NCBI GenBank assembly: GCA_002269645.1
Contig: NIVC01004277.1
Coordinates: 1 to 52,018, forward strand
Direction of reading: 5' to 3'
Length of the DNA: 52,018 bases
Origin: Macrostomum lignano
Taxonomy: Eukaryota
Part shown: one piece after another, positions 1-52,018 of the stretch
Position numbering within the stretch: position 1 is the stretch's first letter
Layout of the letters: each line of letters starts with the position of its first letter
The notes under the pieces: model-generated
Database searches by the model: none
The model's input: the letters and a program-made list of their open reading frames with translations, nothing else
Told to the model about the DNA's origin: nothing
Translations under genes and position numbers: made by a program

Positions 1-1145
1 CTCGCTATCTACCATAAAACTAAGTTTCACTGCAACAGGCTAAATAAAACGTTTCTGTAGTCTATGGCCGCTGCCTAAGCGGGGAATGAACTTTACTTAG
101 TGTATTTTGGTATGATATTAGCAAGGCTGCCAAAAAGTAACAAAACTGGACTCAAAATGAGAAGCAAACAACAGCATAAAAACAAAAACAATTTTTGGTT
201 GCAGAAAAAATATAAAATTGTCGATAAAAATTCTGCAAGAACAATACACATTAGATTAAAAATGTGCTGCAAAATTTAAGAAATCATCACTTTTCGACAA
301 TAGCAATGTAATTATTCATATTTAATTTGTTGTACAACATAGCTAGCTGTACCGAAATTATTAAATTCAACACATAGACACTTAATATTTATAGATATAA
401 ATATTTAGCTCAAGACACTAAGCGTAGGAAAGAAGCGATCCTTAGTTTAAAACACAGTTTAGAGCTAATTATAAAATTGATAATAGAAACGCCGATACGG
501 AAGCCAACAAAAGCAGTAAAACATAATTAAAATGATCTACTGGATTTGAAAATTGCTCTATAGGAAACACTTTTTACGATTATACTTGAATAGTGACTGG
601 TTACAAGCAATTTAAGCACTAAAATATTACATGATTAATTCAATAATTAGAATTTTTATCGTCAATATTGCTTTGGTCGATTAAGAGCTCATTCACACCG
701 CCATTAAACAACGCCAAGTTTCATGTCATTACAAAATTTGTACATTCTACATTAACTCCTTCTCAACATCAGTCGTGGAGTGCCGGCCATAAAAACAGCC
801 ATGATATCTGAGAGCTTGTGCACGATGTGCGCAGAAGTCAGCGGAATGGGCCTTACAGTCTGTAGGGACGAAATCACCGAAGGCGTTGCATTAGAGAGCC
901 CACGATCCCTTTATTACAGTGAATGACTGTAAACGCTTCATTTATGACAATATGATGACGGTGTGAAAAAATTATGGTGACAAGAAATCACTGTTTTAAT
1001 AAATAAAGTACGAATGTTTAGCTATTGGTCATCATTGATTAAAACTCAAAATTCTTGATGCAGTGCTGCATAACTGCAATTTTTTATCGGTAAAGTGGAC
1101 AGGAACATCCAACCTGAACATAAACAAATGTACAATAACATCGAT

Positions 1146-3043
1146 TCAAGGAGCACTGGGAGGCACACCCAGATACGGAGGTACTGAAGCCTGGGCGCCG
1201 CCAGAAGCGGCAGGATAGGCCGGCGGTGGTGCAGTCGGAGCCGCAGCTCCAGGAGCATAGACTGGACCTGCAGGATAGCCAGGCTGAGGGGCGCCAGGAT
1301 ATCCTGGACCCGATTGAGGCACACCGGGATACGGAGCACCAGGATATTGAGCTCCTCCTGGTTGAGTGCCAGGGTACGGAGCGCTTCCAGGAATTCCGGC
1401 ACCACCAGCAACTAACGGAGCGTCGTTGCGAACTCGAGGCGGACCAGCTCGAATTCCGCGACGCCTCATCCACTCGCACACCTGATTCGGAAGCTCCGCC
1501 AGTACCTCCTTCGCCAAGGCATACCTGCTGCGATCAATGCTGCCACCCTGAATGAAACGACGCAAAGGAACGAATTGGACGACATCTCTTTCGGCGATCA
1601 TCGACCCGCAGCGAAGTCGTTTGTCGTCGGAGTCGAGCTCCTCCATCGCAGAGAAGTCCTCGTCTCCGACACCAACTATGATTATGGACATCGGTAGAGA
1701 TGACGCCTTGATGATTGCCTGCTTCGTCTTCTCGAAGTCCGTGATGATTCCGTCAGTGATGATCAGCAGTACAAAGTACTGAGCTCCTGTCTGGTGAGCC
1801 GCAGCCATTGACGCTACGTGGTTGATCACGGGCGAAAAGTTTGTCGGGCCGTACAGTCGCACCGCTCTGATGCAAGACCGATAGGCCGCGAGAAGACCTG
1901 GCATTCCTGCGCAGTACGGGTTTTCGGGCTGCAGAGTCAGCGAGAACGCATCCTGAACTCCCGAGAACATTGGAGGCAACAGAGCTCCGAAGCCCAGTCC
2001 GGGAAACTGCTTGTCTGAGTCGTAGTCCTGCACAATCTCTCCTACCGAAATTATCGCCAGCTCGTACTGGTTCGGTCGGCCGTCGGCGCTCACGTGGTGC
2101 AGCGAGCGAGGGTCTCTGGGTCTCCGTTGCTGCCCGTGAAGTCGATTGCAACCGTGAAGTGCAGCTCAGTGCCGCCCTGAATGTAGTCGACGAACGAGTC
2201 GATGGTCTCGATTCCGATCTGGCTGAACACGATGGTTCCAGCCGACTTTTTCTTCTTGCTGATGAGGGTTCGTTGGGCGGAGCGGCTCCGGGCGACCTCC
2301 TGCTCCAAGCTCTCCAGACTGCTGTAAAAGCTGCCGATAAAATCGTGCGACCCGTCGCTGTCGTAGTCGTGGCAGTCGAAGCGAAGTAGCAGCTGCCTGT
2401 TTCCGCGGCACAAACGGTTCAGTGGAACCAAAAATTTGGCCCATCGCGGGTTCAAATTGTTCTTGATTACTTCGGTACGATGTACAAGTGTCCAATGTCG
2501 GACTTTATTGACTTCATTTTCACTCGTAATTTCCTCCATTGGCTGATAAATTTCAAGGTAAGGATCGGATTTTCCAAGAAAGTCTTTTTTGTCAAGCTTT
2601 TTTCCTTCGGCAATGAAACTGACTATTTGTTTGCACTCTTGAAGCTCGAAACACGTGATTATAATTGTGGACTTCTTGTGTCCAGTTTTGGACAAAGTAG
2701 TTTCGAATCGACGTCGGCTTACAAGCTCGCCGATCGAAGTCTCCAACTCGCCGAGAAAGTCGTGTTCAGACAGTCGAGCACTCGGACTGTCCAAGTCGTA
2801 AATTTGAAACTTCACCAGCTGACGCTCCTCGAACATGAAGTCGACAATGAACCGATGGCTGAATTCGGGATCAAGCGTGTTGTTCAGCTTTTCAGTTCTG
2901 CCGATTTCTTGAAAATTAGAAGTTCCCGGCTGGCGCAGGAACAGGACGCACTGGGGATCTGACTTGGAGGTGACGTCGCGGTCAGGCAGATTTCTGCAGG
3001 ACACGCTGATCTCAACGCGACTGGTGAGGCTTGGGCCGGACAT
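1146..3043 (-). CDS. CPNE: Copine (C2A-C2B-vWA) with Gly/Pro/Tyr-rich tail, copy 1; intronless CDS, ~632 aa once a 1-bp deletion at 2118-2120 is restored
   Basis: ORFs 2090-3052 and 1146-2093 join into a copine: C2 motifs (SKSDP, LDKKDFLGKSDPY, DYDSDGSHDFIG), AIDFTGSNG, and vWA motifs LLIITDG and SIIIVGVG. ATG at 3043 (MSGPSLTSRVEI) aligns with the copy 2 start (MAAPQLTSRVEI). GGG at 2118-2120 is GGGG in copy 2 (6669-6672). Confidence 0.93.
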
Positions 3044-4191
3044 CAGGAACAAGTTAGTACCGATTAAACTCGATTCGGTTTAATACAGATTACCGCCCGT
3101 GTAATTAGTGTAGCTTTACTTTACTTGCATAGAAAAATGTCACCCTCATAATGCTACAATCGATGAGCAAAGTAAACATCCTGCCCTAAAATAGGTTTGC
3201 TGTTATCGTACTTTACTCGTTCAGGATCTGAAGAATGAGATTATATGCCTATGCAAGAGGCCATTGGCAATGAACTAATCTTAGTAATTACGACCTAGTT
3301 CTAGATTAGGCATGCAAACTTGGCTGAAGTTACTATTTTAGAAAGATTAACTGGAATGTTGTCAAGAAGCAGTAAATGATTTATTAACTAATAATTTTAT
3401 CGTACTTTTGCACAATTCCATAAGGAACAATTTAAATATTTGGAAAATCAGCACTTTTTGAATAAGCGAGATTTTTTTAGGCCTTGATCAAGTAATATAA
3501 CGAAGCAAAAATATAATGAATATACAATTTCATTATTTAGCTTGACGGCAATGTCGGAATAGCAGACGTACCGGTAGGTATTCAAAACCAGTAAATATTA
3601 ATTTCGTGGATACATGATTTAAAAACATACAATTGCGGCAAAATTGGATTGGCAAATAGTAGCAGTATAAATAGAGTGGGAAAAGTATTTTAATTAAAGT
3701 ACAAAACAGTTCACGTCCTATCCATCGGATGCATTAATCCTCTCTTGTGGAAAGCAAAAGCAGAATAACTATTTAGTAACAAGAATTATATTTTCATAAC
3801 TACTGACGCGCAGTACTTTAAATTACGATTTCCAATATCATTCTATAGAAAAATTAATAATTTCGATAATTCCGTCAGACAGTAAATTAGGCCCTTTTAT
3901 TGCCTCTACTAGTAATACAAATTAAAGCCAGCTTAGATCATTAACAGCTAGCAGAAACTCTGCCGATTACAATAGAAAACCAGTTTGAATCTTTTTTAGG
4001 CATCTCAACTTTATGACAATTTGGTTAGGATGCATTCGAGTTGCTGATACTGGCATAGAATTTCTATTCCTTTCAGTGTGGCCATAGATAAGTGAAACAA
4101 GCGGGGAATAATGTATCGGTATTTATTCCCCACTACTCAGGCCTGGCCATAGACTATAGGAATGTATTCCTTCGGCCTGGCGCAATAAAAC

Positions 4192-4889
4192 CAAGGACGA
4201 CTTAAGTAGAAGGACGGGAAACCTCGTTTCTTAGAAAATTTTTGAAGGCACTTTTTTTCCGAAAAAATACACTGCGGAGATAGGAAATTTTCATTTTTTC
4301 AGCACAAAAATTGCTATTACTTTTGATAGGAGGCAGATCCAGTGTTCATCTTTTGATATGTTGTGCCTTTTTTATTGCTCTATCGATATTTATAAGGCTT
4401 TTCGTTCAGAAAATTAGATTTCTATGTTAATTTTTCATTCTACGTATATTTCCTGTACCTGAAAATCACAATAATGCATGACACAGCTCCAATATTTGGT
4501 TTTATGAATCTATTTTATCATCTCTGTTACGAATATTTGCTACACAGTCAGTTAAGAATGACAAAATAGACTTATGAAACCAAAGAGCCGAGCCGTGGCA
4601 GTCTAATGTATTTCAAGCACAAGACGCGCGAAAATATACGTAAAATAAAAAATTAACATAGAAATCTAATTTTCTGAACGGAAAGCTTCATAAATATCGA
4701 TAGAGCAATAAAAAAGGCACAACATATCAAAAGATGAACACTGGATCTGCCTCCTATCAAAAGTAATAGCAATTTTTGTGCTGAAAAATGAAAATTTCCT
4801 ATCTCCGCAGTGTATTTTTTCGGAAAAAAGTGCCTTCAAAAATTTTCTAAGAAACGAGGTTTCCCGTCCTTCTACTTAAGTCGTCCTTG
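4192..4889. mobile_element. MITE / non-autonomous DNA transposon with ~260-bp terminal inverted repeats
   Basis: 4192-4451 is the reverse complement of 4632-4889 apart from a few substitutions and homopolymer differences. Termini are CAAGG...CCTTG. Flanking 8-mers AATAAAAC (4184-4191) and AATGAAAC (4890-4897) match 7/8, consistent with a TSD. No internal ORF. Confidence 0.85.
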
Positions 4890-5426
4890 AATGAAACTCC
4901 AATAAATATGTTTCTATAGTCTATGGCCGGGCCCAAGTGGGAAATAATAAACATTATAAGCTAGTATATGCTACTTAAACGCACTATAGTTTAATTTATT
5001 CAGAGGAAAAAGCTGTCTATGGTTGCAACTGAGGGCTTCACCCTCACACCAAATACTGGCCCCACACCGACTGTCGCAATGGCAGTGTGACTTAGGCATA
5101 AATGTCTATGACACCATATTAATAGGATAGCCATAGCAACTCTTGACTCCAAAACAAAATGATAAAAAAATGAAAAAGCCATTAAAAGCTACAAATTCAA
5201 TGCACATGGGTAGGCTGGATGATAAATAAGAGCATTAAAACAATACTGAAAAATCAACGCATCGAATTCCTTTAAACGAAATAAATTAAAGAGTAATTAC
5301 AACAGCAGACGTATTGTTTTTTTAAATGAGGAGATTACAAGACAATTCAAGACAAATAGAGCTAGCCATCAATGTTTTATATCAAATTTATACAGCAGAC
5401 AGCAAGACTCGCAAAAAATCGTCTGT

Positions 5427-7592
5427 TTAAGGAGCACTGGGCTGCGTCCCTCCGGCTACAGAGTAATTTTGAGCCAAGTGGCCATAGCCGGCTTGACGAG
5501 AGCTCACTTGAATACCGGGGTAATTTGCGGCGCCATACTGGCCTGGACCAGTAGGATATCCTCCAACATTTTGATAAGCACCAGGATACCCTGCGCCACC
5601 AGTAGGGCACCAGGATACCCTGCGCCACCCGCATGGGCACCAGGATACCCTGCGCCACCCGTAGGGGCACCAGGATACCCTGCGCCACCCGCATGGGCAC
5701 CAGGATACCCTGCGCCACCCGTAGGGGCACCAGGATACCCTGCGCCACCCGCAGGGGCACCAGGATACCCTGCGCGACCCGCAGGGGCACCAGGATACCC
5801 TGCGCCACCCGCAGGGGCACCAGGATACCCTGCGCCACCCGTAGGGACACCAGGATACCCTGCGCCACCCGTAGGGCACCAGGATAAGAAGGAGCTGAAG
5901 CAGGAGAGCCATCAGTACCTGGTGCGGCAGTAAATGAGGATGGGGCAACAGGGCCTGACGCTGGAACATTTGAATCAGATCGCACTTTAGGCGGACCAGC
6001 TCGAATTCCGCGACGCCTCATCCACTCGCACACCTGATTCGGAAGCTCCGCCAGTACCTCCTTCGCCAAGGCATACCTGCTGCGATCAATGTTGCCACCC
6101 TGAATGAAACGACGCAAAGGAACGAATTGGACGACATCTCTTTCGGCGATCATCGACCGCAACGAAGTCGTTTGTCATCGGAGTCGAGCTCCTCCATCGC
6201 AGAGAAGTCCTCGTCTCCGACACCAACTATGATTATGGACATCGGTAGAGATGACGCCTTGATGATTGCCTGCTTCGTCTTCTCGAAGTCCGTGATGATT
6301 CCGTCAGTGATGATCAGCAGTACAAAGTACTGAGCTCCTGTCTGGTGAGCCGCAGCCATTGACGCTACGTGGTTGATCACGGGCGAAAAGTTTGTCGGGC
6401 CGTACAGTCGCACCGCTCTGATGCAAGACCGATAGGCCGCGAGAAGACCTGGCATTCCTGCGCAGTACGGGTTTTCGGGCTGCAGAGTCAGCGAGAACGC
6501 ATCCTGAACTCCCGAGAACATTGGAGGCAACAGAGCTCCGAAGCCCAGTCCGGGAAACTGCTTGTCTGAGTCGTAGTCCTGCACAATCTCTCCTACCGAA
6601 ATTATCGCCAGCTCGTACTGGTTCGGTCGGCCGTCGGCGCTCACGTGGTGCAGCGAGCGAGGGTCTCTGGGGTCTCCGTTGCTGCCCGTGAAGTCGATTG
6701 CAACCGTGAAGTGCAGCTCAGTGCCGCCCTGAATGTAGTCGACGAACGAGTCGATGGTCTCGATTCCGATCTGGCTGAACACGATGGTTCCAGCCGACTT
6801 TTTCTTCTTGCTGATGAGGGTTCGTTGGGCGGAGCGGCTCCGGGCGACCTCCTGCTCCAAGCTCTCCAGACTGCTGTAAAAGCTGCCGATAAAATCGTGC
6901 GACCCGTCGCTGTCGTAGTCGTGGCAGTCGAAGCGAAGTAGCAGCTGCCTGTTTCCGCGGCACAAACGGTTCAGTGGAATCGAGAATGGAGCCCATTTTG
7001 GGTTTAAATTCTTTTTAATGAATTCGGTTCTGTGCACCAAGACCCAACTGCGAACTCTGGGTACTTCTGATTCAGTTTGTATTTCATCCATCGGCTGATA
7101 AATCTCCAGAAAAGGGTCAGACTTGCCAAAGAAGTCTTTCTTGTCAAGTTTGACGCCTTCGACGCGAAAATTGGCAATTAGTTTGCACTCCTGAAGCTCC
7201 AAGCAGGTCAGTATAATGAGAGATTTTTTTGTACTGCCAGTCTTGGTCAAAGCCGCCTCGTACTGTCGCCGACTGACAAGTTCACCAACAGTGGTCTCAA
7301 GTTCGCCTAAAAAGTCATGGTCCTGCAGGGCTGCGCGCGAGCTGTCAACATCGTAGAGCCGAAAAATGACTACCTGTCTTTCCTCGAAGCAGAAGTCTAC
7401 TTGAAACTTGTGATTGAATTGCGGGTTTAGGGTGTTCTGTATGCATTCAGTGCGACCAAATTCATGCGTTGATGTTGGCGTTTTCATGAACAGGACACAC
7501 ATTGGATCAGATTTGGACATGACATCACGATCTGGCAAGTTCTTGCAAGAGACAATGATCTCCACCCTGCTAGTGAGCTGAGGAGCTGCCAT
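5427..7592 (-). CDS. CPNE: Copine copy 2 with (GAPxGGAGYP)x10 tail; intronless CDS, ~722 aa once three 1-bp deletions (6157-6158, ~5876, ~5605) are restored
   Basis: ORF 6150-7592 covers C2A, C2B and most of vWA. It continues in the 5377-6162 frame (SMIAERDVVQFVP), passes through the 30-bp repeat and ends QPSAP* at 5427, matching the copy 1 ending PPSAP*. CC at 6157-6158 is CCC in copy 1 (1605-1607). Confidence 0.92.
5582..5886 (-). repeat. Coding 30-bp minisatellite, 10 units (GAPTGGAGYP-type), in the copine 2 tail
   Basis: Units CAGGATACCCTGCGCCACCCGyAGGGGCAC start at 5582, 5611, 5641 ... 5851. The first and last units are 29 nt. Confidence 0.95.
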
Positions 7593-8175
7593 GTCTGTGA
7601 ATGTTCATAAATTGTAGCAACTTATTATTATTTTACTAGCCTATAGTAGAGAAATTTAACAAGATCAAAAATGTTTTGAAAAAATCAGGAAAACTATGCA
7701 TTTATGATGTGTTGAGTGCATGCTTAGGGATTAGTGGAATATGTATCTAGCTACTAATTTTTTGACCAGCTATGGCTAATATGTCTATATTGTAACATTG
7801 ATTTATTATTAACTTAAAGACCCTAACTAACCTAAATTTGAGCTAACAACAGAAAAGGATTTCAATTAGTTGCAAAGCTATAAATATGATCAATTTGTTA
7901 CTAAAATGAACATATATTCATTGGTATTATATATAGGGTTAATATTTATACTTAAAAACTTCAAAGATAGCCAAGTCCCAACTGTATATATGCTAAGTAA
8001 TAGCCTACTGAAAGAATATAATATCCTATTCATAGGCAAGTTCTAGCTAGTGCTATCATAAACCAACTATAACAATATATATGCAAGCCTAATTCTAGTC
8101 TTAATATATACAAGAGGTTTAATCTTATGCATAAGACTAAAATTATATGGCTAGATAATAAAATAAATATTTTAA

Positions 8176-8206
<31 letters not shown>

Positions 8207-8207
8207 A
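8176..8207. repeat. (TAAA)n microsatellite
   Basis: About 8 tandem TAAA units. Confidence 0.85.
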
Positions 8208-11200
8208 TTTATTTATCTTTTGGCACGAATTTGAATTTAAAAAACAATACTAGATATAGGCCTATGGCATACTAAACCAAAGTTTTTTATCAATTGATTT
8301 TATAAATATAAGTTTATATAAAAATGCTAATTAAAAACAACCTAGACCTAGACCCTAATGATAATATATGTAGAATATAAAGTAATAATTTATAATAGAA
8401 TTAATAATAGAAACAATTTAAGGCAATTTATTTATACATTAAAGTCAATTAGGCTAAGCTAAAACATAAAAATTTATTTTAGTCTGAGTAATATTCCTAA
8501 GCAAATATAAACAAAAAATATAAGGTCTTTATAATAAACTATATAAAGTTAATAGACACTTCAAAAAGCATTTAGCATTAGATAGGGCCTAGGGGCCTAT
8601 ACAGTATAAATAAAAAGTTTATTATCAACTTCCAATTAGCTAAGCCCAAAAGGTATAGAAGTGAAGAACGCTGTTTTAAAAATTTGATTCAAGTTGCATT
8701 TAGATTTAGGCTTATTAAGCCATTAGTATTGAAATTGCCAAATGTTAGGCTTAGACATAGCTAGGCTTAAGTAAGGATTTGAAATCTAGTCTATGAATCT
8801 ATCAATTGTTTTTTAATAAAAATAATGTAAATTTACTTAATTTTCATTGGCTAGCCTACACTACACATAATTTCTTTCTTTTCCTATTATTTATGGGCGT
8901 CAGTTTTAATGACACTGTAATTTTATTAGAATGGTCTTTATGCAGTATGCAGCCAGTACTACTATTGCCATAATTATTGCTACAAGGAATAGTCCTGGCT
9001 AGTGACATTAGAAGAAATAAGTACTCGTAAAATAAAACACTTTACTTAGGTTAACTAATTTGAAGTTAGAGTGAAGTTATAGAAGTTATAGAATCATTGT
9101 GGCCATAGGCCTATTATCCTAGGGGCTAGGCCTAAAACGCTTTAATAAATTACTTGCCCTAAGGGTGCCCTAATGCTTAGGCCCTATCTTGAAAGCATTA
9201 CCTAGTACTAGTAGGTCACTAGGGCTATCACATGTGATGTGTGTATGTAATAGTTTTAAAAATCAATGCAAGGACCCATGTTAAAAATGCCGTTTGTACA
9301 CACTGTATCAACTTAAACTAAATATTATAAACTATACTATATCATTGGTTTGATTTAAATAACGATTAATATTGCTGTATTTAGCAAAAAATTATTTATT
9401 AAATATTAATTTTTGAACCATAGTCCTCTAAAGTTTAATGTTTCGTGTATCGTGCTAACTAGCTTCCCAGTCCAGGACTACTCAAGCAGAGGACAGGACA
9501 CTTGGAAAATATTAGGAGGCAGGTTTTACCGAAAAAATATATTACGGAGTTGCGATTAATCGAATTATTATTAGTTGCCAAGTTCAGGGCCAAGAATTCA
9601 ACAGGGCATTACCGCGTACCTGCATTCTAATCTTGCCAGCTCTGCCTATTTTCTCATCTGCCATTGAATCGTGGCATGAAGTGTGAGTAGAGATTGCGCC
9701 TGTCACAGGGGATGGAATAGAAGCTGAGGATCAGAGTGCAAAATTACCGAGTATGATCGCCGAGTACATCCAAATATAATGATCATAACAGTGTAACGTA
9801 TTTCGAAGTACATAAGTGTACTATTCGAGCCCCATCACATGTACATGAAGTAGGAAAAGACATTAGAAAGACGTTATCTATTATCTACCTTTGTGATCCT
9901 GGGCTTGAGGGAATTGTAGCCTAGAATCGCCAACCAACTATAAATGGGGATCATTTTATATCCAATTAAAGTCCTCGTTCACAACACTGTCTATAACTGT
10001 CCCTTATGTGTGGCGTTTATTCGCGACCTGGCCTTGAGGCGCGCCTTGTGATGCTGAACGCGTATTCTGTTGTTGTTGCTGTACTTGAAGATGAGCAGTT
10101 AACTGCTTCCAATAAGAAATACTGCCATACTGTGACAAATAACTATATAGTTCTTATCGATCTGTATAGTGTATTTTTAGGAAATTTAACCAAATATTTT
10201 CTTAGAAACGAAGTTTTATTTCCCGTCTTTCTGCACTTATATTTTGTCCTTGTGTAAGTACACTGTAATGTGCATCAAATATGTGCACCAGTTGAGCTGC
10301 TGCTGACGTTACATGTACGTCCTACTCGTGAAAAGCTATATGATCGTAGCTCTGAAAAATCCAATTGTGACTTGACTTGGATCATTTGTTGTGGTATATA
10401 ATTGTAGAATGCACTGTACATGTATATATAGAAGTAGTTCTTCTTACGCGGGATGCTTAGGCATGATGTAGGACGCATGCTGGCCGTAAGTGGTTCGTAA
10501 GCCGGAGGTACATGTAGCGGGGGCGTAATCTGGGAAGAAAATGTTATAGCGTGTTCACGCCCAAAAGCATTCCACTTTATGTTCTTAGAACGCGTCATGT
10601 AAGTCCACTCGCTGTACTGCTTCTAGCTCGTAGCCTGCCCTCCGCTCGTTTTCAAACATAATAGAACGTTGCCTTGCTACTATGACTATAGTAGCCGTCT
10701 ATACAAATATATTGAGTTTCCTGTTGGCACAACCGGTGTATTCTAAAGTCACAACAGAAACAAAATGACATGAAAAAACGGCCCAGTTGCTAAGACGTCT
10801 CAAAATTATCCATTTTCTAAAAGGAAATTCTGTTTCTGATTTTTAGTAGCTGCTCAATGATTCAGAATATTTAGAAAAAAAACGCCCTGTCTGTATAAAT
10901 GTACATGTGCATATTTGTCCATAGTGCGCTGAATTTTGGGCAGAGACTCGATTGTATTTTACGGAGTCTGCCTCGAGACAGACGGATGTCTGGAGTTTGA
11001 GCACAGTGCACATGAACTCGTAGCTTGCACTCTGCTTTATTATGGTGTGTTAAATTATATTAAAAAAGTTTTTATTGGATTTTTTATTAAAATTCAATAT
11101 TTTGTCCTTACATTTTGAATTATAAGTGAACGCGAAACGAGATTCCCGACTCACCCTCTGCATCAGAAATAACGGATAGCTGGATATCCGCGAGAGGGCT

Positions 11201-11528
11201 TTTGCTTAAATGTCTGGTATTAGATTTATTATTCAATAATTTGAATTACTGTGCGAATCTTACAGAATTTGAGCAGCGAGGTGAGACAACCAATTGCTGC
11301 ATGCTTTGTGGCCAGCGAATTTTTTGCGTATATTTCAGCTGTAGCCATGGCTGCTGAATGTCAAAATGGAAGGCAAAAAATAGCTGGAATATTTCTTATA
11401 CGTTGGTTTAATTTAATTTTTCTTACGCTTCTTACAAAACGCTTCTTAAAGTCCATGCAAATGCTAACGGTACGATAGCAGGTTTCAACAAAAGTACCAT
11501 TTGTACCATTTTAATAAAAATATGTCCC

Positions 11529-12078
11529 TTGGGGGGCGCCCCTGTCTCTTGGTGAGCGCCCCCGTCTCTTGGTGGTCTCCCCTGTCTCGTGGTGGGCGCC
11601 CCTGTCTCTTGGGGGGCGCCCCTGTCTCTTGGTGAGCGCCCCCGTCTCTTGGTGGTCTCCCCTGTCTCGTGGTGGGCGCCCCTGTCTCTTGGGGGCGCCC
11701 CTGTCTCTTGGTGGCCGCCCCTGTCTCGTGGTGGTCTCCCCTGTCTCTTGGGGGGCGCCCCTGTCTCTTGGTAGTCGCCCCTGTCTCTTGGTGGTCGCCC
11801 CTGTCTCTTGGGGGGCGCCCCTGTCTCTTGGTGGTCTCCCCTGTCTCGTGGTGGTCTCCCCTGTCTTTTGGGGGTGCCCCTGTCTCTTGGTAGTCGCCCC
11901 TGTAACTTGGTGGTCGCCCCTGTCACTTGGTGGTCGCCCCTGTCACTTGGTGGTCGCCCCTGTCACTTGGTGGTCGCCCCTGTCACTTGGTGGTCGCCCC
12001 TGTCACTTGGTGGTCGCCCCTGTCTCGTGGTGGGCGCCCCTGTCTCTTGGTAGTCGCCCCTGTCTCTTGGTGGTCACC
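11529..12078. repeat. 20-bp minisatellite (GGTGGTCGCCCCTGTCTCTT), ~27 units
   Basis: Direct reading. It includes an exact 80-bp four-unit duplication, 11531-11610 = 11611-11690. Confidence 0.95.
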
Positions 12079-12564
12079 CAGCTGTCTCTTTGTATCCTAG
12101 GCTGCTGGATCCCACGTCTAAGAGGAGACAAAAGTTAGGTTTGGATTAAGTTTTAAGACAGGTCCAGGTTAGGGCTCAGTTTTAGGTTAGGCCATTATGA
12201 TGTAGGATAAACTAATTTTAGGGTTAGGTTCGACAGCCAACCGTTGTATAGACGCAGTTTTATCCTAAATAACTTTGGTTAAAACCGATCCCGAAGCAAT
12301 CGACAAAATCAAGACAAGTGTTTAACGCGTGTGGTATGCTGTGCAAAGGGCGTCCAATGTTTTAACTTTGCACTCATATCTTTTTATTTATTCTGAGATT
12401 GACTACTAAATTAGACTCAATTATACTCTAAATCTGATGATAAATAGTTGATTGTTGGCATTCAGATTTTTTAGCATCTATTTATCCGACAAATAGTTCG
12501 TATTGTCGTTTGCCACAGTTCCAAGCTCTTTAAATAATTAGTCGCTCTTAACAATAATAACATT

Positions 12565-13115
12565 TCATTCGTTTTCAAACACCACGGCCTCGGCGCAGTA
12601 GCCGCTGAGGTAGCGGACGGTGCAGGTCCGGCAGCAGCACCTCTGCACCAGGTTGTCTGTGTTAAGTCTGCACCTCAGCTTCAACAAAGAGACGCTCTTC
12701 TTCATTCTCTCGCTGCCTGAAACAACAGATCAATTGGTGAAACGCTTACTGTGTCTCTGTATTCTGACTTTTAATAAAAGCTGCATGGTTTCAATGCAAC
12801 ACGACTCTCACTGAGTATCTCTCGAGTCCTCTTTGCGGTGCGGAACCTGCCGTAGCTGTTGTACATCCTGCCGTCGCAGACTTTAGCCACGGCGTCGATT
12901 AGTTCGCGGCCGCAGAAGTTGACAACCGTGTTCTGCGGGTAATAGACAGATTAATGTGCTAATAGCATTATTGACGGTAGCGTTTGGCACGATAAAAGTA
13001 CTTTGTACGAGCTCACCGGATTTTTCTCGTCGAAATCCAAATAGTTATAGGAAGCGAGAAGACCACTGAAACAGCTGAGCAGGATAACTGCGAACAGTAC
13101 ATTTGCAAATTGCAT
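12565..13115 (-). CDS. ilp: Insulin-like peptide precursor, 3 exons (13115-13017, 12932-12812, 12716-12565), 123 aa
   Basis: Hand-spliced with GTGAG...CAG introns of 84 and 95 bp and matching phases (0, 1): MQFANVLFAVILLSCFSGLLA-SYNYLDFDEKNPNTVVNFCGRELIDAVAKVCDGRMYNSYGRFRTAKR-TREILSSERMKK-SVSLLKLRCRLNTDNLVQRCCCRTCTVRYLSGYCAEAVVFENE*. Shows a signal peptide, B-chain CGxxL C-x11-C, A-chain CC-x3-C-x8-C, and dibasic sites KR and KK. Confidence 0.9.
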
Positions 13116-13367
13116 GGCGACTAGTTGGGAGAATAGGATTTTTAAAATAAAAATTGGCAAGGAGTGGCGCTTGCTTGTCTGCAGTTATTAACGAGCAGCC
13201 TTCAACGGACGCAGGATTTTGAGGCAATGAGATTTCGGCTTACATTTTATTGATTTTATAGACTTTGCGAAGCCAAGGTGATTGGAGGGCTCATGGAAAA
13301 CCAATTGAATATAACAAATACTACTGTTTGCCATCGACATTCCTATAGTAGTCAATGAAAAATTACC

Positions 13368-14317
13368 CATTCATTCTGCTGCAATCAAGTCATTCATTCT
13401 GCTGCAATCAAGTCATTCACTCTGTTGCAATCAAGTCATTCACTCTGTTGCAATCAAGTCATTCACTCTGCTGCAATCAAGTCATTCAATCTGCTGAAAT
13501 CAAATCATTCACTCTGTTGCAATCAAGTCATTCATTCTGCTGCAATCAAGTCATTCACTCTACTGCAATCAAGTCATTCACTTTGCTGCAATCAAGTCAT
13601 TCATTCTGCTGCAATCAAATCATTCACTCTGTTGCAATCAAGTCATTCATTCTGCTGCAATCAAATCATTCACTCTGTTGCAATCAAGTCATTCACTCTG
13701 CTGCAATCAAATCATTCACTCTGTTGCAATCAAGTCATTCATTCTGCTGCAATCAAGTCATTCACTTTGCTGCAATCAAGTCATTCATTCTGCTGCAATC
13801 AAGTCATTCATTCTGTTGCAATCAAGTCATTCACTCTGTTGCAATCAAGTCATTCACTCTGCTGCAATCAAGTCATTCATTCTGTTGCAATCAAGTCATT
13901 CACTCTGCTGCAATCAAGTCATTCACTCTGCTGCAATCAAGTCATTCACTTTGCTGCAATCAAGTCATTCATTCTGCTGCAATCAAATCATTCACTCTGT
14001 TGCAATCAAGTCATTCATTCTGCTGCAATCAAATCATTCACTCTGTTGCAATCAAGTCATTCACTCTGCTGCAATCAAATCATTCACTCTGTTGCAATCA
14101 AGTCATTCATTCTGCTGCAATCAAGTCATTCACTTTGCTGCAATCAAGTCATTCATTCTGCTGCAATCAAGTCATTCATTCTGTTGCAATCAAGTCATTC
14201 ACTCTGTTGCAATCAAGTCATTCACTCTGCTGCAATCAAATCATTCACTCTGTTGCAATCAAGTCATTCACTCTGCTGCAATCAAGTCATTCACTCTGCT
14301 GCAATCAAGTCATTCAC
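13368..14317. repeat. 23-bp minisatellite (GCTGCAATCAAGTCATTCACTCT), ~41 units
   Basis: Direct reading. It explains the long spurious ORFs at 13355-14928. Confidence 0.95.
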
Positions 14318-14887
14318 AAAGCAACAATCAACCGTTCACAAAACAGCAATTTACCACTCACAAAGCAATCATCCAAAATTCACAAAGCAACCATCCAATA
14401 TTCACAGAGCAACCATCCAACATTCACAGAGCACCAATTTACTATTCACAAAGCAACCATCCAACATTCACAGAGCACCAATCTACCATTCACAAAGCAA
14501 TCATCCAACATTCACAGAGAACCAATCTACCATTCACAAAGCAACCATCCAACATTCACAGAGCACCAATTTACTATTCACAAAGCAACCATCCAACATT
14601 CACAGAGAACCAATCTACCATGCATTCACAAAGCAACCATCCAACATTCACAGAGCACCAATCTACCATGCATTCACAAAGCAACCATCCAACATTCACA
14701 GAGCACCAATCTACCATGCATTCACAAAGCAACCATCCAACATTCACAGAGCACCAATCTACCATTCACAAAGCAATCATCCAACATTCACAGAGAACCA
14801 ATCTACCATTCACAAAGCAATCATCCAACATTCACAGAGCACCAATCTACCATGCATTCACAAAGCAACCATCCAACATTCACAAAG
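14311..14887. repeat. 22-bp two-subunit minisatellite (ATTCACAAAGCAACCATCCAAC / ATTCACAGAGCACCAATCTACC, some with extra ATGC)
   Basis: Alternating 22-mers forming 44/48-bp dimers, contiguous with the 23-bp array. Confidence 0.9.
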
Positions 14888-15016
14888 TAATTAACAATCA
14901 AAGCAGGGTGAATGTCAGTTTTAGATAATTTTTACGAGCTCATCATGTGATTGATATGCGAGTAATATGAAATTATTGATGGTTTTAGTGTGAAAGGAGG
15001 ACTGTTACGGAGCAAG

Positions 15017-15190
15017 TCGTGAATGGCAGATCCCTTAGTTGTGAATGGTAGATTGCTAAGTTGTGAATGGCAGATCCCTAAGTTGTGAATGGCAGACTGC
15101 TAAGTTGTTAATGGCTGATCCTTTTTAAGTTGTGATTGGAAGATCGTAAAGTGGTGAATGGTATATTGCTAAGTTGTGAATGGCAGATAG
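15017..15190. repeat. Degenerate 22-bp minisatellite (AGTTGTGAATGGCAGATyCyTA), inverted relative of the 14311-14887 array
   Basis: About 8 units. 15039-15055 is the exact reverse complement of 14479-14495. Confidence 0.8.
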
Positions 15191-15578
15191 ATAGAGAACA
15201 GTTAATGTGAATAGCTGATCGTGAATGGAAGAACCAAATACTATTATTAGCGTGCTTTTTCTGATATTTGTTTTGCTTTGGTTACAGAGACAAATTTGGC
15301 AGTGCGCTCAAGCTGGATCAGCGATCCAAAGATTTCCTCGGCATTAACTTCTTTGCAGACACGCAGCGGGCGTTGTGTTGCAGAAACTGACGTTTGATTG
15401 CTTTGAGCAATTTTAGACAAACTTCGTGCCAGAGAAATCTGGAAAAATAGCTGAGCTTTTCTGTCGACAGGTGTCCCCTGTCAGGCCTTTAAAATTGCAC
15501 AGCTGACTGAGCAGCGTCTCAACTCAGGAAATAAATTTCAATTGACGTGCAGCGAAAACTCTCCACCCACGATTTTTG

Positions 15579-16912
<1,334 letters not shown>

Positions 16913-17721
16913 CATCTTGTGCACTGTATAACTTGCCTAGCAGTGTTTACAGGGTGATGGTTTGCTGAGTCTGGGCTTAAGAAAGCTCTCCATCAAATTT
17001 CGACTCCGAGATACGAAGTAGTTGAGCTCGCGAAATGTGTGCATTCATATACTTAGGATATTGTTAGCAAAGTCCAACTAGGTCGAACAAACAAAGTCTG
17101 ACAAGCAAAGTCCATTCAACCGCCTCCTACAAGAAAATACTTGCCTAGAGTACTAAAAGATAATTCAAAATGCAAAGTCATCTAAGCGCGGTACGCAGTG
17201 CTTGTGCTTATTTCTGGTTCAATTTCGTTTCATCGTCTTGTTTATTTGCTGGAAGCAAGAAGGAGCCGCATCAAAGGCAAAAAAGTACAATTTTCAGCCC
17301 TCTATTTAAAAGAAAATTAGGCCTAATTAGTGAAGTATCCTTTGTTGCATTAGCTAATATGAGCAACATGCTACTTTAATATTGTCTAGCGCAAAAGTGA
17401 GAATAGCTGCATACATATTATAGGTGCCTTATTACTGTTAAAAAACTAGCTATACGAAATGTCCAACCTTGCAAGTGAAATATACATTATCTATTAGTGC
17501 AAACTGGGAATCAATTCAGAGGCCACATGCTATGGCGACGCATGCCGCACTCACAAAGGTGTCAAATTAGCCATATAAATTTGTGCAGCGCAATGCCAAC
17601 GGATGAGCTAACAGAAATGGTCTATCTTAATTTAAGTTTTCATTTCATAAAAAAGAGACGCGTACGTTCAAAAAAACATGATGCAAAACTCGGGACACAG
17701 TACTAATTGTCCAGTCTGTCA

Positions 17722-26204
<8,483 letters not shown>

Positions 26205-26962
26205 CTTTCAAGGTGTTGTTTTAAACAAATGGAAACTGTTGTGACTAAAATTTGTCAAGAATTATAAACATTTTCTGCATTGATGTCTAACTTCGAACTT
26301 GGCTCGAAACTATTTAGGACCAAGTTCATCAAAATAATTTGACTACTATAAATATGACGCGATCTGTTGTGAACAAAGAAATGCAGTCTAGGTAATATGG
26401 TTAGATAAGCTAAGGGACTCCAGGATCTTTAGGAAAAAAGCTACATGTATGTAAACGCGGACTATATATAAGAGCTATTAGAAAATGTGATAAAATAGTC
26501 AAATAAAACACTTCTCACCTCTGCAGCCATATTTCATATAGAGACAGAGAAAAATTATAGCTAGAAAAAACACACAGCCGCTGGCCCAGCCACTCTGTCA
26601 AATTTATCTTTCAAAATGGCGCCATAAATGTGTCCTCGCGCACATAACGAAGATCGTTATAAGCAGTGAATAAAGCCGGAATTTTTATCGCTTAAAAAGT
26701 TTTCTATCCAGACTTAATTTTCATCTATTCGTCTCGCATTTACACCCAAACTTGCATTTATGATTTTAAAGCTCTATTTACAGCTCTATTTATATTTACA
26801 GCTTTAAAAGATAATAAAATATATACACGAATAATAAAATTTGGAAATTTGAAATTTGAGCACGAACAAGACATTGTGTCAGATATGCGACTCGTATGTT
26901 ATTGCTTAGTCAGAAAAAACTGAACTGAGCTATTTTGATACAAAAATAAATAAGGCACGGAG

Positions 26963-27430
<468 letters not shown>

Positions 27431-28313
27431 TGATTGACTGATAGATACTTTAGTTTCAAACTGTTTTTACTGTAGTAAAAAATCCCTCCCACACTACTGA
27501 AACAGAAGCCCAGTAGCTTATCAGAACATGATGAAAATGTCTGGCATGTAAATGGCACGAAAGGCACGGAATCGAACTCGCTGACTTTGGCACAAATGCC
27601 GGCCGTGTTCTCAGCAGCTCTTATAATTTTTTTATGCTGACCGAAAAAGAAGAATAAAAACTTACCTATAGCTGAGATCAAAAGCGCTCATTTATAGACA
27701 GACCGGTAAAAAAGGTTTGAAAAACCAATAAAAGAGAAAATTCAAGCCTCTCAATGGAAATTCACGCAGAAATTGATCTTGTAGGAAAGTATATTTCTCC
27801 ATGGAGTCGAATAGATGTTAAAAATATTTTCATACATCCAAATAGACTACACCATGAAGGCTTACATCCAAGACGTGGGTTAAAGTCCAGTGACACGTTT
27901 GTTTACCTGTTCAAAAATTCGCCAATAAGCTGTAAGAACACTCCCAAACTGATTAAGTGTTAGTCTGGAATGGGATTTGCTACTTTGAAGCAACTGAAGC
28001 AAGAGAAGGACATTGCGTCGGGGTTGAGGCTCCTCTCTTACCCTATTTTAGTTTAGTACAGACCTTCGATTTGAGCCATCTGCGAAAAGCAACGATGATT
28101 TTAGGGAATTCAGCAAAGCCGAATGTTTGAAGAGCGTGCTAAAACTGCTGCTCGAAGCTTAGTGGAGATGAGCAAACAGTTAAGCATAGATATGATGCAA
28201 AGTGTGTAGAAATGTTAGTCTCTTAGAGAGGAGACTCGCAAATACAGTCATTCACTTTATAAAGCTCATCTTCACACTTGTTAGTATGCAATAGATATTG
28301 GGTAAAATAATTT

Positions 28314-28655
28314 TCAATAGCCCTCTTTGTTGACGCAGAATTGCCGCTGTAGGGGGCGCCCATTCCGATAACCCCTGGTGACCTCGGTCAAGCTGGTGCT
28401 GCGGTGTCGCTCAGGGAGATCCGGTGGTGCCGGTGGTCCGCCTCCGGAGAGTTCAGGAGGACAATGGAGGTGGATGGCCGCTCGCCCGGTAGCCATCAGG
28501 TAGCGGACGAGCTGGCAGAGATTCTCGGGCCTGAAAACGCTGGAGAGGTCCGGGTTTGGGCCGAGGTAGGTGAGCGTGTCCTGAGTAAAGGCACAGTCAC
28601 ACAGATGAAGTGCTGTTGCTGTCCGAACCCATGTGATCTTGAAAGTTTCTGACAA
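28314..28655 (-). mobile_element. Possible 3' fragment of a non-LTR retrotransposon ORF
   Basis: An isolated GC-rich patch translating to ...ALHLCDCAF...DLSSVFRPENLCQLVRYLMATGR, loosely like C-termini of LINE ORF2 proteins. No catalytic motif, so support is weak. Confidence 0.25.
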
Positions 28656-29545
28656 ACACGCACTTTATTTTAGTCACTGTGCTGACGTCAGTCAAAGAGA
28701 TAAAATAACAAATTTTTTTCCAAAGGCCGTTTTAATAATAAATGACTTTGACTTTGACTTTGGCTTTCGAATGTAATTGCCAGCCCCTGGCATAGAATTA
28801 CCACAACACCGGGCCAGTGGTGCTGCGACAGGACAATGCTCAGGGCGTGTTTTGTATTTTATATTTGGGCAGCAATATAAACACCGGTAATTAGTTAAAG
28901 AAGGATGAGAATGTAAACAGGAGGAGCTGATAATTTATCAGATTTTAATTTGCAGAGAATGCCTCTGTTTTCCAGTATCTAACGGAGAGTTTTGAGCAAC
29001 AAATTATCGTCGTCTTATGGCCACGCCCTAGCAACTATACGAAAAATGTGTGCGTGCTAACGGTATAATGCATCTACCTGCCTGGTGGCTCACCGAGCTG
29101 ATAGGAAGAAAGGCACACTCTGTCAGGGAGAGGCGAAGAATACGAGAATATGAGTGAATTCCTTCAAGGCCTATACGATGAGGTTGCACTGCAAACCCTT
29201 GAGCCAACGCGGGAATAATGCTTGTACTGCAAACAGAATGAGCTGTGTCTTCGATTCAACCGGCCCCGGCTAGTCCCAGCCAGTCCACTAGCAACTCAGT
29301 GGCTCAAATGTTTCTTTGCATTAATAAATTCATCGGGGAGAAATATTGATTAAGGAGGTAAAAAAGTAAAGACCTCCAGCTCACTGGCAAAGGCAAGGAA
29401 AATTTCAGACTCGGCTTCAACAAGCTGCTGAGATGTTTTGGATGCGCCTGCGGTTTCCAATAGAAACCAAAATAAGCCATGCATATTTTCTTTGTATTTT
29501 TAATTCACCTGACTAACAGAACAGAATAGTTTTGCAGATTGTGCT

Positions 29546-29680
29546 CAAGACGACTCAAGTAGAAGGACGGGGAACTGCGTTTCTTGGTTTTACCAAAAAT
29601 ATACATTCCGAGGGAATGAAGGTCTCATTTTTTCGCACAAAATTTGTTTAAAATTGCTTTTGCAGTAGAAGGCAGACCCA
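29546..29680 (+). mobile_element. Diverged solo arm related to the 4192-4889 MITE TIR
   Basis: CAAGACGACTCAAGTAGAAGGACGGGGAACTGCGTTTCTT versus CAAGGACGACTTAAGTAGAAGGACGGGAAACCTCGTTTCTT. Further colinear blocks: TCATTTTTTC-GCACAAAA and AGGCAGAyCCA. Confidence 0.7.
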
Positions 29681-30951
29681 AGGAATGAATTAAGGTGCGC
29701 TATTTTTTATAATTTTAGGCACAGGACATGCAGGTACATGTAGGATATAAAATTGACACAGATTCATAATTTTTAAACAGAATGATTTTGCTTTGTATGC
29801 AAGGATCGCAAAGGAAAAAGGGTTTTTTGTTTCACATTAACGCAGTACCCGAGGCAATACCTGATTAAAAATTGTTGCAGCCTACCGAAGGTGCTTGGAT
29901 CGTACAGTTTATAAACTTAGTTTCTATCCTACTGTATCTGGGACTCTGACTTTCTACTTGGTCAGGTAAAATGAATAAGCTGTGAATTCTTCAGGCTTCG
30001 GCCTTGCTCCTTTCGCTTCTTCCACCCCTGCCAGCAAAGGAGGATCGCGATGCTCGTGACGCATTAAAAGAAAACTGCAACAGATGCCGTCTTATTTCAT
30101 TTATTCAGTCGGTAGCTCGCAACTCATGCTCGAAGCCAACGCTAGGTCTCTTTCACCCTGGCTGTCGGGTTTATCAATACACATGCATACTGCTCCATCA
30201 TAGACTCAGCTTTCTTCCCAAAACTTGGCAAAAATTTGCTTTATAATTGAAAGGCTTCCGTCATTGTCGGTCTGAAAGCTTTCGGCATTTTAGCAACCTG
30301 TCAAGTTCTGACACTGTTGTTTTCAATCTGGCTCTTTCTTAGCCCAGTGAAACAATATTTCAATGCCTATCGGAATTCCAGTTACCTCCAGAAGAAGTAT
30401 GAAACCGCATTATCAATTCCCGATGGCACTTGATATAATTTGATTGACGTCCCGTGTCTGCAAATACCCAATATCTGTGATGAGCATCATTTGCATATAT
30501 CTAGATATGTGTGCATAACAACGTCATCTATTTAATAATACTTGCATTGCAAGTATTGCTAATATTGGTGTACTTTGAAGACGTCTGTAGTACCAGAGTC
30601 GGATATTTTTCAATAGTCTCAAAGCAGTGTTCAAGCCAAGCTCAAATGAAAAAAGCAACAATGATTCGCATAACGAAAGGTATTGAGTATTCTTTTATCA
30701 GACACAATCGTTTATTGCCAGAAAAAGGGAATCTATCAATAGTTTTTTCACGATCGTTAAATTACCAAGCTTGGTGATACAGTGGCTCAAGGGGGGCTTG
30801 GAGCGGTTGTGAGCGAGTGTCTGTGTGTGTGTTAATTCAGTCAGTTTTGTCTGCTTGCAGCGCTTTTAAATTTTCGAATTAGCATTCTGTCGAGTAAAGT
30901 TAATCCATTTTGGCTCGGGTTGCTCAGGATTAGAGACACGCCAGAGGATTC

Positions 30952-31548
30952 TTAGCCCAGTCGAGACTGGGCGCTCCAGACGCGCTTGTCGAGGTTCGCC
31001 TCTTCGAAGGCGATGATGGCGTGGTTGTTGTTGTTGATGGCGTCATCCCAGTCCTTCTTTCCCAGTCGGGAACCGGCATGCCAGGCCTTCTTTCCCAGTC
31101 GGGAACCGGCATGCCAGGCCTTCTTACCCAATCGGGAACCGGCATGCCAGGCCTTCTTTCCCAGTCGGGAACCGGCATGCCAGGCCCTCTTCTTTCCCAG
31201 TCGGGAACCGGCATGCCAGGCCCTCTTCTTTCCCAGTCGGGAACCGGCATTCCAGGCCTTCTTACCCAATCGGGAACCGGCATGCCAGGCCTTCTTTCCC
31301 AGTCGGGAACCGGCATGCCAGGCCCTCTTCTTTCCCAGTCGGGAACCGGCATGCCAGGCCTTCTTCAGCACAGCATCGTAATAATCAGAGTCAGCTCTAT
31401 CCATGTACATCCTGTACATTGCCTCCAGTTCGTCCAGACTGTCTCCGTCATGATGTTCGTCGTCTACGGCATGGTGAGACGAAGCTGAGCAGGACACTAC
31501 GGCAATGGAGATCAGCAGTAGAGTCGCAATTAACGGGTGCTTCAGCAT
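30952..31548 (-). CDS. Neuropeptide precursor (198 aa): predicted 8x AWHAGSRL-amide, 1x AWNAGSRL-amide, 1x VWSAQSRL-amide
   Basis: Hydrophobic signal peptide and an acidic spacer, then nine 33/36-bp repeats, each flanked by KK/KKR and ending in Gly (amide donor). The last peptide follows KR and ends in G-stop. Confidence 0.93.
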   Translation of the reverse strand: MLKHPLIATLLLISIAVVSCSASSHHAVDDEHHDGDSLDELEAMYRMYMDRADSDYYDAVLKKAWHAGSRLGKKRAWHAGSRLGKKAWHAGSRLGKKAWNAGSRLGKKRAWHAGSRLGKKRAWHAGSRLGKKAWHAGSRLGKKAWHAGSRLGKKAWHAGSRLGKKDWDDAINNNNHAIIAFEEANLDKRVWSAQSRLG

Positions 31549-32830
31549 GTCCGTTCCTGCTGGCTCAACGTCGTTATAGTCTGTGGGTAATCAGTAGAGC
31601 TCGTCAAGACGTGTTAATCCCTGTCGTTGAGATAGCACGGGAAGCGAAGCAACTGGGTTAGCTAGGAGCAGTGAGTCCTCTTTTAGAGCTGGGAGCTGGT
31701 GTCGCTACTGATGCTGTAGGCCAATCGCCTTACGATTAGGAGGGGTGGGGGGGTTTCTCGTGCGTCACACGACATTGGTTGGCTGAGCAAAAGAGTAGAT
31801 TTTGGGAGTTTGAGTGAATCGTTTCTAAAGCCGTATGGAATCAGGATTTCAAACAAGAATTGTCTGTTGGTAGTCATGGATTCGTGTACCTACCCGTATC
31901 AGTTACAGTTTCTCAGGATAGCATACCAGAGTTCAGGATGTGAGCACAGTGTTCTGCAGGATGTGAGCTTTGCACCAGCAATTTGAACTTGTTTAAATAA
32001 TTCTCTTTGCATTCGTTGTTGATTTTGTGTTTAAAATCAATACGCGCTTCGGGTCCCAATGGACTGCCTCTCGGAGAGCAGATTTAGCTGAAACCATTCA
32101 GCTCTGTTCACTTAGGCTCGTTCAATCAGGCTGGCTTTAGCGCTAATTCAATTTCAATCGGATGATGGAGGCTGGATCAGTCAGTTTAGATTGCTATTTT
32201 TGCAAAAAACCGCCGTATTTAACAAATGGATTATCGGTTAGAGCTTGATGTTAAAATAGATTTTCGAATTGACAGCTTAAAACCGCGGCTATTAGCGTAG
32301 AATCTCGTCGATTTTGTTATACTCGCAGTTCGACGTAATTACGTTATTACGTCTCGAATGCGGCACGCGAATCGGCAATCCAGTATTTTTATGCGCACTC
32401 CATAAAACTGCAATGAATACATTTCGGGCGAGAGATGGTTGGGAAAAATTGAGGATCTGGGTTAAGCGCGAAATTTATCCATTAGTCACAAAATACAGGG
32501 CACGCAATTGCGACTCCATAAAGGTAGTCAGTTGGCAATAAAATATCATATTGGGGAACAGATTTTAGTAAACTGGGACATGAAACTTTATGCCAAAACT
32601 TTTATAGAAATATTTTACAGGCTGGTGTACCTAATTAGAACTCTGAGATTCAAAAAGGTAGCAACAAATCATTTAGTTGGGGTGGCTGAATATCTCAAGA
32701 GGTCCATAAACCCGGGTAGAGGTATCCGGAATTGATTCCGTGCTCGCCTATGAAGACCTCAAGGAACGGAGTCCGTACACTGCTTGACGATAAGAAAGTT
32801 CAGGGGCGCTGCTACACCCAGCCTGAGCAG

Positions 32831-33177
32831 CAGGCACGTCGTTACCGGGGGGGGGGACAGGGGGGACATGTCCCCCAGAAAAAGCTCTGGGGGACATGCC
32901 AATGCTTTGTCCCCCCACCCCACCTTGCCAGTCGTTTTGGTAATCAATACTTTTTCTACAGGGTGCTAAAATATAGCGCCTTCGGCGCTAAAATGAGTGC
33001 CTGCAACGCTAAAATGAGTGCCTGCTGCGCTAAAATGAGTACCTGCGGCGCTATAATGAGTGCCTGCAGCGCAAAAATGAGTTCCTGCGGCGCTAAAATG
33101 AGTGCCTAAGTTTAGTCATGTACATGTTGAATTCTTGGCTTTGTCCCCCCCACCATAAATCCATGGCGACGCCCTTG
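32831..33177. mobile_element. Second, inverted copy (B) of the 23046-23592 MITE family, ~6 internal 21-bp units
   Basis: Shares both unique flanks with copy A in reverse orientation (CCATGGATTT(T)ATGGTGGGG..CAAAGCCAAGAATTC and GGGGACAAAGCATTGGCATGTCCCC). Flanks CTGAGCAG / CCGAGCAT match 6/8. Confidence 0.7.
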
Positions 33178-36100
33178 CCGAGCATGTGTATGCGCACACA
33201 TCCACTTGTGTGCGTACAGCTCAGGTGTCACGGGAATGACTGTTTGGCTGCGGGTCAACTGTTTGCCTTGATCTGGGGGGCACAGCGCCCAACATCGAGA
33301 AAAATAACTGACTAAACATCTATTCGATTGACACTATAGTTTCTTTATGAAGTAAACTAGTCAGTGATGGTAAAGTGATGGTCCAAGATGCAACAAGTCA
33401 CAAAACATTACAGGTGACAGTAGCTTTCGATTTTGGTTTAAATTTTGCAACGAACGCATGCTGCAGTGATTAAAATTGGTTTATCAGTTTATTGAATTAG
33501 TTGTGGAACGACGTCGTTAAAGGCGTTGCGCCAGGGTTTGTACACCTTTTCACTTTCCCTTTTGAACTACCTGCAGCCAATTTTAGTTTTATTGCATCCT
33601 GTTCCGGCAATTTTTGGTTGTGACGCAGCTTTGGTTTTAAATCAGTTTCGACAAGCTGCGATACAGATTCAACATTTTGCACACATTTCCGACAAACAGT
33701 CGATCAGTTCTAACAACTGCCAACCAATTCCGGTCAAATGAGGTAAGAAATTATCACCTGCGCTTTTCTGGTTTTGAAATTTCCATTCCAAAAACTCTTC
33801 ATAAGATTCTGCACTTACATTATGAAAAGCAGTTTACCAGGATCAATAAATACAAACCGTTAATCTATTCCTTATGGAAGCAACCATCGGTAGGATTCTG
33901 GTACAAATTCACGAGTGGATAAAACAAGATTCGCGATTGTATCCAGTGCATGACGGCCGGGCACTATCGAATAGTAAATCACAGGGCACTTCCTGACCCT
34001 CTCTACAGTATATACTCCAGTCGATCGGATGAGTTATGGCGTGATTACCCAGATAAAAAAGGTCAACGGGAGACCGCCAGAGGCTGATTTATCTAGGCTG
34101 GCTGTCTGCAAAGTTCTCCTAATTTTGTAATTGCTCGTGATACAATTTCTTATCTTTACTCGTGGCTACTCATCGACCTGCCATCATGCAAAATGGATGC
34201 ACTGTGTATTTTTGGCACATTCTGGCACAAGTGCGCAGCCTCTGAACTGCAGAAGCGCGCGACCGAAATGGTAAACTTTGGCATAAGCCAGTGCGTGCTT
34301 GGCACAAGACAGTCAATATTGCTCATCATCACAAAGTATTGAAAAATTCGATTTCCTGAAGCACCTTTGACGTAGCAGGCGTCTTGGTTGTTTGACGTCT
34401 CTATTTCAGCAGATCTAATGACAAGTGCCAACAGAACTGGGCCTAAGTCTCTTGGTCAAACAGTTCGACACCAGCTTGTACTTCATTTTTCGTCGCGTTG
34501 TACATCAGTCATACTATTTAACAGCTCATTTGATGGCGGTGAGTCGGCTGGCTACGCGCATTCTCTTGAAGTTGTTTTTTAGGAGGTCCTAATTTTACTA
34601 TTTTCCGTTGTCATTTTGAAGAAAAGAATTGCAAAGCAAATCTCCTTTGATCTTAATCTGCTTTTATGCAACAGTTAATTGTCGTCTTTTTATATAAGCA
34701 CAAGTACGATCGCACTTAAGCTCGCGTAAAAACAGGATTGTTTTCCGTCTAAAAAACAATTAGAATTGACCAGGAGACAAATTCTAAGGTGGAAAAACTG
34801 TCTTGCTTTTGTCGGCTCAAAGTTTTTGCTTTGCTTTCTCCCATCTCTTTTTCTGCCTCTTCTTCTGTAGTTCTGAGGGCTATAGCGCATTGCTTTAATT
34901 AGAATAGTGTTGTCCTCACCCGCTGAGAGTTGCGCGACTTGCGACACCTCCTAATTTCCTTCTAATGAACTCTATATTCAGCTGTTCTCACTAGCGGCTA
35001 CCCTACGCCTATACGTACTTAGTTAGATTTGTACAAAATCCCATCTCATCAGACGCGGCCTCGTGATCCCATCCGGTGGGCCAATTTGTCGCGAATTCTT
35101 CATCTGGCTGGCTGTCGTCAGTCCTAGCAGACCCGTCAGGACAGGTTGAGTTTCGGGTGTCTTGAAGCCTCTCCTCTGAATTATTCAAATAAGTCCAGAC
35201 GGGCTTCAGCCAATGAACCCCAAAACCAGAGCCTCGACTAGCAAGTCTTCCACAAACCAATTTTTGTAGACAACATTGGGCTGAATGCAATAACCTATGA
35301 GCTGGAGTCCGATGAGTACTCGACTCGAATCGACGCTGGTTTTGAGAGTTTCCCACAAAATTCAGAATTTGGACTGCAAAAACAGATTAGCAGCTGGTTT
35401 TTTAAATAATTACTATGATTTTAGAAAGGGAAAGAGGTAACTTTTTAGTCACCTCAAAGGCTTTTTAGAGATGCACATATAGTGTCAGATTTTATACGTC
35501 GGCCAACGTTTCTAACGGTTTAATGTAAAAAATGTAAAAAAATTGTTAAAAAACTAACAAACTCGGTGCTAATTTCTCCTTGGCCTAGCCTATGCCTCCA
35601 CTGTGAGTCCTTCTAACAAACCTGTTGGCTTAATTTTTTATCGTGGAGTTTAAGTCCGCATTGACGTCCCCTAGGAAGCATCCAGCAATTCCAGACTGCA
35701 TGATCTTCTTTGCAAAAGAGAATCTTTAAGAGTTGGCCCCTTGGATCTCTGATTAAGCTGTTGAAGTCGATTTTATTCTCTCAGCTGTATATGGCGTATC
35801 ACCCTCCTTGTTTGTAGAATGAGCTCAGGGTTGAAATTCCCTGGGTTGAAGGTCTTCTGCGATTTCCCTGCTTTTTACGAGAATACGGATATTGCGCAGC
35901 TCTGGTGTTGAATTGGAAGTCGGCAAATAATCTTAGCGTCTATAAAATTCATTATTGCGAGTGCCGACAAGTGCTAAAAGGCGAGCAGCTTCTCAAGCTA
36001 ACGTCTGACTTTGCTTGGCGTTAAAGAATGAGGTACCGAAGTGCCGCCCGCCCAAGAGCCAAGGGCAATCCCGCTCAATTGGCCCCGCTTCATCGGATGT

Positions 36101-37220
36101 TTGGAATTAATTTTCTTCCTCCAGCTTCCTCTCGTGAAACTCTTGAACTTACCCAGCTTCATCAATGCGGGCATAAAAATCTTTGGCCTGCCTTTATGCC
36201 TAGTGATTCTTTGAGTAAGCAGATTTACGCGTAGAACTCTATTTACACCAATAGAAAGTTGTGAGGTAATTAACAATATTATTATCAATGTCGCCATTCA
36301 TTCTTAGCGGCATTTATAGAGAGTAATTTTTCAATTTATTAGTTGTACAGTAAAATCTGAAGTACAATCATAAAAACTGCGTGCAAATTATAACACTTGC
36401 TCAATATTGAGATTTATAATTTGCACTTTAAAATGATTTATATGACTGTGCTGTATTGTACTCAGCTCGAACTCTGCATGAATAGGTTATTGTTATAATA
36501 TGTGCCACTCTGACTTATTAGGAGAATTTGTTGGACAAGTGCACTCTGTATCAGACCGTATCTATATGAATTGCTAATACATAAATTACCCGATGCACCC
36601 AATGCAATGCTGGGTGCAATCAGCGACTCCCCCATCATCTCATGTCGGATTTGTGAAGATCCGAGAGAGTTCCGACAGGCTGCAGCAACAAGCTTTCAAC
36701 TTGTCTGTTTGCGTTTTATGCACCAATAAATTCCGTTATGAACAAGTTTCCTAATTAAGGCAGTGCTTAACTGAAGCCATGCACATGCTCTCTCTCTCCC
36801 TGCGTATACTGGAGCGGAATACAATGTCAGAAATTGCAGCGTGCTGCTCGGGTCGGGACGGACTTAACTTATCATCTATCATGGAATCACGTGCCGCAAA
36901 TTCTAGCAACCCTACGGCACATCTTGCGCGAGCGTAAGCTACTAATGTGCAAGTAAGATGAGCTCTCGAGAGCGTTTGAAATTGCATACGCACCAAAGGC
37001 AACGGGGTGAATGAGTGACAAGCCTTGGAAGCTGGACTTAAATCACCCAGCTAGCTAGGGAATATGGAATTGACGAAGACTACCGATCTTCAGAATAAGC
37101 AATTTGCTGCTGATTACACAGTATCGCGTGTCCTTGGTGCAATTACAAATTGTAAGTAGCGCGTGTGCAATACAACCACACAACAACCAATACGCCGTCA
37201 TGGTTTTTAGCAGTCAGCGG

Positions 37221-37251
37221 GGCGCCGGCATCAGCCAGCAGGCAGTCGACG
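37221..37251 (-). mobile_element. Short remnant matching the 3' end of the RTE ORF
   Basis: 37225-37247 is identical to 37856-37878 (CCGGCATCAGCCAGCAGGCAGTC). Both encode VDCLLADAG. Confidence 0.6.
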
Positions 37252-37646
37252 AGGAAGAGGAAGAAGAGAGGAGAGAGGAGAGAGAAGAGAGGAGAGAAGA
37301 AAGAAGAGAGAGGAGAGAGGAGAGAGGAGAGAGGAGAGAAGAGAAAGGAGAGAGGAGAGAGGAGAGAGAGAGAAGAGAGAGGAGAGAGGAGAGAGGAGAG
37401 AAGAGAGAGGAGAGAGGAGAGAGGAGAGAGGAGAGAGGAGAGAGGAGAGAGGAGAGAGGAGAGAGAGAAAAGAGTAGAGAGGAGAGAGAAGAGAGGAGAG
37501 AGGAGAGAGGAGAGAAGAGAGAGGAGAGAGAAAAGAAGAGAAAGGAGAGAGAAAAGAAGAGAGAGGAGAGAGAAAATAGGAGAGAGAGGAGAGAGTAGAG
37601 GAGAGGAGAGATCGAGAAGAAAGGAGAGAGGATAGAGGAAGGAGAG
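37250..37646. repeat. Polypurine (GAGAG)-type low-complexity repeat
   Basis: About 400 bp of almost only G/A. Source of the spurious ORFs at 37104-37862. Confidence 0.95.
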
Positions 37647-37674
37647 ATTATATATAATCTCTCTCTCATAAGTA

Positions 37675-40600
37675 CACATACATACATGTACACCGCCGCA
37701 AAAGAAAGCAAAAGGAAAAGGGGGCAGCACGGGACGGAAGAGCAAAAAAAAGGGGGAAAAGAAACGGAAATGTGAGAGCGTGGCGGCAGTGTCAGAGCAC
37801 TCTCCTTCTGGCTTGCTCCCTGAAGGCAGCCGCAGCGTTGGTCTGGCCGATGACACCGGCATCAGCCAGCAGGCAGTCCACGTACCGGCGCGTCCTGGCC
37901 TGCCCTCGGCGCCAGGGGCCCCGCAGCGTGAGCAGCAGGACGTCCTGCACCGGTTCAGGGCAGTAGGTTTCCGCGCGGATCACGTGGCCCGCCAGCTGCA
38001 GCCGCCGCCGCCGGATGGTCTCGCTGGGTGGTCGCAGGCCGGCTCGTCGGTAGAGGGCCGCGTTCGAGACCACCTCAGGGTAGGAGATGCCGAAGGCCGC
38101 GCGCAGCAGGCTGGAGTGGGCCGCGTCCAGCCGCTTCTCCAGCGTCTCGGTCAGCGTCCACGTCTCGGCGTTGTAAGTCAGGACGGTCTCGACCACCGCC
38201 TGAAACAGCCGAGACCTCAGGCGATCTGGCAGCGCGGCGCTCTGCAGAACAACCCGGACTGAGCGGAAGGCCGCCCAAGCCAGGCCTCTGCGTCGCGCCA
38301 GGTCCTCCTGAACGCTGGGCACCAGACCGCCGAGGTACGTGAAGCGCGTGCAGCGGGGTAGAGGGGCCGCGTGACCGTCTGCGCCGCGGCAGGTGATATT
38401 GGCAGGCAGCTCCGCTGGCACCGTCAGGACCTCCGTCTTGTCGGTGTTGACAACCAGGCCGACCGTAGCCGCTATCGCCACCAGGCTGTCCAGCATCCGC
38501 TGGGCTCCATCCGCCGTGGAGGCCAGCAGCGCCAGGTCGTCGGCATAGCCCAGCAGCGACAGTCTCTTCTCTGGATGGTGGCTGCTCGTGCGCCTGCACA
38601 GCATGAAGCCGTCGGCGTCGGATGGAAGCGCAGTCCGCAGCACCCAGTCGAGGACCAGCACGAACAAGAAGGGCGCTAGCGTGTCGCCCTGCAGCACTCC
38701 AGATGTTGTACTGAATGGGTCCGACAGCCCGTCGGGCGTCACCACGGCGGCTTGAGTGTCCTGGTAGAGCGCCATGACTGCGCTGACCAGGCGCTGGGGC
38801 ACGTGGTAAGCCCGGAGCACCGGCACAAGGGCGCCGCGCGCCACCGAGTCGAACGCCTTTCTGAAGTCAACGAAGACACAGATCAGCGTCGCCTGGCGGG
38901 TGCGCGCCTCCTCGATTGTCCTCCTGAGGGCAAGGATCTGGGTCGCTGTGCCCCGGTGTGGCCGGAAGCCGTTCTGCTCGTGCCGCAGAAACGGGTCCAG
39001 CACCGGTTGCAGCCGCGTCAGCAGGATCTTGTTGAAGAGCTTCGCGGCGCAAGACATCAGCGAGATGCCCCTATGTTCTTCTTTCCGAGTTGTGCCGGGC
39101 TTCTTTGGGATGGGGATCATGTGGGCCGTCGTCCACTCAGTTGGGGCTGCACCCCCGTCAAGTACGCGGTTCATCACACCGGCGACCGCACGGGCCACCG
39201 GCAGGACTCGCAGCGCCTCGACAGGGATCTCATCCGGGCCGGCCGCTTTTCCACCAGGGGACTTCTTCGCCTGCAGCACCACCTCGTCCAGAGTAATGGG
39301 GCTGACGTCGAAATCCTCCTCCTTGGGCAGGGCCACTTCCGGCGGCAGCGGCATCTCCGCCTGCAGCACCGGCGGCGGCGCGTTCACGATGGCGCCGAAA
39401 AAGTCCCGCAGCTCGTTCCGGCGGGCCTCCGCCGTGTCGCCGGGGAGGTTGAGGCTCGTGCGGCTCTTCCTCCCGGTCAGCGCGTTCACAGCGCTCCACA
39501 CGGCGCGGCGCTTGCCGTCGTGCCCTGCCGTTGTCACCGTCCTGATGGTCTCTTCTACGGCGGCCTGTTGTCCTTGCTCATAGGCGGCTGCGAGGGCCGC
39601 CTCGGCTTCGTCCACCTCCGCAGTCCTGCCCGCCCGTCGCAGCTGCTCAAGCCTCAGCCTCGCACTTTGCACTTCCGGGTCCACCTCCCAGACCGGCCGA
39701 CCTTTCTGCAGGGGCTTCACCAACGGTAGGGTCCACTCCGCAGCAGATTGGACGGCCGTGCAGATCTCGGGGTAGTCGGCTTCCTTCTTGCCGTCGAGGG
39801 CATCCACAAACGCGCGGGCGAAGTGAACCTGGGTCGCATCGTCACGCAGAGCCCGGAAGAAGTGCTTCGGCTTCCGCTTGGGCGGCCGGTAGAGCGGGTC
39901 CTTCAGCTTGATGTCGCAGAAGAGCAGCTTGTGGTCGGACTTCGGCGCCAATGGCAAGATGGTATCGCAGTTGGTCACACGGCCACGCTCTCGAAAGTGC
40001 AGCAGCACGTGGTCCAGCTGCGCCAGCCTCGTCGTGGCATTCCGGCGGCGGTTGTTGTTGCGCCGCGGCCGCTTGCAGCCGGCAAAGGTTGCCAGCCGCT
40101 GCTCGGGTTTCCGGAACCACGTGTTCATCGACACCATGTCATGCCGAGCCACGAAGTCGGTCAGCGCCTCGGTGTTGGCATTCTCGCGCGGGGTCACGAA
40201 GGGGGCCCGGTCTGACCTGCGCATGACAGCGTTCAGATCACCGAGCACGATCACCGTGTCCCGTTGTGCCACAGCCTCCACCTGCCCGGACAAGAACTCG
40301 AAAAAGACACGAGCTTCATCGGGGTGGGCAGCTGTCGGCGCGTAGGCGCAGAAAATGTGGGCGCTCCGACTCCTCAGCCGCAGGTCGATCCGCAGCAGCC
40401 GAGGGGACAGGCTCTGGCAGCACACACTCTGTTGCAGCTTTGGCCCGACCAGCACTCCTACTCCTCCATGACCTCTCTCGTCCGCTGATGTGTACAGGAG
40501 GCTCCAGCCAGCTCCCAGCTCTTCACGCTGGAGGCCGGGGCCGGCCACGATAGACACCTCCTGCAGAGCCACCAGGTCCATCTTCGTCTCCTGAGCCAGC

Positions 40601-41004
40601 TTTGCCAGCAGGCCCTGGCGCCAGTTCTCCTTGAGGGTCCGGCAGTTCCAGGTTGCCAGCCAAAGGGGGTGCTCTGGTACGGCTGGGGCCCGATGCTGTT
40701 GGGCCTCGTGGTCCCCGGCGCCACCCGGAGGATCCAGGGCCTCGGCCTCCCGCCTGCCTGCGCGCTTTGCTGCTCCATGGGCACGACTGCGCCGGTTGCG
40801 CTCTCTGCGCCGCTGGGTGCGGCGGGCAGCACTGCGCTGGCCGCGGGGGGTCTTGGCCTTGCCGCTGTTGGCTGCCGCAGCTTGAGGGCGCGGCACTCCG
40901 AGCCAACCTTGGCTATGCTCCGGGGCGATGCTCTGCCCAGGGGTGCCAGGAGGTCGCGGCATATTTATACGCCAGGGGCGTATAAATAAGATGGCTCTTA
41001 TTTA
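37675..41004 (-). mobile_element. Full-length RTE-clade non-LTR retrotransposon
   Basis: Single APE+RT ORF. 13-bp TSD TCTCTCATAAGTA at 37662-37674 and 41005-41017 (16 bp with one mismatch). The 3' end is a short (TATG)n tandem tail rather than poly(A). Much more GC-rich than the flanks. Confidence 0.93.
37792..40962 (-). CDS. RTE ORF, 1056 aa: Arg-rich N-terminus, apurinic-type endonuclease, reverse transcriptase
   Basis: EN motifs TWNCRTL, LQEV, VLGDLNA, LDHV, SDH. RT motifs HEQNGFR, FVDFRKAFDSV, GVLQGDTLAPFLF, YADD, FTYLG, then LTYNAETWTL and RRLQLAGHVIR. No stops or frameshifts. Confidence 0.96.
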   Translation of the reverse strand: MPRPPGTPGQSIAPEHSQGWLGVPRPQAAAANSGKAKTPRGQRSAARRTQRRRERNRRSRAHGAAKRAGRREAEALDPPGGAGDHEAQQHRAPAVPEHPLWLATWNCRTLKENWRQGLLAKLAQETKMDLVALQEVSIVAGPGLQREELGAGWSLLYTSADERGHGGVGVLVGPKLQQSVCCQSLSPRLLRIDLRLRSRSAHIFCAYAPTAAHPDEARVFFEFLSGQVEAVAQRDTVIVLGDLNAVMRRSDRAPFVTPRENANTEALTDFVARHDMVSMNTWFRKPEQRLATFAGCKRPRRNNNRRRNATTRLAQLDHVLLHFRERGRVTNCDTILPLAPKSDHKLLFCDIKLKDPLYRPPKRKPKHFFRALRDDATQVHFARAFVDALDGKKEADYPEICTAVQSAAEWTLPLVKPLQKGRPVWEVDPEVQSARLRLEQLRRAGRTAEVDEAEAALAAAYEQGQQAAVEETIRTVTTAGHDGKRRAVWSAVNALTGRKSRTSLNLPGDTAEARRNELRDFFGAIVNAPPPVLQAEMPLPPEVALPKEEDFDVSPITLDEVVLQAKKSPGGKAAGPDEIPVEALRVLPVARAVAGVMNRVLDGGAAPTEWTTAHMIPIPKKPGTTRKEEHRGISLMSCAAKLFNKILLTRLQPVLDPFLRHEQNGFRPHRGTATQILALRRTIEEARTRQATLICVFVDFRKAFDSVARGALVPVLRAYHVPQRLVSAVMALYQDTQAAVVTPDGLSDPFSTTSGVLQGDTLAPFLFVLVLDWVLRTALPSDADGFMLCRRTSSHHPEKRLSLLGYADDLALLASTADGAQRMLDSLVAIAATVGLVVNTDKTEVLTVPAELPANITCRGADGHAAPLPRCTRFTYLGGLVPSVQEDLARRRGLAWAAFRSVRVVLQSAALPDRLRSRLFQAVVETVLTYNAETWTLTETLEKRLDAAHSSLLRAAFGISYPEVVSNAALYRRAGLRPPSETIRRRRLQLAGHVIRAETYCPEPVQDVLLLTLRGPWRRGQARTRRYVDCLLADAGVIGQTNAAAAFREQARRRVL

Positions 41005-42736
41005 TCTCTCATAAGTATACTTATGCTTATGGTGTTGCAGCAGCTTCAAAATGCTTATACAGTTACAAAGGCCTTTTTGCTGCCCATTTTAATTTGAAAA
41101 TGCAGAAAATATGAAATTATTCGGAGATATTCAAAAGAGACTTGCAGTCGATGTACTTGTGCACTGATGTAACTGCACTCTCATACAAGAAAGTGCAATA
41201 ACTATATGCACTAATTCAAGGCCTCTGTGTACACCCTGGGATATTGATGAGCGCTGTACGTACATTTACACATATTTACTACTGGACTGGATTATACCGA
41301 AAGTGTAATAATTATTCAATATAAAAATTATAAATACGCTTTCTTTCCAATTCATCCGCAACCGATGCTTAAAAAACTATTTCTTGTCGAGATCGCGTCC
41401 ATGAAAGAAGTGTTCGAATGGGAACCTTGATCGATAATTTCGACCCAGTCCTGTCGAATATCGTCCGAAACTGCGTGACGAACAGACTCCCCTGGAAGTC
41501 AGATTCAATTACTTTAGCACAAGATGGGCGATGATTACATGTAGATGTTTCTGAGGCATGGAAGAACTCAGTCAGCACTATCTGTTCTCAAAGGTGCATA
41601 ACATGCATTTGCAAATTACACGTAATTATAATTTACATGAACGCTCGTATAGAATACAATTTACATGTACCAGAGGTCCATCCTCTTGAAGCTTATAGCA
41701 GATCAAGCATTAATATAAGATTAAATATAGTTTTTAATAATAATTAATTAATATTTAATATGGCAGGCTGTACAAACATTTATTTTTACCTGCGCAATCG
41801 AACGCTACTATTAGTAGTTCTGATTTGAGGAAATGTACAATTGCCAATCTCAGTCTTGGACTGAACAGCCGTACGCAGCCTTGCACAATTAATAAAATAA
41901 GTCTTTGTCACAAGCAGCAGAGATCTCGGACTAAACTCTGCAAATAAAGATAATTTTGCGGTTACAAATATTGATTGAATTTTACTGCAATTCAGTCAGC
42001 AGTGAGGCGCTGTCAATCAAACCACCTCGCTCAGTCGGTAATTATTATTATTTATTTATTTAATTATTATCGTAAGCGAGGCAATCCGTCGCGGCAAAAA
42101 TCACACAGAAAATTTTAATAAAGAAAAATCCGGGTCGGCGAAGCTACGAGGTTTTTTTGAAGCGGTGTCATTAAACATTAAATTTAGGAGTTACACTCCA
42201 AGCGGCTACTAACAGTAGCAAGCCAAACAAATCCGACCCGAAATTGTTCTTCATTTAACAAAAATCTACTGAGCGCCAATTCAATTGTAGTGCGTAGACG
42301 TGTTTTTATTATTTATTAATTAGTGCATTGTTCAACTATGTTATCTCGGGTAGAACTATTAATACAAGCCATCAGAGGATCAATCCTACCTGCAACTTTC
42401 TGGACACACAGAGCCAAGTTTGCAATTCTAAAACCAGGCAAGCAAGTAAAATGGAGAGAGGTTTAACAAAGCGCGATGTTTTGCAGGAAAAAAACTGAAG
42501 CAACAACACAAACAGTACACGGTTGCTGAATATTATCATAACAAATAACAGCGGTATAACTGCGATGAGTCGCTTGTTAAGAAATCAGAATTAAAACAAC
42601 ACAATACGAAGCCAGACAAATTAACTGAAAGCAGAGAATGACAACAAAAAAAATTTAGTTGCACAACATCTACGATACTCTGAAAAGTTATCGTCAGACA
42701 AACCAATGGAAAACTACTGATAAATGTACGTTGTGG

Positions 42737-43086
42737 GTAGAGGCGGGGGTAAGACAGCGGGAGTGAGGTGGGTGGCATTGACTGCCGATGAATGTGCATT
42801 GGGGTAGAGAGGCAGGGTTAAGCCGGGGGAGTGAGGTGGGTGGCATTGACTGCCGATGAGTGTACATTGGGGGTAGAGGGGCAGGGAGAGACAGGGGGAG
42901 TGAGGTGGGTGGAATTGACTGCTGATGAATGTACATTGGGGGTAGAGGCAGGGTTAAGACAGGGGGAGTGAGGTGGGTGGCATTGACTGCCGATGAATGT
43001 ACATTGGGGGAAGAGAGGCAGGGGTAAGAGAGGGGGAGTGAGGTGGGTGGCATTGACTGCCGATGAATGTACATTTGGGGTAGGGG
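42737..43086. repeat. ~69-bp G-rich minisatellite, 5 units
   Basis: Core GGGAGTGAGGTGGGTGGCATTGACTGCCGATGAATGTACATTGGGG repeated five times. Confidence 0.9.
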
Positions 43087-44144
43087 GTTCCTTGGGCACT
43101 TAAGGAAATATTGATTCAGGAGTTTTCCATTGAGTAACCAGCCAGACCAATTGGAGTTCACGGTGATTTTCCAACCCCCCAAAGCTGAGAGACGATAGTT
43201 TCAGGCCTACAATAATATAAATATACATATGCATCGATATCTAAACGAAAGTACACAGGTGTTGTTGGGTTTTAAAAGGCTGGTGCAAAAATAAATAATA
43301 AATGAATAAAAATCAAATATGACATACAGACGTATAATTTATATATAAGAGAGAAATTAATACGAGAACGACATAGCAAGATTTAGTCGCGAACAGAATG
43401 AAATAAATTATGATAACCGATGCGAGTAATTAAAAAACAGCAGGCTTTTATATTGAAATTTAATAAAGCCAGGTGTCTTCTCGAAGCACAGAGGAGTGAT
43501 GATTGAAAATAAAACAGTTATAGTATGGCATAAAATTTAGATATAAAAATGATGATATTTCACACAACACACGCACTAACAAAAAGAGGGACTGTTATCA
43601 CAGAGAAAGCAAATTAGCTGAATACAAAGACACTGCCTGCGTTCTAAAGTTTTATTTAGTCTTTTATACATACCCACCATAATTTTTCTAAATAACATAC
43701 ATACTACTTGCCGCTAGTAGTGCAACAGCCTCGTTACCTATCAAGAGAAACTTCACAATACAGCCCCCAGTATTTTGTATACATATTGAAATTTGTTAAA
43801 AAATGGAAAATTGCACACTTAAATCTAATTAAAATGAAACAATAGAGCAGAGTAATACTAAATTAACTTGGATTTGCAAGGTTAGCTGACAACAATAAAA
43901 CTGATATTTTGCATTACAAGCTCGCTTGAGTTTGGCTAAGCCTACATTATCCCACTCAAAGGATTGCATAGGGGCGAGCATTTAAAGATTTTTTAAAGAT
44001 GGCTTTTATAAAGCCGAAAAATTAAATTAGTAGCAATAAACACAAAGTATAAAATATGTTAACCGGAAGAAATATGCAGCTTTGAGTAGCCAGTTGCTAT
44101 GCAATGGATCTCATCTGACTGAGTCGGGATCAGCCTAATTCAAT

Positions 44145-44620
44145 AGAGATGTGATCTCACTTGAGTCTGATGAGATCTCAGTCGAGTCTGATGGGATCTC
44201 ACTAGAGTCTGATGAGATCTCAGTCGAGTCTGATGGGATCTCACTAGAGTCTGATGAGATCTCAGTCGAGTCTGATGGGATCTCACTTGAGTATGATGGG
44301 ATCTCACTGGAGTCTGATGGGATCTCACTGGAGTATGATGGGATCTCACTTGAGTCTGATGGGATCTCATTTGAGTCTGATGAGATCTCATTTGAGTATG
44401 ATGGGATCTCACTCTTGAGTATGATGGGATCTCACTCTTGAGTATGATGGGATCTCACTCTTGAGTATGATGGGATCTCACTCTTGAGTATGATGGGATC
44501 TCACTCTTGAGTATGATGGGATCTCACTCTTGATTATGATGGGATCTCACTCTTGAGTATGATGGGATCTCACTCTTGAGTATGATGGGATCTCACTCTT
44601 GAGTATGATGGGATCTCAAA
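44145..44620. repeat. 21-bp grading into 23-bp minisatellite (GAGTATGATGGGATCTCACTCTT)
   Basis: Direct reading. Confidence 0.92.
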
Positions 44621-44953
44621 GGAGTGTGAAAGAATCTTATCTGCGAAGGCTGGGATCTTACCCGAGTGGGATGGGATCTTGTCTGAGTGGGATGGCACCC
44701 CACTCGAATGTGATGGTATGACCTGATGGACTTGGGGAATCAGTTCCTCATTTTGGTACGCAGGTTTGGGTTAAGCCTAGAGCCTGGATTAAGCAACGGA
44801 AACAATAAATATTTAATAAATAATATAATAACCAACAGAAATGTGATTAAAAACACAAATTATAAACTGAATAAGTAGAAGTAGATTAGCGCCTGGCTGA
44901 TATGAAGCGGCAAAACATTGGCTCAGTGTCTTACTTTCCCCCTCCCCCAAATT

Positions 44954-47900
44954 TCAATCTTCGGCCTCAGACTCGGCCGGGTTGCCGTGCAGAAACGGGC
45001 AGGTGTCACCTTTGAAGCACTCGCCAGCCGACCAGAACTTGCAGATGACCCGGTTGAGGTCGTGCGCGAACTCGCAGTCCTCCTTCTTGCAGCGGCCTCG
45101 CAGTAGAAACGAACAGGCCCGCTTAGACTTCTCAAGCGGCGTCATCGGCTGCCGGCGAACCGGAGTTGGAGAAGTCTGCTGCTGCTGCTGCTTCTGATCC
45201 GGCTTGGGCGGCACCGGCTTCCGAGACCACATCTGGCAGCGAAGGCGGTCCAGCTGGGTCCACTGAGCCATGCGGCCCAGCAACTCGTTGGCAGGCAGGG
45301 CGACTATGCCGGTTGCCATGGCAACTGTTGGTGGCTTAGCAACGGAGACACTAGACGACGCGGAGACGGAGGCTGCGACAGATGCAGCAGCAGTGGAGCT
45401 GACCGAGCCCTGATCGCTGGGGGCGTCCGCTGCAATGTCGTCAATGTCGAGCAGCGCCTGCGGCAGCAATTCCTCCTCTTGGCTGGGCAGGTTGTCGAAA
45501 TCGTGATCGCTGAGCAGCTGCAGATGGGGATGGATGGGGCACTGACTGACTGACTGACTGACTGACTGACTGACTGACTGACTGACTGACTGACTGACTG
45601 ACTGACTGACTGACTGACTGACTGACTGACTGACTGACTAACTAACCAACAAGCCAGGTATAGCATACACACCTCAGCCTCATCCTCCATCAAGGACATG
45701 CCAGTGAGCAGTCCGCAGTTGGTATTAACGGCACCAATAATCTGCTCGCTGTCGGGCAAATCCAGCGACAGAGGCTCCGACAACCGATTAAGAAGAAGTC
45801 TGTCGGGATCTGCTTTGCTGCTACTAGAAGCAGGTGCGGCGGCAGCTGCGGAAGCCAATTCGTCTTCAATCTCCCTGTTGAAGCTGTGCAGAATGTGGCT
45901 GACGAGCTGAAGGATCTCAGAGCCTTCGCTAGTGACGCTGACAGCATCGTCTCCGTCTTCATCTTCCTCCTCAGCCTCCACAGCTTCATCCAGTTCCTTC
46001 TCGTCAGCTTCCAACTCCTCTTCCAGCTCCTCATCCCCGAGGTACTCGTCGCCCTCTAGGAAGCCTTCGTCGGTGGTGACGGCCGTCGATGCACAGGAGG
46101 CCACAACGCGGCGTTGTCGGCGATGAAGTCGACGGCCAGGCAGCCGGCTCTGGTGCTGCAGGCTGAGCGGCGGGCCTCTGCAAGTTCAGTTTGAGCAGCG
46201 GGTGAGCAGCACGATTGGGACGGACTTATAAATAGACGACAGTTTAAAGTAGGGATTCATAGAAAGATGCCTTTGTAAGATTCTTAGAAAGATCGTTTCT
46301 TAAAGTAGAGATTCTTAGAAACAGAGCAACTTTTAAAGTAAAGCTTTTTGGCAACAAAGCGACATTTTTAAAGTAGAGATTCTTGGCAACAAAGCGACAT
46401 TCATGAAGTAGAGATTCTCGGAAACAAAGCGACATTCATGAAGTAGAGATTCTTGGAAACAAAGCGACATTCATGAAGTAGAGATTCTTGGAAACAAAGC
46501 GACATTCATGAAGTAGAGATTCTTGGAAACAAAGCGACATTCATTAAGTATTGATTCTTGGAAACAAAGCGACATTCATTAAGTATTGATTCTTGGAAAC
46601 AAAGCGACATTCATAAAGTAGAGATTCTTGGAAACAAAGCGACATTCATAAAGTAGAGATTCTTGGAAACAAAGCGACATTCATGAAGTAGAGATTCTTG
46701 GAAACAAAGCGACATTCGTGAAAAGTCTGTAGCTGGTTTCTTACAAAAATGTAGCGATACTTAGAAAAAACTACAGTTTAACAGTTTAATCATCCATATG
46801 TTACCTCCCCAGCCATACCTAGCCCAAGCTGAGCCGGCATATCTGCCGGAGCCGTCGATCGGTTTATTCGCAACTCTACTAGCAGAGCCTCCAGCGGCCT
46901 CGAAACAGCCGTCGCGCCTCAGCGCTTCGGCCAGGGCGGGAAAGGCGCAGACATAGTCCTCGGTGGCGGCGGCGGCTGGAGCGGCAAGCTCCTCAGGCGT
47001 GCTGGCCTGGCCCGAGTCCGTCACATCGATATTCGCTCCACTGTCCTCGTCGGCAGTGCCAGCAGCAGCAGCAACAACAACTGTAGGCGAAATTCCATCA
47101 ACAATGTCTTCGACTTGATTGGTTGCGCTGGCTTTGACCCGGAATCGGAACTCGCCGCCAGCGCCGGGACTGCCGACCTCTTCTTCGGCTAGCTGAGGCA
47201 GCCGCTTGGGGTTTGGCTGCAGAGCTGCGCCGCCTGTGGCAGCGTTGAGCCGCCTTAGGCGGTAGCAGAGCTCGTCTGTAGTGGGCGAACAGAGACGGAA
47301 TTTTAAAGGACTTCTTGAACTTTTATTAAAAGAATTCTTGAACTTCTATTTAAGGACTTCTTGAACTTTTATTAAAGGACTTTGTGAACTTTTATTAAAA
47401 GAATTCTTGAACTTCTATTTAAGGACTTCTTGAATTTTTATTAAATGACTTTGTGAACTTTTATTAAAAGACTTCTTGAACTTTTATTTAAGGACTTCTT
47501 GAACTTTTATTAAAGGACTTTTTGAACTTTTATTAAAGAACTTTTTTGAACTTTACTAAAGGACTTCTTGAACTTCTATTAAGGGACTTCTTGTCCTTTT
47601 ATTAAAAGACTTCTTGTCCTTTTATTAAAAGACTTCTTGTCCTTTTATTAAAGAACTTTTTTTGAACTTTACTAAAGGACTTCTTGAACTTTTATTAAAA
47701 GACTTCTTGAACTTTTAGAATGGCATTTATAAAAACTCTGTTTAGACTACTTGAGTTAGTAGGGTGTTAAGCGCTAACACAAAAACTTTTGGACGACTCT
47801 TTTACAATTCTGAAACTCGTTGAGTTGTTAAAAAGTCGCAAGAGTCGCTGGAATCACTGGTGAGTTGTTTGCAATGACTCTAGCGGTTCTTGTTATGGAA

Positions 47901-50528
47901 ACGTTGTCAACGGGCACCGTTATTTTGTCCAATAAAGACTACCTCCTATCACTTCAACACAGCCTTACCAATCAACTCGTCCAATTCGTAGGGGTCATTG
48001 CAAGCCGACTGCAGGCATTGCACCGCCTCGGCCCGCTTCCTGCTGCTCACGCCGCTGGCCAGCCCGATGGCAGCTTCGCTTGAGGAGTCGGAGAGCAGAG
48101 TGGCTTGCTGCTGCTGCTGCTGCTGCTGCCTCCTGCGCCTCGACTTTCGACCAGGCCGTTTGACTCCGGCGGCAGAGTCCGACTCCTGATCGGAGACTTC
48201 GCTTCTGCGCGAGTTTGCCGGGTTTGAAAATCAATGAGTTGCTATATAATATTTATGCCTGTTTATTAACATTAATTATTTACTATTACAAAGACGGTTG
48301 CATTTACCAAAACTATTATTAAGTAAAACTGCCATAGACATGCTATATAGCTGCGTATCGTATACTCGTACTCGATTCTATTATATAGCAAATGGATTAG
48401 CAATCCTTTAGAATCCTTCATCTAGCAGATATTGGTAGATTAGCAATCCTTTAGAATCCTTCATCTAGCAGATAGACTAGCAATCCGTTATAATCCTTCA
48501 TCTAGCAGATAGACTAGCAATCTGTTATAATCCTTTATCTAGCAGATAGACTAGCAATCCTTTATAATCCTTCATCTAGCAGATAGACTAGCAATCCGTT
48601 ATAATCCTTTATCTAGCAGATAGACTAGCAATCCGTTATAATCCTTCATCTAGCAGATAGACTAGCAATCCGTTATAATCCTTTATCTAGCAGATAGATT
48701 AGCAATCCGTTATAATCCTTTATCTAGCAGATAGATTAGCAATCCGTTATAATCCTTTATCTAGCAGATAGATTAGCAATCCTTTATAATCCTTCATCTA
48801 GCAGATAGATTAGCAATCCGTTATAATCCTTTATCTAGCAGATAGACTAGCAATCCGTTATAATCCTTTATCTAGCAGATAGATTAGCAATCCGTTATAA
48901 TCCTTTATCTAGCAGATAGATTAGCAATCCTTTATAATCCTTCATCTAGCAGATAGATTAGCAATCCGTTATAATCCTTTATCTAGCAGATAGACTAGCA
49001 ATCCGTTATAATCCTTTATCTGGCAGATAGATTAGCAATCCGTTATAATCCTTTATCTAGAAGATAGATTAGCAATCCGCTATAATCATTTATCTAGTAG
49101 ATAGATTAGCAATCCATTGTGATCATTTCTTTTAGTTTATACTCGTATAATAAAAGTTTGAGATCACCTAGAAAGAGTTACTAAATATTTATTCCGACTA
49201 AGGCATTATTGCATTAAATTTGCATGGATGCACGAAGCCTAAGGCTACTTAAAAGGCAGCAAAAAGATAAGATAAAGATATCTTGGGTATAATATTTATA
49301 ATTCATTCCGACTGCGTACTTTAAAGGTACACGTCCAATGTACATTAGAGAAACTTATCCATGTGCCAGACCCTAAAATCAGCATGTCTGGCACAGCTCT
49401 ACATTATATAATAGAGTTCTGCTTATCCATGGCAGCGTAGACTATCCTAGCTAGTAACAAAAATTTAACTTTTAAGATAAGTGATCTGATACTAACTGCC
49501 AAGTGAAAGGTAAATCTTATAATGCAAAATTATGAGGATTTCTAATTTTAAACTTGACATGGTTGCTATTTTAATTAAGTTTAGCACAGCCTAAAAATAG
49601 TACGGTATCAAATACAGAACTGGAGGTCTTGGAATAAGGATCTGGGAGGCTGGCCCAGCAACTGAGGATCTGGGAGGCTGGCCCAGTAACTGAGGATCTG
49701 GGAGGCTGGCCCAGCAGCTGAGGATCTGGGAGGCTGGCCCAGCAGCTGAGGATCTGGGGGGCTGGCCCAGCAGCTGAGGATCTGGGAGGCTGGCCCAGCA
49801 GCTGAGGATCTGGGAGGCTGGCCCAGAAACTGAGGATCTGGGAGGCTGGCCCAGCAGCTGAGGATCTGGGAGGCTGGCCCAGCAGCTGAGGATCTGGGAG
49901 GCTGGCCCAGCAGCTGAGGATCTGGGGGGCTGGCCTAGCAGCTGAGGATCTGGGAGGCTGGCCCAGTAACTGAGGATCTGGGAGGCTGGCAACTGAGGAT
50001 CTGGGAGGCTGGCAACTGAGGATGTGGGAGGCTAGCTGCATAGCAACTGAGGATGTGGGAGGCTAGCTGCATAGCAACTGAGGATGTGGGAGGCTGGCTG
50101 CATAGCAACTGAGGATGTGGGAGGCTGGCTGCATAGCAACTGAGGATGTGGGAGGCTGGCTGCATAGCAACTGAGGATGTGGGAGGCTGGCTGCATAGCA
50201 ACTGAGGATGTGGGAGGCTGGCTGCATAGCAACTGAGGATGTGGGAGGCTGGCTGCATAGCAACTGAGGATGTGGGAGGCTGGCCACCCAAAAGACATGA
50301 CAAGAAGCGCACGCAGAATGAAGCAATTCCCTCCGCAACTTACCGTTCAAACTCGGCATCGTCCAGCTGCAGCAGCGAGATGAGGTACCGAGAGTACACA
50401 GCCGGATCAATGCCCCGCATATCCAACTGAGCTTCAAGCCAGCCAAACAGCCGCTGAGTTGAGGGGCCGGGAAGCCGACGACTGTGCAGAGCGGAGCCAT
50501 AGCGCACGATGGCTGTGCCCCTGCCCAT
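44954..50528 (-). CDS. Tandem CCCH zinc-finger protein with CCDC43/PWI-like N-terminus; exons 50528-50344, 48204-47969, 47275-46819, 46177-45673, 45517-44954; ~648 aa (start codon uncertain)
   Basis: Hand-spliced GT-AG introns with matching phases (2,1,2,0) give 1947 nt without stops. The C-terminus has C-x7-C-x4-C-x3-H plus C-x7-C-x5-C-x3-H. The N-terminus reads WLEAQLDMRGIDPAVYSRYLISLLQ ... AVQCLQSA ... DELIDELC. Confidence 0.8.
45541..45638. repeat. (ACTG)n microsatellite filling intron 4 of the CCCH gene
   Basis: About 24 pure units. Confidence 0.97.
46240..46720. repeat. 35-bp minisatellite (GAAGTAGAGATTCTTGGAAACAAAGCGACATTCAT) in intron 3
   Basis: About 10 good units from ~46365, with degenerate units before. 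Confidence 0.92.
47307..47717. repeat. ~23-bp minisatellite (AAGGACTTCTTGAACTTTTATTA) in intron 2
   Basis: Direct reading, ~18 variable units. Confidence 0.9.
48395..49115. repeat. 37-bp minisatellite (TCTAGCAGATAGATTAGCAATCCGTTATAATCCTTTA) in intron 1
   Basis: Direct reading, ~19 units. Confidence 0.95.
49637..50285. repeat. Composite minisatellite in intron 1: 28-bp units, then 23-bp units, then 31-bp units
   Basis: All units share the core GAGGATsTGGGAGGCTGGC. Confidence 0.93.
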
Positions 50529-52018
50529 CCTGCCTGCCAGCTTGCACTCCAATTGCTGCGTGCTTGCCTTATGAGAAATAGTATTGACCGTTGCTAGTAG
50601 GCCGACTCAATAGTCTTATTATGATCAGTCAGTTATTATAGAGAAAAACTATCGTAATAAACTTGTTAAGTTAGATTGGAATTAGGAAGAATTTACTAAG
50701 CTATAAAAGTAAATCAGATGAAAAATGAAACAATGATGAAGATTTATAAAATGATAGATGAAAAAAGTTGACGAATTTGATATGATAAAACAGACAGACA
50801 GACAGGCAGACAGACAGACAGGCACACAATTTGTAATTGTTCTTTTAGATGTCAATTTCAGCCAATAGGAGCGCCCCGCCTGCTAGCACAGCAGGACTGC
50901 CGCAAATAACATTTATTGCCTCATTGCAGTGTTGTCAGCGCCAAGCTGGGGTGGCCAGAGTAACCCTGATCAGGTTTGCAATGAATGATCTGCAAGTTGT
51001 AAACAGCAATTTTAACCCTGATTAACTTGAATAATGCAATAAAATGTATAATTAAGACAATGGTTTAAATATCATTAGAATCTAAAAAATAAAAATATGT
51101 ATCATTCATAGCGAACTCAAGTGTGCATTTCGTGCTTAGAGATTGGCATCTTTAAATTTGACCCAAGATTCTCACAATGTCACTATGATTCTCATGCTAA
51201 AAATCCCAGATCTTAGGTTAATAAAAGTTGAACCAAATAAATTGGCCAGAAAAACAGTCAATACTTAATCAAACTTAGTACTGCCTTTTCTGCTAAAGGT
51301 CTCTATTTATGGGATTCATCGAATAGAACAACAGGTAATAATTCATTGAGTCTAAAGTTGATGGTCAAATAAGAGAGGTCTACTATTAGATACCAATAAT
51401 TTTATCTTAAATGGTCTACTATTAGATACCAATAATTTTATCTTAAATGCATTTAAATGAATTTGAATACAGGTTTGTGGTAACTCATTGATTACAATTA
51501 CTGCAAAGGATATTCAAATTGCAAGCCTTTTGTTTTTGAGATTCCTGTTTTTTAGTTTGCTGATATTAATCTATTGCTAGATAAAGCGTAAGTGTAAGTA
51601 TATTAGTCAGAACTCAGAAGGCCTACATGGCCAACAAAAGGTTGTGCATACCCCCAAAATCAGTCTAAGTTTCAACACAACACAAGTCATAAAATAATAG
51701 AATTGATAGCTTGTAATTTGTTTTTCTAATTCTAAAGTTATAGAACTTCATATATATTATTTAAATAGAAAGGTGCAAATTGACTATAACTATAGCATCT
51801 TAACAGTAGAACTACCAAGAGGGGGGAAAAATTTCCCCCCCTGACAATTTTTTTTGCTGCGCCGGAACAGAGCAATGCAGGCACACGAAATTTAGAACAT
51901 AGGCTAACTTTTTGTTGCACACCTTCTCAAACAAGAATCAAGTTTGCCAGCCCTCTGGACTGTCGAGATATTTGACAATTTCTGCCAGTAAGGTCAGATT
52001 TTTCCCATAAGCGCTAGT

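What the first reader, a model, noticed from the sequence alone, without database searches (positions are those of the whole stretch)
1437..6979. Mosaic copine paralogues: sharply bounded 991-bp near-identical tract between otherwise diverged genes
Seen: 1437-2427 and 5989-6979 match by eye except three substitutions (1540/6092, 1611/6162, 1626/6177) and two 1-bp indels. C2A, the first half of C2B and the tails are heavily diverged at both DNA and protein level. The tract covers late C2B plus the entire vWA domain and stops where the tails begin. Inference: recent or recurrent ectopic gene conversion homogenises the protein-interaction module while C2A and the tails diversify, giving a modular paralogue system.
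Basis: partly seen in the sequence, partly recalled or inferred. Interest (0 to 1): 0.7.

Follow-up and report, generated by a model that had tools for sequence, protein, structure and literature searches.

The report
Gene conversion between tandem flatworm copine genes
Neighbouring copine genes of the flatworm Macrostomum lignano have repeatedly copied stretches of sequence into one another, a well-known process (gene conversion between tandem duplicates), so this is a clean but ordinary example.

Summary
Window 1437-2427 and 5989-6979 differ by three substitutions and two 1-bp indels, while the rest of the two genes is about 62-66% identical.

The locus is Macrostomum lignano. It holds two intronless copine genes on the minus strand: A at 1146-3043 and B at 5427-7592.

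Both indels are homopolymer-length differences private to this assembly. Each breaks a reading frame here. In the public Mlig_3_7 contig neither indel is present, gene A is intact (632 aa), and the A/B tract differs by three substitutions only.

That contig also holds a third tandem paralogue, C, just beyond the window start. The three genes form a patchwork:
- C2A is 97% identical between A and C but 62% to B.
- The linker and first half of C2B are diverged in all three, with dS saturated.
- The next 110 nt are shared by A and B only.
- The vWA core is 99.5-100% identical in all three.

Permutation tests give 0/20000. GC3 is 0.73 in shared patches and 0.35-0.48 in unshared ones.

Recurrent ectopic gene conversion is well supported. 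This is a known phenomenon of low novelty.

The parts
1146..3043 (-). Copine gene A: intronless, C2A-C2B-vWA/Copine plus a Pro/Gly/Tyr-rich tail. It is frameshifted in this window only.
   Evidence: ORFs 2090-3052 and 1146-2093. Pfam finds C2 and Copine. It equals P0001 / BOX15_Mlig019106g2, 632 aa and intact in Mlig_3_7.
5427..7592 (-). Copine gene B: intronless, same architecture, longer tail. Three frameshifting homopolymer errors in this window.
   Evidence: ORFs 6150-7592, 5377-6162 and 5427-5969. Pfam finds C2 x2 and Copine. L001 reads through all three sites, and the composite CDS is 2169 nt / 722 aa without internal stops.
1437..2427 (-). Near-identical tract, copy in gene A (second half of C2B, linker, whole vWA/Copine domain).
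   Evidence: Codon-alignment nt 620-1611.
5989..6979 (-). Near-identical tract, copy in gene B.
2698..3043 (-). C2A segment of gene A. It is 97.4% identical to off-window gene C but about 62% identical to gene B: a second, older conversion patch.
   Evidence: A-C has 9 differences in 345 nt, dS 0.109.
2428..2697 (-). Segment of gene A (C2A-C2B linker and first half of C2B) that matches neither B nor C. It is 66-67% identical to each, with dS saturated. It shows that A is an old lineage of its own.
6980..7592 (-). Diverged 5' part of gene B (C2A, linker, first half of C2B).
2118..2120 (.). Homopolymer run one base short in the window.
   Evidence: Mlig_3_7 has the longer run and an intact ORF.
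6157..6158 (.). Homopolymer run one base short in the window.
   Evidence: Mlig_3_7 has the longer run and reads through.
5578..5886 (-). 30-bp tandem repeat, 10.4 copies, 94% matches, in the tail of gene B. In the correct frame it encodes GYPGAPxGGA decapeptides. Two further one-base homopolymer shortfalls lie at about 5605-5607 and 5874-5876.

Best explanation
The window comes from the flatworm Macrostomum lignano. It holds two members (B, then A, in the direction of transcription on the minus strand) of a three-gene, same-strand tandem array of intronless copine genes. The third member, C, lies just beyond window position 1.

The three genes are old duplicates. Where nothing has been exchanged they are 62-67% identical with saturated synonymous divergence, and their spacers share no detectable similarity.

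Superimposed on this are patches of near-identity made by repeated non-allelic (interlocus) gene conversion. In this process a break in one copy is repaired using a neighbouring paralogue as template, which overwrites a stretch of sequence without changing the flanks.

At least three events of different age are needed:
- A with C over C2A (dS about 0.11).
- All three over the vWA core (dS about 0.01).
- A very recent A with B event over 992 nt (three differences).

That tracts end where divergence becomes too high for heteroduplex extension is inferred from general knowledge of recombination; it was not tested here. The higher GC3 of the converted patches is consistent with GC-biased repair.

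Shown here: the mosaic, its statistics, the dS contrast, the GC3 contrast, and the intact ORFs in the other assembly.
Inferred: the molecular mechanism, the direction and number of events, and the GC bias as a consequence of conversion.

From family membership, the proteins are presumably Ca2+-dependent membrane-binding copines. All three are probably functional, because the diverged parts have dN well below dS.
For: - Organism and locus. The best protein hit, P0001 (M. lignano BOX15_Mlig019106g2), equals gene A. Its contig NIVC01002056.1 aligns to window 1-13058 at 99.6%.
- Architecture. Pfam finds C2 x2 and Copine.
- Tract. Three substitutions in 992 nt, against 220 differences in the preceding 619 nt.
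- Third paralogue and three-way mosaic.
- Region-wise dS. It is saturated in unshared segments. In shared ones it is 0-0.046 (A-B), 0.013 (C against A/B core) and 0.109 (A-C in C2A).
- The difference densities differ significantly. A-C C2A 9/345 against A-B tract 3/992 gives Fisher p=0.0005. The C-specific patch 8/60 against its surroundings 4/822 gives p=1e-7.
- Sawyer-type permutation. 0/20000 for A-B and for A-C; B-C is not significant.
- Constraint control. Against the distant paralogue P0005, C2A (60.9% aa) and the tract (60.6% aa) are equally conserved. Protein-level constraint therefore cannot explain 100% against 62%.
- Homology is confined to the CDS and the spacers are unrelated.
- GC3 is 0.72-0.73 in homogenised segments and 0.35-0.48 in unhomogenised ones. 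At alignment nt 619-729, A/B have GC3 0.73 and unconverted C has 0.35. Third-position S-versus-W differences there are 17:3 (p=0.0026), while the control segment shows no bias.
- The same B-A-C order and mosaic appear in a fused gene model, P0122, built on another assembly version.
Against: - No raw reads could be examined.
- Mlig_3_7 and the earlier ML2 assembly were built from the same PacBio data set. Mlig_3_7 was polished with short reads, which can erase small differences between near-identical paralogues. The true A-B identity could be somewhat lower than 99.7%.
- No orthologous array from another Macrostomum species or strain was available. The classic test, paralogues closer than orthologues, was not done.
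- The GC3 contrast rests on short segments. It could reflect the composition of the donor rather than biased repair.
- The direction and number of events are not resolved.
Confidence: 0.85

Rival explanations
1. A single structural event, not conversion. On this reading gene A is a hybrid made by unequal crossing-over or partial duplication between B-like and C-like ancestors, and the identical tract is simply the young duplicated piece.
For: The genes are direct tandem repeats 4.55 kb apart, the geometry that favours unequal exchange. Gene A resembles C at its 5' end and B in its 3' two-thirds.
Against: - Gene A has a 270-nt segment (window 2428-2697) that matches neither B nor C, with dS saturated against both. 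A is therefore not a simple B/C hybrid.
- The A-B tract is bounded on both sides by diverged homologous sequence, and A's tail start goes with C again.
- The spacers share no similarity.
- The patches have significantly different ages.
- C has an internal unconverted 60-nt island.
Confidence: 0.07
2. Assembly or polishing artefact. The identity is produced by read mis-correction, consensus mixing or short-read polishing across paralogues, or one copy is a chimera.
For: - This window clearly carries consensus errors: 31 single-base indels against Mlig_3_7 in 13 kb, and four of the five that fall inside the two genes break the reading frame in the window.
- The public assemblies share one PacBio data set, and Mlig_3_7 was Pilon-polished.
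- The P0122 model from another assembly version differs at two tract residues, in the direction of the neighbouring paralogue.
Against: - Both copies are placed 4.55 kb apart between unique flanks inside one contig by different assemblers.
- The same three diagnostic substitutions appear in the window and in Mlig_3_7, with no substitution differences in either gene.
- Correction or polishing can blur copies that are already about 97-99% alike. It cannot turn 62-66% identity into 100% with single-base-sharp edges.
- Gene C shows its own, different mosaic.
- A collapse would give one copy, not two.
Confidence: 0.05
3. No exchange at all. The tract is simply under extreme purifying selection, including at synonymous sites, since an old duplication.
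For: The vWA/Copine domain is the best conserved part of copines across animals.
Against: - Synonymous divergence falls from saturation to zero across a single-codon boundary.
- Against the paralogue P0005 the tract is no more conserved than C2A: 60.6% against 60.9%.
- The boundary position differs between gene pairs, and C2A shows the same effect for a different pair.
Confidence: 0.02

Closest known systems
Interlocus (non-allelic) gene conversion and concerted evolution of tandem paralogues. Textbook cases recalled from general knowledge, not tested here: human fetal globin genes HBG1/HBG2, red/green opsin genes, Drosophila Hsp70 copies.
   Same: Same-orientation tandem duplicates a few kb apart. 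There is a sharply bounded tract of near-identity inside otherwise diverged homologous genes. dS collapses inside the tract, different segments group different paralogues, and converted segments have higher GC3.
   Different: Here three genes show at least three tracts of different age within about 1.6 kb of intronless coding sequence, in a flatworm with a recently duplicated genome. No population or cross-species data are available yet. Nothing is mechanistically different.
Copine family (Pfam PF07002 with two PF00168 C2 domains; vertebrate copine-3/copine-8 are the closest named relatives)
   Same: C2A-C2B-vWA architecture. About 50-53% amino-acid identity over 98-99% of the query to copine-3/-8 of fishes, molluscs and brachiopods.
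   Different: The genes are intronless, whereas the M. lignano paralogue P0005 has at least five introns. They also carry 95-185-residue Pro/Gly/Tyr-rich C-terminal tails that the compared copines lack. In gene B the tail is built from a 30-bp tandem repeat.
GC-biased gene conversion (gBGC)
   Same: Segments that have been exchanged are GC3-rich. At homologous codons the converted copies carry G/C where the unconverted copy carries A/T, 17:3 at third positions.
   Different: Only a correlation on short segments. There is no polarisation with an outgroup and no genome-wide baseline for M. lignano.

Membership tests
Copine protein family | Two N-terminal C2 domains | tested here: met
   PF00168 matches with two stretches in gene B (E=7e-31) and in the N-terminal ORF of gene A (E=6e-30).
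Copine protein family | C-terminal vWA-like Copine domain | tested here: met
   PF07002 at E=1e-77 (gene A) and E=4e-64 plus E=7e-9 (the two pieces of gene B). Weaker VWA and vWA-TerF-like hits also appear.
Copine protein family | Uninterrupted reading frame (a functional gene rather than a pseudogene) | tested here: inconclusive
   Both genes are broken in the window. Gene A is intact in Mlig_3_7. Every frameshift in gene B is read through in one or the other assembly, and all the indels are homopolymer-length differences. dN is well below dS in the diverged parts. Expression was not examined.
Copine protein family | Ca2+-dependent phospholipid binding | not testable with these tools
   A biochemical property, inferred from family membership only.
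Interlocus gene conversion | High-identity tract flanked on both sides by diverged but homologous sequence in paralogues of one genome | tested here: met
Interlocus gene conversion | Tract longer than expected from the distribution of differences (Sawyer/GENECONV-type test) | tested here: met
   My own permutation of polymorphic sites: 0/20000 for A-B and for A-C. The GENECONV program itself was not run.
Interlocus gene conversion | Synonymous divergence is heterogeneous along the gene: near zero in the tract, high outside | tested here: met
   dS is 0-0.046 inside and saturated outside.
Interlocus gene conversion | Different segments support different relationships among three or more paralogues | tested here: met
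   Segment 1-346 groups A with C. Segments 620-729 and 1360-1419 group A with B. Segment 347-619 groups none.
Interlocus gene conversion | Paralogues within a species are more alike than orthologues between species (concerted evolution) | not testable with these tools
   No Macrostomum relative other than M. lignano appeared in the protein search. The next hit is a 56%-identical paralogue.
Interlocus gene conversion | Both copies physically verified by spanning reads and normal depth | not testable with these tools
   No read data were available. There is only agreement between assembly versions that share the same PacBio reads.

The most novel reading that the evidence does not exclude
The patchwork might not be a passive by-product of proximity but maintained by selection. 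On this reading the vWA partner-binding core is kept identical in all three paralogues, for example because they share one partner or co-assemble. The linker and first half of C2B, together with the repeat-built Pro/Gly/Tyr tails, are then kept different to give each copy its own membrane or adaptor specificity. That would be a conversion-maintained 'constant core, variable ends' protein set.
Probability: 0.08. Interest if true: 0.4.

Novelty: new member of a known kind. Interest (0 to 1): 0.2.

Why it matters
It gives a compact, well-resolved example of recurrent interlocus gene conversion in a flatworm model organism. The example has three genes, at least three tracts of different age, and a GC3 signature. 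It could serve as a test locus for conversion rates and GC bias in a neopolyploid genome.

There are also practical points:
- Short reads, RNA-seq quantification, RNAi probes or in situ probes aimed at the vWA region cannot tell the three genes apart. Only the segment at window 2428-2697 / 6980-7249 and the tails are diagnostic.
- Public annotation of the locus is faulty: one truncated model, one fused three-gene model, and gene C unannotated in Mlig_3_7.
- The apparent frameshifts in this window are assembly errors, not pseudogenisation.

Tried and rejected
- Cross-species orthologues. The protein search returned, above 56% identity, only M. lignano's own copies, so the concerted-evolution test could not be done.
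- Exact look-up of gene C and of the annotated gene B fragment. Neither translation I submitted was found as an exact sequence. The cluster does hold the annotated gene B fragment (P0121, 354 aa) and also gave the fused model P0122.
- Shared spacer or promoter sequence, which would indicate a young segmental duplication. None was found with blastn at word size 11; homology starts at the ATG and ends about 100 nt into the tails.
- Literature on gene conversion in Macrostomum or in copines. Nothing relevant.
- Pseudogene reading of the frameshifts. Rejected, because every frameshift is a homopolymer-length difference between assemblies, there are no substitutions in either gene, and each site is in frame in one assembly.
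- Constraint-only explanation. Rejected by dS and the P0005 control.
- Whether the distant paralogue P0005 sits in a similar array. It does not; it is a single gene with introns.
- Which assembly the window comes from. Not determined. It differs by its own homopolymer errors both from Mlig_3_7 and from the assembly underlying P0122.
Full report
**Observation.**
A repeat scan of window 1-12000 found three co-linear direct-repeat blocks with offsets of 4552, 4551 and 4552 nt. A gapped local alignment joined them into one match. Window 1437-2427 pairs with 5989-6979, with exactly three substitutions (1540/6092, 1611/6162, 1626/6177) and two single-base gaps. Blastn of the tract against the whole 52-kb window finds these two copies and no other.

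The alignment continues beyond 2427/6979 for another 600 nt, but there it carries about one difference in three positions, right up to the edge at 2428/6980. At the other edge the sequences stop matching at 1436/5988.

**What the genes are.**
Both copies lie in long minus-strand reading frames. Pfam finds two C2 domains followed by a Copine/vWA domain. A protein search gave Macrostomum lignano BOX15_Mlig019106g2 (P0001, 632 aa) as the best hit. Its sequence equals gene A of the window, apart from a frameshift in the window. The next hits are a 56%-identical M. lignano paralogue (P0005) and copine-3/-8 of many animals at about 50%.

The contig that encodes P0001 is NIVC01002056.1 of assembly Mlig_3_7, held here as locus L001. 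It aligns to window 1-13058 at 99.6%. The window is therefore another assembly version of the same M. lignano locus.
- Gene A occupies 1146-3043.
- Gene B occupies 5427-7592.
- Both are on the minus strand and both lack introns.

**The two indels are assembly errors.**
Each indel lies in a homopolymer: GGG at 2118-2120 against GGGG, and CC at 6157-6158 against CCC. Each splits one gene into two ORFs in the window.

Comparing the window with L001 over 13 kb gives 47 differences. Of these, 31 are single-base indels, mostly in homopolymers. Inside the two copine genes there are five such indels and not one substitution. At every one of the five sites one assembly keeps the frame open: L001 at four sites and the window at one.

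In L001 gene A is intact, and gene B reads through the window's three frameshifts. A composite gene B CDS is 2169 nt without internal stops. With these corrections the A/B tract is 992 nt with three substitutions and no indel.

Mlig_3_7 was assembled with Canu from published PacBio data and polished with Pilon (PMC5730564). That fits this error pattern.

**A third paralogue changes the picture.**
L001 extends beyond the window start and holds a third intronless copine, gene C, at L001 15591-17474. It lies downstream of A on the same strand. A codon alignment of A, B and C shows a patchwork, given here in alignment nt:

| Segment | Region | A-B | A-C | Note |
|---|---|---|---|---|
| 1-346 | C2A | 62% | 97.4% (dS 0.109) | A groups with C |
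| 347-619 | linker, first half of C2B | 66% | 67% | B-C 64%; all three diverged, dS saturated |
| 620-729 | | 99-100% | 66% | C about 65-66% to both |
| 730-1359 | vWA core | 100% | 99.5% | all three alike |
| 1360-1419 | | 100% | 87% | C differs at 8 of 60 sites |
| 1420-1611 | | 3 differences | 1 difference | one to three scattered differences per pair |

In the tails, A and C stay similar for about 100 nt, while B differs and carries a 30-bp repeat.

**Tests.**
- *Permutation.* I permuted the order of the 313 polymorphic sites. No run of concordant sites as long as the observed one arose in 20000 trials, for A-B (observed 49, maximum 11) or for A-C (observed 49, maximum 22). B-C was not significant. 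The same holds for third-codon positions alone.
- *Age of patches.* The difference density of the A-C C2A patch (9/345) is significantly higher than that of the A-B tract (3/992, Fisher p=0.0005). The C-specific 60-nt island differs from its surroundings (8/60 against 4/822, p=1e-7). Several events of different age are therefore needed.
- *Constraint.* Against the paralogue P0005, C2A and the tract are equally conserved at the protein level (60.9% and 60.6%). Constraint does not explain the contrast.
- *Extent of homology.* Sensitive blastn finds no similarity between the spacers. Homology begins at the start codon. This fits an old duplication overlaid by recent exchange.
- *Base composition.* GC3 is 0.72-0.73 in exchanged segments and 0.35-0.48 in unexchanged ones. 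In segment 619-729 the exchanged copies A/B have GC3 0.73 and the unexchanged copy C has 0.35. Third-position strong/weak differences there are 17:3 (p=0.0026), with no bias in the control segment. This is consistent with GC-biased conversion but is not proof.

**Mechanism.**
The best reading is recurrent non-allelic gene conversion among three direct tandem paralogues spaced about 4.5-5.6 kb apart. That tract ends fall where divergence blocks heteroduplex extension is an inference from general knowledge of recombination.

A simple hybrid-gene origin by unequal crossing-over is disfavoured. Gene A has a 270-nt segment unlike either neighbour, and the tract is bounded on both sides.

An assembly artefact is unlikely for three reasons:
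- Two assemblers place both copies between unique flanks.
- The two versions share the same three diagnostic substitutions.
- Correction cannot create sharp-edged identity from 65% similarity.

It cannot be formally excluded without reads. Polishing may also have removed a few true differences.

A fused B-A-C gene model from another assembly version (P0122) shows the same order and mosaic. It has two residue differences in the shared tract. These are either consensus noise or segregating conversion states.

Conversion is supported. The proposed division of labour, with the vWA module homogenised while C2A and the tails diversify, is not.
- C2A is itself homogenised in the A-C pair.
- The 5' edges differ between pairs and fall within C2B (Pfam C2B about residues 143-250; the A/B tract starts at codon 206).
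- The diverged parts show dN 0.21-0.28 with saturated dS. That is ordinary purifying selection on old duplicates.

**Novelty.**
Searches of the paper library found nothing on gene conversion in Macrostomum or in copine genes. The phenomenon itself is textbook. This is a new, tidy instance of a known kind.

Noticed in passing
L001 15591-17474 (off-window, downstream of gene A): A third intronless copine paralogue (gene C, 627 aa). It is not annotated in Mlig_3_7. Its exact translation is absent from the protein collection.
   Followed up: yes
window 1146-7592; L001 5450-17474: Public annotation of this locus is faulty. Gene B is represented by a truncated 354-aa model (P0121). An older model (P0122, 1635 aa) fuses B, A and C into one protein, with invented introns that skip frameshift errors.
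   Followed up: partly
P0122 compared with L001 genes B and C: Inside the shared tract, P0122 has S where gene B has N (GGNIDRS). It has P where gene C has S (TLQSENP). Both changes go in the direction of the neighbouring paralogue. They could be consensus mixing or segregating conversion variants.
   Followed up: no
window 1146-3043 and 5427-7592; L002 10001-19064: Genes A, B and C have no introns, whereas the nearest other M. lignano copine (P0005) is split into at least six exons over 9 kb. The array may descend from a retrocopy that then duplicated in tandem.
   Followed up: partly
window 1146-1436, 5427-5988: Long Pro/Gly/Tyr-rich C-terminal tails (YPGAP-type motifs) that typical copines lack. 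Gene B's tail is a 30-bp x 10.4 tandem repeat encoding GYPGAPxGGA. From memory only, such tails resemble the N-termini of annexin A7/A11, which bind penta-EF-hand proteins. This was not tested.
   Followed up: no
window 4122-4951: A nested inverted repeat in the A-B spacer, with arms of up to 166 nt at 95% complementarity. It looks like a foldback or MITE-like element. It could be a fragile site that seeds breaks near the genes.
   Followed up: no
window 37792-40962 (-): A 1056-aa ORF with an AP-endonuclease domain and a reverse transcriptase domain, i.e. a non-LTR retrotransposon. Its GC content is 0.65-0.68, against about 0.42 in the surroundings.
   Followed up: partly
window 18962-26204 (-): Exons of a P-type cation-transporting ATPase (Cation_ATPase_N, E1-E2_ATPase, Cation_ATPase, Hydrolase and Cation_ATPase_C domains).
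   Followed up: partly
window 11523-18917: A run of satellites: 20-bp x 28 (11523-12090), 23-bp x 41 (13368-14317), 22/44-bp (14311-14887), (TCTA)n x 335 (15579-16917) and 8-bp x 88 (18210-18917). The long 'ORFs' listed there are artefacts of these repeats.
   Followed up: partly
window about 12566-13058 (= L001 1-493): The Mlig_3_7 annotation places the end of a gene with an insulin-family domain here, upstream of gene B.
   Followed up: no

What the first reader, a model, noticed from the sequence alone, without database searches (positions are those of the whole stretch)
12565..13115. Hidden three-exon insulin-like peptide gene missed by the ORF track
Seen: three small exons with GTGAG/CAG boundaries splice in phase into a 123-aa precursor with a signal peptide, B-chain FCGRELIDAVAKVC, KR and KK sites, and A-chain CC-x3-C-x8-C. 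Known: this is the insulin/IGF/relaxin family signature. Inference: an invertebrate ILP small and fragmented enough to be missed by automated annotation. It sits between two minisatellites, ~250 bp from a 1.5-kb satellite block.
Basis: partly seen in the sequence, partly recalled or inferred. Interest (0 to 1): 0.8.

Follow-up and report, generated by a model that had tools for sequence, protein, structure and literature searches.

The report
Annotated flatworm insulin-like peptide gene
The three-exon gene is real and does encode an insulin-like peptide of the flatworm Macrostomum lignano, but it is not hidden: GenBank and UniProt already hold exactly this 123-residue protein, and UniProt labels it with an insulin domain.

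Summary
On the minus strand, exons 13115-13017, 12932-12812 and 12716-12565 join through GT..AG introns of 84 and 95 nt into a 372-nt reading frame. It encodes a 123-aa precursor with a hydrophobic signal peptide, a B-chain C-x11-C, KR and KK sites, and an A-chain CC-x3-C-x8-C. Pfam Insulin (PF00049) matches at 34.8 bits (cut-off 23, E 3.3e-8).

The "missed by annotation" claim fails. The window is the whole contig NIVC01004277.1 of the Macrostomum lignano Mlig_3_7 assembly. The spliced protein is residue-for-residue PAA47963.1 (BOX15_Mlig020476g4, "hypothetical protein") and UniProt A0A1I8FTC6 ("IlGF domain-containing protein"), annotated at exactly 12565-13115. That annotation was built from RNA-seq assemblies, so the junctions already rest on transcript evidence.

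Three more near-identical copies lie on other contigs in the same ATPase–ILP–copine order, as expected for this recently duplicated genome.

Most likely it is a secreted prohormone cut at KR and KK into two chains, signalling through an insulin-receptor-type kinase (inferred). Its one unusual trait is an extra cysteine pair (C89 and C102, position A8) in an N-terminally extended A chain. No paper on this gene was found. The flanking minisatellites are ordinary for this contig. Low interest.

The parts
13255..13260 (-). TATAAA box, about 30-36 nt upstream of the 5'-most transcript-derived position
   Evidence: Script scan. The partial transcript-derived models of the sister copies (P0001, P0004) begin at the position equivalent to window 13224. 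Its role as a promoter is inferred.
13116..13224 (-). 5' UTR (at least 109 nt) with Kozak-like GTCGCCATGC
   Evidence: The sister-copy transcript models read through this stretch. Frameshifting indels between copies here, and an in-frame TAA at 13187-13185 in this copy, show that it is non-coding.
13017..13115 (-). Exon 1 CDS (99 nt): signal peptide (about aa 1-21, 13115-13053) and the start of the B-chain N-terminal extension
   Evidence: The hydropathy peak of 2.5-3.1 over residues 3-9 and the sharp fall after residue 21 come. The exact cleavage site is not predicted, because no SignalP was available.
12933..13016 (-). Intron 1, 84 nt, GT..AG, phase 0
   Evidence: The boundaries are identical in all four copies. 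Reading through it hits a stop codon.
12812..12932 (-). Exon 2 (121 nt): B domain with C40-x11-C52 (B domain ends at 12834), KR 67-68 (12833-12828), first part of the C-peptide
12717..12811 (-). Intron 2, 95 nt, GT..AG, phase 1, inside the C-peptide
12565..12716 (-). Exon 3 CDS (152 nt): rest of the C-peptide (to 12703), KK 79-80 (12702-12697), extended A domain S81-E123 (12696-12568) with C89, C100, C101, C102, C105 and C114, and stop TGA (12567-12565)
12383..12564 (-). 3' UTR up to two overlapping AATAAA signals (12392-12387 and 12388-12383)
   Evidence: The stretch is conserved in all four copies. The poly(A) site itself was not observed here.

Best explanation
This is a genuine, transcribed and already annotated insulin-like peptide (ILP) gene of the free-living flatworm Macrostomum lignano. 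It is Mlig020476.g4, one of four near-identical copies in a recently duplicated genome.

Shown here: a TATA-box-like motif, a 5' UTR, three exons, GT..AG introns and AATAAA signals. The product is a 123-aa prepropeptide with a hydrophobic signal sequence and B-C-A domain order. It carries the six canonical insulin cysteines and the conserved core residues (Gly B8, Leu B11, Ile B12, Val B18, Leu A2, Val A3, Leu A16, Tyr A19).

Inferred steps:
- The signal peptide is removed near residue 21.
- The insulin fold forms with disulfides C40-C101 (B7-A7), C52-C114 (B19-A20) and C100-C105 (A6-A11). A fourth bridge forms between the two extra cysteines C89 and C102 (A8).
- Prohormone convertases cut after KR68 and KK80, and a carboxypeptidase trims the basic residues. 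This releases a 10-residue C-peptide (TREILSSERM) and leaves a large two-chain hormone: a B chain of about residues 22-66, and an A chain of residues 81-123 with a 14-residue N-terminal extension and a 9-residue tail after the last Cys.
- The hormone activates an insulin/IGF-receptor-type tyrosine kinase and the PI3K-Akt-FoxO/TOR pathway, coupling feeding to growth, stem-cell (neoblast) division and gonad size. Planarian ilp-1 is reported to do this.
For: - Splicing and translation.
- Family: Pfam PF00049 Insulin scores 34.8 bits against a cut-off of 23, E 3.3e-8, covering residues 39-114 and model positions 3-81 of 81.
- Solved structures by sequence: single-chain insulin E 9.7e-5 over residues 38-114, and IGF-1 E 5.9e-4, with every canonical Cys and core residue aligned.
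- Existing annotation: the exact protein is PAA47963.1 and UniProt A0A1I8FTC6, on a 52,018-bp contig. The gene is called at window 12565-13115 on NIVC01004277.1 with a Pfam Insulin hit.
- Transcript support: the GenBank annotation of this assembly derives from RNA-seq (StringTie/TACO plus a de novo transcriptome, with ORFs from TransDecoder) (PMC5730564).
- Copies: four syntenic copies keep the reading frame and all splice sites. There are only 4 variable CDS sites (2 synonymous, 2 not). The CDS is less diverged than the introns: 3/372 against 6/175, Fisher p = 0.03.
- Signals: hydrophobic N-terminus; TATA box, Kozak context and AATAAA.
- Structure: the AlphaFold model places helices at 42-52, 96-102 and 107-122, where the B, A1 and A2 helices of insulin lie. 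The top eight Foldseek PDB hits are all insulin or IGF.
- Receptor: an IGF-receptor-like EST (ANGU5871) is expressed in M. lignano gonads.
- Function: a review cites Miller & Newmark 2012 for planarian insulin signalling in maintaining neoblast division.
Against: - I did not inspect RNA-seq reads. Transcript support is indirect, through the annotation method.
- No peptide, processing or receptor data exist for this protein, so cleavage at KK (a weaker site than KR) and the disulfide map are inferences.
- The structure model has low confidence (mean pLDDT 47.5), and no Foldseek hit is significant (best E 0.16).
- The four copies are too similar for a firm selection test.
- Outside M. lignano the nearest detectable relative is a spider ILP at 31% identity. 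Orthology to any characterised ILP, including planarian ilp-1, is therefore untested.
Confidence: 0.85

Rival explanations
1. It is an IGF-like single-chain growth factor. The KR and KK sites are not cut, and the protein is secreted as one chain of about 100 residues with a short C domain and a D-domain-like tail. It still acts on the insulin/IGF-receptor kinase.
For: - The B domain CGRELIDAVAKVC matches IGF-1 CGAELVDALQFVC closely, and CCCRTC..YCA matches IGF-1 CCFRSC..YCA (alignments).
- There is no dibasic site directly before the A1-equivalent residue (N95). Human proinsulin KR aligns to T93-D94.
- Nine residues follow the last Cys, as in the IGF D domain.
- The extra Cys89 lies in what would be the C domain and could pin it to position A8.
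Against: - Two good convertase motifs are present: K67-R68 (with R70 following) and R77-x-K79-K80.
- They bracket a stretch without cysteines, the classic prohormone layout.
- The best whole-length match in the PDB is proinsulin-like rather than IGF.
Confidence: 0.25
2. It is a relaxin-like or DILP8-like peptide that signals through a leucine-rich-repeat GPCR rather than a receptor tyrosine kinase.
For: The B-chain start CGREL is the same as I recall for human relaxin-2 (own knowledge, not tested with a tool here). Pfam PF00049 covers insulin, IGF and relaxin together.
Against: - The relaxin receptor-binding cassette R-x-x-x-R-x-x-I/V in the B helix is not met. The sequence reads R42-E-L-I-D46-A-V-A49.
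- No relaxin or INSL chain is among the 37 PDB sequence matches with E up to 10, which are dominated by insulin and IGF, with DILP2, bombyxin and a few unrelated chance hits.
Confidence: 0.06
3. It is a chance set of ORFs or a decaying pseudogene next to satellite DNA, not a functional gene.
For: The region is rich in repeats. ILPs are short, and cysteine patterns can arise by chance.
Against: - Pfam E 3.3e-8, above the curated cut-off.
- The A-chain motif occurs only once in 52 kb across six frames.
- The transcript-based annotation has identical exon boundaries.
- All four copies keep the frame and splice sites, while indels occur in the introns and the 5' UTR.
Confidence: 0.02
4. One reading: a previously unannotated ILP gene, overlooked because it is small and split.
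For: A prokaryote-style ORF list does break it into pieces. GenBank names it only 'hypothetical protein'.
Against: - The exact 123-aa product is deposited in GenBank (PAA47963.1) and in UniProt (A0A1I8FTC6, 'IlGF domain-containing protein'). The sister copies are deposited too.
- The gene is called at the same coordinates on this contig.
Confidence: 0.01

Closest known systems
GenBank PAA47963.1 (BOX15_Mlig020476g4) = UniProt A0A1I8FTC6, Macrostomum lignano
   Same: Identical 123-aa sequence, on the same 52,018-bp contig NIVC01004277.1, at the same coordinates 12565-13115. It is the same gene.
   Different: Nothing differs in sequence. GenBank's name is uninformative ('hypothetical protein'), while UniProt's name gives only the domain. 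The searchable library holds no functional study.
Sister copies Mlig020476.g1/g2/g3 (PAA69610.1, PAA61239.1, PAA58647.1) on contigs NIVC01001308.1, NIVC01002056.1 and NIVC01002351.1
   Same: 98-99% identical proteins with the same exon-intron structure. The order P-type ATPase – ILP – copine is seen on three contigs; on the fourth (g2) the contig ends just upstream of the ILP. The flanking minisatellites are shared where sequence is available.
   Different: The window copy alone has S81 where the others have N81, which forms an N-x-S sequon there. g3 has D27N, two synonymous changes and a 4-nt intron deletion. The g2 and g3 models are annotated as 5'-partial because their 5' UTR stays open in frame.
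Vertebrate insulin, proinsulin and IGF-1 (PDB 6pxv, 1b9g, 1bqt)
   Same: B-C-A order, six canonical cysteines, conserved core residues, and dibasic sites around a connecting peptide. A phase-1 intron lies inside the C-peptide, as I recall for vertebrate insulin-family genes (own knowledge).
   Different: Roughly 25-30% identity. There are two extra cysteines (C89 and C102 = A8). The B chain carries an 18-residue N-terminal extension, and the A chain a 14-residue N-terminal extension with no dibasic site directly before A1. A 9-residue tail follows the last Cys, and the C-peptide is only 10 residues.
Spider ILP 'bombyxin B-2 homolog isoform X2', Uloborus diversus (P0008)
   Same: It is the only non-Macrostomum ILP reaching E < 0.001 in an exhaustive phmmer scan: 31% identity over residues 11-115. 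It shares CG..L..A...CDGR.Y in the B chain, KR after the B chain, and CC...CT...L..YCA in the A chain.
   Different: It has six cysteines only, a KR directly before the A chain, and no C-terminal tail. It comes from a distant phylum, so the similarity reflects family conservation rather than orthology.
Planarian Smed-ilp-1 (Miller & Newmark 2012) and the ILPs of parasitic flatworms (Wang et al. 2014)
   Same: They are ILPs from the same phylum. A review cites the 2012 paper for planarian insulin signalling in maintaining neoblast division during starvation. This is the functional model adopted here.
   Different: None was similar enough to appear in the protein searches. Orthology and a shared cysteine pattern are untested.
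Four-disulfide invertebrate ILPs: molluscan MIPs and nematode beta-type insulins (Pfam PF03488)
   Same: Eight cysteines in the propeptide. PF03488 gives a borderline hit of 21.6 bits against a cut-off of 21.
   Different: The PF03488 match covers only residues 39-55, the B helix (model positions 3-18 of 48). In those groups, as I recall, the extra bridge links the B and A chains. Here both extra cysteines lie on the A-chain side (C89 and C102), and the B domain has only two.

Membership tests
Insulin/IGF/relaxin superfamily (Pfam PF00049) | Profile-HMM match above the curated gathering score | tested here: met
   34.8 bits against a cut-off of 23, E 3.3e-8, residues 39-114 on model positions 3-81 of 81. 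A precomputed PF00049 hit is also on record for the database entry.
Insulin/IGF/relaxin superfamily (Pfam PF00049) | Six canonical cysteines: B chain C-x11-C and A chain CC-x3-C-x8-C | tested here: met
   C40-x11-C52 and C100-C101-x3-C105-x8-C114. They align cysteine for cysteine with human insulin and IGF-1.
Insulin/IGF/relaxin superfamily (Pfam PF00049) | Secretory signal peptide at the N-terminus | tested here: met
   Residues 3-21 are strongly hydrophobic (9-residue Kyte-Doolittle windows up to 3.1), followed by a polar stretch. No dedicated predictor such as SignalP was available, so the cleavage site is not fixed.
Insulin/IGF/relaxin superfamily (Pfam PF00049) | B-C-A precursor with basic processing sites flanking a cysteine-free connecting peptide | tested here: met
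   KR 67-68 and KK 79-80 bracket TREILSSERM. Actual cleavage cannot be tested with these tools.
Insulin/IGF/relaxin superfamily (Pfam PF00049) | Insulin fold: B helix plus two A helices held by three disulfides | tested here: inconclusive
   AlphaFold puts helices at 42-52, 96-102 and 107-122, but mean pLDDT is 47.5. The top eight Foldseek PDB hits are all insulin or IGF, but the best E is 0.16.
Insulin/IGF/relaxin superfamily (Pfam PF00049) | The gene is expressed and spliced as modelled | tested here: met
   This is indirect. The deposited gene model with identical boundaries comes from an RNA-seq-derived transcriptome annotation. I did not inspect the reads.
Relaxin subfamily | B-helix receptor-binding cassette R-x-x-x-R-x-x-I/V | tested here: not met
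   The sequence reads R42-E-L-I-D46-A-V-A49. The cassette definition is from my own knowledge.
IGF type (single chain) | C domain is not excised (no usable dibasic sites) and a D-domain extension follows the last Cys | tested here: inconclusive
   A 9-residue tail is present and no dibasic site directly precedes A1. However, KR and KK sites exist in the connecting region. Processing cannot be tested here.
Nematode beta-type insulin (Pfam PF03488) | Full-length profile match and the beta-type fourth disulfide between the B and A chains | tested here: not met
   21.6 bits against a cut-off of 21, but only residues 39-55 on model positions 3-18 of 48. The B domain has no third cysteine.
Ligand of an insulin-receptor tyrosine kinase | Binds and activates the species' insulin/IGF receptor homologue | not testable with these tools
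   The only context available is an IGF-receptor-like EST (ANGU5871) that exists and is expressed in M. lignano gonads.

The most novel reading that the evidence does not exclude
The Macrostomum ILP may represent a distinct four-disulfide architecture. The fourth bridge would lie entirely on the A-chain side, from C89 in a 14-residue N-terminal A-chain extension to C102 at position A8. It would be combined with a very short 10-residue C-peptide and an IGF-like tail. That would make it a structural intermediate between two-chain insulins and single-chain IGFs, in an early-branching flatworm lineage.
Probability: 0.3. Interest if true: 0.3.

Novelty: already known. Interest (0 to 1): 0.12.

Why it matters
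As a discovery it matters little. The gene, its exact product and its insulin-domain assignment are already in GenBank and UniProt, and ILPs are expected in every bilaterian.

It has modest practical value. M. lignano is a transgenic, RNAi-amenable model for stem cells, regeneration and ageing. No paper on this gene was found. This report gives a clean gene model (promoter, UTRs, exons, predicted chains) and the copy count (four near-identical copies, which one RNAi probe would hit together).

The extra A-side cysteine pair is a small structural curiosity, worth a disulfide-mapping experiment if the peptide is ever made.

Tried and rejected
- **Exhaustive phmmer scan** against 1.84 billion representatives, plus two word-indexed searches with the single sequence and a two-sequence profile. 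They returned only the M. lignano copies, one spider ILP, and a repetitive 1006-aa protein (P0007) that I regard as spurious. No other flatworm ILP was reachable, so the ILP subclass, orthology, and conservation of C89/C102 could not be tested.
- **AlphaFold** with the shallow 7-sequence alignment gave mean pLDDT 47.5. Foldseek against the PDB gave only non-significant hits, although they were uniformly insulin or IGF. I use these as weak consistency only.
- **Selection test across the four copies.** Only 4 variable CDS sites exist. The CDS-versus-intron contrast has p = 0.03-0.04, which is suggestive but underpowered.
- **Pfam Ins_beta** was borderline and covered only the B helix. I rejected it as a classification.
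- **Literature.** No paper mentions Mlig020476 or an M. lignano ILP. The 2007 'insulin-like' in situ probe with gonad expression turned out to be an IGF-receptor-like EST, not this gene. The Miller & Newmark 2012 and Wang et al. 2014 papers are not held. A search for a paper documenting the phase-1 C-peptide intron found nothing, so that comparison rests on my own knowledge.
- **Second ILP in the window.** None was found by tblastn or a motif scan.
- **Special role for the flanking satellites.** Rejected, because about 20 arrays are spread across the contig.

Full report
**What is in the sequence.** I read the minus strand of 12300-13400 and spliced the three proposed exons by script.
- Exon 1 is 13115-13017 (99 nt), exon 2 is 12932-12812 (121 nt), and exon 3 is 12716-12565 (152 nt, including TGA).
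- The introns are 84 nt (GTGAGC...CCGCAG, phase 0) and 95 nt (GTGAGA...TTTCAG, phase 1).
- The joined reading frame is 372 nt and encodes 123 residues: MQFANVLFAVILLSCFSGLLASYNYLDFDEKNPNTVVNFCGRELIDAVAKVCDGRMYNSYGRFRTAKRTREILSSERMKKSVSLLKLRCRLNTDNLVQRCCCRTCTVRYLSGYCAEAVVFENE.

A bacterial-style ORF list breaks the gene into pieces of 69, 39 and 46 aa, which is why an ORF track does not show it. The A-chain pattern CC-x3-C-x8-C occurs once in the six-frame translation of the whole 52 kb, and it is here. tblastn finds no second copy in the window.

**Family assignment.** Pfam's Insulin model (PF00049) matches residues 39-114 over nearly its full length (positions 3-81 of 81). The score is 34.8 bits against a gathering score of 23, with E 3.3e-8. 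Against the sequences of all solved structures, the best matches are single-chain or pro-insulin (E 9.7e-5, residues 38-114), IGF-1 (E 5.9e-4) and IGF-2. DILP2 and bombyxin A chains appear further down.

In those alignments all six canonical cysteines line up. So do the core positions: Gly B8, Leu B11, Ile for Val B12, Val B18, Leu for Ile A2, Val A3, Leu A16 and Tyr A19. The N-terminus is strongly hydrophobic from about residue 3 to 21 and then turns polar, as a signal peptide should.

**Where the window comes from, and whether the gene is hidden.** The first protein search returned a 99%-identical Macrostomum lignano protein. The cluster look-up shows that the exact 123-aa sequence is GenBank PAA47963.1, 'hypothetical protein BOX15_Mlig020476g4', seen on one contig of 52,018 bp. 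It is also UniProt A0A1I8FTC6, 'IlGF domain-containing protein'.

The contig look-up identifies the window as NIVC01004277.1 of assembly GCA_002269645.1 (Mlig_3_7). The gene is therefore not missed by annotation.

The assembly paper (PMC5730564) states that the GenBank annotation was made from a genome-guided transcriptome. It used StringTie and TACO on RNA-seq plus a de novo assembly, with ORFs called by TransDecoder. The splice junctions therefore already rest on transcript evidence, although I did not see reads myself.

**Gene anatomy beyond the CDS**.
- A TATAAA box lies at 13260-13255.
- The transcript-derived, 5'-open models of two sister copies start at the position equivalent to 13224, about 30-36 nt downstream of that box.
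- The start codon has the context GTCGCCATGC.
- Upstream of it the copies differ by frameshifting indels, and this copy has an in-frame TAA at 13187-13185. The stretch is therefore 5' UTR, and the ATG at 13115 is the start.
- Two overlapping AATAAA signals lie at 12392-12383, about 175 nt after the stop.

**Copies.** Three further copies (g1, g2, g3) lie on contigs of 162.5, 142.5 and 181.8 kb. The order P-type cation ATPase – ILP – copine is seen on three contigs; on g2's contig the sequence ends just upstream of the ILP. The 23-bp and 20-bp arrays flank the gene wherever sequence is available.
- All four copies keep the 372-nt frame and GT/AG at both introns.
- The variable CDS sites are TGT/TGC at codon 15, GCA/GCC at codon 66, D27N in g3, and S81 in the window copy against N81 in the other three.
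- Against the most diverged copy, the CDS differs at 3-4 of 372 sites. The introns differ at 6-7 of 175 sites plus a 4-nt deletion. Fisher p is 0.03-0.04, which is weak but in the direction of constraint.
[quoted passage not shown] Four copies are therefore the expected state, not a local expansion.

An older UniProt model (A0A1I8FSC5, P0002) wrongly fuses the ATPase C-terminus to ILP exon 2 and a truncated exon 3.

**How it most likely works.** The domain order, cysteines and basic sites are shown. The rest is inferred from established knowledge of prohormone processing and insulin signalling.
- After signal-peptide removal the propeptide folds with C40-C101, C52-C114 and C100-C105.
- The two remaining cysteines are C89 and C102. 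C102 is the residue equivalent to A8, at the end of the first A helix. C89 lies six residues before A1. Their most economical fate is a fourth disulfide with each other.
- KR67-68 (followed by T-R70) and R77-M-K79-K80 are convertase-type motifs bracketing the cysteine-free TREILSSERM.
- Cutting both sites gives a B chain of about 45 residues and an A chain of 43 residues. The A chain keeps a 14-residue N-terminal extension, because human proinsulin's KR before A1 aligns to T93-D94 here. It also keeps a 9-residue tail.
- The alternative is that it stays single-chain like IGF. Its B and A domains do resemble IGF-1.
- The relaxin reading is disfavoured, because the R-x-x-x-R-x-x-I/V cassette is not met (R42...D46...A49).
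- The presumed receptor is an insulin/IGF-receptor kinase. An IGF-receptor-like EST is expressed in M. lignano gonads.
- A review cites Miller & Newmark 2012 for planarian insulin signalling in maintaining neoblast division. I take that as the functional model. None of this function was tested.

**Limits.**
- AlphaFold with a 7-row alignment gave pLDDT 47.5. The helices fall where insulin's B, A1 and A2 helices lie.
- The top eight Foldseek PDB hits are all insulin or IGF, but none is significant.
- An exhaustive phmmer scan of 1.84 billion representatives found only the M. lignano copies and one other ILP, a spider 'bombyxin B-2 homolog' at 31% identity. Neither orthology nor conservation of the extra cysteine pair could be examined.
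- No paper in the library names this gene.

**Context.** The 1.52-kb block of 23-bp and 22/44-bp arrays starts 253 bp upstream of the ATG, and a 568-bp 20-bp minisatellite ends 475 bp past the stop. Tandem arrays occur roughly every 2.6 kb along the contig, so this says nothing particular about the ILP gene.

**Verdict.** The 'hidden gene' claim is refuted. This is an already known sequence and family assignment with no functional study. The only unusual feature is the A-side extra cysteine pair. Interest is low.

Noticed in passing
window 13368-14887: A 1.52-kb block of two adjoining tandem arrays (23-bp unit x41, then 22/44-bp unit) lies about 110 bp upstream of the ILP TATA box. It is stop-free in three frames, so it produces spurious 416-511-aa 'ORFs' (13355-14890 and others). 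The 23-bp array is present at the sister loci where upstream sequence exists.
   Followed up: partly
window 15579-16917, 18210-18917 and 26963-27430: Very long, pure microsatellites: (TCTA) x335 at 99% match, (CAGA)n over 708 bp, and (AGAC) x117. The first also generates about 470-aa artefactual ORFs.
   Followed up: no
window 37792-40962 (-): An intact 1056-aa ORF carries an endonuclease/exonuclease/phosphatase domain and a reverse transcriptase (Pfam PF03372 and PF00078). It looks like a full-length ORF2 of a non-LTR (LINE-type) retrotransposon, in a patch of 66% G+C that stands out from the 45% average.
   Followed up: partly
window 1146-3052 (-) and 6150-7592 (-): Two tandem copine genes (C2 + Copine domains) lie downstream of the ILP. 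Two copines are also called at two of the sister loci.
   Followed up: partly
window about 18960-26200 (-): A multi-exon P-type cation ATPase (Cation_ATPase_N, E1-E2, Cation_ATPase, Hydrolase and Cation_ATPase_C domains; 1008-aa product in the annotation) lies upstream of the ILP. Several minisatellites sit inside its introns (21137-21334, 23140-23475, 24546-25311).
   Followed up: partly
UniProt A0A1I8FSC5 (P0002), equivalent to window about 12565-19000: An older automated model fuses the C-terminal part of the ATPase to ILP exon 2 and a truncated exon 3, dropping Cys89. It is a chimeric mis-prediction sitting beside the correct 123-aa model.
   Followed up: partly
window 12696-12694 (codon 81): The window copy has Ser81 (AGC) directly after the KK site. 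The other three copies have Asn81 (AAC), which creates an N-V-S glycosylation sequon at the predicted first residue of the A chain.
   Followed up: no
window 5578-5886: A 30-bp tandem array (x10, 94% match, G+C-rich) lies within long ORFs on both strands (5377-6162), next to the copine gene. It may be a coding proline/glycine-rich repeat or just another minisatellite.
   Followed up: no
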